64,000 bases of DNA from assembly GCA_963768855.1 (NCBI GenBank), contig CAVYJM010000007.1:68600-132599 (forward strand), given 5' to 3'. This document shows positions 1-64,000 of this stretch, one piece after another. Source of the stretch: an uncultured Thermoplasmata archaeon (GTDB lineage: Archaea; Thermoplasmatota; Thermoplasmata; RBG-16-68-12). Numbering within the stretch: the first letter of the stretch is position 1; the number at the start of each line of letters is the position of its first letter. The notes below the pieces were generated by a model. The model was not told the origin of the DNA, ran no database searches, and saw only the letters and a program-made list of their open reading frames with translations. Position numbers and translations under genes: made by a program.

Positions 1-249
1 GCCGGACGCGTCGGTCACTCGGATCTCGTGAACCGAGTCCGCATTTCGGGTCCTTCTCCCGGAGTCCATGAAGGCTGCCTGGAGGAGAACTCACGTTTGC
101 GTCGTAAATCCAGGGAGGAACGACCCACTTCAGGCCTTCCGTGCCGTTTACATTCGGTAATCCGTACGTAAATGGGGAGGGGGCTGTTGCCGTCTTGACA
201 ACCCATAGTTCCATATGTCCACATAGAACTATAGGGATGGCAGAAGTCC

Positions 250-402
250 ATGGCAAAGAATGTCAAGGAAGTCACCACGATCCAGCTCACGCCCAGCACA
301 CGCGACCGGCTGTACCGCCTGAAGTTCCGGGCGACCTACGACGAGTTTCTCAACGAGCTCTGTGACTTGTACGAGTCCGCCAATCACAGTGAACGGAAAT
401 AG
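250..402 (+). CDS. Small ribbon-helix-helix (RHH)/antitoxin-like DNA-binding protein, 50 aa
   Basis: Translated by hand, not in the ORF track: MAKNVKEVTTIQLTPSTRDRLYRLKFRATYDEFLNELCDLYESANHSERK. The TTIQL..TRDRL..LK...TYDE.L..L pattern resembles archaeal RHH micro-proteins. Confidence 0.6.
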   Translation: MAKNVKEVTTIQLTPSTRDRLYRLKFRATYDEFLNELCDLYESANHSERK

Positions 403-549
403 ACATCGTCTAGTCGGTTTAGCATCCACATATAACTTCATATGGTAATCCGGTTACAGCTATACTTTTCCAATCAGCGACCGAAACCACGGTTTTCTGA
501 CACCCGGCTGCAAGGGTTATGTGCAGGGAGGCCAATGCGTCGGCGTTCC

Positions 550-1926
550 ATGCTGTCCTGGGTGGAGAAGTACCGACCCGCAAGCCTCGACGAAGTCGTC
601 GGCAATCCGGCGGCGGTCGCGGATCTCCGGAAGTGGGCCGACGCGTGGGCGAAGGGCCGGCCGGATAAGAAGGCCGTGATCCTCCAAGGCGATCCGGGGA
701 TCGGGAAGACCACCGCTGCCCTCGCCCTGGCCCGTGAGATGGGCTGGACCCTCATCGAGATGAACGCTTCGGACAGCCGCAACGCGGATGCGATCGAGAA
801 GACCGCGACCCGCGGGTCCGTCCTCCAGACCTTCTCCCCGACGGGGGAGTTCCTCCGCACGGAGCAGGGCGGGCGCAAGCTCATCGTCCTGGACGAGGCG
901 GACAACGTGTTCGGCCGGGAGGACAAGGGCGGGATCGCCGCGATCGTCAGCCTGATCCAGAACACCCGCCAGCCCGTGATCCTGATTGCGAACGACTACT
1001 ACGAGCTCACGCGGCGGTCGTCGTCGTTGAAGCGTTTATGTCGGACCATTAAATTCCAACCCATTAACAGGGCCGCCATGAAAAGTCTACTTCGCAGCAT
1101 CTCCCTCAAGGAGGGGGTGCAGGTGGACGAGGACGTCCTCGAGTTCATCGTCGAGCGGTCCCAAGGCGACCTCCGCTCCGCGATCAACGATCTCGAGTCA
1201 ATCGCCCTGGGCAAGAAGGAGCTCCGCAGCGACTCGACCTCATCCCTCGGGAACCGGGACCGGGAGCGGACGATCTTCGTGGCCCTCGAGGAGATCTTCC
1301 GGTCGGGGGACGCTCGTCGTGTGCGCGAATCCGTGCTCGCCCTCGACGAATCACCCGAAGACCTCATCCTCTGGGTCGACCACAACCTCCCATACGAGTA
1401 CACGACCGCCGCGGACCGGGCCCGCGGCTTCGAACGCCTGAGCCGAGCGGACACCTACCTGGGGCGGGTCCGGCGACGACAGGACTACGGGCTCTGGTCG
1501 TTCGCGAGCGAGATGATGTCCATCGGGGTCGCCACGGCCCGCCGAGACCGCCCGCGGGGAGGGCAGCTGGGCTTCCCGCAGTACCTCCTCCAGATGTCGC
1601 GCTCCCGAGGCCGCCGGATGGCGCGGAACTCGCTCGCGAAGAAGATCGGAGGGCACCTGCACACTTCGTCCGCGGTCGCCCGGAACGATCTCCTGCCCGC
1701 GTTCAAGGCCCTGTTCAACGGAGACGAGGAGCTCCGGGTCCAGATGACCGCCGTCCTCGGCCTCGAGGACAAGGAGATCGCTTACCTGCTCGACGAGAGC
1801 GAGGACAGCCACGCGGTCAAGCACCTGCTCGAGCGTGCGGGTCAGATCGAGGGCGGACGCCGCGGACCCGGGACGCCGGCGTCAGGACTCGCGAGTTTTG
1901 ATGAGGAGGCCTCCGATGAAGGTTGA
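550..1926 (+). CDS. rfcL: Replication factor C large subunit
   Basis: SWVEKYRP N-terminal motif, Walker A GDPGIGKT, EMNASD, Walker B LIVLDEAD, GDLRSAINDL. Start moved to ATG 550 within ORF 442..1926. Confidence 0.95.
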   Translation: MLSWVEKYRPASLDEVVGNPAAVADLRKWADAWAKGRPDKKAVILQGDPGIGKTTAALALAREMGWTLIEMNASDSRNADAIEKTATRGSVLQTFSPTGEFLRTEQGGRKLIVLDEADNVFGREDKGGIAAIVSLIQNTRQPVILIANDYYELTRRSSSLKRLCRTIKFQPINRAAMKSLLRSISLKEGVQVDEDVLEFIVERSQGDLRSAINDLESIALGKKELRSDSTSSLGNRDRERTIFVALEEIFRSGDARRVRESVLALDESPEDLILWVDHNLPYEYTTAADRARGFERLSRADTYLGRVRRRQDYGLWSFASEMMSIGVATARRDRPRGGQLGFPQYLLQMSRSRGRRMARNSLAKKIGGHLHTSSAVARNDLLPAFKALFNGDEELRVQMTAVLGLEDKEIAYLLDESEDSHAVKHLLERAGQIEGGRRGPGTPASGLASFDEEASDEG

Positions 1927-2434
1927 GGACCTGAACAGCCAGCGCCATCTCGTCGGCCGGCGGATCCGTATGGCGGACGCCGAGGTGCTTACGAAGTACG
2001 TCTTCCCGTTCGTGGATGCTGCATGGTCCGTGCCTTTCTACATGATCGACGCGATGACGTACGGCCCGCGGGTGTACCGGGGCACCCTCGAGATCCGCTC
2101 GGGTAACCTTCACACGTCCGAACCCACTTCGAAACTGGAGAGCGTCACCGTGATCCCGACGGCCCGGTTCGAGGAGGTCGTCCACTTCGACCCGTGGTGG
2201 GTCTTCCGGGGGATCGCGGGTGTGGACCGTGCATGGGTCGACGCCGTCCTGGGGTCGAACATTGCGGGGACCTTCAACCACGAGGGGACGACGTACAAGC
2301 TCCACGACCTCGAGTTCGACCCGAGCCTCCGGACCCTGAACGGGCTGGTCGCGAAGGACCCCGTGTTCCGCGACCGGACGTTCCGCAAGGGGGACCTCGG
2401 ACTCCTCGAGCTCCGGAAGCCCGTCCGGAAGTGA
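1916..2434 (+). CDS. Hypothetical protein (172 aa) overlapping the rfcL stop
   Basis: ATG at 1916 after a GAGGAGG SD-like site, host-like codon usage, globular composition (MKVEDLNSQRHLVGRR...). Confidence 0.7.
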   Translation: MKVEDLNSQRHLVGRRIRMADAEVLTKYVFPFVDAAWSVPFYMIDAMTYGPRVYRGTLEIRSGNLHTSEPTSKLESVTVIPTARFEEVVHFDPWWVFRGIAGVDRAWVDAVLGSNIAGTFNHEGTTYKLHDLEFDPSLRTLNGLVAKDPVFRDRTFRKGDLGLLELRKPVRK

Positions 2435-2504
2435 GAGGGCCGTGACTCTTCGGTCAACCGAAATGCCCAAAGGGCTTTTAGAGAGCTCTCGCTTGCCAGG
2501 CACG

Positions 2505-3443
2505 ATGGACCCGGAGCGGCAAGAAGTCCTGGAGCGCCAGGGGTACCGAATCGTCGGAAACCACAGCGGCGTCAAGCTCTGCCACTGGACGAAGGCGAGC
2601 CTGACGAAGGGCGTCGGCTGCTACAAGCAGACCTTCTACGGGATCGACAGCCACCGCTGCCTCCAGATGACGCCGACCGTCGACGCGTGCAACCTGGGCT
2701 GCATGTTCTGCTGGCGGACCCAGGAGTGGGGCTCCGACTCCCTCCTCGAGGCGGACGATCCTGCGTTCATCGTGGACGAGTCCCTCCGCGCGCAGCGGGA
2801 GCTGCTCAGCGGGTACGGGGGCAACCCGAAGGTCTCCAAGGAGAGGTTCGACGAGGCGTGGAACCCGAACCAGGTCGCCATCAGCCTCACGGGAGAGCCG
2901 ACCTTGTACCGCCGGCTTGGCGAGATGATCGACGAGTTCAAGCGGCGGAACATGACGACGTTCCTCGTGACGAACGGCACGACGCCCGCCGTCCTGCGGC
3001 GCATGCACGAGGAGGGCCGTCTCCCGACGCAGCTCTACGTCACGGTCGCTGCTCCGAACGAGACGATCTACCAGCGGCTCATGGCACCCAAGTCGGACCA
3101 CGAGTTCCGAAAGCTCCAGGAGACGCTCGCCCTGCTCCCCAGCCTGCCCACGCGCACGGTCGTGCGGCATACGCTCGTCGACGGGTGGAACCTCGGATGG
3201 GAAGAGGAGTACGCGGCCCTCGACCTCGCGGGAAAGCCGAGGTTCATCGAGTGCAAAGGATACAGCTTCGTGGGGGAGAGCCGGTTGCGCCTGAAGGCGG
3301 AGAACATGCCCTCGCACGCCTCGATCCGCCGCTTCGCCGAGCGCCTCGCCGACCTGACGGGGTACGGGATCGCTGCGGAGCGGGAGGACAGCCGAGTCGT
3401 GCTCCTGACCACGGACGGTCGGCTGCACCCTATTCCCACCTAG
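2505..3443 (+). CDS. taw1: 4-demethylwyosine synthase Taw1/TYW1 (radical SAM)
   Basis: HSGVKLCHWTK, CYKQTFYGIDSHRCLQMTP, CxxxCxxC (CNLGCMFC), AISLTGEPTLY, FIECKGY. Confidence 0.93.
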   Translation: MDPERQEVLERQGYRIVGNHSGVKLCHWTKASLTKGVGCYKQTFYGIDSHRCLQMTPTVDACNLGCMFCWRTQEWGSDSLLEADDPAFIVDESLRAQRELLSGYGGNPKVSKERFDEAWNPNQVAISLTGEPTLYRRLGEMIDEFKRRNMTTFLVTNGTTPAVLRRMHEEGRLPTQLYVTVAAPNETIYQRLMAPKSDHEFRKLQETLALLPSLPTRTVVRHTLVDGWNLGWEEEYAALDLAGKPRFIECKGYSFVGESRLRLKAENMPSHASIRRFAERLADLTGYGIAAEREDSRVVLLTTDGRLHPIPT

Positions 3444-3497
3444 AACAATCGGGTCGTCGGCCTTAATACGGGGTGTCCGGATGCGCGGCCGAGCCTC

Positions 3498-4031
3498 GTG
3501 GCGGACATCTGGACGGATTTCATCAACCTCCTCCTCGGCGCCTACGTGAATCCCCTCATCTTCCTCCCGCTCGTCTTCCTCTACGCGATCGCGATCGCCG
3601 CGATCCTGCCGATCCCGATCGAACTCAGCCTCATCGCCCCCATCCTGGACCAGCAGTGGGGATACCTGGTCGCGATCGCGATCGCGCTCGCGGCCGGCAA
3701 GACGGTCGGGGCCTGGCTGATCTTCCTGCTCGGCGTGAAGGTCGAGGACAACATCCGGTGGTGGTCCGAGAAGTGGCGGTTCGCTAAGTGGTTCGTCGAG
3801 AAGGCAGACCTCTTCGTGCAGAAGACGGGATACCTGGGCCTGTACTTCCTGCTCAGCATCCCGCTCATGAGCGACACGATCCCGATCTACCTCTACTCCC
3901 TGTTCAACAAGGAGGGGAAGAGCCTCGAGCGCAACCTGTTCCTCGGCGCCAACTTCTTCGCGGCGCTGAACCGTGTCGCGGTCCTCGCAGGGCTCTTCCT
4001 CGTCGGCGTCGATCTCCTGCGCGGCGCGTGA
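3498..4031 (+). CDS. Membrane protein, DedA/VTT-like
   Basis: Several hydrophobic segments plus ILPIPIE, AAGKTVGAWLIFLLG and LSIPLMSDTIPIY motifs reminiscent of DedA/SNARE-associated proteins. Confidence 0.65.
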   Translation: MADIWTDFINLLLGAYVNPLIFLPLVFLYAIAIAAILPIPIELSLIAPILDQQWGYLVAIAIALAAGKTVGAWLIFLLGVKVEDNIRWWSEKWRFAKWFVEKADLFVQKTGYLGLYFLLSIPLMSDTIPIYLYSLFNKEGKSLERNLFLGANFFAALNRVAVLAGLFLVGVDLLRGA

Positions 4032-4068
4032 CCCATACCCTTATCCCGCTCCCCCCGATGGCGAGCGC

Positions 4069-5088
4069 GTGTTCGAGCTGCCCTCCATCCTCCGGGCCCC
4101 GGAGCTCCTTGACAAGGCCCTGGGGCGGGCGGGCAAGGCCACCTCGAAGGGACGGGACCGCGCGGAGAAGGCGCACAACCTTGCGGTGGCCAAGGTCCAG
4201 ACCGCCGGGCAGACGATCGAGAGTACGCTCCATGGCTACGTGAAGGCGTTCCCGACCCTCGACCGCCTCCCGCCGTTCTACCGCGAGCTCGTCGACATCC
4301 TGGTCGACCGGGACCGCCTCCGCCAGCACCTCGGGGCCGTCGACTGGGCCGCGGGGAAGGCCAAGGAGCTGACCCGCGCCTACGCGCGACGGATCGGCCG
4401 CGCATCGATGCAGGATATCCCCGCGCTCCGGAAGGAGGCGATCGGCCGCTTCGCGTCCATCGTGAACCAGGTTTCCGACGACCTGGATGCGCTCGTCGAG
4501 GCGCGGATCGCGCTGCGCAACATCCCGAGCTTGGACCCGGAGCTCCCCACGATCGTCGTCGCGGGCTACCCGAACGTGGGGAAGAGTGCCCTCGTGCGCG
4601 CGGTGTCGACCGGGAAGCCGAAGGTCGCCGCCTACCCCTTCACGACGCAGGGCGTGACGGTGGGGCACATCGACCGGGGCTACCAGCGCATCCAGATCCT
4701 GGACACGCCCGGGCTCCTGGACCGCCCGATGGAGAAGCGGAACAAGATCGAGCGGCAGGCCATCGCAGCCCTGCGCTACCTGGCGACCGTGGTCCTCTTC
4801 ATGCTCGACCCCACGGAGACCTGCGGGTACCCGCTCGACGACCAGCTGGGCCTCCTGCACTCCGTGATGGAGACCTTCCCGGACGCCCCGATCGTCGTCT
4901 TGGAGAACAAGTCCGACCTCGGAGGGGCCACCGCGGGCCATCTGCGCGGCTCGGCGCTGACCGGGGACGGCCTCCACGAACTGATGGACGTCCTCGCGGA
5001 GAAGGCTACCAGCCGCGGTCCTGGAGGCGCGCCTCGAGCGGGAGCGCCTTCGCGTCCGTCCCCTTCATCGGGAGCCCGAGGCCCTTAG
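4069..5088 (+). CDS. NOG1-family GTP-binding protein
   Basis: G1 GYPNVGKS, G2 YPFTT, G3 DTPG, NKIERQA, G4 NKSD, N-terminal helical NOG1 domain ([14 protein letters not shown]). Start GTG 4069. Confidence 0.9.
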
Positions 5089-6025
5089 ACACCTCGGCCA
5101 CGACGTTGGGATCGTCGAAGTGGGCGACTGCATCGACGACAGCGCGGCCGCGCTTCTCGGGATCCTCGGACTTGAAGATCCCCGAGCCGACGAACACGCC
5201 GTCGCATCCCATCAGCATCATGAGGGCGGCATCCGCGGGCGTCGCGACGCCTCCCGCCGCGAAGTTGACGACGGGGAGGCGGTGGATCTTCTTGACTTCG
5301 ATCAGGATCTGGAACAGGCCCTCCGTGACCTCGTCCAGGTTCTTCCCGGCGAAGACGACGTCGGCCTCTTTGACCGTCAAGTCCTCGCCCGCGATGGTCC
5401 GAATCTCCTTGAGGAGTCGGCCGTAGTTCTCGGAGAACTTCGTCGCAATCCTGTAGAGCTGCTCCTTGTCCCGCTCCTTGAGCTCCGCGATCGCCTCGTT
5501 GACCATCCAGACGTGGCGCGTCGCCTCGACGATATCGCCCGTGCCGGCCTCGCCCTTCGTGCGGATCATCGCGGCGCCCTCGTAGATCCGGCGCACGGCC
5601 TCTCCCAGGTTGCGGCACCCGCAGACGAACGGCACGTTGAACTCGCGCTTGTTGACGTGGAAGAACGGATCGGCGGGCGTCAGGACCTCGGACTCGTCGA
5701 TCATGTCGACGCCGAGGGCCTCGAGGGCCTTCGCCTCGGCGACGTGCCCGATCCGGCACTTCGCCATCACCGGGATCGTGACCGCGTCCATGATTTCCTG
5801 GATCTTCGTCGGGTCCGCCATGCGGGCCACGCCGCCCGCGGCGCGGATGTCCGCGGGGACGCGCTCGAGCGCCATGACCGCCACAGCGCCCGCCTCCTCG
5901 GCGATAGCCGCCTGCTCTGCGTTTGTGACGTCCATGATGACGCCTCCCTTCTGCATCTTCGCGAAGCCGCGCTTCAGCAGCTCGGTCCCAAATCGGAGGC
6001 GGGTGAGGTCGAGGTCGAGGGGCAT
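5006..6025 (-). CDS. pdxS: Pyridoxal 5'-phosphate synthase lyase subunit PdxS
   Basis: [65 protein letters not shown]. Carries a ~40-aa insertion. Confidence 0.96.
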
Positions 6026-6152
6026 GGCTGCACTCCCGTCGGGACTTACGGGACCTGGGTATTTCTAGGTGTCGATAAGGCAGCCGTGGAAACCACATTC
6101 CTATCCCTACGGTGGCCACCTGTCGAACCACAAAAGCGTACCTTGGCGGGAC

Positions 6153-6479
6153 CTACTCGCGGATCGTGAAGGACAGCATCTTGCCCCGGCCCCGGACTCC
6201 GACTTTGATGCCCGGAAGCCGCCGGGAAAGGGAGTTCGCCAGGACGGGGGCCCGCTTCTCGTCCGCATAGCTCCCGTGGAGCTTCAGGGGGGCCGGGACG
6301 TCTTCGATCTTGAGCACGAGGAGCCCTCCGTGGTCGTCTATGGCCTTCCGGAGGGCCGTTTGCACGTCTGCGGGCAGCCGCAGATCGGGCCGCCGCCCAT
6401 GGTCCGCCTCACTGCGGACTTCAACCGTGTAGTGCAGTTCTGTTCTGATCACTTGCCACAGAAGCAAGCGCCCCGACAT
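6153..6479 (-). CDS. Hypothetical protein (~108 aa)
   Basis: ORF 6153..6497 with globular-looking sequence. Likely start ATG 6479 (MSGRLLLWQ). No recognised family. Confidence 0.45.
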   Translation of the reverse strand: MSGRLLLWQVIRTELHYTVEVRSEADHGRRPDLRLPADVQTALRKAIDDHGGLLVLKIEDVPAPLKLHGSYADEKRAPVLANSLSRRLPGIKVGVRGRGKMLSFTIRE

Positions 6480-6808
6480 AGGATTGGGGACCGACACGCA
6501 CGTTGGACCCGTCGGGACGGACCAAACTTCTCGTGTCGATGACCGGCGTAATGGAACCTGAGGCCGGTTAGGCCTTCACCAGGGTCTTGGCGGGACACTT
6601 GACAGGAACATCCGGCCTTGAACTGAACCACCCGGGGTGAGAAGCCACCGCAGGGTGCCTAACGGATAATGGGTGTGAAACCACCCCTCCTCACGGACGC
6701 CGCATCGCCTCTCGTGAATCTACCGGTTTGCATGTGTGGAAGAGTGTTCCCGGCGGGGAGCAAGCGTGCGCATGGTGCAAATCCGATGGATCCCAGGCAT
6801 TGAACGAG

Positions 6809-6949
6809 TCACGGCACCAGGAGGGCCTTCACGAGAGCCGCCCGGGAGGGCCGGCTGGTGGCTAGGAGGACCGCGAGTGCGACAAGGAGTGCGAAGACGA
6901 CGGCACCCGCGCGGGCAGGACGAATTCGGATCGACCTCTGCGCGGCCAT
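6809..6949 (-). CDS. Putative small membrane or secreted peptide, 46 aa
   Basis: MAAQRSIRIRPARAGAVVFALLVALAVLLATSRPSRAALVKALLVP: basic N-terminus followed by a hydrophobic helix, directly downstream of the EamA gene. Confidence 0.35.
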   Translation of the reverse strand: MAAQRSIRIRPARAGAVVFALLVALAVLLATSRPSRAALVKALLVP

Positions 6950-6992
6950 GTCCACGCGGGGGAAAACGCTTTCCCAGGAAACCCCAGCGCGA

Positions 6993-7856
6993 TCAGGCCC
7001 CAGACAGCAAGATGATCCCGAGGATGAAGGCCACCAGGGCGACCGCGATCCGCCAATCGAGCTTCTCCTTGAGGAAGGCGGCCGCGCCGAGCGTGGCGAT
7101 GATGGGATACGTGCCGGAAATGGGCGCGACGAACGCTGCGGGCCCGAGGTCATACGCGATCGTGAGGGCGACCGCGCTTAGCCCGCCTGCAAGGAACACG
7201 AAGAGGCCGAGCTGCCAGGTCTTCCGCGACGGCGGATCTCCAGGGACTCCGTGGCGCCTTCGAAGGACCGCATACGCGAGCGTGACGCCTAGGTACCCGG
7301 ATGCGAGGAGGAGATCGAGGTTGCCCTCGCCGAGCGCACTCACGCTCGTCTTGACCAGGAACCCCCAGATCCCCCAGACGAAGAATCCCGCGAGGCTCAG
7401 GAGGACCGCAACCTGGCGGGAGGCGTCCCGGCGCTTCGGCTCGTACGCCAGGACGAGGATGCAGAGCATGATCAGGGCGATGCCGAGGACTGGGGAGAGA
7501 CCGAGGGTCTCACCCAGGAAGGCCACGCTGAGGACGACCGTCAGCATGGGGCAGGCCGCGGAGATCGTGCCGACGAGGCCCACGCTCCCCACGCGCATCC
7601 CCTCGTAGAAGAAAAGGTATCCGATCGCGCCGAGGATGCCCGCGGAGATCGCGGCGGCCGGAAAGAGTGGGTCCGCGGGCAAGGGACCGCGCGGGAGGAC
7701 GAGCCCGACGAGGCCGAAGGCCGCCCCCTCGATCAGCGTCGTGCCGAGACCCATCGTCCGCGGGCCAAGGCGGTCCGTGCTGGGTTTCGCGGCGAGCGTG
7801 CCCAGCCCCCAGATCACGGTGCCGCCGAGGACCCACGCGAGCCAGTCCAGCGCCAT
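6993..7856 (-). CDS. EamA/DMT-family transporter
   Basis: Two repeated 5-TM halves, ~290 aa, with GLVGTISAACP...FLGETL and AFVAPISGTYP...FLKEKL motifs. Confidence 0.88.
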   Translation of the reverse strand: MALDWLAWVLGGTVIWGLGTLAAKPSTDRLGPRTMGLGTTLIEGAAFGLVGLVLPRGPLPADPLFPAAAISAGILGAIGYLFFYEGMRVGSVGLVGTISAACPMLTVVLSVAFLGETLGLSPVLGIALIMLCILVLAYEPKRRDASRQVAVLLSLAGFFVWGIWGFLVKTSVSALGEGNLDLLLASGYLGVTLAYAVLRRRHGVPGDPPSRKTWQLGLFVFLAGGLSAVALTIAYDLGPAAFVAPISGTYPIIATLGAAAFLKEKLDWRIAVALVAFILGIILLSGA

Positions 7857-8228
7857 TTCGCGCTGGGAGGGGGACGCGGGTCATGAGGTTTGCCGTGAGG
7901 GCATGAGCCTTAGGGCTGCTGCGTTCGACCCGCTACTCCGGCGGATCACACGGGCGTGAGCGCGTGCCCGCACTGGCCGCAGAGCGCGGTCTCGACCGCG
8001 ACGGGCGCGGTCGTCGAAGACCATTCGGAGGACCATGGGACGCGAATCCGTGGGTAGGCGTGTGGTACCTCCCTACAGATCCTCCACGCATCACCTGCGC
8101 GGCTGCGGGTCTCTCCGCTGCCCTCGCACGGGGTCGGCATACTGGGGAACGGTCCGGCATCTCACCCGGTCGAGCGGGGCCGCACTACGGCGCGACCGCG
8201 ACGCCTCGCTCCGACAGGCATCGGGCTG

Positions 8229-8281
8229 GTCCGTCCCGGCATCGCCCTTCCGGCCGCTCGTGGGCGACGGGGCGGGGGCAC
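8229..8281 (-). repeat. Dispersed repeat, copy A
   Basis: Reverse complement GTGCCCCCGCCCCGTCGCCCACGAGCGGCCGGAAGGGCGATGCCGGGACGGAC. Matches 9807..9842 (one mismatch, one indel) and 60374..60414 (37/41 nt). Confidence 0.75.
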
Positions 8282-8453
8282 GTTCCCGGTCAAGCTGGAA
8301 GAGGAGCAGTGAGCATGGGAACACGATTCATGCGGTGGACGACGCGCCGAGCGATCCACGCGACCACGACGACGACCATGTGGGAGGACCTCTCACACTT
8401 CTCTGTGAACTGCTAGCACCAAAACGTTGAAGATGCCCTCGACCGCTTAAGGT

Positions 8454-9425
8454 GTGGATCTGAACGCGTTGAAGGCTAGGCTTGGTATCTACGTCCCCAC
8501 GTACAAGGGATGGGTGAGAGGGGTTGACGAGGGCGAGAACGATCCCACTTTCCAGTATGCTGCTGAGACGACCGCCAAAGCTGAGGAGATCGGCATTGAC
8601 TCCATATGGGTTGCAGATCATCTTCTGAATCCGCAGAAAGGGGAGCGGGAAAAGTCCCTTGAAGCCTGGACAACCCTGACGGCCCTCGCAGTCATCACCA
8701 AGAGGATGGAGCTCTTCAACACTACACTGTGCCAAGGCTTTCGGCACCCAGCCGTCCTAGCGAAGATGTGCGCCACTTTGGACGACATCTCCAATGGCAG
8801 ATTTCGGTTCGTCCTGGGGGCGGGATGGTTCAAGAGAGAATTCCAATCGTACGGCGTACCTTGGGATGAGGACCACGACACTAGAATTGATAGAGCGAGG
8901 GAGCAGTTAGAGATCATCAAATCCCTCTGGACCCAGCCAACGACCAACATCAAGGGGCGGTTCTACGAGATCATCGACGGCATTCTTGAACCCAAACCCT
9001 TCCAGAAGCCGCATCCTCCCATATGGTGGGGCGGACAATCAGAGAAGTCACGGGAGCTGGTTGCGGATCTAGCCGACGGCTGGTTAATGCATAGCTCCAC
9101 CCTCCAAGAAGCCGAGGAGAAAGTCAGTGACATGACTAGAAGGCTTCAAGCAAAAGGAAGAACAGGAATGAAGTACGCGATTCCCGGCAGAGTGTATATG
9201 GGAAAGACTGAGGAAGACGCGAAGAAGCGAGTAGAGAAACTAGTCGGCGGAAACGCCGGCTTGCTGGAAGAGATTCTTGCGCGAGACTTCGTCGGTTCAC
9301 CTCAGACCATCGCAGAGAGAATACATCGCCTCTCGGAAATTGGCTTTGATTATGTAATCCTCCAGCCTTCTCCAGCGTTGAAGACACTTGCCCAGATAGA
9401 AGAGCAATTGATTCCCATTCTGTGA
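8454..9425 (+). CDS. LLM-class (luciferase-like) flavin-dependent oxidoreductase
   Basis: AEEIGIDSIWVADHL, EAWTTLTALA, RHPAVLAKMCATLDDISNGRF, PKPFQKPHPPIWWGG. Lower GC than flanking genes. Start could be TTG 8469. Confidence 0.9.
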   Translation: MDLNALKARLGIYVPTYKGWVRGVDEGENDPTFQYAAETTAKAEEIGIDSIWVADHLLNPQKGEREKSLEAWTTLTALAVITKRMELFNTTLCQGFRHPAVLAKMCATLDDISNGRFRFVLGAGWFKREFQSYGVPWDEDHDTRIDRAREQLEIIKSLWTQPTTNIKGRFYEIIDGILEPKPFQKPHPPIWWGGQSEKSRELVADLADGWLMHSSTLQEAEEKVSDMTRRLQAKGRTGMKYAIPGRVYMGKTEEDAKKRVEKLVGGNAGLLEEILARDFVGSPQTIAERIHRLSEIGFDYVILQPSPALKTLAQIEEQLIPIL

Positions 9426-9488
9426 CCGACATGCAACATTTGGAATTCCTTGATCTTTGGCGCGGGGCGCGGTGCTGGAAAAGTTCGG

Positions 9489-9587
9489 CCCCGCCGGGTT
9501 GAACCACTTGCTCAGGCTCTACGCCAGTACCAGAATCGAAGGACGGTCCTCCTCCTGGAGCGGCCGCAGCACGTAGCGCGATTTCAC
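9489..9587 (-). pseudogene. N-terminal remnant of a GNAT acetyltransferase with an in-frame TAG
   Basis: VKSRYVLRPLQEEDRPSILVLA*SLSKWFNPAG (TAG at 9519-9521). Resembles a GNAT N-terminus; similarity is lost beyond this point. Confidence 0.45.
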
Positions 9588-9806
9588 GTGGCCCACGTCA
9601 GCTTGTGCGATGCTGCACGGTATATCCTTTCGGCTCCGACCGGAGCCGTAGTCCACGGCATCTTCGCTCCCTCCTCCCGGCGGCGGCCGTCAAACGGCTG
9701 AAGCTCAAGACGGTGGTAAGCATCCCCGCGGAAGTCCAGGCAATTCTAGTGTAGACCGAGACTTTTCGGTCTGTCCGCGGGCCTCACGGCCTCGGCCATT
9801 TTCCGT

Positions 9807-9842
9807 CTTCCGGCCGCTCGGGGGCGAACGGGGCGGGGGCAC
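9807..9842 (-). repeat. Dispersed repeat, copy B
   Basis: Plus strand cttccggccgctcgggggcgaacggggcgggggcac versus cttccggccgctcgtgggcgacggggcgggggcac at 8247..8281. Confidence 0.75.
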
Positions 9843-9943
9843 CTTTCCCTGTAGTGGCCGAACGCTGATGGTACGAACTCCGGACACCCTCATGGGAAAA
9901 CCGCCGCCGCACGAACTCGAGTCATCGGTGGGTGGCGCTCGGG

Positions 9944-10153
9944 TCAGTCCCGCGCCGGGAGGCGCAGCCGAAGCACGACGAGATCCACAGGCATCCCTTG
10001 GACATCCTCCCGGACGCGGTCATCCACGACGAATCCATGCTGCTGGTAAAAGCCGATCGCTCGCTCGTTGACCGCCTCGGTCTTGACAACGATCGCCCTG
10101 GCCCGAGCGGCGAGTGACCGTTCCTTTGCTTCTTCGAGCAAGGCGCTCCCGCC
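9944..10153 (-). pseudogene. C-terminal half of a GNAT acetyltransferase, 5'-truncated
   Basis: GSALLEEAKERSLAARARAIVVKTEAVNERAIGFYQQHGF gives the end of GNAT motif A plus motif B (N..A..FY...GF). The N-terminal half is missing and replaced by the region upstream of the divergent gene. Confidence 0.65.
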
Positions 10154-10188
10154 GCAAACGCTTATGGTCTCGGTCCGGTTCCGCACCC

Positions 10189-10728
10189 GTGTTGCGGGTC
10201 ATCTGCGTCACCGGGATGCCGGCGGCGGGCAAAGAGGAGTTCCAGAAGGTCGCCGCGGAGGCGGGGTACGTCATCGTGCGGATGGGCGACGTGGTGCGGG
10301 AGGAGGCCCGCCGCCGCGGCCTGCCGATCACGGACGCGTCCGTCGGCGGCATGGCCCACGAGGAGCGACGCATGCACGGGCCGGCCGTGTGGGCCGAGCG
10401 GACGATTCCGCACGTCCGGGCGGAGCGGGTCTGCATCGACGGCTTGCGCAGTCCCGCCGAACTCGCCGTCTTCCGCAAGGCGTTCGGGCCTGGCCTCGTG
10501 GTCTTCGCGGTCCACGCCTCCCCTGAAACGAGATGGGCAAGAGTCCGGAGGCGGCAGCGTGCGGACGATGCGACGACCTGGGAGGAGCTCCACCGCCGCG
10601 ACGAACGGGAGACGGGTTGGGGACTCGAGGACGTCATCGACGCGGCGGACGTCCAGATCGTCAACGAGGGCACGCTCGACGAGTTCTACGCGGCGGTCCG
10701 CAGCGCCCTGAGGAAGCTCGATGGCTAG
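10189..10728 (+). CDS. UPF0200/dephospho-CoA-kinase-like nucleotide kinase-fold protein
   Basis: VICVTGMPAAGKE P-loop, MGDVVREE, CIDGLRSPAE, RRDERE..WGLEDVI..AD..IVNEGTL. Start GTG 10189. Confidence 0.8.
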   Translation: MLRVICVTGMPAAGKEEFQKVAAEAGYVIVRMGDVVREEARRRGLPITDASVGGMAHEERRMHGPAVWAERTIPHVRAERVCIDGLRSPAELAVFRKAFGPGLVVFAVHASPETRWARVRRRQRADDATTWEELHRRDERETGWGLEDVIDAADVQIVNEGTLDEFYAAVRSALRKLDG

Positions 10729-11155
10729 CCTTCCGATTCACTGGATTGTCGCCCGGGCGTACGCCCAGGCCACCGAGGAGGAAGATCGCGTCATCCAAGC
10801 GCTCGAGGCCGCGGTCTCCGGGGGCGTCGGCTCCCGCGACACGCTGGAAGGCCAGTTCGGGAACCCAGTGGTCGTGCTGCGGCGGAGGATCGACCGCTCC
10901 GAGGACCTCCGTTCGACGTGGGAACGGTGGCGCGGGGCCGGGCTCCTGGCGACGCTGAAGGACGATCTCGAGGAACGCCTCGACGACGATGGCGTCCTTC
11001 ACTTCCGGGTCGACAAGCAGTCCGCCTTCGGGGGGACCCTCGCTCCCGCCCGCGGCGCGGACCCCATCGACATCCAGGTGAAGTTGAAGGCCTATCCCGC
11101 CAAGGCGGAGGAAGTCCGCCGGGTGGCGCGGACCCTCCTCGAGGAGGCAGGCTGA
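10721..11155 (+). CDS. DUF54/COG1325 RNA-binding-domain protein
   Basis: ATEEEDRVIQAL, LEGQFGNPV, LHFRVDKQSAF, IQVKLKAYP. Overlaps the upstream gene. Confidence 0.8.
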   Translation: MASLPIHWIVARAYAQATEEEDRVIQALEAAVSGGVGSRDTLEGQFGNPVVVLRRRIDRSEDLRSTWERWRGAGLLATLKDDLEERLDDDGVLHFRVDKQSAFGGTLAPARGADPIDIQVKLKAYPAKAEEVRRVARTLLEEAG

Positions 11156-12319
11156 ATGCGGCTCACTGCCAGGCAGGCCCGGCTGGGCCGGGAGGGGAGC
11201 GCGGCGCAGCGGAAGGCGCTCCAGCTCCTCGTCGCCCTGGGGGACCTCTATGAGGCGGAGCGCCTCGTGCCCGTCACCTCCACCCATGTCTCCGGGGCGT
11301 CGTACAAGCTGATCGGCGATGCCGGCGTCGAGTTCCTTGAGGACTTCGCGAAGGACGCGCGCGTGGCCGTCCCGACGACCGTGAACCCCCTCGGCACGGA
11401 CCTCCAGCAATGGAGGGAGCTCGGCATTCCCGAGGCGTTCGCGGAGCACCAGGCCCGCGTGGCCCGCGCCTACGAAGCCATGGGCGCACGGCCCGTGTAC
11501 TCGTGCACGCCCTACCTGCTCGGGGTCCGCCCCCGGCTCGGCGAGCACGTCGCCTGGTCCGAGTCAAACGCGGTCTGCTTCGCGAACTCGGTCCTGGGCG
11601 CCCGGACGAATCGGGAGGGCGGACCCTCCGCTCTCGCGGCGGCGATCGTCGGGGCGACGCCCGACTACGGGTTGCACCGGGACACCGGCCGCCAGCCCAC
11701 GGTCGTGTTCGACGTGCGGACCAAGCTGGAGGGCATCGGCTTCTCGCTCCTCGGACTTCTGGCAGGCAAAGAGACGGGCGACGGCCTCCCGTACTTCCGT
11801 GGCTTCCGCGCCTCCGAGGAGGACCTCAAGTGGCTCGGCGCGGCGGTCGCCTCGTCCGGCAGCGTCGGGATGTTCCACCTCGAACGGATGACGCCGGAGT
11901 GGCGGCGGGCGAGGACCCGCGGCCTGCCGAAGGTCGTGGTGACCGCTCGGGACCTGAAGGAAGTACAGAAGCACTACACGGATGGCGAGGAGGCGGACCT
12001 CATCGCGCTCGGCTCGCCCCAGCTCTCCGGGGACGAACTTCGGACGATCGCGGCCCTCGTGGACCAAAGTCCCCCGCGAATCCCCGTGTGGGTCTTCACG
12101 AGCCGGGCGGTCCGTGAGGCCTGCCCGGAGGCCGTTGCATCGATCGAGCGGTGCGGGGGCCGCGTCCTCGCGGACACGTGTCTCGAGGTCACCCTGCTCG
12201 AGCACCGGTTCCATACGGTCGCCACGCCTTCCGGCAAGGGGGCCTACTACCTCCCGAGCCTGTGCCGGCAGAAGGTCATCTTGGACGACATCGAGACACT
12301 CCTGGAGCGATACGCATGA
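11156..12319 (+). CDS. Aconitase X catalytic subunit (putative phosphomevalonate dehydratase large subunit)
   Basis: HVSGASYKLIGDAG, PTTVNP, CTPY, AWSESNAVCFANSVLGARTNREGGPSALAAAIVG, IALGSPQLS, DTCLEV, TPSGKGAYYLP. Confidence 0.9.
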   Translation: MRLTARQARLGREGSAAQRKALQLLVALGDLYEAERLVPVTSTHVSGASYKLIGDAGVEFLEDFAKDARVAVPTTVNPLGTDLQQWRELGIPEAFAEHQARVARAYEAMGARPVYSCTPYLLGVRPRLGEHVAWSESNAVCFANSVLGARTNREGGPSALAAAIVGATPDYGLHRDTGRQPTVVFDVRTKLEGIGFSLLGLLAGKETGDGLPYFRGFRASEEDLKWLGAAVASSGSVGMFHLERMTPEWRRARTRGLPKVVVTARDLKEVQKHYTDGEEADLIALGSPQLSGDELRTIAALVDQSPPRIPVWVFTSRAVREACPEAVASIERCGGRVLADTCLEVTLLEHRFHTVATPSGKGAYYLPSLCRQKVILDDIETLLERYA

Positions 12320-13101
12320 GGCTCCCCGCCCGCCGCATCTCCCCGGGCCGGGCCGAGGGGAGGGCCCTCGTAAGCCCTGTGCCCTTCTCGTTCGTCGGCG
12401 GTGCGGACCCGGAGAAGGGGACCGTCCTCGACGAGGCCACCGGCTGCCGCGGGGAGCCGCTCGCGGGGCGGGTGTTCGCGTTCCCGCAGGGGAAGGGGAG
12501 CACGGTGGGCTCCTACGCGATCTACGGGCTCGCGAAACGCGGAATCGGACCCGCCGCGCTCCTGAACGAGCGGGCCGAAGCGATCGTCGCCGCAGGGGCC
12601 ATCCTGGGCGGCGTGCCGATGGTCGACCGCGTGGACCTCGGCGCCTTCGTCACGGGCGACTGGGTGATCGTCGACGCGGACCGAGGGCGCGTTGACCTCC
12701 CGGAGGTCACCCCGCGGCCCGTGGTGAGCGCCTTCCTCCGGAATCGAGGGCGCTTCCTGGTGTTGCGGCGGAGCGATCGCGTGGGCAGCTTCCGGGGACG
12801 GTGGTCCGCGGTCTCCGGCTACATCGAGGGTCGCGAGGATCCGCGGGACCGGGCGGCCCAAGAGATCCGGGAGGAGACGCAAGCCAAGGGCGCGCGCTTC
12901 CGGAAGGCCGCGAATCCGCTGTACACGCGGGATGGCGCGACTGCGTTCATCGTGCACCCGTTCCTCTTCGACGTCCCCTCGCGACGCGTCACGCTCGACT
13001 GGGAGAACCTCGAGCACCGTTGGATTGCGCCGTCCGAGCTCGCGACCCTGGACACGGTTCCCCGGCTGGGAATTGTCTTAGACCGACTTTTGCACGGCTA
13101 G
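12316..13101 (+). CDS. AcnX swivel/small subunit (DUF126) fused to a Nudix hydrolase
   Basis: N-terminal ISPGRAEGRALVS...FPQGKGSTVGSY...AAGAILGGVPMVD (DUF126). C-terminal FLVLRRSDRVGSFRGRWSAVSG with Nudix box GYIEGREDPRDRAAQEIREETQA. ATGA overlap with the large subunit. Confidence 0.88.
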   Translation: MRLPARRISPGRAEGRALVSPVPFSFVGGADPEKGTVLDEATGCRGEPLAGRVFAFPQGKGSTVGSYAIYGLAKRGIGPAALLNERAEAIVAAGAILGGVPMVDRVDLGAFVTGDWVIVDADRGRVDLPEVTPRPVVSAFLRNRGRFLVLRRSDRVGSFRGRWSAVSGYIEGREDPRDRAAQEIREETQAKGARFRKAANPLYTRDGATAFIVHPFLFDVPSRRVTLDWENLEHRWIAPSELATLDTVPRLGIVLDRLLHG

Positions 13102-13146
13102 TACTTGCGCAAAGGTTAAGCAACGCGGCGCGTGCTTGACGGTTCC

Positions 13147-14217
13147 ATGGCAAAGCGGGGTCTCACCGGCAACGAGAAGCACGTCCTGTACGGGCTCGTC
13201 CGGCACCCCGTGCTGAACGACCGCGAGCTCTCGGAACTCTTGAACATCAAGGTGTCCACAGTCACCGCCATCCGCCGTCGCCTCCGGCGCGCGGAGTACT
13301 TCGTCACGCGACGCGTCCCGATGATGCACCGGCTCGGCTGGGAGCTCCTCTACGGCGGCTCGGCGCGCCTGGACCTGACGCAGGGCGGGCAGGTCCTCCC
13401 GCGGCTCCGCGAGATCCTGAAGGACCGTTTCCCCGATCTCTTCCACATCGTCGCCTCGGCCGACCGCCTGTCGTTCCTGGGATTCGCCCGGAACTACACG
13501 GCCGCCCGACAGCAGGTCGACGAGCTCCGCCAGGCCCTGGACCGAGCGAAGCTCCTCGGCGACGCGGATCTGCACCTGACCGCGTTCCCCATGAGCCTCT
13601 CGGCCCTCCCGACGTTCTTCGATTACAGCCACTCCCTCGCCCTCGCCTTCGAGATCGACGACCGCCTCGGCATCAAGCTGGATCGGGCGAAGACCGGGGA
13701 CATCGAGCTCACCCGCAAGGAGACGGAGGTCCTCAAGGGACTCGTGCGGTTCCCTGAGCTGAGCGACAAGGCGCTCGCGCAACGAGTCAAGGTCTCCCGC
13801 CAGGCCGTGTCGAAGATGCGGCGCGAGTTCGAGGGAGAAGGGTTGCTTCGGACGGCCCGTGTGCCCAACCTGCGGCTCCTGGGCTTCGAGCTCTATGTGA
13901 CGGCCTTCGCCCAGTTCCGCCCCTCGGCCCCGCTGAAATCCCGGGCGGATGCTTTCGAACGGCTCCTCCGGACTACGTCCACGTTCTTCCTCATCTCCGA
14001 CGAGTCGGACGCGATCGTCATCGGCACGTCGCTGTCGTACGAGCAGTTCTCGATCCTGAATGTCGGGCTCACGAAGCACTTTCAAGAGCGGGGCTTCCTG
14101 GCCTCCGACCCGGAGATCCACGTCGGGCTGACCGCCTCGACGGAGATCCTACGCAACTGCGAGTTCGGGCCGATCGTCCAGTCCCTCACGGTTCCGGAGC
14201 CGAAGTCGAGCCGATGA
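13147..14217 (+). CDS. Tandem-duplicated winged-HTH (Lrp/AsnC-like) transcriptional regulator
   Basis: Two similar halves: LTGNEKHVLYGLVRHPVLNDRELS...VPMMHRLGWEL and LTRKETEVLKGLVRFPELSDKALA...VPNLRLLGFEL. Confidence 0.75.
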   Translation: MAKRGLTGNEKHVLYGLVRHPVLNDRELSELLNIKVSTVTAIRRRLRRAEYFVTRRVPMMHRLGWELLYGGSARLDLTQGGQVLPRLREILKDRFPDLFHIVASADRLSFLGFARNYTAARQQVDELRQALDRAKLLGDADLHLTAFPMSLSALPTFFDYSHSLALAFEIDDRLGIKLDRAKTGDIELTRKETEVLKGLVRFPELSDKALAQRVKVSRQAVSKMRREFEGEGLLRTARVPNLRLLGFELYVTAFAQFRPSAPLKSRADAFERLLRTTSTFFLISDESDAIVIGTSLSYEQFSILNVGLTKHFQERGFLASDPEIHVGLTASTEILRNCEFGPIVQSLTVPEPKSSR

Positions 14218-17200
14218 CCTGGTCCACCTCGCGCTCCAGAAGCGTGAGCTGGTGGTTCTCGAGCGCGGAAGGGCTCACGGACAACAGGAGGATCCCGTTG
14301 CTGATCGCGACCTGGTCGCGCATGGCCTGCACGAGCCGCAGGACCGTGAGGAAGTTGTTGTTCGTCACCAGGTACTCGATCCCGTCCAGGAGGACGACCC
14401 CCCGCTCGCGGCCGACGAACTGCTCGACGGACAGGGAGAGCTTCTCGAGGTCCTTCGGGCGGATCGCGTCCTCCTTGCCGACGTTGCTCAGCCACAGGAT
14501 GGACAGATCCTCGGCGCCGAAGCGTTCCCGCAGCTTCTGGGGATAGACGCGCGTCACGCACAGACCGCGGAGGCCAGAGGCAGTCGCCTCTTGGAACAGG
14601 CGGTAGACCTCGCCCGGCTGGTCCTCTTCGACCAGGTACGTGGAGGACCCGCGGAGCGGCGCTCGGCCGGTCGCGGCGATCGAACCGGGCTCCGCCTTGG
14701 CGGCGGGCTTCTGGCGCGCGCCACAGGAGGGACACACCTCGGAGCCGGCGAGGATGAAATCTCCGCAGGCGACGCAGGCGGTCCGGGACGCACCCGGGAC
14801 TCCGGGCACAGGGGCGGCCAGGGACAGCCCGCAGACGGGGCAGGAGTCCTCGCCTGGCGGGATCGGGGCGTTGCACCGCGAACAGGTGACCGTCTGGTCC
14901 GTGACGGGCTCCGCGCAGCGCGGGCACCGGCGGGTCCCCCTGGCGAGTGGCGCGCCGCAGACGGGACAGGGGATGAGAGCCTCCGCGGGGGAGGACAGCG
15001 ACTCGACGATCCGGGCCGCATCGCCGGGCTCGAGGCCCTCGATCGCCGCAAGCTCCTGCCGGGAGGCGGCGCGGAGAGCCGCGAGGCTCTTGTATCCTGC
15101 GTCGAAGAGACGCATGGCCTTCCCGGCCGTGACGCCGGGGATGCGCGTGAACTCGCGCAGGGCCTCGGCCATGTGGAGAGGGGTCAGGCCGACCGTCACG
15201 GTCTGACCGCTCACATCGTTCCATTCCACGACGTACTCGGCCTGGACGTCCCGGTCCACGAGGGAGAGGATGCGGGACCGGGTCTCCCGGGCCACCAAGT
15301 CTCTCTGGGAATCGAGCGCGGCAGCCAGGTCGCGGCTCGCCTTGAGCGTCGTGACGACGTAATCGTCCACGTCGAGGTCGATGTCCTTCCGCATCTGCTG
15401 GATTCGACGGATGACCTCGCGCGCGTATCCCTCCGCCTGGATCTCCGGGGTTACGCGCATGTCGATGTAGAGTTCCCCGTGCGGCGTCCGGACCACGGCG
15501 ACGTCTTCCGGCAGTTTGCGGTCGAAGCGGACCATGCTCGGCTCGATCGTGACGATCTGACCCTCGACCCCGATCGAGAAGGAGCCCCTGTCCAACGCGC
15601 GCTTCACCTCGTCGGGCGGACGGCTCTCGAGGATCGAGGCGATCTTGGGCCAGAGAGCGCGGTACGCCTTGCCGATTGACGCGGGATCGGGCTTGAGGAC
15701 GAGCGCGAGGCCGGGGAAATCCTCCTGCGGCTGAAGGACCGCCAGCTCCTTCGCGTTGGACTGCTCCAGGAAGATGGACCGCAGGGTCGTCAAGGCGGAC
15801 GCGGCCCCGGGGGTGAGCCCCTTTCCGGCGATCAGCCGGACGGGCCACCGCAGCTTGCGCCCGCTCTTCTGCCGCTCCTTCGAGACCGCCTCGACGAGCT
15901 CCTGGACGATGGCCATCGACGCCTCGAGGTCCGCGTCGACGCGCTCCGGGTGCGGCTCCGGCCAGTCGAGCATGTGCACGCTGAGCCGGCGTCCGTCCAA
16001 GTGCTGGTACACCGCCTCCGCGATGTGCGGCGTCAGCGGGGCGAGGAGCTTGGCGAGGGTCAGGAGCGTCTCATGGAGGACGTGGTAGGCGGCCAGCTTC
16101 CCTTTGTCGTCCGCGTCGATCCACGTGCGCTCCCGCGCGAGCTTGACGTACCAGCGGGACAGGTCGTCCAGGATGAACGCATCGACCGCGCGGTACGCCC
16201 GGTGCATCGCGTAGGTCTCCATCGCCTTGTCGAAGGCCGCCTTCAGGCCCTCGAGTCGGGAAAGGAGCCAGCGGTCCTCGGGGCGGAGATGGTCGGCGAG
16301 GGATGCCAGGTCGTCCTTCGTCGGGTCGAAGCGGTCGAGGGTCATGTAAGTCGTCGCGAACCGCAGAACGTTCCACAGGATGTTGAGGGTGCGATGGCAC
16401 GTCCGGACGCCCTCCTCCTGGAACGTGATGTCGTCCCAGATCGCGTTGACGGAGACGACGTAGAAGCGCAACGGGTCCACGCCGAACTTGGCGATGACCG
16501 TGGCGGGCTCGATCACGTTCCCCAGGCTCTTGTGCATCTGCCGCCCGTCGGGCCCGTTGACCCACCCGTGCATCAGGACGGCATCGTAGGGCGCCCGGTC
16601 AAAGGCGACCACGCCCGCGGCGAGCTGGGAGTAGAACCAGCCTCGCGTCTGGTCCGGACCCTCGACGATCCACTTCCCGGGCCACCATCGCTTGAACTCG
16701 TCCTCTCGCGACGGGTAGCCGAGGCTCGCCCAGCTCGCCACGCCGCTGTCGAACCACACGTCGAGCACGTCCTTGATGCGGTTCATGTCTCCGCCGCACT
16801 TCTCGCACGGCACGACGACGGCGTCGATCCACGGCCGGTGGAGGTCCATGCCCGGGGTGTAGCCCTTCGCGCGGCGGAGCTCGTCCGAGGAGCCGACCAC
16901 GGTCCAGGCCGCGCACTTCGCGCACCGCCAGATCGGCAGCGGGATGCCCCAGTACCGCTGGCGGGAGAGGCACCAGTCCTTCAGGTTCCGGGTCCAGTCC
17001 GCCTCCCGCGCGGACCCGGCCCAGTCCGGGTACCACTTCACCCGCGCGATCTCCTCGAGCATCCGACCCTTGACGTCCGTCACCTTGAGGAACCACTGGA
17101 CCGTGGCGCGGAACAGGATCGGCGTCTTGCACCGCCAGCAGTGCCCGTAGGAGTGGGTGACCTTGTCCTCCGCGAAGAGGGCATGGAGCGTCTTCAGATC

Positions 17201-18337
17201 CTCGACGATGACCGGGTTCGCCTCGCGCACGTGCATGCCGGCGTAGGCGCCCGCGTCCGCGACGTACCGGCCGCGCTCGTCGACGGGGGAGAAGGTCGGG
17301 ATCCCGAGGCGCTGCCCGAGCTCGAAGTCCTCGGGTCCGTGACCCGGAGCGCTGTGGACGAGGCCCGTCCGCTCCGCCTCGACGATGTCGGAGGGGACGA
17401 CCTTGTGGACCCATTGACCCTGGACGTTCGCCTGGTACGGCACCTTCGGGGCGAGCGGGTTGACGTACGCGGTCCCGAGGAGCTCCGCGCCCTTCGCCTT
17501 CGAGACGACCTCGTAGACCTTCACGCCCCCGAGGGCCATGACCGCCGGGACGGCCGACTCGAGGAGCCAGAGGAACTCGGACCGCTCTCCGTGCGAGACG
17601 CGCACCTTGGCGTACGTGAAGTCGGGATGGGCGGCGATCGCCATGTTCGCGGGGAGCGTCCACGGCGTCGTGGTCCAGATGAGGAGGGACTCGTTCGGCC
17701 GCTCCGCGAGGGGGAACTTGACGTAGACGGACAGGTCCGTCTCGTCCGCGTACTCGACCTCGGCCTCCGCGAGCGCGGTCTCGCATCGGGCGCACCACTG
17801 CAGGGAGCGGAGGGCCTCGTACAGGAGACCGCGCTCGAAGGCCCGCCGGAAGGTCCACCAGGCGCCCTCGATGTACTCGTTCTTGATCGTCATGTACGGG
17901 CGCTCCCAGTCGAGCCAGACGCCGAGGGACTGGAACGCCACGTTCATCTTGCCGAGGAGGTCGACGGAGAAGTCGCGGCAGGCGTTCACGAACTTCTCGA
18001 TCCCGAGCTCCTCGATCTCCTTCTTGTTCGTGATGCCGAGGGTCTTCTCGACCTGGACCTCGATCGGGAGGCCGTGCATGTCGTACCCGGCCTGGTCCCG
18101 CACGTGGTACCCGTGCATCCGCCGCCACCGCACGACCGCGTCCTTCACGGTCTTGTTCAGGACCTGGCCCAGGTGGATCGCGCCGGTCGTGTACGGGGGT
18201 CCGTCCACGAAGTAGTAGTCCTTGTCCTTCTCGCGCGCGGCGACCGTCTTCGCGTACGCCCTCGTGCGCACCCAGAAGTCTTGGACCGATTTCTCCAACT
18301 CGAGGGGCTTGTACTCGCTCTCCGCCTGCTTGATCAT
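14186..18337 (-). CDS. ileS: Isoleucyl-tRNA synthetase with C-terminal HhH, zinc-ribbon and DUF835-like extension
   Basis: DGPPYTTGAIHLGQ (HIGH), WTTTPWTLPAN, GLVHSAPGHGPEDF, WCLSRQRYWG, DVWFDSG, DQTRGWFY, QMHKS (KMSKS-like), AEGYAREVIRRIQQMRK, then ~330 extra aa in the same frame. Confidence 0.96.
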   Translation of the reverse strand: MIKQAESEYKPLELEKSVQDFWVRTRAYAKTVAAREKDKDYYFVDGPPYTTGAIHLGQVLNKTVKDAVVRWRRMHGYHVRDQAGYDMHGLPIEVQVEKTLGITNKKEIEELGIEKFVNACRDFSVDLLGKMNVAFQSLGVWLDWERPYMTIKNEYIEGAWWTFRRAFERGLLYEALRSLQWCARCETALAEAEVEYADETDLSVYVKFPLAERPNESLLIWTTTPWTLPANMAIAAHPDFTYAKVRVSHGERSEFLWLLESAVPAVMALGGVKVYEVVSKAKGAELLGTAYVNPLAPKVPYQANVQGQWVHKVVPSDIVEAERTGLVHSAPGHGPEDFELGQRLGIPTFSPVDERGRYVADAGAYAGMHVREANPVIVEDLKTLHALFAEDKVTHSYGHCWRCKTPILFRATVQWFLKVTDVKGRMLEEIARVKWYPDWAGSAREADWTRNLKDWCLSRQRYWGIPLPIWRCAKCAAWTVVGSSDELRRAKGYTPGMDLHRPWIDAVVVPCEKCGGDMNRIKDVLDVWFDSGVASWASLGYPSREDEFKRWWPGKWIVEGPDQTRGWFYSQLAAGVVAFDRAPYDAVLMHGWVNGPDGRQMHKSLGNVIEPATVIAKFGVDPLRFYVVSVNAIWDDITFQEEGVRTCHRTLNILWNVLRFATTYMTLDRFDPTKDDLASLADHLRPEDRWLLSRLEGLKAAFDKAMETYAMHRAYRAVDAFILDDLSRWYVKLARERTWIDADDKGKLAAYHVLHETLLTLAKLLAPLTPHIAEAVYQHLDGRRLSVHMLDWPEPHPERVDADLEASMAIVQELVEAVSKERQKSGRKLRWPVRLIAGKGLTPGAASALTTLRSIFLEQSNAKELAVLQPQEDFPGLALVLKPDPASIGKAYRALWPKIASILESRPPDEVKRALDRGSFSIGVEGQIVTIEPSMVRFDRKLPEDVAVVRTPHGELYIDMRVTPEIQAEGYAREVIRRIQQMRKDIDLDVDDYVVTTLKASRDLAAALDSQRDLVARETRSRILSLVDRDVQAEYVVEWNDVSGQTVTVGLTPLHMAEALREFTRIPGVTAGKAMRLFDAGYKSLAALRAASRQELAAIEGLEPGDAARIVESLSSPAEALIPCPVCGAPLARGTRRCPRCAEPVTDQTVTCSRCNAPIPPGEDSCPVCGLSLAAPVPGVPGASRTACVACGDFILAGSEVCPSCGARQKPAAKAEPGSIAATGRAPLRGSSTYLVEEDQPGEVYRLFQEATASGLRGLCVTRVYPQKLRERFGAEDLSILWLSNVGKEDAIRPKDLEKLSLSVEQFVGRERGVVLLDGIEYLVTNNNFLTVLRLVQAMRDQVAISNGILLLSVSPSALENHQLTLLEREVDQVIGSTSAPEP

Positions 18338-18458
18338 CGCAGCCCCCTCCCGGGGGAAACGCGGCGCCCGCGGGGCTTTCTCTTCGCACCGCGGAAGCTG
18401 GCGGTCCCATCCGGCAAGCGGTATTAAAACATGTGGAGCCCGCCGTCATCGAGGCGAG

Positions 18459-18533
18459 GGCCGGGAGCGAGATTTGGACTCGCGTCAAGGGATCCACAGT
18501 CCCCTAGCATTACCAGGCTAGCCCATCCCGGCC
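18459..18533 (-). tRNA. tRNA-His (GUG)
   Basis: Reverse complement G-GCCGGGA TG GGCTAGCCTGGTAATGCT A GGGGA CTGTGGA TCCCT TGAC GCGAG TCCAAAT CTCGC TCCCGGC C: cloverleaf, anticodon GTG, encoded G-1, C73, no encoded CCA. Confidence 0.9.
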
Positions 18534-18558
18534 GCGTCGCGCCGATACGAGGGGGCCT

Positions 18559-18825
18559 TTATAGGACTTTGGTCTCGTCATCAAGACGGAGCCGACTCGC
18601 GAAGCCCCAGACCAGTGAGAGCGCGACGAGCACGAGGAGAATCCCGAGGATCATCCCGCCGAGGAAGACGAGGATGTCCTCCGGGAGGAGCCAGGCGCCG
18701 AACCCGGAGACGAACAGGACGACAATCCCCAGCCCGCCCACGCGCACGCTGAGCTTCGCCTTGCGCTGGGACTGCTCCTTCGCCTCCCGCTCCCGCTCCG
18801 CGGCCGTCCCGCGCGGCCTGGCCAT
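18559..18825 (-). CDS. Small two-TM membrane protein
   Basis: 88 aa, charged N-terminus, two hydrophobic helices, GGAGG SD-like site upstream. Confidence 0.65.
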   Translation of the reverse strand: MARPRGTAAEREREAKEQSQRKAKLSVRVGGLGIVVLFVSGFGAWLLPEDILVFLGGMILGILLVLVALSLVWGFASRLRLDDETKVL

Positions 18826-18919
18826 CGCTCCTCCAACCGCCCGCGGTTATTTGACTTCTCCCCCGAGCACACATCGTCCATGCGCAAACGTCAAGTAGCG
18901 CTCCACGAATCGACCGGAC

Positions 18920-19849
18920 ATGGCGCCCAAGCGCGACTTCCTCTCCATGCTCGACGTCGAGAAGGACCTCGTCGGGGTCCTCGAGCTCGCCGCGAGCATC
19001 AAGAACCGGACCAAAGCGGGCGAACACTACGAGCCCCTGCGGGGGAAGAGCCTCGCGATGATCTTCGAGAAGGCGTCCACCCGTACCCGGGTCTCCTTCG
19101 AGGTCGGCATGACCCAGCTCGGCGGCCACGCGCTCTTCCTCTCCCCCAATGACCTCCAGATTGGCCGCGGCGAGACGATCGCCGACACCGCGCGGGTGCT
19201 GAGCCGCTTCGTCGACGGCATCATGTACCGTGCCTACAAGAGCGAGAATGTCCGCGAACTCGCGAAGAACGCCAGCATCCCCGTGATCAACGGCCTGGAC
19301 GACAAGGAACATCCGTGCCAGATCGTCGCCGACCTCATGACGATCGTCGAGCACAAGGGGGACCTCAAGCGACTCAAGCTCGCGTACGTGGGGGACGGGA
19401 ACAACGTGTGCAACAGCCTCCTCGTCGGAGCCGCCGAGGTCGGGATGCACGCGACCGCCGGTACGCCCAAGGGATTCGAACCCGACGCCCATCTCCTCTC
19501 CGAGGCGCGGCGGATCGGCAAGGCCACCGGCGCCCGCATCGACGTGGTCCACGACCCCTTCGAAGCCGTGAAGGGCGCGGATGTCCTGTACACGGACGTC
19601 TGGGTGTCCATGGGCATGGAGAAGGAGAGGGAGGAGCGGGAGCGCATCTTCCTGCCGTACCAGGTGAACGCGAAACTCGTGGCCGCGGCGAAGAAGGACG
19701 CAATCGTCCTTCACTGCCTCCCGGCCCACCGGGGCCTCGAGATCACGGACGAGGTCGTGGATGGCCCGCAGAGCGTCGTCTTCGACGAGGCCGAGAACCG
19801 GCTGCACGCGCAGAAGGCGATCCTCGTCCGCCTCCTAGGCGGCGAGTGA
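18920..19849 (+). CDS. argF: Ornithine carbamoyltransferase
   Basis: FEKASTRTRVSFE, HPCQ, GDGNNV, YTDVWVSMG, LHCLP, EAENRLH. Confidence 0.96.
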   Translation: MAPKRDFLSMLDVEKDLVGVLELAASIKNRTKAGEHYEPLRGKSLAMIFEKASTRTRVSFEVGMTQLGGHALFLSPNDLQIGRGETIADTARVLSRFVDGIMYRAYKSENVRELAKNASIPVINGLDDKEHPCQIVADLMTIVEHKGDLKRLKLAYVGDGNNVCNSLLVGAAEVGMHATAGTPKGFEPDAHLLSEARRIGKATGARIDVVHDPFEAVKGADVLYTDVWVSMGMEKEREERERIFLPYQVNAKLVAAAKKDAIVLHCLPAHRGLEITDEVVDGPQSVVFDEAENRLHAQKAILVRLLGGE

Positions 19850-19895
19850 CCTCCCGCGGCAAGCCGTATATAGAGCGTGAATCCTGCCGGGCCGG

Positions 19896-21596
19896 ATGGC
19901 CGTCACCCGCAAGCAGCTGCGCGCCGCGGCGGCCGTCTTGGTCCTCCTGGCGGCGGTCGCCGCCGTGCTCGCGCCCAGCGCCGCGTTGAACGCCGGATCG
20001 CTCGCGCTCCTCGCGCTCTACTCGACGATTCGGATGGCGCTGGCGTTCATCCTCTCCTTGGTCTTCGCGATCGCCTTCGGCACCGCCGCGGCGACGAGCA
20101 AGCGGGCCGGCGAGGTCCTCATCCCGATCCTCGACATCCTCCAGTCCGTCCCGATCCTGGCGTTCTTCCCGCCCGCCCTCCTGTTCTTTTACTACTCGCT
20201 CGGCGGGAGCGCGGTGGGCGAGGAGTTCGCGGTCATCTTCCTCATTTTCACGAGCATGGCGTGGAACATGGCCTTCGGAGTCTACGAGGCCCTGACGACC
20301 CTTCCCGGTGACCTCAAGGAGGCCGCCTCCGTCTTCGGGGTCCGGGACTGGCTCCGGTTCCGGCGCCTCTTCTTCCCCGCCACGATCCCGAAGCTCGTCT
20401 ACAACTCGATGCTCTCTTGGACCGTGGGCTGGTTCTACCTGGTGGCAAGCGAGGCAATCAGCTCGGGGAGCCTAAACCTCGAACGCCCCGGCCTCGGGTC
20501 GTTCATCTTCGCGGCGGGCCAGCGCGGGGACGTCCCCGCTATCCTGCTCGGAATCGGCGCCCTGGCGGTCGTCGTCCTCCTCCTGGACACCTTTCTCTGG
20601 CGGCCGCTCAGCGTGTGGTCCGAACGGTTCCGGATGGAGCAAACCGCGGGCGGCCCGACGACGCGCGCAACCGCGCCCTACGAACGGCTGCGGTGGCTGC
20701 CGCGATTTCCGCAGATCCGCCGTTGGCTGAGCGCACGCCTCGCGCCCCTCGCAAAAGGCTGGAACCGTGCCGCCTCCCCGCTCGACCACTACTACGTGTC
20801 CCACCCGAAGCTCATCCGCACGGTGCGCTGGGTCGACCTTGCGATGTTCCTCGTCATCCTCGTGTCCGTCGTGGTCACGGGAGTCGTGGGGATTGCCGCA
20901 ATCCTCACGAGCCCGATGCCCGCCTTGGCCGGAGAGATCCCGGCCGCCCTCGCGGCCTCCCTTGGCCGCCTGGGTCTCGCGTACGCCAGCGCGCTCGCCT
21001 GGACGATCCCCGTGGCGGCCTGGGTCGTCCAAAGCCCGCGCGCCTCCCGCTTCGTGACGCCCTTCCTCGAGGTGGTGGCCTCGATTCCGGCCACCGCGCT
21101 GTTCCCCCTGATCATCGCGTTTGCCGTGCTCGCGGTTGGGGCGTTCGGGCTGGAAGCGGAGCTCTCCGCGTACATGGTCGCCCTCTTCGCGATGCAGTGG
21201 TATCTCCTGTTCAACCTGATCGCGGGGATGCGGAGCATCCCGGGCGACATGCGCGAGGCCGCGAAGGTGTTCGGCCTCCGCGGGTGGATCTACTGGAAGC
21301 GGGTCCTGCTGCCTGCGATCATGCCCTCCCTGCTCACGGGGAGCATCACGGCGTGGGGAGCCGGCTGGAACGCGCTCATCGTGGCGGAATACATCTCGTA
21401 CGCGGGGCATGTCTATCGCGTGGGCGCCGGGATCGGATACCTGATCGCCTACTCAACGTACACGCCGGGAGACCAGGGGAGGCTCCTCCTGCTGTCCGTC
21501 CTGGCGCTCGTCGTCGTCGTTCTCGTAATGAACAAGCTTTTGTGGCGCCCCATCATTAAACGCGCCTCGACACGCTTCCGGATTGAGATCCAATGA
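19896..21596 (+). CDS. NitT/TauT-family ABC transporter permease with two fused TM domains
   Basis: [23 protein letters not shown], two EAA loops ([20 protein letters not shown]), WNALIVAE. Confidence 0.88.
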
Positions 21597-22354
21597 CCGC
21601 TGGCTCCCTCATCCTCGAGGTCAAGCACGTCTCGAAGTCCTACTCGGAGAACGGGAAGAAGTTCCGGGTGCTCGAGGACGTCTCCTTCGAGGTCCACGAC
21701 CGCGACTTCATTTGCATCGTCGGGCCGTCGGGCTGCGGGAAGTCGACCCTCCTCCGCGAGATCGTCGGACTGGATCTGCCCACAAGCGGGGAGATCCGCT
21801 TCGAGGGGAAGCCGGTCCAAGCGGAGAATCCGCGGATCTCGATGGTCTTCCAGTCCTTCGCCCTGTTCCCCTGGCTCACGGTCCTGGAGAACGTGGAATT
21901 GGGCTTAGAGGCCCACAAGGTACCGGAAGAAGAGCGCCGCGGCAAGGCGAAGAAGTACATCGACGCGGTCGGCCTGGCCGGCTTCGAGAACGCGTACCCA
22001 CGCGAGCTGAGCGGCGGGATGAAGCAGCGCGTCGGCATCGCCCGGGCGCTCGTCATGGACCCGACCCTCCTCTGCATGGACGAGCCGTTCTCCGCGCTGG
22101 ACGCGCTGACGGCGCAGAACCTGCGGGATGAGATCCTGCAGCTCTGGACGAACCCGGACATCCCGCCCTCCGCCGTGCTCATGGTGACGCACAGCATCGA
22201 CGAGGCGGTGTACCTCGCAGACCGGATCGTGGCGATGTCGCCGCGGCCCGGGCGAATCGTGAAGATCGAGTCCGTAGACCTGCCGCGGCCCCGGAACCGC
22301 AAGGAGCCGGAGTTCTACGGATGGGTCGACGAAATCTATTCCCTGATCGTGTAA
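21593..22354 (+). CDS. NitT/TauT-family ABC transporter ATP-binding subunit
   Basis: [45 protein letters not shown]. Confidence 0.93.
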
Positions 22355-22367
22355 GGAGGTCCAACAA

Positions 22368-22892
22368 ATGCCAAATAGTCCGCCCGCGAATGAGCCATGG
22401 AAGCTATTGGCCGACATGCACCCGATCGCCAAGGTCTCCGTGGGCCAGATCCTCGGCCTGGTCGAGGCCATCGACGAAGTGGGCGGATCCGCGGACGTCG
22501 CGACGATCTCTCAGGAGGTCGAGATGGACATCGACCGCCTCGGGCCCATCATCGACGCGGCGGAGCTCTTGAACTTCGTCAAGGTCGCTGAGGGCGACCT
22601 CACGATCACGGAGCTGAGCCGGAAGGTCCTGCACGCGAACGTCCGCGAGCGGAAGAAGATCATCCGGGACATCATCGACGATGTGCCGATTTTCAAGCAG
22701 GTCATGGAGATGGCGAAGGCGGCCGGACGCCCGCTCTCCCGCGAAGAGGTGCTCGGCACGATTGCGGCCCAGGTGGGCACCCACAACGCGGATGACCTGT
22801 TCGACGCCCTCGTGTACTGGGGTCGCTACACGGAACTCGTCCACTACGACAGCGAGTCCGAGCAGCTGACAATCCTCATGCCGTCCGAGTGA
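22368..22892 (+). CDS. Stand-alone AAA-associated C-terminal domain protein (AAA_assoc_C-like, winged helix)
   Basis: VSVGQILGLVE, DIDRLGPIIDAAELLNFV...GDLTIT, LVYWGRYTELVHYD, as in the C-terminal domain usually fused to this ABC ATPase subfamily. Confidence 0.75.
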   Translation: MPNSPPANEPWKLLADMHPIAKVSVGQILGLVEAIDEVGGSADVATISQEVEMDIDRLGPIIDAAELLNFVKVAEGDLTITELSRKVLHANVRERKKIIRDIIDDVPIFKQVMEMAKAAGRPLSREEVLGTIAAQVGTHNADDLFDALVYWGRYTELVHYDSESEQLTILMPSE

Positions 22893-22904
22893 CGAGGGTT
22901 CGCG

Positions 22905-24509
22905 TTACCCGGTCGCACCGAAGAACTGCCGCAGCATCGGATGCATTTCCATCATCTGCTCGCGGCCGATGGCCTCGTAGGTCTGGATGAGGATGCCTAC
23001 GGCTAGCAGGACGCCCGTCCCGGAGGCGTTTCCCACCGTGCCGATCATGTCGGCGCCTGCAGCCAAGGCCCCCACCGCCGCGCCGGAGATGACGGCCACG
23101 ACCGGGATGTATCGGTCGAGCACCCGACGGAGTACCCTCGGATCTCTCCGGAATCCGGGAATCTGCATGCCGCTCGACTCGATCTGCCGCGCGACGTCCT
23201 CCGGCCCCATGTTCGTCGTCATGATCCAGAACTTGGCGAACAGGACGGAACCGAAGATGAAGATTGAGAGGTACACGCCGAGGTGGATGAGAACCTGGAA
23301 GTATGAATGGCCCTTCAGGTACACGCCGTAGGTGACCGGGTTAAAGAGCGGTAAGAGCCAGTCCGCCACCCCGTTGACCGTCGAGACGTAGAACGCGAAC
23401 CCGCCGATCGGGGTGGTCTGCTGGATCTGGCCTGCGGTTACCCTCGGGTCGGTCGCAATCGGGTACGCGCCCAGCCACCACTGGTGGCCGATCAGCGGCC
23501 ACTCGGGATGCTGCCAGAACAGGAGGGAGAACATGCTCACGTTCGCGAGGACCGCGGCGACCAGGATGACCGGGATGTTCGAGGCGTACATCAGGCGGAT
23601 CGGGTAGCGCCCGCGAGCGCCCCGGGCGAGTCCGTGCGCCAGGGGGAGCTCGATCCGGGTCGACTCGACGTAGGCGACCAGGAAGAAGATGGCAATCGTG
23701 CCGAAGAGGGCGATGAGCGGATTCGGTTGCCCGACCATGATCTGCTCGATTCCCGTCTGCGAGAGCTGCGCGGCGGGCATGTGGCCGAGGAAGTAGATGG
23801 TCTTCGGGATGGCGCCGGCCGGGACCGCCGAGCTGGCCGACGACGGCTCCCAGTTGAACGTCCCCGTGAAGATCTGCTGCGCGACGCCGCCCGCGATGAA
23901 GAGGGAGATGCCCGACCCGATGCCCCACTTCGAGACGACCTCGTCCATGAGGAACACGAGGTAGGAGCCGAGGAAGAGTTGCAGGATGATGAGGAACTTC
24001 GCGAGGTCGGCACCGTTCCCGGCAGGGATGAGACCGAAGAGCGCCGGGCCGTTCAGCCCGGTCACGAACCCGGCCGCGGGCGTGAGGAACCCGTAGACCT
24101 GCGGGATCGCCTCGACGAAGATCATGATGATAACCAGGAGCTTCTGCGTGCCCTGGTACACACTCTTGTCTTCGTCGTCCTCGAGGTCGAGGTTGATGAT
24201 CTTGGCGCCTGCGAAGAGCTGCATGATGATCGAGGCCGTGACGATCGGCCCGATTCCGAGGTGCATGAGCGAGCCCTGGGCGCCCGCCAGGATTGCGCGG
24301 AGGCTTGAGAAGAAGTCGATGACGTTCGTGCGGTCCAGGCCGTAGATGAAGATGTTCGTCATCACGAAGTACAGGACCAGGATCGCGACGACCCAGAACA
24401 TCTTCGTGCGGAACTGGACGTGGCCCTCCGGGCGCGTGACGGCCGGGAGGCGGTCCGTCAGCGGCTTCAGGGCGTAGAGCCGGCTCTTCTTCTGCTCCTC
24501 GAGGGGCAT
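22905..24509 (-). CDS. secY: Preprotein translocase subunit SecY
   Basis: LMHLGIGPIVTASIIMQL, DEVVSKWGIGSGISLF, YPIRLMYASNIP, SGMQIPGFRR, GTGVLLAV. Confidence 0.96.
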   Translation of the reverse strand: MPLEEQKKSRLYALKPLTDRLPAVTRPEGHVQFRTKMFWVVAILVLYFVMTNIFIYGLDRTNVIDFFSSLRAILAGAQGSLMHLGIGPIVTASIIMQLFAGAKIINLDLEDDEDKSVYQGTQKLLVIIMIFVEAIPQVYGFLTPAAGFVTGLNGPALFGLIPAGNGADLAKFLIILQLFLGSYLVFLMDEVVSKWGIGSGISLFIAGGVAQQIFTGTFNWEPSSASSAVPAGAIPKTIYFLGHMPAAQLSQTGIEQIMVGQPNPLIALFGTIAIFFLVAYVESTRIELPLAHGLARGARGRYPIRLMYASNIPVILVAAVLANVSMFSLLFWQHPEWPLIGHQWWLGAYPIATDPRVTAGQIQQTTPIGGFAFYVSTVNGVADWLLPLFNPVTYGVYLKGHSYFQVLIHLGVYLSIFIFGSVLFAKFWIMTTNMGPEDVARQIESSGMQIPGFRRDPRVLRRVLDRYIPVVAVISGAAVGALAAGADMIGTVGNASGTGVLLAVGILIQTYEAIGREQMMEMHPMLRQFFGATG

Positions 24510-24512
24510 CGA

Positions 24513-24950
24513 TTACTCCTTCGCTTGCTCGGGCAGGATGACCTGCCCACCGGCCTCTTGCACTTTCGCCCGAGCCTGCTCGGAGGCCGCTGCCACGGTG
24601 ATCTTGAACGCGGAGGAGACCTGGCCGCCCCCGAGGAGCTTGTCGATTCCCGCTGCGGTCAGGTCGATCTCGATCCCGGCGCCGGCGCGCTTCGCGTGGC
24701 CCTGGGCCTCGAGCTCCGCGACGCGGGTTCCGAGCTGCTCGAGGTTGATGACCGTGACCTCGTGCTTCACGGCGTGGCGCGTGAAGCCGTGGCGCCCGAA
24801 GTGGTCCGGGTCGTACTTGATCATCCACTTGAATTTGTGCTTGTGGAGACCCGCGTTCCCCGTGCCGCCGCGGCCGCCGGCGCCGCGGCCGTGTTTCTTG
24901 CCGCGGCCGTGGGTGCGGCTCCCGCGCATCTTGCGCGTCCTACTGGGCAT
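24513..24950 (-). CDS. rpl15: 50S ribosomal protein L15
   Basis: RKMRGSRTHGRG, GGRGGTGNAG, FGRHGF, KLLGGG. Start ATG 24950. Confidence 0.93.
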   Translation of the reverse strand: MPSRTRKMRGSRTHGRGKKHGRGAGGRGGTGNAGLHKHKFKWMIKYDPDHFGRHGFTRHAVKHEVTVINLEQLGTRVAELEAQGHAKRAGAGIEIDLTAAGIDKLLGGGQVSSAFKITVAAASEQARAKVQEAGGQVILPEQAKE

Positions 24951-25431
24951 CCTTGGCACCTTCCTCGAACAGCATGCGCTCGATGAGCTCGTTGATTGCC
25001 TTGCCACGGTAGCCGAGGTCACCGCCGTCGTTGTAGCCTCGCTTGATCCCGCGCAGGCCCTTGACGGGCGGATGGAGCCGGAGCACCGGCCGGAGGTCCG
25101 TGACCTCGCGGAGGCTGGCCTCGCCCTTCGCCACGGCCTGGCTCAGGTCCCAAATGGAATTGAACTTGCTGTGGGCCTTGACGAACGCGTCGTCGATCGG
25201 CTTGTCGCCGACCGCGCGCCCCCGCCGCAGCAGGGCCTTCGCGAGGGTCTGATCGTCCACCTCGCCCCAGGTCACGAAGTCCTTCACGACCTTGAGCATG
25301 CCCGTGTACGTCGGGTCCTGGGGGATGATGACGCAGTGGTTCTGCCGCGTGAGGTGGAGCATCGTGAGGGTGTCGTGCACCGTGTCCCGGAGGTCGTGCT
25401 TGCCCCGGAGCCGGATGACCGCGAAGCTCAT
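24940..25431 (-). CDS. rpl30: 50S ribosomal protein L30 (archaeal long form)
   Basis: AVIRLRG, GMLKVVKDFVTWGE, LRLHPPVKG, GDLGYRGKAINELIERM. Confidence 0.93.
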   Translation of the reverse strand: MSFAVIRLRGKHDLRDTVHDTLTMLHLTRQNHCVIIPQDPTYTGMLKVVKDFVTWGEVDDQTLAKALLRRGRAVGDKPIDDAFVKAHSKFNSIWDLSQAVAKGEASLREVTDLRPVLRLHPPVKGLRGIKRGYNDGGDLGYRGKAINELIERMLFEEGAKDAQ

Positions 25432-26300
25432 GGCTGTTTCACCTCGTCCTTCGGTTCACCCTCGGTCTGCTCGACCTTCTCCTCCTTCTCCTCGGTCGCC
25501 TCTTCGGCGAGGTCCGTGCCCTCGATCCGACCGTCGGCGGTGAGCTCCGTCTCCGCAGCCTCGGGCGGGGCGGTCGAGGCGATCTTGTGGACGTAGACCT
25601 GCTCCGCTCCCTGGCGGATCTTGAGCCGCTCCGTGAGCTCGCCGGGGACCTTCATCCCGGCCGTCTTCCGGAGGGCCTCAAACGCCGCGAGCGCGTAGTT
25701 CACGGTCGTCTTCGTGTGACCCTTCGTGAAGCCCCACGCATCCGTGATGCCCGAGAGCCGCAGGATGCTCTTCGCGACGTCGCCGACCGCAAGGCCGACG
25801 CCTTGGGGTGCGGGCTTCAGGGACACCTCCACGGATCCCGAGGAACCGGCGACCTTGAAGGGGAGGGAGTGTGCGCGGTAGCAGCCGCATTCCCAGGAGC
25901 CGCATCCCCGCTTCACCTCGATCATGTTGATCTTCGCGTTGTCGATCGCGCGCCGGATGGAGGGCCCGACCTCGCGGCCCCGGGCGCGGCCCAGGCCTAC
26001 GAAGCCGTCCTTGTTGCCGACCACGCAGGTGATCACGAAGTTCACACGCCGGCCGGAGTCGGTCATGCGCTGGACCATGTTCACGTCGAGGACCTCGTCC
26101 TCCGTCTCGGGGAGGAGGATGTCCACGATCTCCGGTTCCCGGATCGGAAGGCCGCTCGAGATCGCCTCGCCCATCGTGGTGACCGTTCCGCTGAGGACCA
26201 TCTTCCCGAGCTTCGTCTTCGGGTTCCACTGGCTCAGGTCCCTCTGCGGACGGGAGTCCCGCGGGGGACGGCCGCCTCGTCGCTTTCTGCGTCCAGGCAT
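25428..26300 (-). CDS. rps5: 30S ribosomal protein S5 with acidic C-terminal tail
   Basis: WNPKTKLG, VQRMTDSGRR, VKRGCGSWEC, PAPQGVGL, TKTTVN. Confidence 0.95.
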   Translation of the reverse strand: MPGRRKRRGGRPPRDSRPQRDLSQWNPKTKLGKMVLSGTVTTMGEAISSGLPIREPEIVDILLPETEDEVLDVNMVQRMTDSGRRVNFVITCVVGNKDGFVGLGRARGREVGPSIRRAIDNAKINMIEVKRGCGSWECGCYRAHSLPFKVAGSSGSVEVSLKPAPQGVGLAVGDVAKSILRLSGITDAWGFTKGHTKTTVNYALAAFEALRKTAGMKVPGELTERLKIRQGAEQVYVHKIASTAPPEAAETELTADGRIEGTDLAEEATEEKEEKVEQTEGEPKDEVKQP

Positions 26301-26803
26301 CAGGCCGCCTCCAGCTTCGCCTTCACGGCGTCGAACGACTTGACGACCTCGTCCCCGATGTGCTCGCCCCGGATGCGGGCCTTCGCGGGGAGGATCTCCT
26401 TGCTGTGCGGCACCTTCACGCCCGCGTCGAGGAGGCCCTGGAGCGCTGCGAATACCCGGCCGCCCTTCGTGGGCTTTTGGACGCCGATATCGAGGACCGC
26501 GTCCTTGACGCCCTTGGCGAGGGCGCGCTTCCCGGCGAGGTAGCCGGTCAGGTACGCTGCGGGCACGTTGCCCGTCCCGACGGACCAGCCATGCTCCTTC
26601 AGGTCGAGGGACTGGGCCGAGGCCAGCACGTGGTCGCCGCCCGCGTCCGCCTCGACGATCTGGACGAGCGTCTGGTTGAGCGTCTTCCGGACGACCGCGC
26701 GGGGTGATGCGCTCCGGAGCAGCCGCTGGCGCCGCCGGTAGTCCGTCTTCCCCTCGCGTCGGCGCCGGAACGCCACGCGGAAGTGGGGACCTTGCTTCTT
26801 CAT
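26300..26803 (-). CDS. rpl18: 50S ribosomal protein L18
   Basis: FRRRREGKTDY, GNVPAAYLTG, AVLDIG, GLLDAGVKVPH. Start ATG 26803. Confidence 0.94.
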   Translation of the reverse strand: MKKQGPHFRVAFRRRREGKTDYRRRQRLLRSASPRAVVRKTLNQTLVQIVEADAGGDHVLASAQSLDLKEHGWSVGTGNVPAAYLTGYLAGKRALAKGVKDAVLDIGVQKPTKGGRVFAALQGLLDAGVKVPHSKEILPAKARIRGEHIGDEVVKSFDAVKAKLEAA

Positions 26804-27264
26804 TTCGCTGCCTCCTTGAGAACGCCCGCTATCTGAAGTTGCTGAGTCAGGTGGGCCTTGGATTTGAACATACCGCCCTTCGCCTGGCGGTAGAACCGGC
26901 GGTACGTGTGGACGTCGATGCGACCCTGGGCCTTGAGCTCCCGCAGGTAGGCCCGGAGTCTCCGGATGTTCCCCATCCATTGCCCCTTCGAAGACGAGCG
27001 GGCGTTCGCGGTCCCGCGACGCGTGCCCTGGCCCCGCTGGCGGCCCTTGCGCCGCTGGGCGGCGCGGATCCGCGCGCGGCCGCGGGACACGCCCTGCTCC
27101 GGGCGCTTCGTGATCACGTTTCTCCGGATGAGCTCGCGGATCTGCTCGCGCGTGATCGCATCAAAGATACTCTCCTGTTCGGCCGGGTCCGTCGTGATCC
27201 GCACCCGGTTCAGGCCGCATCCGAGGATCGCGGAAGCCAGGCGGCGCTGGTGGTCGAACCTCAT
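26800..27264 (-). CDS. rpl19e: 50S ribosomal protein L19e
   Basis: QRRLASAILGCG..RV, AITREQIRELI, GRQRGQGTRRGTANAR, YRRFYRQAKGGMF. Confidence 0.94.
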   Translation of the reverse strand: MRFDHQRRLASAILGCGLNRVRITTDPAEQESIFDAITREQIRELIRRNVITKRPEQGVSRGRARIRAAQRRKGRQRGQGTRRGTANARSSSKGQWMGNIRRLRAYLRELKAQGRIDVHTYRRFYRQAKGGMFKSKAHLTQQLQIAGVLKEAAK

Positions 27265-28103
27265 TCCGTCACCATCCGGTTCAGGACGCGCAGGCCCTTG
27301 TCGTCGCATGCCTTCTCGATCAGCTCGCGCTTGCGCGAACCCACGCCGTGCGCGATGCGGACGGCCTGCTTCGCGGGATCGAGGCCTTCGAGCTCGCGTT
27401 CGTTGTGGACCAGGACTTCCAGGAAGCCGCTCGGGTGAAGCCCACGGACGGACCGCGGGCCGCGGTATCCCACGGACGGGAGGTTCCAGCGGTAGCCGAA
27501 ATGGCGGCGCAGCTTGGACTGTCCGCCCTGGGGCTTCCGCCACTCGTCTCCGAACCGCTTGTATCGGAACCACTCCTGGCGGTGGAAGGCGGGGCGGGCG
27601 GCCGACTTCGCGGCTCGGAGCGCGAGGAGGCGCAGGGTCTTCGGATCGAGCTTCGGCTTGAGGTTGGGGACATACTCCTCCTCGGCTTCCCCTTCCGCTT
27701 CTTCCTCGACTTCCTTCTCGGCCCTCTTCTCCGGCTTCTTCGCGGGCTTCTTCGGCTCTTCCTTGGCGGGCTTCGCGGGAGCCTTCTTCGCGGCGGGTCT
27801 CTTCTCCGCGGGGGCCACCTTGGGCACGGGCTCCTCGGCCTTCGGGGCCTCGGCTGCAGGGGCCGCAACGGCCTTCTTGTGCTCGAGGACGTACTCGGCG
27901 ACCCGCTTCCGCAGGTCGTCGACCCGGCCCTCCGTGCTGACTCCGAAGGATTCGCCCCAGGCGACGAGCTCGGCCTTCTTGGCCGCCCGGATCTCCTGCG
28001 CGGTCGGGAGCGCGGGCTCCTCCTTCGCCTCGGGAGGCACCTCGGGCATGGCCTTCTTCACTTTCTTCGGGGGCTCCGTCGGAGTCTCTTCCTCATCCGC
28101 CAT
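27261..28103 (-). CDS. rpl32e: 50S ribosomal protein L32e with long N-terminal extension
   Basis: C-terminal PAFHRQEWFRYKR..WRKPQGGQSKLR..GLHPSGFLEVLVHN. N-terminal ~145 aa are low complexity with a SAP-like insert. Confidence 0.93.
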   Translation of the reverse strand: MADEEETPTEPPKKVKKAMPEVPPEAKEEPALPTAQEIRAAKKAELVAWGESFGVSTEGRVDDLRKRVAEYVLEHKKAVAAPAAEAPKAEEPVPKVAPAEKRPAAKKAPAKPAKEEPKKPAKKPEKRAEKEVEEEAEGEAEEEYVPNLKPKLDPKTLRLLALRAAKSAARPAFHRQEWFRYKRFGDEWRKPQGGQSKLRRHFGYRWNLPSVGYRGPRSVRGLHPSGFLEVLVHNERELEGLDPAKQAVRIAHGVGSRKRELIEKACDDKGLRVLNRMVTE

Positions 28104-28105
28104 GC

Positions 28106-28651
28106 TCACACCTCCCCGGCTTTCTTCGTGATGTAGATGCCATCCTGGAACACGCGCGGGTCGAAGCCTTTGATCTTCGTCGCCTGCTCGATGTTCGCCG
28201 CCGTCTGGGAGACGGCCTCGATGTCGGGCCCGGTGAGGAGGACCTGGTCGCCGTTCACTTCGACCTTCGTGGCTCGCAGGATCGTGGCTCTCCGGGGGAA
28301 CTTCTCCCCGAGGAAGTTCTCGATGACGAACTCCTCGCCCTTCACGGTCGCCTTGATCGGGAAGTGGCTGTAGACGATCTTCATCTCGTAGGTGAAGCCC
28401 TGGGTCACTCCCACGAGCATATTGCGCAGATGCGCGGCGAACGTGCCGACGAGCGCACCGTCCCGGCGGTCCGGATATTCGGACCGCACCTTGATCTCGC
28501 CGTCCTCCACGGCCAGCGTGACCCGGGGGTGGGACAGCAACCGCTGGAGCGTGACTCCCTTCGCCGAGACGACGACCTGGTCGCCTTGGAGCTTGACCTG
28601 GACGCCATCGGGGATCTTCACGCGCTCTTCCTTGAGACCGGTCAGGGGCAT
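28106..28651 (-). CDS. rpl6: 50S ribosomal protein L6
   Basis: IPDGVQV, GTFAAHLRNMLVGVTQG, YSHFPI, NFLGEK, DPRVFQDGIYI. Confidence 0.95.
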   Translation of the reverse strand: MPLTGLKEERVKIPDGVQVKLQGDQVVVSAKGVTLQRLLSHPRVTLAVEDGEIKVRSEYPDRRDGALVGTFAAHLRNMLVGVTQGFTYEMKIVYSHFPIKATVKGEEFVIENFLGEKFPRRATILRATKVEVNGDQVLLTGPDIEAVSQTAANIEQATKIKGFDPRVFQDGIYITKKAGEV

Positions 28652-28659
28652 GGTTCACC

Positions 28660-29049
28660 TCAATACACGTAGGCGAGCAGCTTCCCGCCCACCCCGATCT
28701 CCTTCGCCTTCGTCTGCGAGATGACGCCCTCCGTCGTCGTGAGGATGAGCACGCCGAAGTCCTGGGCGGGTAGGTAGCGCGCCTCGTACTTCTCGAGGTC
28801 CGTGCGGCGGACGGAGAACCGCGGCTTGATGACGCCGCAGGAGTTGATCGTGCCGACGAGCTGGACGCGGTAGATGCCGCCCCGGCCGTCGTCGACGAGC
28901 TCGAAGGAGCGGATGTACTGGTGCTCCTCCATGACCTTCAGGACGTGGCCGATGAGCTTCGAGGCGGGTCGGACGAGGCACTCGTGCTTCCCGGCGGCCT
29001 CCGCGTTGCGGATCGAAACCATCGCATCGTTCAAGGGATCATGCAACAT
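28660..29049 (-). CDS. rps8: 30S ribosomal protein S8
   Basis: DPLNDAMVSIRNAE, INSCGVIKPR, YLPAQDFGVLILTT, GGKLLAYVY. Confidence 0.95.
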   Translation of the reverse strand: MLHDPLNDAMVSIRNAEAAGKHECLVRPASKLIGHVLKVMEEHQYIRSFELVDDGRGGIYRVQLVGTINSCGVIKPRFSVRRTDLEKYEARYLPAQDFGVLILTTTEGVISQTKAKEIGVGGKLLAYVY

Positions 29050-29058
29050 GGGCCCACC

Positions 29059-29205
29059 TCAGCTGTACTTCCGGAACCCGAGGTCGTACGCGATCTCGCG
29101 GAAGCACTGGCGGCAGAGGTGCAGCCCGTACCGCCGCACGATCCCGCGCTTCCGGCCGCATCGCAGACAGCCCTTCTTCCGGCCGAAATCCTTCGTTCGC
29201 TTCAC
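29059..29205 (-). CDS. rps14: 30S ribosomal protein S14 (zinc-binding, type Z)
   Basis: Translated by hand, below the ORF-track cutoff: [48 protein letters not shown]. Confidence 0.93.
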
Positions 29206-29711
29206 TCGACCACCTCGACGCCGAAGTGAGTCTTGATGAACGTGATGCCCTCGTCCCGCGTGATGCGGTGACGCCGGGGGATGGGGCGGGAGCGGACGCG
29301 CCGCTTCGCGATCCGGAACCCAGGCCGCTGGAGGCAGACGCTGATGTCCATCCCGAACACGCCGATTTCGGGATCGTACTTCATCCCCTCGAAGTCCGTG
29401 TAGTCCGGGACGCCGAAGGAGAAGTTGCCGCGGGGATCGAAGCTGTACCCCGGGAGGCGGTTGTTGCGGATCGAGAGCGCGCGCTTGAGGAACGCCTCCG
29501 CATCCACGCCGCGGAGCGTGACCTTCGTCCCGATGGGCATGTTCTGCCGCACGCCCCAGTCGCGGACGGCCGCGTGGGCGAGGGTCTGCGTGGGCTTCTG
29601 TTGCGTGACCAGCTCGAGCACCTTCTGTGCCTTGACGAGCTTGTCGCCGGCCTCCCCGACGCCGATGTTCACGACGACCTTCTCGATCCGGATCTCGCGC
29701 ATGTCCGCCAT
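29202..29711 (-). CDS. rpl5: 50S ribosomal protein L5
   Basis: [43 protein letters not shown]. Confidence 0.95.
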
Positions 29712-29719
29712 GGTCCCAC

Positions 29720-30430
29720 CTACAGTGCCGAGACCTCCGGCACCCTGACCTCGGCGGCTTCCTTGCCGACGACGAACACCTTGTCGACGTCCGTCGAGAA
29801 GCCCTCCTTGAACGTGACGACGTTGGCGCGGGGGTTGCGCGTCTTCTGGACCGCGAGGATGTGCGCGAGCTCGCCGACGTGCTTCCCGCCGGTCACGAGG
29901 ACCGTGGCACCCTCTGCGAGCTCGAAGTGGCCGAGCACCTTCTGCTCCGGCACACCGACCTTCAGGGTCGTCCCGGTCTTGTGCGCATCCTTCGCCAGGA
30001 GCAGGTTCCGGCCGTCGTGCAGGTTGATCTGGGTCTTCCCCCCGCGGACGGTGGTCTTGCCCTGGATGCGGCAGAGCTTCCACTTCGCGTCGGGGGCCTC
30101 GATCGGCAGGAGGTTCATCCTGCCGCGGCTGTCCACGAGCATGCGGTAGTACGCCTTCCCCTCCTCCAGGGAGAGGACGTCCATGAGCCCAACGGGGAAC
30201 TTCGGGTCCGTGACGGCGCGACCGTCGACCAGGACGTGCCGACCGTTCAGGATGTGCCGAGCCTCGCGCGCGGTGTCGCAGACCTTGAGCATGTCGCGCA
30301 GGATCAGACCGAGGGGGACGCAACGGTCCACCGGGTGCGGTCCGGGAGACGGCTTCGAGACCCAGAACTCGGTCTTGCGCGCGATGGCCCAGGATCGGGG
30401 CGCCGGCAGCCGCTTCATGTGCTTCTTCAC
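29720..30430 (-). CDS. rps4e: 30S ribosomal protein S4e
   Basis: [51 protein letters not shown]. Confidence 0.95.
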
Positions 30431-30437
30431 GGTCTCC

Positions 30438-30797
30438 TCACTCCTCGTACTTCTTACGCCGCCACGGGTCCGTGTCGTCCATCTTGAGAATCATCAGGTT
30501 GGATGCGTGGATCGGCCGCGGGACCTTCTTCTCGTCCGTCTTCTCGATGGTGATCCCCTCGATGACGGCGGTCCCGTGTTTCGAGTCCACGCTCACGATC
30601 TTGCCCTCCTTGCCGCGGAAGCTGCCTCGCATCACCCGGACGACGTCTCCTTGGCGCAGCGGGAGGGCGCGGGGCAGGTGGAGTTTGGACTTTCCGGCAA
30701 GGTCCGGGTCGACGTGGGCACCCAGGAGGCGGTGACGTTGGTCGACCGTGGCCTCGTAGAGCCGCTTCCTCTGCACTCGCGGTTGCGTGCTCGTCAT
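30438..30797 (-). CDS. rpl24: 50S ribosomal protein L24
   Basis: QPRVQRK, GDVVRVMRGSFRG, PIHASNLMI. Confidence 0.93.
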   Translation of the reverse strand: MTSTQPRVQRKRLYEATVDQRHRLLGAHVDPDLAGKSKLHLPRALPLRQGDVVRVMRGSFRGKEGKIVSVDSKHGTAVIEGITIEKTDEKKVPRPIHASNLMILKMDDTDPWRRKKYEE

Positions 30798-30807
30798 GGT
30801 GTCCACC

Positions 30808-31206
30808 TCACACGATCATGCTCGCCGTGGCGGCGATCCGCGGCCAACGCTCGGCCGCCTCGCGGGCCACGGGGCCCTTGATGTCCGATCCCTTCGCCTC
30901 GCCCTCGGGAGTGACGATGACGCACGCGTTGTCCTCGAACGCGACCATGATCCCTTCGGGTCGGCGAAAGGGACGCCGCTGTCGGACGACGACCGCGTTG
31001 AAGAGTTGCTTCCGCGTCTCCGGGGTGCCCTTCTTGACCGTGACCACGAGGAGGTCCGCGATTCCGGCGGACGAGATCCGGTTGCGCACGCCGCGGTACT
31101 TCTTGACCTCGACGATCTCGACGATCTTCGCGCCCGTGTTGTCGATGCACTCCAGGCGGGCACCCTTGGGGAGGCCCCGGGTCTGACGTCCGGGAAGCCC
31201 CTTCAT
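30808..31206 (-). CDS. rpl14: 50S ribosomal protein L14
   Basis: [48 protein letters not shown]. Confidence 0.95.
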
Positions 31207-31613
31207 GCGGCAACCCCCTGGTTCCGCACCGCGACGAAGTGCACGGTCTTCCCGAGGGGCCGGCACTCCATGATCGTCACCCGGTCGCCGACCGAGAGCG
31301 CGAGACACGGCGGCGAATGCACGTTCATCCGCCGCGTGCGCTTCTCGAACCGCTCGAACTTCTGCAGGTAGCGGAGGTACTCGCGCTCGATGACCGCGGT
31401 CCGCTGCATTCGGGTCGAGACCACGACGCCCTCGAGGATCTGCCCGCGGACGGAGAGCTTGCCGTGGAACGGGCAGTGCTCGTCCGTGCACGACTTCTCC
31501 GGGATTGGGACGTCGATGCCGATGTCCCTCGCCGCGGACGCCTTGCGCGCCGCCGGCGCCGGGACTGGGGCCGCATCGGGCTTTTGCTTCTTCGCCGCCT
31601 TCTTCTCTGCCAT
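31203..31613 (-). CDS. rps17: 30S ribosomal protein S17
   Basis: [37 protein letters not shown]. Confidence 0.95.
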
Positions 31614-31619
31614 CGCTCG

Positions 31620-31871
31620 TCACCGTGCCTTCTTCACGCGGTCCTCGGGGCGGAAGCGGATCTCGTCGCCCTCCACCTCGATGCCGCCCTGAATCTGGAA
31701 CCGGAACCGGGCCCCCTGCTTCGGGATGCGCTTCTCGACGCCGCCCGCCTCGATCACGAGGAGGTTCCGGGTTTCGTCGACCACGCGGCCCGCCATGCGT
31801 GCCTGCCCGGGGTCTGTCGATCGGAGGACCTCGACCTGGAGTCCGATCAGCTCGTGCTTGCGGAGGTTCAC
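31620..31871 (-). CDS. rnp1: Ribonuclease P protein component 1 (Rpp29)
   Basis: [32 protein letters not shown]. Canonical position in the operon. Confidence 0.9.
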
Positions 31872-31872
31872 G

Positions 31873-32172
31873 TCAGTTCACCTCGACGCGATATCCCATG
31901 GACTCGAGGACCTCCGCGACCCGCTTCTTGTGCTCCCCCTGGAGCTCGATGCGGCCTTCCTTCGCCGTGCCACCGGCCGCGCACTTGTTCTTGAGGGTCC
32001 TCGCGAGCTCGGCGATGTCGATATCGCCGACGTCGAGGCCCTCGACGACGGTCACGGTCTTGCCGTACCGCCGCGTGTCGTTGTGGACCCGGATCATCTG
32101 CTGCTCCTTCGCAAGCTCTTCGCACATGCAGAGCTCTTCGGGGAGGCCGCAGGTCGCGCAGATTCCGGCCAT
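31873..32172 (-). CDS. Translation initiation factor SUI1/aIF1
   Basis: [41 protein letters not shown]. Confidence 0.92.
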
Positions 32173-32471
32173 TACGGCGCGTCCTCCTCGAGATTGTCGT
32201 CCACTTCCTCGGCCGGCCCCGTCGCCGCGGGCGCCGGCTTCGGCGTCGAGGGGGAGGCCGCGGCAGCACCGGGGATGCCTTCCTCGGTCTGGATCGTGTA
32301 GATGCGAGCGATGTTCTTCCGGAGGGCCCGGATCTTCCCCGGGTTCGGAGGCGCGCCGCCCATCGCCGCGACGCCCCGCTCGTGCATGAGCTCGTCCCGG
32401 AGCTCGCGGAGCTTCTTCTCCCGGGCAGGGCCGTCCATCGCCCGAATCTCCTTCGTCCGCAGGAGGGCCAT
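32172..32471 (-). CDS. rpl29: 50S ribosomal protein L29 with C-terminal tail
   Basis: [26 protein letters not shown]. Confidence 0.92.
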
Positions 32472-33361
32472 TACTTCTCCTCCTCGACGACGTCGACGTC
32501 CGCGTCGACACCGAGCTGCCTCACTTCCTTGGCGACCTTCTTGAGGCGCTTCGTCGCGACCTTGCTCTTCTTGACCTTCTCGACCGATTTGGGCGCATCG
32601 TCTTCGGGCAGGGTCACCGCTTCCTCGGACTCCGGCGCCTCGGGCACCTCAGCGATCGGGATGGCGGGCTTCGACTCCCCGCCTTCCACGAGCCCAAGCT
32701 CGGGTGCAAGCGCGGCGGCAGGCTCCGACGAGACACTGCTCGGGACGCCGACCTTGATCTCGATCTCGTCGGGCAACTTGGCCAGCGGGTTCATGATCTC
32801 CACGGTGACGCCGATCACACCCGGCTTGAGCTTCGCGATCGCGAAGCCCCTGCCCATCCAGAGGTTCCGCGGTTCGCCACAATACTTGATGTGGCCCGCC
32901 TTGAACTTCTCCGTGCGGTGCCTCTGGCCCGTGAGCTTGCCCGCGATGATCACGAGGCACCCCTTGCCGCCCGCTTCCATGATGCGACGAACGGTGCTGT
33001 GGCCGGCCCGGCGGAAGTGCCAGCCGCGCTCAAGCGCATTGGCCAACTTCTCCGCCATGATCTGGGCGTTCAGGGAGGGATTCGCGACCTCCTGGACCTC
33101 GATCTGCGGGTTGTCGAACTTGAACTGGCGCTCGACCGCGTCCGTGAGGCTCTTGATCGCGCCTCCCTTGCGGCCGATGACGAGCCCCGGGCGCTCGGAC
33201 TGGAGCGTGACGCGGGTGCCCATGGGCGTCCGCTGGATGTCGAGTCCGCCGAAGCCTGCGCGACGCGTCTCCTTCATGAGGTACTCCTTGAGCAGGACGC
33301 GGCGCATGTTCTCGACGATGATGCGCTTGTCCTTGCGTCGCTCGCTGACCGCGCCGGGCAC
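32471..33361 (-). CDS. rps3: 30S ribosomal protein S3
   Basis: [44 protein letters not shown]. Long C-terminal tail. Confidence 0.95.
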
Positions 33362-33823
33362 TCAGCTCTCCTCCATTGCCTCGAGGACGATCTCGAGGTT
33401 GACCGTGTCCTGGTTCCAGGGCCCGCTGCGGCCGTGCGCCCGCGGGCGGTAGGCCTTCTGGATCGAGCCCTTGTGCGCGTTGATTACCGCGACCCGCATC
33501 TGATCCGGGTCGTCCTTCCCGGTGAACTCTGCGTTCGCGACCGCGGACTCGAGGATCCGGAGGAAGGCCTTCGCCGCCTTGACCGGGTAGCGGGCGGGGC
33601 CCACCCCGGACTTGTGGGCGATCCACCGCTTGTAGCGCCGCATGGGCACGGGTTGCTTGAGGGCCGCGACGTTCTCGAGGTACTCGCGGGCCTGCTCGAC
33701 CGTCTTCCCGCGGATCGCGCGGGCGAGCTCCACGCTCTTCTTCCAGGGAATCTGGAGCTCCTTGCCGTAGGCTCGCGCCATGGTCTCGATCTTGTATTCC
33801 ACCGTGTACCCGAGGTGCGTCAT
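33362..33823 (-). CDS. rpl22: 50S ribosomal protein L22
   Basis: KKSVELARAIRG, VPMRRY, RYPVKAA, PRAHGR. Confidence 0.95.
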   Translation of the reverse strand: MTHLGYTVEYKIETMARAYGKELQIPWKKSVELARAIRGKTVEQAREYLENVAALKQPVPMRRYKRWIAHKSGVGPARYPVKAAKAFLRILESAVANAEFTGKDDPDQMRVAVINAHKGSIQKAYRPRAHGRSGPWNQDTVNLEIVLEAMEES

Positions 33824-33830
33824 GGTCCAC

Positions 33831-34298
33831 CTACTTCAGCGGCATGAACTTGGACGAGCGCGTCGCGCCGACGCCCGGGCCGCTGTGCGTGACCAGCGTC
33901 TTCCGCGTCATCGCGAACTCGCCGATGTAATGCCCGATCATCTCCGGCTTGATGTCGACGGTCACGAACTCCTTCCCGTTGTGGACGGCGACCTTCTTCC
34001 CGACGAAGTCCGGGAGGATGGGCACGTCGCGGCAATGCGTCCGGACGGCGTCCTCCGTGCCGTTCGCGCGGAGCTTGTCCACGAACCGCGTTCGCTCCTC
34101 GTCGAGGCCGCGCACGAACGAGCGGCGGGCGCGGGCGGGCAGGAGCTCGACGATCTCCTCCAGGGTCATCGCCTTCATCTCCTCGAGGGTGTACCCGCGG
34201 TAGGTGAACTCCTTCTTCCTCCGGGTCTCCACGAGGCCCGCGCGCTTCCGCAGCTTCCTGCGTGCCGCCTTGGCCAGCCCACCCATCTTGCGCGCCAT
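33831..34298 (-). CDS. rps19: 30S ribosomal protein S19
   Basis: [47 protein letters not shown]. Confidence 0.95.
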
Positions 34299-34303
34299 GT
34301 GTT

Positions 34304-35017
34304 CTACCTCCGCTGCTTGCGTTCACGGATCCGCTTCGGCTTCGGGGACAACCGGCCGACCTTTTGGCCGGGAGGAGCGTCATAGCCGACGGTCGACGGC
34401 CGCCCCACGTGCTGGTGGGAGCCGCCTCCGTGCGGGTGGTCCACGGGGTTCTTCGCCACGCCGCGGACGTCGAAGTAGGCCTTGCTGAAGGAGCGGAACG
34501 CGTGGAACTTCTTGCCCGCCTTCGTGAACGGCTTCTCGCCGCGGCCCGCTCCGGCGACCGCGCCGATCGTCGCGCGGCACTCCCGGTGGAATCCGTAGAA
34601 CTTGCCGGACGGGAGCTGGACGACCGTGCGGTCGCCCTGGCTGACGACGATCGCCTGGGCGCCCGCAGCGCGGACGAAGCGCCCGCCGTCGCCGGGGATC
34701 TTCTCGAGGTTGTAGACGAGGGTGCCCTCGGGGATCTGGCCGAGCGGGAGGGTGTTTCCGCGGTCCACGTTCGCGGCGCCGATCGTCACGGGCTGGCCAA
34801 CCGCGAGGCCGTCGCACGCGATCATGAGGACCTCTTGGTTTCCATAGCGGACGCGGGCCAGGGGCGCCGTGTGGCCCGGGGCCTGGAAGATGTCGGTCAC
34901 GATGCCGCTCCCCCGCAGGTGCGGGTACTCGACGGGGCCGGGGTGGCGGTGGCTCGGCGACCGATACGTCGGCGACGTGCCGCGCCCGCGTCGCTGGTTG
35001 GGAAGGTTCTTTCCCAT
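34304..35017 (-). CDS. rpl2: 50S ribosomal protein L2
   Basis: [41 protein letters not shown]. Confidence 0.96.
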
Positions 35018-35298
35018 CAGAACACCCCGATCCGCATCCCGATCTCCTCCGCGGAGAACTCGGGCTTGAGCTTGATGATCGCATGCTTCCCATCCTTGCG
35101 GATGAACGTGTTCACGCTCGCGACCTTCACCTCGAAGACCTCCTCGAAGGCCTTCTTGACGTCCAGCTTGGTCGCGCGGCGGTCCACGACGAACTCCAGG
35201 CGGTTGCCGTCCTTCAGGTTCTGGGCCGGAGTGCCCTGGAGCATGTTGAGCGTCTTCTCTGTGACGTACGGGTGCAGGAGGATGTCGTGGGCTCTCAT
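35017..35298 (-). CDS. rpl23: 50S ribosomal protein L23
   Basis: HPYVTEK, LEFVVDRRATK, VASVNT, AEEIGMRIGVF. Confidence 0.93.
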   Translation of the reverse strand: MRAHDILLHPYVTEKTLNMLQGTPAQNLKDGNRLEFVVDRRATKLDVKKAFEEVFEVKVASVNTFIRKDGKHAIIKLKPEFSAEEIGMRIGVF

Positions 35299-36227
35299 GG
35301 TTGCCAGCTCCGGATGAGTTCGATGGCCCCCTCGCTGAACAACGCGAGCCGGCCGGGGTCGCCGCCGGGCGCGAGGATCTCCGCGTTCAGGCCGGCGGGG
35401 CTCGTGACCTCGACGCCGGGCAGGTTGCCGAACAGGCGCCGGACCTTGGCGGGCTCCTTCACGACGACGAGGAGGCTGCGCGGTTGTCTCAGGCGGCGGC
35501 CGCGGAGCTTGCCGCGTCCCGCGCGCACGTGCCGACCGTCCTTCGCGCGGACGATGTCGTCCTGGAGACCGAGCCGCTCAAGGATCGCGAGCCCTTCGCG
35601 GGTCGCGCCCTCCTCCGGCTCGAAGGACTCGATCGCGTCCTCGAGGACGACCGGAAGGCTGAGCCGCACGTCGAAGCGGTGACCGCGCGCGGACACGATC
35701 GCGGGGTCCCGGAGGGCCGCGAGCGCGGCGTTCCGAGCGAGCCCTCGCTCGTGGGAGTTCATCTTCTTCTCCCAGATCGTGTCGGGACGTGGCGGGTGGG
35801 CACGTCGCCCTCCGACCGTGCCGGGGGCCTGGGCGCCCGTCATGCCTCCGCGCAGCCGGGGCACGCGGGAGACCCCGTGGCCCTTCCCGGACCACCGGAC
35901 GGAGTGCTTCATCCCCGACCGCGAGTTCGGTCCGTAGGGTTGGCGGCGGTTCGCCTGGAATGCGGTGACGGCGCGGCGGATCAGATCCTGCCGCACCTCG
36001 GATCGGAACACCGCGGGGAGGTCGATCGTCTTCACGGGCTCTCCCTCCATGGAGTAGACGCGGACCTGGCCGGGCCGCAGGGCGGGGCCTTTCTCCGCGG
36101 GCGCGGCCGCCTTGGGCTTCGCGGCCTTCGGCGCGGCGCGTCGTGCGCGGCGCGTCCTCGGCGCGGGCGCCTCCTCGGCGGGCGTCTCCTCCGGGGCCTC
36201 CTTCTTCGGGCTCTCGTCCTCGGCCAT
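35295..36227 (-). CDS. rpl4: 50S ribosomal protein L4 with N-terminal extension
   Basis: LPAVFRSEVRQDLIRRAV, WSGKGHGVSRVPR, GGRRAHPP, LAPGGDPGRL. Start ATG 36227. Confidence 0.94.
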   Translation of the reverse strand: MAEDESPKKEAPEETPAEEAPAPRTRRARRAAPKAAKPKAAAPAEKGPALRPGQVRVYSMEGEPVKTIDLPAVFRSEVRQDLIRRAVTAFQANRRQPYGPNSRSGMKHSVRWSGKGHGVSRVPRLRGGMTGAQAPGTVGGRRAHPPRPDTIWEKKMNSHERGLARNAALAALRDPAIVSARGHRFDVRLSLPVVLEDAIESFEPEEGATREGLAILERLGLQDDIVRAKDGRHVRAGRGKLRGRRLRQPRSLLVVVKEPAKVRRLFGNLPGVEVTSPAGLNAEILAPGGDPGRLALFSEGAIELIRSWQP

Positions 36228-36232
36228 CGAGC

Positions 36233-37234
36233 TCAGGCCCCCTGCTTGGATTCCCGCGAGATGAACGTGACCTCGGGCGGCTTCTCGAGCTTCACGAAGC
36301 CTCCGCGGCTCGCGTCCCGCAACCGGATGAGCCGCTTCGCAGGACCCGGGATCGAGCCGTGCAGGATGACGTAGGAGTTGCGGATGTTCCCGTAGTTCAG
36401 GAAGCCGCCGTCGGGCGTGATCTCGTCCCCCTTCTCCCCGACCTTCAGGATCCGCTTGTTGTACTCGGTCCGCTGATGGTATCCGAACTGCCCTCCCTGG
36501 GGGACGGTCGGCCGGACGAATCCGGGGTTGAAGTTGCCGAGCGTGCCGATGTTCCGGCGGTGCTTCGAGTTCTTGTGGCTGAGGAGGCGGGTGCCCCACC
36601 GGGTGTGGTGGCCCTGCCACCCCTTGCCCTTCGTGATCGCGGCGACGTCGACCATGGAGCCCTCGCGGCAGAACTCGGTGACGGGGATCTCCTTGCCGAG
36701 GTGCTCCCGCGCGTACTTGAGGCGGTCCGCGACCGCGCCGCCCCCGATCCGGTTCTCCATGAGATCGGGCTTCTTCTTCGGGACTCCGGAGACGAGGGTG
36801 GGCTGGGTGTACGTCAGGAGGCGAATGTCGTCGACCTGAAGGGCATCGACCTTCTTCCAGGCCTCGTCGACGTCGTAATCCTTCGGGATCGGGAAGACGC
36901 GGCTCAGCTCCTTGTCGAGGCGGGGCGCCCAGACCTCGCCGACGGTCTTGAGGCCCTCGTGGGTCTGTTGGTACATCCGGATGCCGGCGACCTTCATCGG
37001 CGGCACCTCGACGACCGTGACGGGGACTTGGACCTCCTGGCCCGAAGTAGTCGACGTCGGCCGGTAGTCGACGATCGTGGCGTGGGTCATGCCGGCCTTG
37101 TAGCCTGCGAATCCCTGGACGCGGGGCGCTCCGTCGATGTCGGGCCAGCTGGAGAAATGCGGGATCGGGCTTTCGCTGCGCTTGCGGGGCGAGAAGCCCA
37201 TCGAGCCATGGCGGGGGCGATGTTCCTTGGGCAT
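36233..37234 (-). CDS. rpl3: 50S ribosomal protein L3
   Basis: PRHGSMGFSPRKR, GYKAGMTH, ITKGKGWQG, GQFGYHQRTEYNKRI, GSIPGPAKRLIRLR. Confidence 0.96.
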   Translation of the reverse strand: MPKEHRPRHGSMGFSPRKRSESPIPHFSSWPDIDGAPRVQGFAGYKAGMTHATIVDYRPTSTTSGQEVQVPVTVVEVPPMKVAGIRMYQQTHEGLKTVGEVWAPRLDKELSRVFPIPKDYDVDEAWKKVDALQVDDIRLLTYTQPTLVSGVPKKKPDLMENRIGGGAVADRLKYAREHLGKEIPVTEFCREGSMVDVAAITKGKGWQGHHTRWGTRLLSHKNSKHRRNIGTLGNFNPGFVRPTVPQGGQFGYHQRTEYNKRILKVGEKGDEITPDGGFLNYGNIRNSYVILHGSIPGPAKRLIRLRDASRGGFVKLEKPPEVTFISRESKQGA

Positions 37235-37411
37235 AGGGACTCCTCCGGAGAGCGTCGTCTCTCCTCGCGTGCGATCACGCGGAGTCGATTGGGCGCGACA
37301 CCGTGACGCTGCCTGCAGTCCCAGAAGAGTGGGCCCGCATTCCCGGGATCCGCGAAGGATTGCCCGGAGGGCGTCTGGTTGACGCGACGGCCGCTCCCTA
37401 TGGACGGGGTC

Positions 37412-37418
37412 TATTTAA
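37412..37418 (-). promoter_or_regulatory. Putative TATA box of the ribosomal protein superoperon
   Basis: TTAAATA on the minus strand, ~180 nt upstream of the rpl3 ATG. Only AT-rich island in a GC-rich spacer. Confidence 0.55.
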
Positions 37419-37479
37419 CGGTTTGGAGGGCTTCGCCCTCCCGGTCGAGTCGACTCGGTTCCCGCGATGCCGACGCGGC

Positions 37480-37653
37480 TCAGCGCGGCAGCGCGCGCGC
37501 CTTTCGGCTCGTCGACTGGACGACCTCGGCGGCGGGCCTCACGAGCGCCTCGCCGAGAGGGCTCCGTTCTTCCTCGACGTCGGAGGACGCCTCTTGCATC
37601 GCGAGCCGTCGCCAGAGCTCCCGCATCCGCTCGTCATCGTATTCGTCGCACAT
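37480..37653 (-). CDS. Small hypothetical protein, 57 aa
   Basis: MCDEYDDERMRELWRRLAMQEASSDVEEERSPLGEALVRPAAEVVQSTSRKARALPR, with a GGGAAG SD-like site upstream. Confidence 0.5.
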   Translation of the reverse strand: MCDEYDDERMRELWRRLAMQEASSDVEEERSPLGEALVRPAAEVVQSTSRKARALPR

Positions 37654-37826
37654 CGCTTCCCTCACCAGAATCCACGGCGCCCGGACGTATCAGGATTCCG
37701 CGTTCCGGGGCGGGCCGGCGGGCCGCTCGACGCCCGGAAATGAGCGCGGACGTATCGTGATTGATAACTCGCCCACAACGGTTAAATGAGCACCCTCAGT
37801 ACTCTGTGATTGCAAGCGGGACCCCC

Positions 37827-38390
37827 ATGGAAGTCAAGCGAATGAAGGTGAAAGTCTGCCTGGTCGGCGAAGCGGCGGTCGGAAAGACCTCGCTCATCCG
37901 GCGGTTCGTGCTCGAGAACTTCGACGACAAGTACATCCAGACCCTCGGGACCAAGGTCTCCAAGAAGGAGATGTCCGCACCCAACGTCGATCCCTCCGGC
38001 GAGATGAAGATCGACATGACGATCTGGGACATCATGGGCCAGAAGGGTTTCCGGGAGCTCCTCAAAGAGGCCTACTTCTACGGCGCGAAGGGCATCCTGG
38101 CCGTGTGCGACTCGACGCGCAAGAAGACCCTCGAGGATATCGATGACTGGATCGAGGGCGTGTACAGCGTCACCGGGAAGATTCCGATCGAATTCCTCGC
38201 CAACAAGGTCGACCTGAAGGACGAGACCCAGGTCACCGAGGATGACATGGTCCAGGCGGCGAAGGCCTACGACAGCCCGTTCCACTTCACCTCGGCCAAG
38301 ACGGGCGTCAACGTCGAGCTCGCCTTCCAGTCCCTCGCGGAACGGATCGCCAAGGAGCGGTTCGCACGCAAACTCATTCCCGACGAGTGA
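37827..38390 (+). CDS. Rab/Ras-like small GTPase, copy 1
   Basis: G1 GEAAVGKTS, switch I YIQTLG, G3 WDIMGQ, G4 NKVD, G5 TSAKTG. Confidence 0.92.
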   Translation: MEVKRMKVKVCLVGEAAVGKTSLIRRFVLENFDDKYIQTLGTKVSKKEMSAPNVDPSGEMKIDMTIWDIMGQKGFRELLKEAYFYGAKGILAVCDSTRKKTLEDIDDWIEGVYSVTGKIPIEFLANKVDLKDETQVTEDDMVQAAKAYDSPFHFTSAKTGVNVELAFQSLAERIAKERFARKLIPDE

Positions 38391-38454
38391 GAGAATTATC
38401 AGCCCCGGTAACGCGGGCGCACCCTACTTTAAGCCGGAGCCGATTGCCGAGACG

Positions 38455-39006
38455 ATGTCGATGACCGAAGCCGCGGCGCAGAAGCACGTGAAGGCGAAGG
38501 TCTGCCTCGTCGGCGACGTCGCCGTCGGGAAGACCTCCCTAATCAAGCGGTTCGTCCTCGAGTCCTTCGACGACCGGTACGTGGCCACGGTGGGCACGAA
38601 GGTCACGAAGAAGACCGTGAACACGGACTGGAAGGGCGTACCTGCGACGATCGATATCATGGTCTGGGACATCATGGGGGAGAAGGGCTTCCGGTCCCTC
38701 CTGCGGGACGCGTACTTCGAGGGCGCGCACGGCGTCCTGGCCGTGTGCGATCTCACCCGCAAAGACACGTTCTACGATCTGAACAACTGGGTCCAGATGG
38801 TCCGAAAGCAGGTGGGCGACGTCCCGATCGTCTTCCTTGGGAACAAGGCGGACCTGACCGAGCGCGTGGTCGTGAGCCCGGAGGAGCTGGCGCGGATGGG
38901 GGCCATCCTGAACGCGAAGTACTTCCTCACCTCGGCCAAGACCGGCAAGAACGTGAACGAGGCGTTCCAGGTCCTGGCGGATGCGATCGGCCACCGCGGC
39001 GACTGA
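38455..39006 (+). CDS. Rab/Ras-like small GTPase, copy 2
   Basis: G1 GDVAVGKTS, switch I YVATVG, G3 WDIMGE, G4 NKAD, G5 TSAKTG. Confidence 0.92.
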   Translation: MSMTEAAAQKHVKAKVCLVGDVAVGKTSLIKRFVLESFDDRYVATVGTKVTKKTVNTDWKGVPATIDIMVWDIMGEKGFRSLLRDAYFEGAHGVLAVCDLTRKDTFYDLNNWVQMVRKQVGDVPIVFLGNKADLTERVVVSPEELARMGAILNAKYFLTSAKTGKNVNEAFQVLADAIGHRGD

Positions 39007-39118
39007 GCCTCCGTCCAAAGGGGAGCAGACCCTCCCGTTATCCATGCAGATAACGGCGTGGGAATTCCTTTATAATCTAAGACTTGTGCGCGGCGTTGAG
39101 AACAGCTCGGTGTACGCC

Positions 39119-39658
39119 ATGGACCCGGATCGGATGAAGGTCAAGATCTGCCTCGTCGGCGAGGGTGCGGTGGGGAAGACCTGCCTGATCCGGCGGTTCA
39201 TCCACGACCAGTTCGATGACCGATACATTTCGACCCTCGGCGCGAAGGTCTCCAAGAAAGAACTCGTCGTGGAGATGGACGGCACCCGGGTCGACGTCGA
39301 CATGACGATCTGGGACATCATGGGCGAGAAGGGCTTCCGCGAGCTGCTCAAGGAAGCGTACTTCCACGGCGCCCAGGGCGTCCTCGCCGTCTGCGACGTG
39401 ACGCGGATCGAAACCCTGACGGACCTGGACGAGTGGGTCGCGGCGGTCGTGAAGGTGACCGGCAAGATCCCCGTCGAGTTCCTCGCGAACAAGGCCGACC
39501 TGACGGACCAGCGGGTCGTGACGCCCGCGGACCTCGAGTCCGCAGCGAAGACCCACGAGGCCCCGTTCATGTTCACCTCGGCGAAGACCGGGGAGAACGT
39601 CGAGCACGCGTTCGCGGAGCTCGCGAAGTTGATCACGGCACGGGCTCACGCGCAGTGA
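39119..39658 (+). CDS. Rab/Ras-like small GTPase, copy 3
   Basis: G1 GEGAVGKTC, switch I YISTLG, G3 WDIMGE, G4 NKAD, G5 TSAKTG. Confidence 0.92.
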   Translation: MDPDRMKVKICLVGEGAVGKTCLIRRFIHDQFDDRYISTLGAKVSKKELVVEMDGTRVDVDMTIWDIMGEKGFRELLKEAYFHGAQGVLAVCDVTRIETLTDLDEWVAAVVKVTGKIPVEFLANKADLTDQRVVTPADLESAAKTHEAPFMFTSAKTGENVEHAFAELAKLITARAHAQ

Positions 39659-39794
39659 CCGCGTCGCGTCGCTTCGAGATGCGTTCCTATCTGGAAAATG
39701 CTCTCCATGTGATTTCTCAGGTCAAAGATTTTAAGTACGAGCGTCGTGTATTCAAACGCAAGTTGCCTCACCTCCGGGTGAGGATGGTCGTACA

Positions 39795-41777
39795 ATGCCG
39801 GACACACCGGGGGAAACCGCGGAGGAGTTGCCCCCTGTTGACACGTGGATCAACAAGCTCGACTTCAAAAGCACGGCCGAGGTCAAGATCCCGGACCGGC
39901 TCGTCGACCAGGTCATCGGCCAGGAACGCGCGGTCGAGGTCGTCCGGAAGGCCGCCGAGCAGAAGCGGCACGTGATGCTCATCGGCGACCCCGGCACGGG
40001 GAAGTCCATGCTCGCCCGCTCCATGACGGAGCTGCTGCCGCGCGACGAACTCCAGGACCTGATCGTCTACCATAACCCCGAGGATCCGAACGAGCCCAAG
40101 ATCCGCGTCGTACCCGCGGGCAAGGGGCGCGAGATCGTCAACGCCCAGAAGGCGGAGGCCATGCAGCGCCGCGAGCAGAAGGCGTCCATGGTCATGACGA
40201 TCGTCTTCTTCATCATCGGCCTCTCGGTCATCCTCTCGTGGGATTGGGGCGCCGGCACGTTCCGTCCGGACGCGGCGACGACGATCCTGTTCGGGATCCT
40301 GGTGGCTGCGATCATCTACATCGCCACCCGCTACACGGGCCACCGCCAGGAGAACCTGATGGTCCCGAAGCTCCTCGTGACGCACAGCCCGGACGACATG
40401 CCCCCGTTCATCGACGCCACGGGCAGCCACGCGGGCGCCCTCCTCGGGGACGTCAAGCACGATCCCTTCCAGAGCGGCGGCCTCGAGACCCCCGCGCATG
40501 AGCGCGTCGAGTCCGGGGCGATCCACAAGGCCAACAAGGGCGTCCTGTTCGTCGACGAGATCAACGTGCTCCGCATGGAGAGCCAGCAGAGCCTGCTCAC
40601 CGCGATGCAGGAGAAGAAGTTCTCCATCGTCGGCCAGAGCGAGCGATCGAGCGGCGCCATGGTCAAGACGGAGCCCGTTCCGTGCGACTTCGTCCTGGTC
40701 GCTGCGGGGAACCTGGACGCGGTCCAGGGCATGCACCCCGCGCTCCGGTCGAGGATCCGCGGATACGGGTACGAGATTTACATGAAGAGCACGATGGCGG
40801 ACACGGAGGAGAACCGTCTCAAGCTCGTGCGCTTCGTCGCCCAGGAAGTGTCCAAGGACAAGAAGATCCCCCACTTCGACAAGCCGGCCGTGGCCGAGAT
40901 CCTCCGAGAGGCGCAGCGGCGGGCCGGGCGGCGGGGGCAACTGACCCTGCGTCTGCGTGAGCTCGGCGGCCTTATCCGGGTCGCGGGGGACATCGCCCAG
41001 GAGTCGGCCGCGCCCCTCGTCACGAACAAGCACGTCCTCGATGCGAAGCGGATCGCACGCTCCCTCGAACAGCAGGTCGCGGACCGGATGATCGAGCGGG
41101 GCAAGGAGTACCAGATGGTCGTCACCCGCGGGACCGGCGTGGGCATGGTGAACGGCCTCGCCGTGCTGATCGGCGACAACAGCCTGGCGGAGTTCAGCGG
41201 CATCGTCCTCCCGATCGCGGCCGAGGTGACCCCTGCCCAGACCCGCCAGGGCGGGCGCATCATCGCGACCGGGCGGCTCGGGGACATCGCCAAGGAAGCG
41301 GTCGAGAACGTCGCCGCCCTGATCAAGAAGTACACGGGCGAGGACATCTCGAACCACGACATCCACGTCCAGTTCGTCGGCTCGCGGGAAGGCACGGAAG
41401 GCGACAGCGCGTCCATCTCCGTGGCCACCGCCGTGATCAGCGCGCTCGAGGAGGTCCCCGTGGACCAGAGCGTCGCCATGACGGGCTCCCTGAGCGTCCG
41501 CGGGCAGGTCCTGCCCGTCGGCGGCGTGACGGCCAAGATCGAGGCCGCCGCGGAGGCGGGGGCGCGCAAGGTCCTCATCCCGCGGGCGAACATGCGTGAT
41601 GTGCTGCTCGAGGACAAGTACATCGGGAAGATCGAGGTCACCCCCGTGGACACGCTGAGCGACGTGCTCGACCAGGCCCTCGTCGGGCCCAAGAAGTCGG
41701 GCCTCATCCAGCGCCTCTCGTCCCTCGTGCCCAAGATCACCTCGGACAAGCCTGGACCCGCCGTGGTCCCCCACTGA
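39795..41777 (+). CDS. lonB: Archaeal membrane-anchored ATP-dependent protease LonB
   Basis: DQVIGQE, Walker A GDPGTGKS, two-TM insertion, HDPFQSGG, LFVDEI, catalytic Ser GDSASI and Lys GGVTAKIEAA. Confidence 0.96.
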   Translation: MPDTPGETAEELPPVDTWINKLDFKSTAEVKIPDRLVDQVIGQERAVEVVRKAAEQKRHVMLIGDPGTGKSMLARSMTELLPRDELQDLIVYHNPEDPNEPKIRVVPAGKGREIVNAQKAEAMQRREQKASMVMTIVFFIIGLSVILSWDWGAGTFRPDAATTILFGILVAAIIYIATRYTGHRQENLMVPKLLVTHSPDDMPPFIDATGSHAGALLGDVKHDPFQSGGLETPAHERVESGAIHKANKGVLFVDEINVLRMESQQSLLTAMQEKKFSIVGQSERSSGAMVKTEPVPCDFVLVAAGNLDAVQGMHPALRSRIRGYGYEIYMKSTMADTEENRLKLVRFVAQEVSKDKKIPHFDKPAVAEILREAQRRAGRRGQLTLRLRELGGLIRVAGDIAQESAAPLVTNKHVLDAKRIARSLEQQVADRMIERGKEYQMVVTRGTGVGMVNGLAVLIGDNSLAEFSGIVLPIAAEVTPAQTRQGGRIIATGRLGDIAKEAVENVAALIKKYTGEDISNHDIHVQFVGSREGTEGDSASISVATAVISALEEVPVDQSVAMTGSLSVRGQVLPVGGVTAKIEAAAEAGARKVLIPRANMRDVLLEDKYIGKIEVTPVDTLSDVLDQALVGPKKSGLIQRLSSLVPKITSDKPGPAVVPH

Positions 41778-41856
41778 TCGCAAGGGGGCCTCGGGTGGGA
41801 CGGATCGGCAATTCTCCATGCACCTTGGGGCTCTGGCCCCTCCCGGAGGCGGCGAG

Positions 41857-42405
41857 ATGACGCGGACCCTGTTCATCGGCCGGTTCCAGCCGTTCCACAA
41901 CGGGCATCTTGCGATGGTCCAGCGGATCCTCCAGGACAACGACGAGGTCATCATCGGCATCGGGTCCGCGCAATACAGCCACACCGGCGAGAACCCCTTC
42001 ACCGCGGGGGAGCGCTTCGAGATGATCAAACGCGCGCTGGACGCGGTGGGCATCCACGACTACCACATCGTCCCGATCCCCGACACCCATGTCCACAGCG
42101 TGTGGGTGAGCCACGTCAAATCCATCGTGCCCCCGTTCGATGCGGTCGTCACGAACTCGGACCTCGTCGTCCGCCTGTTCCGCGAACACGGCCTGAAGGT
42201 CCTCTCCCCGAACATGGTGAGCCGGGAGAAGTACTCCGGGACGGAGGTCCGCCGCCGGATGCAGAAGGGCGGCGACTGGCAGTCCCTCGTCCCTCCCGTC
42301 GTGGCCGCCTACATCGAGGAGATCGACGGGATCGAGCGCATCCGGGAGACGTACAAGTACTCCACGCCCTACGGGACTCGAGAAAACAATCACGACGAAG
42401 AATAA
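41857..42405 (+). CDS. nadM: Nicotinamide-nucleotide adenylyltransferase
   Basis: FIGRFQPFHNGH, GIGSAQ, NPFTAGER, SGTEVRRRM...W..LVP. Confidence 0.93.
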   Translation: MTRTLFIGRFQPFHNGHLAMVQRILQDNDEVIIGIGSAQYSHTGENPFTAGERFEMIKRALDAVGIHDYHIVPIPDTHVHSVWVSHVKSIVPPFDAVVTNSDLVVRLFREHGLKVLSPNMVSREKYSGTEVRRRMQKGGDWQSLVPPVVAAYIEEIDGIERIRETYKYSTPYGTRENNHDEE

Positions 42406-42582
42406 TGAAAAGGACCCGTTCCGCAAGCGCGCGTGGGGAACGGGCTCTTTGGTAGGCATCCCCCCAAACGAGGACTCGCATCCCCTTGGATTCCTACCGC
42501 CACCATGACACGTCCCCGAGTACTTAAGCCCATGTTACCACCTTGTTACCACCTCGGACGTGCCGATCCGGGGGCGTGGCGA

Positions 42583-43410
42583 CTACCACCCGATCTCGTA
42601 GCCGCAGTACGGATCGCCCTTCAGGATGCAGGCGACCTTCCGCACCCGAACGTGCCTGAAGCCGTAGTCGGCGAGAATCCCCTCGTAGGTCCCCATCCAA
42701 GCCGCGCAACGCGCGGGGCTGCTAATCCAGTCGTAGTTCTTCGCGAGGGCGCGGCGGCCGTGGACCTCAATCTCGAGGCGACCGTGGTTGAACTCTCGGG
42801 CGTAGATCGCCGGTGCGAGTTCGAGGAAGTACTTGAACGGGATGATGATGCCCACGTACCGTTTCACCGACGCGAAGTTCATTGATTCCTCGCGGAGCAT
42901 CGTCCGAACGGTCTCCCCCGAACCGTCGCCAAACGTCTTCTCAATCGAGTCCAAGACCGTGACGACGGTCCGCAGGGGGTACCATCCGGTCGCGTCGATC
43001 GTCTTGGTGGAGATGTCGTGCTCGAGGAAGAAGTCGTCCGCGACCTTCTTGCCGTACTTCTTGCTGATCCAGTGATAGTAGTTCCGGAAGTGGCTTCCCC
43101 GAGCGAGGGGGGCCACGAGGCGGTCCCCGCGGGTGCTCGTGAGCTCGTCGAACACGATCTTCCCCAGGGGCGTCGTCGAGTAGATCTTGCCGCGCGACCC
43201 GTTGCTCAGCGGGGTCACGAGCCCTTCGTGGGCGAGCTGCGCGAGCGCCCGGCTCACGTGCGGCAGGTGGAGGCCCGTCTCCTTCGCGATCTGGGCGGGC
43301 GTCCGCGTGCCCGGGATCACGGCCCCGAGGACCTTCTCCCGCTGGCTGCTCGAGAGGACGTAGGAGAGTTTCTCGAGGGCTTCGGGGGACGCGCTGGGGA
43401 GATTGGCCAT
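42583..43410 (-). CDS. Winged-HTH regulator fused to a V4R/HNOB-like sensory domain
   Basis: N-terminal LSSSQREKVL..TPAQIAKETGLHLPHVSRALAQL..EGLV..KIYSTTPLG. C-terminal GWYP, WMGTYEG, CILKGDPYCGYEIGW (V4R-like C..GD..C). Confidence 0.7.
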   Translation of the reverse strand: MANLPSASPEALEKLSYVLSSSQREKVLGAVIPGTRTPAQIAKETGLHLPHVSRALAQLAHEGLVTPLSNGSRGKIYSTTPLGKIVFDELTSTRGDRLVAPLARGSHFRNYYHWISKKYGKKVADDFFLEHDISTKTIDATGWYPLRTVVTVLDSIEKTFGDGSGETVRTMLREESMNFASVKRYVGIIIPFKYFLELAPAIYAREFNHGRLEIEVHGRRALAKNYDWISSPARCAAWMGTYEGILADYGFRHVRVRKVACILKGDPYCGYEIGW

Positions 43411-43468
43411 CCGGTTCCTTGCGGGGTTTGATGCGGGATGGGGCTAGAAAAACCTTCCCACCGTTCCG

Positions 43469-44791
43469 TCACGCACCGTACGAACCGATCAGGACGGGCA
43501 GCAGGAGCGCTGCCATGAGCTGGATCCGCCGCACCCCGATCCGGACGGGCACCGCACCGGCGAGGCACGCGAGCCCGGCCACGCCGAGGCCGATCCAACC
43601 CGTCGCCAGCAGGATCAGGACGCCGAGGGCGAGGAGGGTCACCGCGGACAGGAGGCGCGGGTCCCACCTCGCGAACCGGGGGGCCAGCGCCGTGGCCAGG
43701 CGGGACGCGACGGGCGCCGCAACGACGGCAGCGAGGACCGAGGCGAGCACGATCCAGAGGACCGCGGAGGGGAGCGCGAAGGGAGAGGGCCAAGTCCCGG
43801 GACCGCCGAGGAGCTCTCGGACGGCTGCCGCGACGCCGCTCCGCGCTCTCCCGATCATGAAGAGCACGGAGACGCTGAGGACCGCGGTCGAGGTCGACAC
43901 CGCGCCGAGGATGACCATGAACCCGGAGGGCGGGAGCTTCCGCGACGTGCCGAGGGCGGCCAGGGTCGCGGCGGCGCCCCCGCTGAGTCCCGGGAGCCAG
44001 GAGACGGCCGCGCCCGCGAGGGAACCGCGGACGGCCTGACCGGCCTCGGAGCGAGTGAGCGGCTCGAGCGGCACCGTCCTCTGCTCCGGGACCTGACCCG
44101 GGCGTGTCCAGAGCGCGACGACCAGGTTGGGCAGGCCGAAGAGACCTGAGAAGAGCGGGAAGAGGGCCGCGTTCGAGTCGAGACTGGAGGGCCCGCGGAG
44201 GACGGCGAGCCCGAGGAGGCCCGCCAGGATCTGGACCTGGATCGCCCGGGCCATGCGGCGGAGGCGCTTGCGGGGGAACCTCGCCTCGGTCGCGACCAGG
44301 GCGACGAGCATCCCCGCGAGGAAGATCGGCGTCCAGGGGCGGAAGGCCTCCGCGAGGCCCACCGGGTCGCCCAAGAGCAACCGGAGCGGGACGAGCGCCG
44401 CGGCGGACAGGGCCACGCCGAGGACCGCGCCCCGCGCCGCGAGGGCCACAGCCCGTGCACCTTCTCCGTCGAGGAGCATCCGGTGTCCCGGGAGGATCGA
44501 GAGGGCCGTCTCCTCCGTGGGCGCTCCCAGGAAGACGGACGGGACGAAGTCGAAGATCCCGTGGCTCACCGCCGTGGCCACGAGGTAGCACGACAGGAGG
44601 AGACCCAGGGTGGCGGGATCCTCTCCGGACCACGGGCCCAGGAGGAACGCGACCCACGAGGCCCGCGTGGCGAGGAGGACCGCTGCGACGTTGTTCACGT
44701 GCAGGCCCGGGGAGAGGCCGGTGACCGCGCCGGTCCCGAACCCAAGGAGGACGAGGCTGAGGAACGCGAGGCCGAAGCCCGGAGCGTCCAC
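43469..44791 (-). CDS. Tripartite tricarboxylate transporter TctA-like permease (archaeal DUF112/COG1784)
   Basis: GAVTGLSPGLHVN, FVPSVFLGAP, SILPGHRMLLDG.G..A, LFPLFSGLFG, SWLPGLSGG. Confidence 0.85.
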   Translation of the reverse strand: MDAPGFGLAFLSLVLLGFGTGAVTGLSPGLHVNNVAAVLLATRASWVAFLLGPWSGEDPATLGLLLSCYLVATAVSHGIFDFVPSVFLGAPTEETALSILPGHRMLLDGEGARAVALAARGAVLGVALSAAALVPLRLLLGDPVGLAEAFRPWTPIFLAGMLVALVATEARFPRKRLRRMARAIQVQILAGLLGLAVLRGPSSLDSNAALFPLFSGLFGLPNLVVALWTRPGQVPEQRTVPLEPLTRSEAGQAVRGSLAGAAVSWLPGLSGGAAATLAALGTSRKLPPSGFMVILGAVSTSTAVLSVSVLFMIGRARSGVAAAVRELLGGPGTWPSPFALPSAVLWIVLASVLAAVVAAPVASRLATALAPRFARWDPRLLSAVTLLALGVLILLATGWIGLGVAGLACLAGAVPVRIGVRRIQLMAALLLPVLIGSYGA

Positions 44792-44845
44792 GGGTGGGGC
44801 ACGGCCGCGCGGGAGGTCGAGTCCGCGTCTGCAGGTAGCGTACCG

Positions 44846-46417
44846 TTAGCCGGTGCGCTCGGACCGGCCCCAGCCCCCGGCTCCGGGGGTCTCGATGACG
44901 AGGAGGTCTCCGCGTCGCACATCGACCGTCACCTTGGCGCGGAGCAAGCGCTCCTCCCCCCCACGGAGGAGTCGGTTCCGCCCCGGCCTCCCGTCGCCGC
45001 CGCCCGCGATCCCCTTCGGGGCGTGGCGCCGCCGCTCCGAGATCACCGAGGCGACCCCGGAAGGGGCCAGGACGCGGAGGCTCCGGCGTACGCCGTCTCC
45101 GCCCCGGTTCCGTCCCGGGCCGCCGGACCCGGGGATGAGCCGGTACTCCTCGACGCGGAGCGGGTAGGCGAGCTCGAGGGCCTCGACGGGCGTGTTCCGC
45201 GTGTTCGTCATGTGCGTGTGGACCCCGTCCATGCCCGCCCGGTACGGCAGGGCGCCCTCCCCGCCCGCGACGGTCTCGTAGTAGGAGAAGCGGCGGCCCC
45301 GGACCGCCCCGACCGTCACGTTGTTCATCGTGCCCTGGCTCTGCGCCGGGACGCGGTCCTGGAGCGGCTCCGCAAGCGCGAGGAACAGGACGTCCACGAT
45401 GCGCTGGGACGTCTCGACGTTGCCGGCCGCGACCGCGGCGGGCGACCGTGCCCGGACAAGCGTCCCCTCCGGGGCGACCACCCGGATCGCCCGGTACGCG
45501 CCGGCGTTCGGCGGGGCGGCGGGGTCCGTCAGGCAACGCAGCACGTAGTATGCCGCGCTGAGCGTGACCGCGAACGGCGCGTTGAGGTTCCCCTGGACCT
45601 GCCGGTCGGTCCCCTCGAAGTTCACCGCAATGCCCGACCCGCCGATCGTGACCTCGACACGGATCCGGAGGTCCCGGCCCTCGTCCTCCCCCGCGCCCTC
45701 CAGGACGTCTTCCGCGGTCCAGGTCCCGCGGGGCAGGGGCTGGATGGCAGCCCGCACCCGGCGCTCGCTGTAGTCCATGACCTCTTGCGCGAAGGAGCGG
45801 AGTCTCGTGACCCCGTGGCGGTCCGCGAGCTCTCGGAACCGTCGCGCGCCGAGCTCGTTCGCAGCGACCTGCGCGCGCAGGTCGCCCAGCCGCTCCGCGG
45901 GCTCCCGCATCTCGGCCCGCACGCGGTCGAGGACCTCCCGCCGCTCCTTCCCGCGGTCCAGGAACTTCTGGGGCTCCAGGACGACGCCCTCCTCCTCGAG
46001 CCGGGTCGCGGATGCGGGCATCGAGCCGGGGGAAATGCCGCCCACGTCCGCGTGGTGCGCGCGGTTGACCGCGAAGCCGAGGAGCCCACCGCGGAGGAAG
46101 ACGGGCCGGATCAGGGTGATGTCCGGAAGGTGCGTCCCGCCGCGGTATGGGTCGTTCAGGATCACCTGGTCCCCCTCCCGGAGCGTGCCGGGAAAGTCGC
46201 GCTGGACCGCCTCGACGGCGAGAGGCATCGAGCCCAGGTGGACGGGGATGTGCTCCGCCTGTGCGATCATCCGTCCGTCCGGATCGAATAGGGCGCAGCT
46301 CGCGTCCATCCGCTCCTTGATGTTCGGCGAGTACGCCGTGCGACGGAGGGAGACGCCCATCTCCTCGGGGATGAACGTGAACGCGGTCCGGAGGATCTCG
46401 AGCTCGATCGGGTTCAA
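44846..46417 (-). CDS. Hydantoinase B/oxoprolinase family subunit
   Basis: EEMGVSLRRTAYSPNIKERMDASCA, HIPVHLGSM, NDPYRGGTHLPD, HHADVGG, GNVETSQR, GVHTHMTNTRNTPVE. TTG start overlaps the hydantoinase A stop. Confidence 0.92.
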   Translation of the reverse strand: MNPIELEILRTAFTFIPEEMGVSLRRTAYSPNIKERMDASCALFDPDGRMIAQAEHIPVHLGSMPLAVEAVQRDFPGTLREGDQVILNDPYRGGTHLPDITLIRPVFLRGGLLGFAVNRAHHADVGGISPGSMPASATRLEEEGVVLEPQKFLDRGKERREVLDRVRAEMREPAERLGDLRAQVAANELGARRFRELADRHGVTRLRSFAQEVMDYSERRVRAAIQPLPRGTWTAEDVLEGAGEDEGRDLRIRVEVTIGGSGIAVNFEGTDRQVQGNLNAPFAVTLSAAYYVLRCLTDPAAPPNAGAYRAIRVVAPEGTLVRARSPAAVAAGNVETSQRIVDVLFLALAEPLQDRVPAQSQGTMNNVTVGAVRGRRFSYYETVAGGEGALPYRAGMDGVHTHMTNTRNTPVEALELAYPLRVEEYRLIPGSGGPGRNRGGDGVRRSLRVLAPSGVASVISERRRHAPKGIAGGGDGRPGRNRLLRGGEERLLRAKVTVDVRRGDLLVIETPGAGGWGRSERTG

Positions 46418-48345
46418 GCTCCCACCTCGATGTCCAGAAGTCCGAGCGGGTCCACCCGGAGGCGACACCCGGGAGGAACGAGGGTCGTCGCCTGGTCCTC
46501 CTCGACGACGAGCGGGCCGTCCGCCTCGAACCCGACCGGCAGCGTGGGGCGGGGGAGGACGTGCGCCTCCTCCCAGCCGCCTTCGAAGAGGACGGCTCGC
46601 GTGTCCGCACGGGGCGTGACCGCGTGCGGGGGCGCGGGGAGCTGACGCGGCCGGGGGAGGCTCGCGACGAGCCGTACGGTTACCGCTTCGATGGGCTCCG
46701 TCGTCGAGGCATAGCCGTAGCGGCGGCGGTGCGCGCGACGGAAGGCAGCGGCGAGGTCGCCCTTCACGGGAACGTTGATCTCGTAGCTCTGTCCGCGGAA
46801 GCGGAGGTCCACGGAGGCCTCGAGGACCGCGCGACGGGATTCGAGCCCCTGGGCGTCGAGGTCGCGGCGGGCCGCGGCGCGGAAATCGGCGATCGCCTCC
46901 CGGATCGCGCGGTTCGCCTTCTCCAGGGGGCGCACGATGCTGCGGCTGTATTCCAGCCGGACAGCGGAGATCAGGATCCCGAACGCGGAGAAGGAACCCG
47001 GGAGGAACGGCACGAGGACGCGGGGCAGGCCGAGTTCGCGGGCCAGGGCGCATGCATGCATGGGGCCGGCGCCGCCGAACGCGAGCAGGCTGAACTCTCT
47101 CGGATCCAGCCCGCCCTTCGCCAGGATGAGTCGCATCGCCTTCGACATCGTCGCCCGGACGACCCGCTGGACCCCGAGGACCGCCTCGTCGAACGGGAGT
47201 CGGAGCTCCCCTGCGAGCGTTTCGAGGCCCTTCCTCGAGAGGGAGACGTCCAGAGGCAGGCGTCCGCCCAAGAGGGCCGGACCGAGCACGCCGGCCACCA
47301 AGTCGGCGTCCGTGACGGTGGGCCGGTCTCCTCCCCGCCCGTACGCCATCGGACCGGGGCGAGCCCCCGCGCTCTCGGGGCCCACGCGCAGCGCGCCGCC
47401 GCGGTCGATCGACGCGAGGCTGCCCCCGCCCGCGCCGACGGACTCGATGTCGACCACGGGGAGGGCGAGCGGGAACGTCTCCACGAAGGCCTCCGTCGTC
47501 CACTGTGGACGGCCGCCCACGATTGTCGAGAAGTCGGCGCTCGTGCCGCCCATGTCGAACGTGACCAGGTTCCGCTGCTTTGATGCACGGGACAGGGCCA
47601 CCGCGGCCGCGACGCCGCCGGCGGGGCCGCTGAGGACCAGGTCCACCGGCCTCCGCAGCACCTCGCGCTGGGATGCGACGCCGCCTCCGGACTTCATGAC
47701 GAAGAAGTCACGGGCAATCGCCTCACGCAGCTCGCCCAGATAGCGGGACACGAGCGGCTTCACGTACGCGTCGAGTACGGTCGTCGAGGCGCGCTCGAAC
47801 TCGCGGAACTCGGCGAGCACTTCGTGGCTGGTCGAGACCGGGACGCCGGGCAGGGCGTCTTTGAGCAGGCGCTCGTGGCGCGGCTTCAGGAAGGAGAAGA
47901 GGAGACAGATTGCCACGGACTCCGCCCCGCGAATCCGGATCTCCTTCACGAGACGCCGCACTTCGCGGTCCGAAAGAGCGCGCAGGGTGCGTCCGCGGGC
48001 GTCGATTCGTTCGCGGACGCCCAGACAGAGGTCTCGCGGAACAGTGGGCGGCGGGCGCGCGACATGGAAATCGTAGAGGCTCGGGCGGTTCTGCCGCCCG
48101 ATCGTCAGGAGGTCCTCGAACCCCGCGGTGGTGACGAACACCGTGCGGGCGCCCTTCCGCTCCAGGATCGCGTTCGTCGCCACGGTCGTCCCGTGGGCCA
48201 TGCCCTCGGCGTCGAGCTCGCGTATCCCCGCGAGGACCGCCGTTGCCGGGTTCGCCGTGGATGGCAGCTTCGTGGACACGACTTCGCGCCCTCGGAACCC
48301 CACGAAATCCGTGAAGGTCCCGCCCACATCAACGCCGACGTCCAC
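46414..48345 (-). CDS. Hydantoinase A/oxoprolinase family subunit
   Basis: VGVDVGGTFTD, HGTTVATNA, EFERASTT, VLSGPAGG, FDMGGTS, ESVGAGGGS, VGPESAGA.PGP. Confidence 0.93.
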   Translation of the reverse strand: MDVGVDVGGTFTDFVGFRGREVVSTKLPSTANPATAVLAGIRELDAEGMAHGTTVATNAILERKGARTVFVTTAGFEDLLTIGRQNRPSLYDFHVARPPPTVPRDLCLGVRERIDARGRTLRALSDREVRRLVKEIRIRGAESVAICLLFSFLKPRHERLLKDALPGVPVSTSHEVLAEFREFERASTTVLDAYVKPLVSRYLGELREAIARDFFVMKSGGGVASQREVLRRPVDLVLSGPAGGVAAAVALSRASKQRNLVTFDMGGTSADFSTIVGGRPQWTTEAFVETFPLALPVVDIESVGAGGGSLASIDRGGALRVGPESAGARPGPMAYGRGGDRPTVTDADLVAGVLGPALLGGRLPLDVSLSRKGLETLAGELRLPFDEAVLGVQRVVRATMSKAMRLILAKGGLDPREFSLLAFGGAGPMHACALARELGLPRVLVPFLPGSFSAFGILISAVRLEYSRSIVRPLEKANRAIREAIADFRAAARRDLDAQGLESRRAVLEASVDLRFRGQSYEINVPVKGDLAAAFRRAHRRRYGYASTTEPIEAVTVRLVASLPRPRQLPAPPHAVTPRADTRAVLFEGGWEEAHVLPRPTLPVGFEADGPLVVEEDQATTLVPPGCRLRVDPLGLLDIEVGA

Positions 48346-48411
48346 GGCCGTGGATAGCGGGTGGCCTTCATGGCCTTTGTCGGCCGATGCGCGCCGACTC
48401 TTCGAGGCTGT

Positions 48412-49776
48412 TCAAGGCTGGCCGTTGTCGCCGTTATGCCCGTTGTTCCCGAGGTTCCCGGCCAGGTACTGCGCGTAGCCCTCCATGTCGAGGAGTCCGT
48501 GGCCGCTGTAGTTGAACGCGATGACGCGCTCCTCGTCCTCCCGCTTCGCTTCGAGGGCCAGGTCGATCGCCCCGCGGATCGCGTGCGCGGTCTCCGGTGC
48601 GGGAATGAGGCCTTCCGTCTTCGCGAAGATCTCCGCGGCCTGGAATGTCGTGAGCTGCTCGACCGCGCGCGGCTCGACGATCCCTGCGTCCAGGAGCACG
48701 CTGAGGGTCGGCGCGGTCCCATGATAGCGCAGGCCGCCCGCGTGGATCGGGGGGGGCATGAAGTCGTGGCCCAGGGTGTACATCTTGATCAGGGGCGTCA
48801 TCCCGGCCGTGTCGCCGAAGTCGTACTCGTATTTGCCCTGCGTCATGGAGGGCACGGACTCCGGCTCGACCGCGATGAAGCGCGTCTCGGACCGCCCATG
48901 AAGCCGCTCCCCGATCATCGGGTACGTGAAGCCGCCGAAGTTGGACCCGCCACCCACGGAGCCGACCATGTAGTCCGGCTCCACGTCCGCGAGCTCGAAC
49001 TGCTTGAGGGTTTCCAGGCCGATCACGGTCTGGTGCATGAGCACGTGGTTCAGCACCGACCCGATCGAGTACTTCGTGTTCGGCGTCGTCACGGTGGTCT
49101 CGAGCGCTTCGGAGATCGCGATCCCCAGCGACCCCGGGTTCTCGGGGTTCATCTCGAGCAGCTTCCTCCCGTAGCTCGTCTGGTCGCTCGGGCTCGGGAA
49201 GACCTCGGCCCCGAACATCCGCATGAGGTGCTTGCGATAGGGCTTCTGGTCGTACGAGACGCGGACCATGAACACCTTCGCGGTCATCCCGAAGTAGTTC
49301 GTCGCGAGGGCGACCGCGGAGCCCCACTGGCCCGCGCCCGTCTCCGTCGCGCACGCCTCGACGCCCTCCTTGCGCGCGAAGTACGCCTGCGCGATCGCGG
49401 TGTTCGGCTTGTGCGATCCGACCGGCGACAGATCCTCGCGCTTGTAGTAGATGCGCGCGGGCGTTTTCAGGAACGCCTCGAGCCGCTTCGCGCGGTACAT
49501 CGGGGTCGGGCGCCCGAGGCGGAAGTACGCTTCTCGCAGCTCGTCCGGGATCGGCTCCGTCGCGTTCCCGCTCATCTCCTGGCGGATGATCTCCTTCGGG
49601 AAGATCGGGGCGAACGCCTCCGGGCCGACAGGTTCCTTCGTGCCCGGATGCAGCGGCGGCGGCAGCGGCGCGGGCAGGTCCGGGAGGATGTTGTACCATG
49701 CCCTCGGGACGTCTTCCATGTCGAGGAGGATCTTCACCGCGTCTCCGCCCGAGGTCTCGTCCCGCATCGTCTGCAT
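48412..49776 (-). CDS. trpB2: TrpB2 (tryptophan synthase beta-like PLP enzyme)
   Basis: [30 protein letters not shown] (PLP Lys), [35 protein letters not shown]. No trpA in the window. Confidence 0.94.
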
Positions 49777-49911
49777 CTCCGCACCTTCGCAGGAGGGAAA
49801 GGACAACTTGGACGCTATATAACGTTTCTGTGTACTGATGCACCTTTACGTACTACATAAAGGCAAAGGATTAACCTTCTATGTACTCTTGCGCACATCG
49901 AGGATTTCCCG

Positions 49912-50412
49912 ATGTGGGCCCGCTTCCGCACGTACTTCAAGGGCTTCCCCGCGCAGGAAAAAGTCGCACAGATCATGGTGCTCTACGGACTCCGCGTCCA
50001 CGAGGGCCACGTGTTCTGCGGCGACATCAAGGTCTCCGACACGGCCATGGCCCGTGCCACGGGCGTCGACCGGCGCGTCGTGACGGCCACGGTCGCCACG
50101 ATCGAGAAGACGCCGGACCTCAAGGCGTTCTTCGACAAGCTTCATCCCGTCTGCCACCTGCGCGACGTCGCCCCGCTGATGAACTGGGGCGCGATCGAGA
50201 TTATCGCGACGAGCGCCTCGAAGCCGGGCATCCTGGCCGGGGTCGCGGCGATCATCGCCGAGGCAGGGATCAGCATTCGCCAGGTCGTCATGGACGATCC
50301 GGACCTGTTCGACGAGCCGAAGGGCTTCATCGTGACGGAGTCGCCGGTCCCGGAGCGGCTCCTGCCGCGGATCAAGCAGGTCGACGGGGTCAAGTCCGTC
50401 GTCCTGGTCTGA
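49912..50412 (+). CDS. ACT-domain amino acid metabolism regulator (COG2150-like)
   Basis: FPAQEKVA..M..YGLRV, ARATGVDRRVV (HTH), C-terminal ACT KPGILAGVAAIIAEAGISIRQ. Divergent from trpB2. Confidence 0.85.
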   Translation: MWARFRTYFKGFPAQEKVAQIMVLYGLRVHEGHVFCGDIKVSDTAMARATGVDRRVVTATVATIEKTPDLKAFFDKLHPVCHLRDVAPLMNWGAIEIIATSASKPGILAGVAAIIAEAGISIRQVVMDDPDLFDEPKGFIVTESPVPERLLPRIKQVDGVKSVVLV

Positions 50413-50451
50413 AGCGGCACGCTTTTCCCGCGAGCCACCCTTTCGCGGCCC

Positions 50452-51048
50452 GTGACGTGGCGGGCGCTCCTGCGGCTCGTCGACTTCCAGGGACTCCTCA
50501 CCTCGCAGGCGACGCTCGCCGAGGCCCTCCAGCAATCGATCGAGGCGCACGGCGCAGACGGCGAGGCGACACGCACCCTCCGCGAGGGCTTCAACCTCCT
50601 CGCGAAGGTCCTCTTCACCCAGCGGGCGACGATCCGAGACCTGCATGACCTGACGTGGCTCGATCACCTCGTCGTCGCGAAGGGGCTCGGGCCGGCCAAG
50701 ACCTGGCACACGGAGCGCGTCCGAGAGGCGCTGGATCATCTCGCGGGCGGCCGCGGCCGGCTCGGGCAGCTGATGCCGGGCCGCCACCCGAGCTGGGTGG
50801 ACGTACCCCTTGCCGGGGTCGCGGGGCTCGGGACGCTCAAGCTGGAATGCGGGACGACGGGATCGCTGAGGTCCGGCGCCGTGGCCCAGGAGGGCCTCCT
50901 GGAGCTCGTGTCCGAGCTCGGTCCGGCCGGGCCACGGACGGGCGAGGCGACCGCAGTCCTCGAGGATGTGCAACGGCTCGCCCTCGCCGGACGGCATGTG
51001 GGCAGCGAGAGCGTCGCCCTTGTGCTGACCTCGTCCGCCTTCGCCTAG
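50452..51048 (+). CDS. Hypothetical protein (198 aa)
   Basis: Host-like codon usage, helical composition, no recognised motif. Confidence 0.55.
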   Translation: MTWRALLRLVDFQGLLTSQATLAEALQQSIEAHGADGEATRTLREGFNLLAKVLFTQRATIRDLHDLTWLDHLVVAKGLGPAKTWHTERVREALDHLAGGRGRLGQLMPGRHPSWVDVPLAGVAGLGTLKLECGTTGSLRSGAVAQEGLLELVSELGPAGPRTGEATAVLEDVQRLALAGRHVGSESVALVLTSSAFA

Positions 51049-51455
51049 GACGGGCGGACGAGCGCTCGGTGCGCGACCATCATGCAGGCGTTCTGGACGA
51101 CGATCTTCCCCGCGGCCTCCGCCTTCTTCGCCGCCGCGTCGTTCTCGATCCCGAGTTGCATCCAGATGACCTTCGCGGGTCCCTGGATCGCCTCGTCCAC
51201 GATCGGAGGGACGTCCTCCGAGGGCCGGAAAATGTCGACCACGTCATAGGGCTCCTTGACGTCGGAGAGGGACTTGTACGCGCGCTCGCCCAGGATGACG
51301 TCCGCGGTCGGGTTCACCGGGATGATCCGATACCCGCGCTCCTGGAGATACTTCGGAATCTTGTGTGCGTCCTTCTCCGGATTCTTGGATGCACCGACCA
51401 CCGCGATCGTCTTCGCCTCGGTGAGAATCCTGTACAGAGTTGCGTTGTCCACCAT
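51045..51455 (-). CDS. CoA-binding protein (YccU-like)
   Basis: KTIAVVGAS, YLQERGYRIIPVNP, DVVDIFRP, IWMQLGI, VVQNAC. Confidence 0.92.
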   Translation of the reverse strand: MVDNATLYRILTEAKTIAVVGASKNPEKDAHKIPKYLQERGYRIIPVNPTADVILGERAYKSLSDVKEPYDVVDIFRPSEDVPPIVDEAIQGPAKVIWMQLGIENDAAAKKAEAAGKIVVQNACMMVAHRALVRPS

Positions 51456-51490
51456 GCCGATGCCCGGTTCGAACTAGGCGGGCGTGCGGC

Positions 51491-51892
51491 TTAAACGTTC
51501 TTCGCGAGGACCTCCCGGATCGTCTTCTTCAGGTGGGGCTGGAGCCTCAGCTTGGCCGCCTCGCCGGCGGTGCACCAGCGGATCTCGGAGTGCTCCTCGT
51601 TCGCGATCCGCGGTTCGCCCTGCCAGCCCGTAACCAAGTAGAGGTGATGATGGTACGTCTCCTTGGAAGTCGGGTCCTTGTCCTCATACTCGTGGAGGAA
51701 CCTCGCGGCGGTCACGCGGATGGCCAGCTCCTCGAAGAGCTCGCGCACGAGGGTGTGCGCGGGCGTCTCGCCCTCCTCGCGGTGACCGCCGAACGCATCC
51801 CACATCCCCGCGAACCGCACGCGGCTCGTCCGCTTCCCCAGGAGGACGCGGCCGTCGCGGACGATCAGCGCCGTAGATGTGTAATGGACCAT
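51491..51892 (-). CDS. Nudix hydrolase
   Basis: VLLGKR, WDAFGGHREEGETPAHTLVRELFEEL (Nudix box), EEHSEIRW. The ORF stays open upstream to 52006, so the start is uncertain. Confidence 0.85.
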   Translation of the reverse strand: MVHYTSTALIVRDGRVLLGKRTSRVRFAGMWDAFGGHREEGETPAHTLVRELFEELAIRVTAARFLHEYEDKDPTSKETYHHHLYLVTGWQGEPRIANEEHSEIRWCTAGEAAKLRLQPHLKKTIREVLAKNV

Positions 51893-52154
51893 CGGATCCC
51901 CCATCCCGCCCAGCCAGAAGAGGCCTACGCTCCCCCCCGTGCGCCAAGACAAGATCCGGCGGGCGGGGTTCCACTCGGCGCGCAGGTACTCCACCGAGGT
52001 CGCCACCGGGCCCGGGGAGAGATGAAAGCCAAGGCCCTCCTCTTGTTATCGTTGCTTAACGATAACACGCGAGGGGAGGGGGCTCGCCCTGCTGGCGCCG
52101 CGTCTACCGCCCTCCCCAAAGCTTCATGGCGTGTCGCTCGCTAGATGGAGAGCG

Positions 52155-53609
52155 ATGGAGGCAGTCGCCCAGGACATCGCCCAGCGCCTTCGGGCCGCGG
52201 CCTTCGTGAAGATCGTCACGCACATCGACACGGATGGGATCACGGGCGGCGCCATCGCCTCCGAGGCGCTTGCCCGCGCGGGCATCGAGCATGAGGTCGC
52301 CTTCGCGAAGAAGCTCGACGAGGCCGGGCTGACCGCGATCAAGCGAGAGGGTCATCCGCTCGTCTGGTTCGTGGACCTCGGCGCCGGCATGCTCCATGCG
52401 ATGCACGGTCTCGACGCCGTCGTCACGGACCATCACGTCCCGACCGAGCGGGAGGTGCCGAAGGCCCTGCGCAGCGACCTGCTGCGGTTCACGGAGTCGC
52501 TGGACCGGGTCCTCATGCTGAACCCCCACCTCGAGGGCGAAGGCTCCGACGTGGCGAGCGGCGCGGGCTGCGCGTACGCAGTCGCCAAGGCGCTCGACGC
52601 GAAGAACACGGACCTCGCCGCGGTCGCGATCGTCGGTGCGGTCGGCGACATGCAGGAAGCAGAGTTCCGGCGCCTCGAGGGATACAACCGCACGATCCTC
52701 GCGGACGCCGAATCAGCCGGCGTCGTCAAGGCCGACATGGACCTCCGCCTCTTCGGGCGGGAGACCCGCCCCGTCTACAAGATGCTCCAGTACGCCTCCG
52801 ATCCCTGGATCCCGCGGCTCAGCGGGAATGAGGAGGCGTGCATCGCGTTCCTCCTGGAGCAGGGGATCGATCTCAAGGCGGGTGACCACTGGCGCTCCTG
52901 GTCCGACCTGGATCATGGAGAGAAGCAGCGGGTCGTCTCCGCACTCGTCTCCCACATGCTCGAGCGCGGCTGTGGCGTGAAGTCCGTCGAGCGCCTCGTC
53001 GGCGAAGCGTACACCCTCGTCAAGGAGCCCGTCGGGAGCCCGACCCGCGACGCGAAGGAGTTCGGCACGCTCATGAACGCCTGCGGCCGCTACGACGAGC
53101 CAGAGGTCGGATACCGCGTGTGCCGCGGGGACCGCGAGGAGTACCTCGCGAAGGCCCTTCGCCTCCTGCGGGGCCACCGCGAGTACCTCGTCGAGTCCAT
53201 GGACGCGATTCTCGAAGCGGGCATCCACGAGATGGACGCGATCCAGTACTTCCACGCGCACGACACGATTCGCGACACGGTCGTTGGAATCGCGGCAAGC
53301 ATGGCCCTCAACCAGAACGGCACGTCGAGGAACTTGCCCATCATCGCCTTCGCGAACGCGGAGGACGGGATCAAGGTCTCCGGGCGCGGGACGCGAGAGT
53401 TGGTCGCGAAGGGACTCGATCTCGCCGCCATCATGCAGGCCGCCTCGAAGGCCGTCGGCGGCCAGGGAGGCGGACACCACGTGGCCGCGGGAGCGACGAT
53501 TCCTCCGGGAACCGAAGACGCGTTCCTCGAGATTGCGAACCGGATGGTTCGAGAGCAGCTGCACCGCAATGACGACCCCTCGCCCCGGGGGAGACCCGAG
53601 GACGGCTGA
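52155..53609 (+). CDS. DHH/DHHA1 phosphoesterase (RecJ-like exonuclease)
   Basis: HIDTDG, FVDLG, TDHH, AIVGAVGDMQ, NACGR, KVSGR, GGGHHVAAGA. Confidence 0.9.
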   Translation: MEAVAQDIAQRLRAAAFVKIVTHIDTDGITGGAIASEALARAGIEHEVAFAKKLDEAGLTAIKREGHPLVWFVDLGAGMLHAMHGLDAVVTDHHVPTEREVPKALRSDLLRFTESLDRVLMLNPHLEGEGSDVASGAGCAYAVAKALDAKNTDLAAVAIVGAVGDMQEAEFRRLEGYNRTILADAESAGVVKADMDLRLFGRETRPVYKMLQYASDPWIPRLSGNEEACIAFLLEQGIDLKAGDHWRSWSDLDHGEKQRVVSALVSHMLERGCGVKSVERLVGEAYTLVKEPVGSPTRDAKEFGTLMNACGRYDEPEVGYRVCRGDREEYLAKALRLLRGHREYLVESMDAILEAGIHEMDAIQYFHAHDTIRDTVVGIAASMALNQNGTSRNLPIIAFANAEDGIKVSGRGTRELVAKGLDLAAIMQAASKAVGGQGGGHHVAAGATIPPGTEDAFLEIANRMVREQLHRNDDPSPRGRPEDG

Positions 53610-53626
53610 GCGGCCGGCGCGGCCCT

Positions 53627-55240
53627 TCAGCCCTCGAGCGACATCACCATGCGCCGGAGGATCTCCCGCTCAAGAATCGTGCCGACGAGCTTGCCCTCCT
53701 CATCCACGACCGCGACGATGGGAATGTTCGTCTCCTTGAAGAGGTTCGCGAGCGGCAGGGCGGATTCGTTCCGGCGAACCTTGAGAGCCATCGCGAGATC
53801 CGTATCCCTCACCCGGAGGGTCGACATCTGCCGCGGGCCCAGCGCCATCGCGTCGTGCAGGATCAAGGTCCCCATGGGCTTGCCCTTCGCATTCACGACG
53901 CAGGCCGCACGTGCGTCAAGTTCGATGCACTTCCGAACCGCGTCGCGAACAGGATCCGTGTCGTGCACGGCGACGGTCGGAAGGGTCTTGGAGATCTCAT
54001 CTGCGGTCAGGGCATTCAGCTCTTGGCGGACAATCTTCCGCACCCCGGATTCCTGATCGAGGGGCACGGGAGGCGCGCGCAGGCGGAAGAGCAGCGGGGC
54101 CGATAGGGAGAGGAGCGCGATCCCGATGGCCGTGGCGGAGTACGCATAGCCACTCACGAGCGCGACGCTCGCGGTAAGCGCAGTGACCAGCAACGCAGCG
54201 TCCACGCCCCCGTTGACGCACGTGCCGAACGCGTTCTTCCAGACCTCCACGCCGAAGAAGCGGGCACTGACGGCGCCCATGATCGCGTCGAGGGCGAGGG
54301 CCATCACGAAGATCGCGATGCCGAGCAGGAGGAGGCCGGTCGTCACCTGCACGAAGTAGAGGCCGAGCCCCACGAAGAACAGCGGCTCGAAGAAACCGTA
54401 GGTGAAGGCGTGGAACTTCTCCGTGAGGACGGGACGCGCGGCGAAGAAGTCTTGGAGCAGCAGTCCCAGGAAGAGCGCCACGATTGCCGAGTTGAACCCC
54501 GTGACCTGGCCCGCGAACCCGGTCACGAGGACGAGGGCGACGGTGATCGCGAACACGGGCTCCCGGCTCTGGAAATGGGATTCGACCTTCTCCAGGAGGG
54601 GCACGAGGACGAAGCGCCCGAACAAGATAATCCCCCCGACCGTCGCCGCGACCTCGACCCCCACCGTGGCTACGGAGGCGAGGGTGACTGCGGTCCCCGC
54701 GAGGTCGTACACGAAGGAGAAGAGGACGACCGCGGCGATCTCGATGACCACCACTTGCGAGAAGATCGCCGTGCCCTCGTGCGTCCGGGCGAGGCCCGTG
54801 TCGGTCAGGAGCCGCGAAAGCGGACCTGCGCTGCTCATCCCCGCGACGATGCCCACGACAACGGCCGGGAGCAGCTCCTGGAACAGAAAGTAGGCGAGGA
54901 CCGTGATCCCCACGAAACGGACCCCGAACTCGACGAGAGAGATGACCAGGGTCTTCCGGTTGCGCAACATCGACCGAAGGCGCGTGGCTTCGAACTCGTG
55001 GGCCCCGCTCACGAAGAGGAGGAAGTTGATCCCCAGCCCGACGAAGAGGGAGATCGTCGGTTCCACGCTGACCCAGTTCAGCACGCCGGGGCCAATCAGG
55101 ATCCCCATGAGGATCGCGCCCACGAACGGGATGAGGCCGAGGTACCGGAACGCCTCCTCTCCCAGCTTCGCGCCGATGAGGAGGAAACCGAGGACCGCGA
55201 GCGCGAGGACCGATTCGGGGACGTTGATCAAGATCGCCAT
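53627..55240 (-). CDS. CPA2 cation:proton antiporter with C-terminal CBS pair
   Basis: GILIGPGVL, LLFVSG..F, S....L..LL.D, FFEPLFFVGLG, then V..TDPVRDA and IPIVAVVDEEGKLVGTI.EREI (CBS). Confidence 0.85.
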   Translation of the reverse strand: MAILINVPESVLALAVLGFLLIGAKLGEEAFRYLGLIPFVGAILMGILIGPGVLNWVSVEPTISLFVGLGINFLLFVSGAHEFEATRLRSMLRNRKTLVISLVEFGVRFVGITVLAYFLFQELLPAVVVGIVAGMSSAGPLSRLLTDTGLARTHEGTAIFSQVVVIEIAAVVLFSFVYDLAGTAVTLASVATVGVEVAATVGGIILFGRFVLVPLLEKVESHFQSREPVFAITVALVLVTGFAGQVTGFNSAIVALFLGLLLQDFFAARPVLTEKFHAFTYGFFEPLFFVGLGLYFVQVTTGLLLLGIAIFVMALALDAIMGAVSARFFGVEVWKNAFGTCVNGGVDAALLVTALTASVALVSGYAYSATAIGIALLSLSAPLLFRLRAPPVPLDQESGVRKIVRQELNALTADEISKTLPTVAVHDTDPVRDAVRKCIELDARAACVVNAKGKPMGTLILHDAMALGPRQMSTLRVRDTDLAMALKVRRNESALPLANLFKETNIPIVAVVDEEGKLVGTILEREILRRMVMSLEG

Positions 55241-55468
55241 GCAACACCAAACGTTCAAGGGCGCGACGCGCGACCGGCCACCCTATCGACGCCGGCTCAT
55301 TAACGTGCGGGGTTCCCCGCGCGGGCTCTGCATCCGGAACCGTGCGAATCGTCGGGGCACGTCGCAAACCTTTTATAACTCCCCCTGGTTCGACGCCTGC
55401 TCTTCTTACGGAGAGCCTGTGACTCATGAAGTCCCCGCGTCGAGCGGGGATGGAAGGAGGTCTCCAAC

Positions 55469-55840
55469 ATGGCCAAGCCAATGTACGTTCGTTTCGAGAT
55501 GCCGAAGGAGCTCGTGGACAAGACCTACCAGGCCATCGAGCTCGCGAAGGAGAGCGGCAAGGTCCGCAAGGGCACGAACGAGGTCACCAAGCTCGTCGAG
55601 CGGGGCGACGCCCAGTTCGTCGTCATGGCGGAGGACGTGCAACCGGAGGAGATCCTCGCGCACATGCCCATCCTCTGCGAGGAGAAGGGCATCCCCTACG
55701 CCTACGTGCCGAGCAAGCAGGAGCTCGGCGTGAGCGTGGGACTGGGGAAGGCCACCGCCTCGATCGCAATCCTCGATGCGGGCAAGGCGAAGCCGGTCAT
55801 AGACGACCTCTCAGCGAAGCTTCGCGCGATGAAGAAGTGA
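55469..55840 (+). CDS. rpl7ae: 50S ribosomal protein L7Ae
   Basis: [35 protein letters not shown]. Confidence 0.96.
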
Positions 55841-55862
55841 AGGTCCCCGGAAGGTCACGACG

Positions 55863-56075
55863 ATGGCAGATGAGGAAAGCATCCCCGCAGAGGTCGTTGA
55901 GGTCGTCGGCCGGACCGGGATGACGGGCGAGGCGACCCAGGTCAAAGTCCGCGTCAACGAAGGGCGGGACAAGGGCCGCATCATCACGCGCAACGTGAAG
56001 GGGTCCGTCCAGGTCGGAGACATCCTCATGCTCCGCGAGACGGCGCGCGAGGCGCGCAAGCTCAGCGTGCGGTGA
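55863..56075 (+). CDS. rps28e: 30S ribosomal protein S28e
   Basis: [33 protein letters not shown]. Confidence 0.95.
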
Positions 56076-56079
56076 TCCC

Positions 56080-56700
56080 ATGCCCGTGCGACGATCCTGC
56101 TCCTTCTGCGGGAATGAAATCGAGCCCGGGACGGGCAAGATGTTCATCAAGAAGGACGGCACCGTCTTCGTGTTCTGCTCGAGCAAATGCCAGCTCAACA
56201 TGCTGAAGCTCGGGCGCGTCCCCCGGTGGACGCCGTGGACGCAGGCCTTCCGCCGAGCAAGCGGGGCGGCCGTCGAGGAGCGAGTCGAGGCTCCCGCGGC
56301 CGAGGAAGAAACGGCACCCGCAGCCGAGGCCGCGGCGGTCGAGGTCACGATCGACGCGCCGAAGGGGAAGGACATCCCCGCCGACCTCACCGACCTCGTC
56401 GACAAGCGGCTCGGCCCGGACCTCTCCCGCGGAGACCTGGAGAAGTACTACGCCGACTTCCTCCGGGACCCTGCATTCAAGCACTCGATCGTGAACGCCG
56501 CGCGCAAGGCGCACCCCGGGAAGACGATCACGCACATCGAGAAGAGCGAGTTCCTCGCGTGGAAGGACACCTCCGACGGGCGGCACGTCTTCAAGGCCTG
56601 GCTCGACGGCCAGTGGCAGAAGGTCAAGGGCCGGAAGGAAGAGCCAGAGGAAGAGGCCGAGCCGCCGAAGGCCGCGAAGAAGGCGAAGAAGGGGGCCTGA
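56080..56700 (+). CDS. rpl24e: 50S ribosomal protein L24e with an extra C-terminal domain
   Basis: [36 protein letters not shown], then ~145 extra aa. Confidence 0.93.
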
Positions 56701-56704
56701 GCCC

Positions 56705-57157
56705 CTGGTCGAGCGCACGTTCGCGCTCCTCAAGCCCGACGCGGTCCAGCGCGGCCTCGCGGGACAAGTCCTCGCCCGCTTCGAGCGGCGCGGACTCAAG
56801 ATTGTGGCCCTCAAGCTCATGCGGGTCTCCCGAGCGCTCGCGGAATCCTATTACGCGGAACACAAAGGCAAGCCCTTCTACGAACCGCTGATGTCCTACA
56901 TCACCTCGGGACCCGTCGTCGCGATGGTCCTGGAGGGGGACGGCGCCGTGGCGATCGTCCGCAAGATGATGGGGAAGACGAACTCCGCGGAGGCAGAGCC
57001 CGGGACGATCCGGGGCGACTTCGCCCTCACGATCGGACGCAACGTCATCCATGGCTCCGATTCGGCCGAGAGCGCGAAGCGGGAGATCGGATTCTTCTTC
57101 AAGCCCGAGGAACTCCAGGTATACAAGCGCATCGACGAGGCGTGGATCCGCGAGTAG
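56705..57157 (+). CDS. ndk: Nucleoside diphosphate kinase
   Basis: [47 protein letters not shown]. The only plausible start is CTG at 56705. Confidence 0.93.
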
Positions 57158-57186
57158 TCCGCCGGAGGGGCGCCCCTTGCGCGGAG

Positions 57187-57408
57187 TCACCGACCCGGTT
57201 TCATGCCTGGCGCGGCACGCGTGTAGATCGCACGCATGTGACGGCGGACATCCCAGACGATGTACACCGAGAAGAAGACCACGAAGATCCAGAAGAACGG
57301 GTCCACCCCGGCGGAGCTGGTAAACGCAATCAAGCCGTAGATGATGAGAAGCGTGACGGAGGCCAGCCCGAGCGCGATCATGGCTCCCTCGGCGGTCGCT
57401 CGCGACAT
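57187..57408 (-). CDS. Small two-TM membrane protein
   Basis: 73 aa with two hydrophobic helices. Confidence 0.55.
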   Translation of the reverse strand: MSRATAEGAMIALGLASVTLLIIYGLIAFTSSAGVDPFFWIFVVFFSVYIVWDVRRHMRAIYTRAAPGMKPGR

Positions 57409-57525
57409 GCCGAGATTACATGGGCTGCAGAGAGCATATTCCTTTCTGCAGCGGTTTGCCGGGGACGCGCATTCCCGGTGCGCAAGCTAAGTTACTAATA
57501 GCGTCTGCGGGTTCGTCGCGTGGCC

Positions 57526-59283
57526 ATGGCCGCCATCCGGCAGCCCATCGTGTCCGTCCTCGGGCACGTGGACCACGGCAAGACCACCCTGCTCGACCGC
57601 ATCCGGGGCACGGGCGTCGCGGGGCGGGAAGCCGGCGGCATCACGCAGCACATCGGCGCCACGGAGGTGCCGATGGCCGCGATCCTCGAAACGTGCGGCG
57701 ACCTGGTCAAGGGCAAGTCCTTCAAGGTCCCCGGCCTCCTGTTCATCGACACGCCGGGCCACGTCGCCTTCTCCACGATGCGCGCGAGGGGCGGCGCCCT
57801 CGCCGACCTGGCGGTCCTCGTGATCGACCTGAACGAGGGGTTCCGGCCGCAGACGATCGAGAGCCTGAACATCCTGAAGCGGTACAAGACGCCGTTCGTG
57901 GTCGCGGCGAACAAGATCGACCTTGTCCCCGGTTGGCGGCACCACGAGAACCGCGCCTTCCTGGCCTCGTACGGAGACCAGCCGGAGACCGCGCGGGAGG
58001 AGTTCGACAAGCGCCTGTACGAGCTCGTGGGACGTCTCTACGAGCACGGGTTCTCCGCGGACCGCTACGATCACGTGGCCGACTTCACCTCGAACATCGC
58101 TGTCGTCCCGCTCAGCGCGAAGTTCGGCGAGGGCATCCCCGACCTGCTCCTCATGCTCATCGGGCTCGCGCAGCGGTTCCTGGAGAAGGAGCTGACCACG
58201 GAGGAGGGACCCGGGGAAGGCACGATCCTCGAGGTCAAGGAGGAGAAGGGGCTCGGCACGACGCTCGACGCGATCGTCTACAAGGGCACCCTCGCCAAGG
58301 GCGACACGATCGTCTTCGGCACGCCGTCGAAACCAGGGGTCTCGAAGGTCAAGGCGCTTCTGAAGCCGAAGCCCATGGACGAAATCCGCGACCCGCAGGA
58401 CCGCTTCGACTCCGTGAAGAGCGTGACGGCCGCCGCGGGCGTCAAGATCGTCGCCGCGGGCGTCGAGGGGGCCGTGTCCGGCGCTCCGGTTCGGGTCGCG
58501 AGAGGGGACGTGAAGGCACTCGTGGAGGAGATCGCGAAGGAGTCCCAGCCCCACGTCGAGGTCCAGGACGACGGCGTCCTCCTGAAGGCGGACGCGATCG
58601 GCTCGCTCGAGGGACTCGCGTACGAGTGCAAGCAAGCGGATATCCCGATCCGCTACGCCCGCCTCGGGGCGATCTCGCGACGCGACGTGATCGACGTGGC
58701 GACCGCGAAGGATCCGCTCCATCAGGCGATCCTTGCCTTCAACGCGGAACTCCTGCCCGACGCGCAGGTCGCCCTCGTGGACCACCCGGACGTCAAACTG
58801 CTCCAGAGCGACATCATCTACCGCCTCATCGAGGAGTACAGCATCTGGAGGGACGAACGGAAACGGCAGCTCGAGGAGGCCAGCCGCAAGGAGATCACGT
58901 ACCCGGCCAAGCTCCTCTTCCTGGCGGACTACGTGTTCCGCACGTCCCACCCCGCGATCTTCGGAGTGCGCATCCTGAACGGGCGAATCCGCGCGGGATG
59001 CGCGGTCATGCGCGAGGACGGCCGCAGCCTGGGCCGCCTCAAGTCGATCCGAAGCGGGGAAAAGAGCCTCGAGGAAGCACGGCAGGGACAGGAGGTCGCG
59101 ATCGCCCTCGACGGCGTCACGGTCGGCCGACAGGTCAACGGCGGGGACGTGCTCTATGTCGAGCTGACCGAGGAGGAGGCGCGCACCCTGCGCAGGCACA
59201 AGGAGCTCACGATGGACGAGGTCGAGACCCTCGACCAGATCTGCGCGATCAAACGGAAGGAGGACCCGTTTTGGGGGATGTGA
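57526..59283 (+). CDS. infB: Translation initiation factor aIF5B (IF2)
   Basis: RQPIVSVLGHVDHGKT, EAGGITQHIGA, FIDTPGH, NKID, SAKFGEG, KADAIGSLE. Confidence 0.96.
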   Translation: MAAIRQPIVSVLGHVDHGKTTLLDRIRGTGVAGREAGGITQHIGATEVPMAAILETCGDLVKGKSFKVPGLLFIDTPGHVAFSTMRARGGALADLAVLVIDLNEGFRPQTIESLNILKRYKTPFVVAANKIDLVPGWRHHENRAFLASYGDQPETAREEFDKRLYELVGRLYEHGFSADRYDHVADFTSNIAVVPLSAKFGEGIPDLLLMLIGLAQRFLEKELTTEEGPGEGTILEVKEEKGLGTTLDAIVYKGTLAKGDTIVFGTPSKPGVSKVKALLKPKPMDEIRDPQDRFDSVKSVTAAAGVKIVAAGVEGAVSGAPVRVARGDVKALVEEIAKESQPHVEVQDDGVLLKADAIGSLEGLAYECKQADIPIRYARLGAISRRDVIDVATAKDPLHQAILAFNAELLPDAQVALVDHPDVKLLQSDIIYRLIEEYSIWRDERKRQLEEASRKEITYPAKLLFLADYVFRTSHPAIFGVRILNGRIRAGCAVMREDGRSLGRLKSIRSGEKSLEEARQGQEVAIALDGVTVGRQVNGGDVLYVELTEEEARTLRRHKELTMDEVETLDQICAIKRKEDPFWGM

Positions 59284-59530
59284 CTCTCGGGCCCGCTCCG
59301 AGACCTTCAGCCCCTGAGCTTCTTGATCCGCGCGTTCTGTCGTTCTTCCTCTTGCGCGCGCTTCTTCGCGATCGCATCGAGCTATTGTGAGGCGCCGGCG
59401 GGGAGGTCAGAACCCCGGAAGTGTCTTCTAGCGTCGGTGGCATTATCGCCCCGTGCCCGACAGACGGCTCCCGAGATGGACTTTTGATTCTTACGGTTCT
59501 GAGAAAGCGAGGGACCGCTGCGAGCCGTGG

Positions 59531-59764
59531 ATGCGGGAGCACATCGACCCGATCATAGAGGATGTCCCAGGAGTCGAACGCTGCGAACGGGCAATACACC
59601 TCTTCGGCTCATCCCGCGTCTACGTTAAGTTCGACGACGCAGGCCAGCCCATCGGCTACTACCATGTGTCGGAGAGCATACTTCGCGCGGGGGAGAAGGA
59701 ACCCACGATCTTCCGCATGAAGCTCTTCGAGAAGGAACTGCGCCGTCTGATCGTCGCCCATTAG
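59531..59764 (+). CDS. Hypothetical protein (~77 aa)
   Basis: MREHIDPIIEDVPGVERCERAIHLFGSSRVYVKF... looks globular, within ORF 59453..59764. Start uncertain. Confidence 0.4.
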   Translation: MREHIDPIIEDVPGVERCERAIHLFGSSRVYVKFDDAGQPIGYYHVSESILRAGEKEPTIFRMKLFEKELRRLIVAH

Positions 59765-60360
59765 ACCGGATCACAACCGAGATGCAACAGCCCGCGGATC
59801 GTCACGCTTTCGACGAACGCTTGTCCGGCGACGCTCGGCTCGTGACACGACAGATCTTCTCCCACAAGTTGCCCAGAGTGCCCAGGGCTAGCGAGTCTGC
59901 TCGATGGTCCTTCGAAACGCACGCTGTCCTGCGACAACTGCCGAGCTGCCCTCGACTGTGAACTCGCGAAGACCTTGCGCAAGACCGCCGAGGAGGGCGA
60001 GGCGTTCGAGTTCCGGGAAATCGACGGATTCCGCTCGCGGGTTGCCTCGTGGTTCCTCGGGCTTCGGGGGCTCCCATATTCACGATTCGCGAGTGATCGG
60101 GAGCGCCCTCGCTCCCTCTTGTGTGGCTTTACGTTGCAGCCATCGGATTAGGTCTCGCGCCTCTCGTCAATAGCCTTAAGAGACGACGTCCGCTGTTGAC
60201 TCAGCGATGACCGGAAAGGGCAGGAAGGGCTCCAGAACCCTCCAGCGCGGCCAACAGAAGAGCAGAAAATGGAAGCGCAGACAGCAGCGTCGGGATCGAG
60301 CCGTGTCCGCCGAACACCGCTCGCGGTGAGACGGCTGCTCGCCTCCCTGGGAGGGGGCGA

Positions 60361-60414
60361 GGTCCCCCGGATACGTCGCCTCGGAGCGGCCGGAAGGGCT
60401 ATGCCGGGACGGAC
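60361..60414 (+). repeat. Dispersed repeat, copy C
   Basis: cgtcgcctcggagcggccggaagggctatgccgggacggac (60374..60414) is 37/41 identical to the reverse complement of copy A. Confidence 0.75.
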
Positions 60415-60510
60415 GATTGCGCGGCTGACCCAACTATATATGGCCCTACTCGACTCCCGTCCAAGCCGACTGTGCCGGGAACGACGCGTCCGGTCCTCGG
60501 CGGTGCTCCC

Positions 60511-61059
60511 TTGGCGAAGATCAAGATCGAGAACGTCGTCGCTTCGACCTCCCTCGGGGAGGAGCTGGACCTCCAGGCCATCGCCCTTGCCCTAGGCGGA
60601 GCGGAGTACGATCCCGAGCAGTTCCCCGGCCTCATTTACCGCCTCAAGGAACCGAAGACCGCGGTCCTCCTCTTCCGCAGCGGCAAGGTCGTGTGCACGG
60701 GCGCGAAGAGCCTCGAGAACGTGAAGAAGGCCATCGGCCTCGTCGGGCAACAAATCGAGGCCGCGGGCATCCCGGTCAACAAGAATCCGGAGATCGTGGT
60801 CCAGAACATCGTCGCGACGTCGGACCTCGGTGCGCAAATCGACCTGAACGCCACCGCGATTACCCTGGGCCTGGGGAAGGTCGAGTACGAGCCGGAGCAG
60901 TTCCCGGGCTTGGTGTACCGTATCGACGAGCCGAAGGTGGTCGCCCTGCTGTTCGGCAGCGGCAAGCTCGTGTGCACGGGCGCCCGCAAGCCCTCCGACG
61001 TCGAGCAGGCCGTCGAGAAGATTACGGCCGAGCTGAAAGCCGCCGGACTCTTGCACTGA
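60511..61059 (+). CDS. tbp: TATA-box-binding protein
   Basis: IENVVAS, YDPEQFPGLIYR, LLFRSGKVVCTGAK and the second repeat QNIVATS, YEPEQFPGLVYR, LLFGSGKLVCTGAR. TTG start. Confidence 0.97.
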   Translation: MAKIKIENVVASTSLGEELDLQAIALALGGAEYDPEQFPGLIYRLKEPKTAVLLFRSGKVVCTGAKSLENVKKAIGLVGQQIEAAGIPVNKNPEIVVQNIVATSDLGAQIDLNATAITLGLGKVEYEPEQFPGLVYRIDEPKVVALLFGSGKLVCTGARKPSDVEQAVEKITAELKAAGLLH

Positions 61060-61337
61060 TTCGTAATGCGGGCGTGGGGACGCAGGGAGCCCACGCGTCT
61101 GCCCCCTCTTCTCGGCTATCGGGAGACGAGACCGTGGCAACTGAAAACCCCGCGATGTTCCATTTGTGGCTTCATGCCCTAGGTTCAGATCCAAGATCAT
61201 GACCCGCCACCTTGGAGCCGAGAGCCGCAGGACTCGCAGGATGGTCTGCATGGGGCACGTGGAGTACTTGTATAGCCGAAGCGGGATACGTTCCCGCGTA
61301 GTGACTTGCGGGGCACAGCCGCAAGAGGGAAGTCCAC

Positions 61338-62393
61338 ATGCAGAGCCGAAAGATACAGAAAGTCGGCGCAGCCACATTGACCATCTCCCTTCCGAAGGCG
61401 TGGGTCATCCAGCGGAACTTGAAGAAGGGGGACCAGGTCTTCATCGTCGAGGAGGGCGACTCCCTCCGCATCCTGCCGGGTCCCGCGATGGAGGAGCGCA
61501 GGCGGAAGTCGGAGACCTATGTCATCGACGCGGACCTGTGCGACGAGCTCGGCCTGCTCGAGCGGATCATCGTCGGGAACTACGTGCTCGGCCGGCAGAA
61601 GATCATCGTCCGCTCGGCGACGCGGCTGCGGAGCGAGCACATCGAGGAGGTCCGGAAGACCTCGAAGAAGCTCATGGGCCTCGGGATCATCGAGGAGACG
61701 AGCAACCGGATCACTCTGCAATGCTCCATCGACCCGGCCAACTACCCGCTGGACGCGCTCGTGAAGCGCCTGTACAACCTCGGCGCGACGATGCTCGAGG
61801 AGGCGATCGAGGCCCTCGTGACGGGCGACCGCCGCCTCGCGGAGGACGCGATCAAGCGCGAGGACGACGCGGACATGATGTACTGGCTCATCCTGCGCCT
61901 CGTCCTGAGCGCCCAGGTCGACGAGGCGCTCGTCGAGCTGCTCGGGATGCGCTCGCGCCTCGAGATCATCCAGTACCGTCTCATCGACCGGGATCTGGAA
62001 GCCGTCGCAGACTGGGGTGAAACCATCGCTCGATCGGTCCTCACACTCTTGGACATGAAACTTGACATCAGCCCTTCTCTTGCGAAGGGACTCAAGGAGC
62101 TCTCCGAGGCGGTCACCCAGATCTACACGAAGGCGATCGGCGGCCTGCTCTCGCGGGACATCAAGCAGGCGAACGACGCAATCCTGCACCAGGAGGCTAT
62201 CATGAACCGGGAGCGCGAAATCATGCGGATGATCCTGAAGGACTACGACGACCCGAAGGTGATCATCCCCCTGCGGACGATCCTCGATGGAATCCTCGAG
62301 ATGTTCGAGTACGGCCACTCGATCGCGGTCGTCGCATTCAACCGGTACCTCGAGAAGCCCACGAACCTGAGCCGCCCCGCGCCTCCCGCATGA
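61338..62393 (+). CDS. phoU: Phosphate uptake regulator PhoU with N-terminal AbrB-like domain
   Basis: RKIQKVGAATLTISLPKAW, two PhoU helical repeats, REDDADMMY, DRDLEAVAD. Confidence 0.88.
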   Translation: MQSRKIQKVGAATLTISLPKAWVIQRNLKKGDQVFIVEEGDSLRILPGPAMEERRRKSETYVIDADLCDELGLLERIIVGNYVLGRQKIIVRSATRLRSEHIEEVRKTSKKLMGLGIIEETSNRITLQCSIDPANYPLDALVKRLYNLGATMLEEAIEALVTGDRRLAEDAIKREDDADMMYWLILRLVLSAQVDEALVELLGMRSRLEIIQYRLIDRDLEAVADWGETIARSVLTLLDMKLDISPSLAKGLKELSEAVTQIYTKAIGGLLSRDIKQANDAILHQEAIMNREREIMRMILKDYDDPKVIIPLRTILDGILEMFEYGHSIAVVAFNRYLEKPTNLSRPAPPA

Positions 62394-62576
62394 CGCGGCC
62401 ATCACGTGAAGTAGGCAGGATTGCCGCTTCCTGGTTGGACTTCGTGGATGCCCTGCTCGTGGGATGAAAGACCTCGAAGAGGTCAGGAAGAACATAGCCG
62501 CCATGACGGCATGAGTGTAGGGAGCCTAACCGGTCGCCTCTTCCCCGGTCAACGGGTAAGAACGGCGTACCCGCCC

Positions 62577-62611
62577 CCTCCCGCCTCGTCATGCCGCGAG
62601 CGGCCGGAAGG
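62577..62611 (+). repeat. Dispersed repeat, degenerate copy D
   Basis: cccgcctcgtc...cgagcggccggaagg: 15-nt exact core (62597..62611) plus partial 5' similarity to copy A. Confidence 0.5.
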
Positions 62612-62656
62612 ACCTCCCAACTCTGCACCGAATTCGGGTTCCTTCCCCGGTGATCC

Positions 62657-63064
62657 TCAGCTCTCGATGCGGACCTCTAGGTCCGGCATTATTCCAGCCT
62701 TCTCGAAGAGCACGCCCACAGGGCATTCGTGCAACGTGAGACGCAGCGTGGTCTCAACCTCCTCCCGGCTCGCATTGGTCCGGACGATGAAGCGGCCGCG
62801 AATCCGGTCAACGGTCGGTGCGCTCGGAGACTGCTCGGCGTCCATTTCGACTTTCATCGCTTGGAACTCCCACTTGCGCCTCCTGGCCATAGTTCTGAAA
62901 ATCGTGGTCACGCACCCGGCGAGGGCCATCACCGACAGTTCTAGGGCCGTGGGTCCCTTGTCGGTTCCTTCCTTTGAGGGAGGTAGGTCAACCACGACCC
63001 GGTGACCGCGCCCGTTGTCCGTCTCGCTCACGTCGCCCGCAATCCACTCCGAGGTGACTTACAT
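62657..63064 (-). pseudogene. OsmC-family protein with a stop at codon 2
   Basis: ATG TAA GTC ACC TCG GAG TGG... gives M*VTSEWIAGDVSETDNGRGH; GPTALEL..ALAGC and HECPVG carry the two OsmC cysteines. Could restart at GTG 63031. Confidence 0.75.
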
Positions 63065-63276
63065 CGGAGCCACCGGGGGAAGAGGCGGCGGGATGTGCAT
63101 GAAACGACTGCAATTACCGGCACGGCCGAGGACCGATGGAATTCACCCCGATGCCCGCCCCGTCGCCGCCGAACGCGTTCGGGTTCTCGAGGCCGTCCAC
63201 CGCCGCGAATCAGTTGCGCTCGCGGAGGCGACACCACTCACGACACGATGTGATGTCCTTCCAGCTTGTCAAAGCC

Positions 63277-63414
63277 CTACGACCAATGGAGGCGCATGTA
63301 ACATCGCAGGCAGATGAGGTCCTTGGGTCCGACCTGTTCAATCTTCTGCTTCGATACATCCGGCCGGGCCCATTCGAACTCTGTCTCCGCTCCGCATTCA
63401 GCGCATGCGCCCAT
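63277..63414 (-). CDS. Zinc-finger micro-protein, 45 aa
   Basis: Translated by hand: MGACAECGAETEFEWARPDVSKQKIEQVGPKDLICLRCYMRLHWS. Two CxxC motifs and a GGGTGA SD just upstream. Confidence 0.6.
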   Translation of the reverse strand: MGACAECGAETEFEWARPDVSKQKIEQVGPKDLICLRCYMRLHWS

Positions 63415-64000
63415 GGCTCACCCGTCACGGCATAGGTCGATGGGGCTTCTCGAGGAGGAGATGGACGGACCTGGTCGCCTCCGTTTCAGGCTTTCACCGG
63501 TCGCTGGCAAAGCATCACCCGCCCCCGAGAGAGTCACAGGTGGTCATAAAGGAAAGGTGCCCGCCCACAAGGGCGGGCGTTAGGGGAAATGCACCACGGA
63601 CTGGTGAAGGCCTGGATCAAGCGTTTCGCCATTGTGCCGCAAAGGGTGCGTCCCGTCCCTTCCCGATGCGGATAGCGAAGCCCGACCGGGGCGCTTCACT
63701 CAGGTCAGGAGGCGGCGCAGAAGACCACCGGTGTGCACCTCTCACGAAGCTCCTCAAGATAGATGTAATGATCACGCGAGTTGAGTTCTGGTTCAGAACT
63801 GTGAAGCGAACTCGAGTTCGACGGGCTCGGCAGGAAAAGGGGCATGCGAAGATCCGTCGCGACAGGCGGGGGGAAAGAATAAGTCCGTTTCCCGAAAATG
63901 GAGACCCTCCTCGACACTCAGTCCCAGCAAGACCGCAACACAGAGATTATGAGGAGTCAGGTCGCTATGGGAAGGCTGGGGGCGGCTTGATTGCCAATCA

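Follow-up and report, generated by a model that had tools for sequence, protein, structure and literature searches.

Three tandem small GTPase genes of an uncultured Thermoplasmata archaeon, here called G1, G2, and G3, form an old and conserved array in which each gene has its own putative promoter behind a copy of the same palindrome. The explanation that we favor, with a rough probability of 0.55 for the whole of it, is that the products are Rab-like switches that are transcribed separately, regulated jointly, divide their labor, and are cycled in trans by longin-like protein tails. The array occupies positions 37827–39658 of the window, by which we mean the whole 64,000-nt stretch of DNA that was analyzed.

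The Array and Its Proteins

G1 (37827–38390, 187 aa), G2 (38455–39006, 183 aa), and G3 (39119–39658, 179 aa) are intact, co-oriented ORFs on the + strand. As the preliminary description had stated, they are adjacent, stand-alone GTPases with a complete set of G-domain motifs G1–G5 (GxxxxGKT, YxxTxG, WDIMG[QE], NKxD, and SAK in all three) and a Rab-like stretch, FRELLKEAYFxGAxGxLAVCD. The P-loops read GEAAVGKT in G1, GDVAVGKT in G2 (with Val at the position of Ras Gly12), and GEGAVGKT in G3; switch II is WDIMGQ in G1, which keeps the equivalent of Ras Gln61, and WDIMGE in both G2 and G3. Pairwise identities of 52%–63% mark the three as diverged paralogs and not assembly duplicates, in keeping with the earlier account. 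That account had also reported no C-terminal Cys, and the proteins in fact end in ..KLIPDE, ..GHRGD, and ..ARAHAQ, stopping 10–20 residues past the last helix with no hypervariable tail that could carry a prenylation Cys. Their N-termini lead directly into strand 1 in the AF2 model. Roc and COR domains are likewise absent as described, each ORF being bounded by stops, holding a single G domain, and too short for COR or LRR; membership in the Roco family was rejected on this single G domain of 179–187 aa and the lack of COR.

Placement in the Ras Superfamily

The Pfam Ras profile (PF00071) matches the three proteins with 118.1, 128.3, and 129.5 bits (cut-off 21.6) over profile positions 1–161/162, against 40–47 bits for the Arf profile. 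Together with the G1–G5 motifs, the six-strand, five-helix G fold places the trio in the Ras superfamily. The best PDB sequence matches are Rabs (5e-30 to 1e-23), headed by the Thorarchaeota Rab 7ezb (5e-30) and followed by Rab8A, Sec4, and Rab1, so that the label "Rab/Ras-like" given earlier holds by similarity. An AF2 model of G1 (pLDDT 83.5) agrees: its top 50 Foldseek matches are all Rabs, and VIA Z-scores are 21–23 for Rab/Ras/Rho (maximum 23.3, Rab27) versus 17.8 for MglA and 16.5 for Arf6. Judged by eye, the RabF region is mixed, with YF[YEH]GA resembling YYRGA and LAVCD[SLV]T resembling LVYDIT, while LGTKV is unlike IGVDF.

Arf/Sar membership was rejected, given the higher Ras profile score, the lack of an N-terminal amphipathic helix, and the Z-scores (Arf6 16.5, Rab27 23.3). 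MglA membership was rejected as well: the G3 motif WDIMG[QE] keeps its Asp and is not of the TxPGQ type, and the contig has no Roadblock gene. The trio does have the features that define the Rup family, namely fewer than 240 aa, canonical G motifs including the G3 Asp, and no coupling to mglB. Among the best 120 homologous proteins listed, all are Thermoplasmata relatives. Protein-atlas cluster names near the trio point to Thermoplasmatota, then to Promethearchaeota and IFT27-like proteins, and serve as leads only. Related contigs go under the name of a Thermoplasmata or Euryarchaeota archaeon (among them RBG_16_67_27, EA_x, and SMAG soil MAGs), which bears out the earlier "non-Asgard" assignment. 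Best-match rankings of sequence and of predicted fold thus suggest that G1–G3 are a Thermoplasmata-specific Rab-like branch of the superfamily. Single Rab-like genes have been noted in a Thermoplasmatales archaeon and in Aciduliprofundum (Surkont & Pereira-Leal 2016, PMC4915359). The term "little-characterised signalling module" used at the outset was apt: we found no functional study, and the NCBI name for the orthologs is merely "Rab family GTPase."

A Shared Operator and Its Candidate Regulator

A palindrome of the form TATC-N6-GATAAC stands 10–15 nt ahead of a TATA box at G1, G2, and G3. Upstream of G1, the putative operator TATCGTGATTGATAAC (37753..37768, + strand) matches TATC-N6-GATA exactly, and a TATA-like box, TTAAAT (37782..37787, +), follows 13 nt past it and some 40 nt ahead of the ATG; an AT-rich box is kept here in relatives and probably serves as the promoter. 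The G2 copy, TATCAGCCCCGGTAAC (38397..38412, +), has one mismatch, and its box TTTAAG (38428..38433, +) lies only about 22 nt before the ATG, suggesting a leaderless or near-leaderless transcript. Upstream of G3 are TATCCATGCAGATAAC (39039..39054, +) and, 14 nt past it, the TATA box TTTATAA (39069..39075, +). No Rfam match to a structured RNA was found over positions 36000–43000 at E ≤ 0.1.

Related arrays keep the palindrome at G1 in 43 of 46 cases (allowing at most one mismatch), at G2 in 47 of 48, and at G3 in 48 of 48, compared with one of 60 LonB upstream regions. With the motif derived from the trio itself, the genome holds 20 exact sites against 4–8 in shuffles. Palindrome-plus-TATA sites number 23 in the genome, two of which belong to HTH_20 genes. 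Three longin-like tail genes of the source genome (see below) carry the palindrome, and since the full operator architecture is found at only three of these roughly 17 tail genes and at four of 19 GTPase genes, any shared regulon is partial. Outside the order, the GTPase genes of families f10, f14, f26, and f27, receptor-linked ones included, showed no upstream copy of the palindrome.

One of the HTH_20 genes, G000:C12:3938-4279, has orthologs in all 24 sampled genomes of the order; elsewhere only paralogs of at most 53% identity occur. A paralog is encoded at C6:1030445-1030828. The palindrome is present in the promoters of all 24 orthologs, 58–59 nt before the ATG. HTH_20 regulators often autoregulate. 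Judging from these sequence patterns, this small, order-specific winged-helix protein, whose own promoter bears the palindrome too, is the most likely binder of the operator; another factor could recognize the same dyad instead. G1, G2, and G3 would then have separate transcripts but respond together to one dimeric regulator.

Age, Conservation, and a Split in Catalytic Residues

About 60 loci across the order retain the gene arrangement uL3 / G1 G2 G3 / LonB, and the trio is an old tandem array under strong purifying selection. Measured against the closest relatives, dN/dS is 0.06–0.12 for the trio and 0.06–0.08 for G1, and G1 identity among relatives is 67%–94% where that of uL3 is 57%–94%. 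In the tree, the G1 and G3 orthogroups are recovered throughout the order, G1 with short branches, and G2, the fastest-evolving copy, forms a clade (99*) confined to families f1, f4, and f6. The array belongs to a Ras-like family with 7–20 copies per genome in Thermoplasmata, the source genome having 19 GTPase genes.

All three genes have matches of about 85%–90% identity among contigs from the RNA libraries of four soil studies; these contigs represent relatives and possibly DNA carry-over. The RNA runs containing G1 hold small shares, and such contigs cannot give transcript starts, ends, or strand; no RNA library is listed for the whole window.

Switch II is fixed by position in the array: copy 1 has WDIMGQ in 60 of 60 cases, copy 2 WDIMGE in 49 of 49, and copy 3 WDIMGE in 48 of 49. 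Neither G1 nor G3 varies in its switch regions, and the G2 position corresponding to Ras Gly12 is Val or Phe. With its catalytic Gln, G1 would be expected to act as a conventional GAP-assisted switch. Given the Glu in G2 and G3, and the additional Val or Phe in G2, these two would be expected to differ in the kinetics or the route of GTP hydrolysis. Ras Q61E hydrolyzes GTP faster than the wild type; if so, the Glu need not signal a defect.

The same pattern could be read as a heteromeric complex of G1–G3, such as a G-domain dimer that nucleotide-dependent dimerization would activate and in which Gln and Glu copies complement each other's active sites. The fixed gene order with its position-specific catalytic variants across the order would suit such a complex, as would the retention of G1 plus G3 in the minimal arrays L071 and L120 and the invariance of the switch regions in these two copies. 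The trio, however, lacks the C-terminal roadblock domains with which Rag GTPases dimerize, separate promoters impose no stoichiometry, and small Ras-like GTPases seldom build stable G-domain heteromers, which makes this arrangement improbable. Co-folding of G3 with G1 in the presence of GTP and Mg scored 0.03 (mark 0.32), a result that counts neither for nor against binding.

Neighboring Genes

The array lies, as described, between a ribosomal operon and lonB. On its upstream side is uL3 (36233–37234, − strand; Pfam Ribosomal_L3, 298 bits), the first gene of the divergent ribosomal operon, and on its downstream side LonB (39795–41777, +), a membrane-bound protease of 660 aa with the Pfam domains Lon_C and LonB_AAA-LID. 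We regard both as context, LonB probably lying outside the module. The 590-nt gap between uL3 and G1 contains a minus-strand ORF of 61 aa; it has no Pfam match and its N-terminus is conserved within the genus.

Synteny of the triplet with lonB was borne out as adjacency and less so as a sign of function. Of the six families examined in the order, five have the array directly upstream of lonB and co-oriented with it, with gaps of 120–300 nt, and in families f2 and f3 this adjacency has outlasted the loss of the uL3 neighbor. Such persistence would be expected if the GTPases worked with LonB, for example by gating substrate delivery or regulating its activity. Yet a lonB-NMNAT pair is kept class-wide with no GTPase upstream (families f9, f10, f14, f28, and f29). 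The linkage to lonB is therefore weak evidence of shared function, and the array was evidently inserted beside a pre-existing stable pair. Family f4 keeps uL3 and the trio together with lonB elsewhere; lonB is preceded by a TATA-like box and an SD-like leader of its own and lacks the operator in 59 of 60 loci; and all Pfam matches of the 660-aa protein are to Lon or AAA+ ATPase families. A partnership with LonB is thus unlikely, and the adjacency probably reflects inherited gene order.

The other neighbor invites the view that these GTPases are associated with the ribosome or with translation. The uL3 gene adjoins the array divergently in most families of the order, the conservation of the trio equals or exceeds that of uL3, and there are weak NCBIfam matches to Der, Era, and YsxC. 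These matches, however, reach 16–26 bits where the cut-offs are 124–441, sequence and fold rank the proteins with Rab/Ras/Rho, and the uL3 adjacency is gone in f2 and f3. The family is also scarce in the near-complete genomes of three families (f12, 0/20; f17, 1/23; f24, 1/19), and is therefore not a core ribosome factor. We consider a ribosomal role very unlikely.

Candidate Partners Elsewhere in the Genome

The preliminary description had found no Roadblock or longin gene, which is correct locally, the contig of the window having no match to Roadblock (PF03259) or to the longin-like tail, but does not extend to the genome, where there are about seven Roadblock and 17 longin-like tail genes. 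The tail came to light through the closest class-level GTPase relatives (in f10 and f14, and G220 in f24), which adjoin large surface proteins of ~900–1400 aa that end in a TM helix and a tail of ~130 aa. An AF2 model of this tail (pLDDT 80.4) has the order beta-beta-alpha-beta-beta-beta-alpha of the longin/roadblock superfold. Its best Foldseek matches are the longin domains of sigma- and mu-adaptin and zeta-COP (E 2e-6 to 1e-4, TM 0.5–0.63), followed by the Rag CTD, LAMTOR, and MglB (E ~1e-3); Pfam Robl_LC7 matches weakly in three of 16 members. Among 201 genomes, 133 have both the GTPase family and the membrane-anchored longin-like tail, four the GTPase only, none the tail only, and 64 neither. 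Presence of the two is nearly identical family by family in these genomes, a co-occurrence that rests on few independent gains and losses because kin are not independent. A separate MglA-like gene is found beside two Roadblock genes (G000:C6:941711-942856).

If MglB, Ragulator, and longin-type GEFs are a guide, the trio would probably be cycled in trans. As likely partners we regard the longin-like, membrane-anchored cytoplasmic tails of the large surface proteins, a choice suggested by their class-wide co-occurrence with the GTPase family and by the partly shared operator. This pairing we infer from relatives and co-occurrence, the tail and Roadblock genes being encoded off the trio's contig. 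So paired, the trio would couple the cell surface to cytoplasmic targets.

That the proteins are true functional equivalents of eukaryotic Rabs, marking membranes and driving vesicle-like traffic, is highly improbable: their closest solved relatives are indeed Rab8, Rab1, Sec4, and Thor-Rab, the family has grown to about 18 copies per genome, and it co-occurs with longin-fold domains, but the trio has neither the C-terminal Cys nor the hypervariable tail that lipid anchoring would use, and a genome search for trafficking machinery that covered Roadblock, Longin, GDI, TBC, and TRAPP gave, beyond the Roadblock and tail genes, no Pfam match to TBC, TRAPP, or Longin (weak evidence for TBC and Longin, because their controls matched in no genome) and only weak matches to N-terminal positions of GDI.

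Implications

It is usual to present joint expansions of small GTPases and longin or roadblock domains as an Asgard hallmark and as a road to eukaryotic membrane traffic (PMC4917890, PMC10933270). What is seen here is a comparable though smaller GTPase radiation in another archaeal class, with features open to experiment: a very strongly conserved three-gene core, a Gln/Glu split, a defined operator, a candidate regulator, and candidate membrane-tethered partners. The trio could reveal the role of Rab-like switches in a cell that has no trafficking machinery of the eukaryotic type, and it cautions against taking such genes as a sign of eukaryote-like compartments. A broader possibility, which we advance tentatively, is that Thermoplasmata evolved or inherited a complete Rab-like signaling apparatus, with up to 20 or more paralogs per 2–3 Mb genome, paired with the membrane-anchored longin-fold domains of large surface proteins, and with the trio as a co-regulated core under a dedicated HTH_20 regulator. 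If the family turned out to be the sister group of the Asgard and eukaryotic Rab/Ras proteins, or to have been exchanged with them, the Rab-longin partnership would be no Asgard-specific prelude to eukaryotic trafficking but an archaeal device for surface signaling, either older or horizontally shared.

Comparison with Known Systems

The nearest characterized protein is the Thorarchaeota Rab (7ezb/7eze; Tran et al. 2024, PMC10933270), which like each member of the trio is a stand-alone G domain of ~180 aa with a short C-terminus and no prenylation Cys, and which has the highest TM-score against the G1 model (0.82/0.89). Asgard genomes, like those of Thermoplasmata here, are rich in roadblock or longin domains (PMC10933270). 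The trio differs from the Asgard Rabs in its Thermoplasmata lineage, in a switch II that reads WDIMG[QE] where theirs reads DxAGQ, and in being a fixed three-gene Gln/Glu/Glu array with a shared operator. The partner-like domain here is the membrane-anchored tail of a surface protein, whereas in Asgard archaea roadblock and longin domains are soluble or fused. With eukaryotic Rabs (Rab8A, Rab1, and Sec4/Ypt1) the trio shares the G1–G5 motifs, the stretch FRxLxxxYFxGA (compare FRSITxSYYRGA), and the fold (VIA Z 21–23); unlike them, it has no CC/CXC motif or hypervariable domain and lacks the catalytic Gln in two of the three copies.

The Rup family, described as two groups, Group 1 in bacteria and Group 2 in Crenarchaeota, with up to six copies, is similar in being prokaryotic, under 240 aa, eukaryote-like in its G1–G5 motifs, with the G3 Asp kept and no mglB neighbor (Wuichet & Sogaard-Andersen 2014, PMC4316618). 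Some of its members lack the G3 Gln, as G2 and G3 do, and no conserved neighbors were found for the archaeal group (PMC4316618). The Thermoplasmata radiation, which lies outside the coverage of that study, is set apart by its 7–20 copies, its co-occurring longin-like tail, and its operator. In MglA/MglB and Rag/Ragulator, finally, a small GTPase is cycled by a dimerization platform of roadblock/longin fold, much as is proposed here. The trio differs from MglA in retaining the G3 Asp, in lacking the MglA insertion, and in fold similarity (Z 17.8 versus 23), and its platform would be the membrane-tethered tail of a large surface protein encoded elsewhere in the genome.

Similarity to Known GTPases

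The three Rab-like GTPase genes of the window, G1 (37827-38390, 187 aa), G2 (38455-39006, 183 aa) and G3 (39119-39658, 179 aa), are plus-strand ORFs in which all five G motifs (motifs G1-G5) are found and none ends in a C-terminal Cys, as the preliminary description had it. GC around them (0.62-0.67) is ordinary for the contig. Their pairwise identity is 52-63% and they are therefore diverged paralogs, as had been proposed. Each scores 118-130 bits against Pfam Ras, versus 92-94 for Roc and 40-47 for Arf, and the generic small_GTP domain is the sole NCBIfam match above cut-off. The best PDB sequence match of G3 is a Thorarchaeota Rab (7ezb, 5e-30), followed by Rab8A, Sec4, Rab1 and Ypt1; all 60 matches listed are Rabs. 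G1, modeled with AlphaFold2 from a 27-row alignment (pLDDT 83.5), shows the canonical G fold and a long C-terminal helix; the best 50 Foldseek matches of the model are again all Rabs, with Thor-Rab giving the highest TM-score (0.82/0.89). When this model was compared exhaustively with 48,161 representative chains, Rab27, Rab3, Rab9, NRAS, Sec4 and RhoA gave Z-scores of 21-23, MglA 17.8, and Arf6 and Arl13B 16.5-16.8; scores are tied within the Rab/Ras/Rho group. By similarity, the Rab matches and this ranking above MglA and Arf place the trio with the Rab/Ras/Rho group rather than with MglA or Arf, and the earlier label "Rab/Ras-like" stands.

Age and Constraint of the Array

About 60 related loci share the gene order uL3 (minus strand), G1, G2, G3, LonB, NMNAT. 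Families f2 and f3 carry four-copy arrays that lack the uL3 neighbor, and one genus has G1 and G3 only. In a quick IQ-TREE analysis of 95 G domains, the G1 and G3 groups span the whole order on short branches; the G2 clade is strongly supported, fast-evolving and limited to f1, f4 and f6. Across the same loci, G1 is 67%-94% identical versus 57%-94% for uL3. Mean column identity is 81%, 69% and 78% for G1, G2 and G3, and neither switch region varies in G1 or G3. Decay in relatives, which the preliminary description had named as counting against it, was checked for, and with dN/dS of 0.06-0.12 against the closest relatives the genes are not decaying. The trio is a real finding, and the original reading of it is supported.

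WDIMGQ marks the first copy in 60/60 arrays, and WDIMGE the second in 49/49 and the third in 48/49, so the Gln/Glu/Glu pattern is a fixed property of the array; it may affect hydrolysis. The first-copy P-loop is GEAAVGKT in 46/49 three-copy arrays and GEGAVGKT in four-copy arrays, the second copy usually has Val, Phe or Ile at the Ras Gly12 position, and the third has GEGAVGKT. Contigs of four soil RNA libraries match G1, G2 and G3 at ~85%-90% identity, some bridging G1 and G2; coming from relatives and possibly including DNA carry-over, they are weakly suggestive of expression.

Synteny of the trio with lonB holds in five of the six families examined in the order, but f4 has uL3 and the trio together with lonB elsewhere, and lonB-NMNAT is adjacent class-wide without a GTPase upstream. 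Furthermore, only 1/60 lonB upstream regions carries the operator described below. The adjacency is therefore most simply explained by gene order inherited within this order. In every Thermoplasmata family checked (L118-L147), with or without GTPases, lonB and the NMN-adenylyltransferase-like (CTP_transf_like) gene (39795-42405) lie side by side in one orientation; we know of no functional link between them. Two other neighbors were noted. A 61-aa ORF (37480-37665, minus strand) in the 590-nt uL3-G1 gap has ~20 N-terminal residues conserved in 26 related loci and matches nothing in Pfam; it may encode a small protein heading the ribosomal operon or simply be conserved DNA. At 42583-44791 (minus strand), a TctA-family transporter adjoins a winged-helix protein whose N-terminal domain is HVO_A0261-like, a pair kept in the closest relatives only.

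Operator and Candidate Regulator

In this 67% GC genome, an AT-rich TATA-like box lies ahead of each of G1-G3, with a palindrome, TATC-N6-GATAAC, 10-15 nt further upstream (37753-37768 for G1; 38397-38412, one mismatch, for G2; 39039-39054 for G3). Allowing one mismatch within 150 nt upstream, relatives have it ahead of G1 in 43/46 arrays, G2 in 47/48 and G3 in 48/48. GTPase genes of other families in the class (f10, f14, f26 and f27) showed no such site upstream. Exact TATC-N6-GATA sites number 20 in the window's genome, versus 4-8 in shuffles, and 23 sites have the palindrome-plus-TATA architecture. Beyond the trio, these include a fourth GTPase (contig C15), three longin-tail surface-protein genes (C11:298528, C18:136648, C6:242567), two KaiC-like ATPase genes (C10:14299-15015, C7:8237-11119), two large CARDB surface proteins (C6:729774-733223, C10:186959-189703) and two small HTH_20 regulators with 48% mutual identity (C12:3938-4279, C6:1030445-1030828). 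Orthologs of the C12 regulator (62%-97% identity) occur in 24/24 sampled genomes of the order, and outside it only paralogs (<=53%). In all 24 promoters the palindrome lies 58-59 nt ahead of the ATG. This is the signature of an autoregulated binder, so the C12 protein is the strongest candidate for a regulator of the trio.

The C12 gene belongs to a tandem pair of small HTH_20 regulators (C12:3938-4807). Both CARDB/MG2 products carry double zinc ribbons, presumably cytoplasmic, close to the C-terminus. C18:136483-143799 (L162:484-7800), whose promoter has palindrome and TATA box as for the trio, encodes a 2439-aa protein with two internal longin-like tail domains, CARDB, Ig-like and C-terminal DUF5915 domains; homologues across the order are open frames of 2295-2487 aa.

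Family Spread and a Candidate Partner

Related contigs carry the names Thermoplasmata, Euryarchaeota or "Methanomassiliicoccales" archaeon (for example RBG_16_67_27, RBG_19FT_COMBO_69_17, EA_x MAGs and SMAG MAGs), bearing out the non-Asgard assignment, and the window is present in DNA runs from wetland and freshwater-sediment metagenomes. Its genome (2.87 Mb, 93.6% complete, 7.7% contaminated) has 18 strong copies of the GTPase family and one divergent; the range across genomes of its order is 7-20. The family is found in 137/201 genomes sampled across the class and is essentially missing in three families whose genomes are small and nearly complete (f12, 0/20; f17, 1/23; f24, 1/19). Near-identical copies of one Rab-like paralog lie on separate small contigs (C20:7219-7824, C24:12899-13504); in a motif scan they lack P-loop, NKxD and SAK, with switch II WDIMGH, and may be a pseudo-GTPase. 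This duplication, like that of C16:1549-3993 and C6:1074525-1076678, may reflect the contamination or strain mixing. Apart from the Rab-like family, a weaker, MglA-like match (C6:941711-942856) directly adjoins two Roadblock/LC7 genes in a classic MglA/MglB-type layout.

Within the class, the trio's closest relatives, single-copy in f14 and about five copies in f10, lie directly upstream of a ~1360-1410-aa surface protein with a signal peptide, whose C-terminal ~130 aa after a TM helix (the "tail") are conserved between these families. The top matches of the modeled tail (pLDDT 80, beta-beta-alpha-beta-beta-beta-alpha) are the longin domains found in adaptin sigma and mu subunits and in zeta-COP, with Rag CTD, LAMTOR, MglB and TRAPP Bet5 next; Pfam Roadblock matches 3/16 members weakly. 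The reported absence of Roadblock or longin genes holds locally, with no tail gene on the window's contig, but not genome-wide: there are 17, three adjoining GTPase genes. The families that have the tail are those that have the GTPase; 133 of the 201 genomes have both, four the GTPase only, none the tail only and 64 neither, a count among kin that overstates independence. Their ratio is 1:1 in f14 and f29, and the single GTPase-bearing f24 genome has one tail gene, 356 nt from the GTPase. From sequence and model, tail proteins are a candidate partner class of the GTPase family.

Comparison with Known Systems

New here are the count of tail/GTPase co-occurrence across the class, the findings that speak against a lonB link, and the operator statistics with a candidate HTH_20 regulator. 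A literature search found no paper on the GTPase expansion or the trio; single Rab-like genes were reported in a Thermoplasmatales archaeon and Aciduliprofundum (Surkont & Pereira-Leal 2016, PMC4915359). The kind itself is already known: orthologs carry the NCBI label "Rab family GTPase," and the trio proteins fit the "Rup" family as defined by Wuichet & Sogaard-Andersen (2014, PMC4316618). By analogy, the trio would be a variant of the prokaryotic Rab-like/"Rup" GTPases that work with longin/roadblock platforms.
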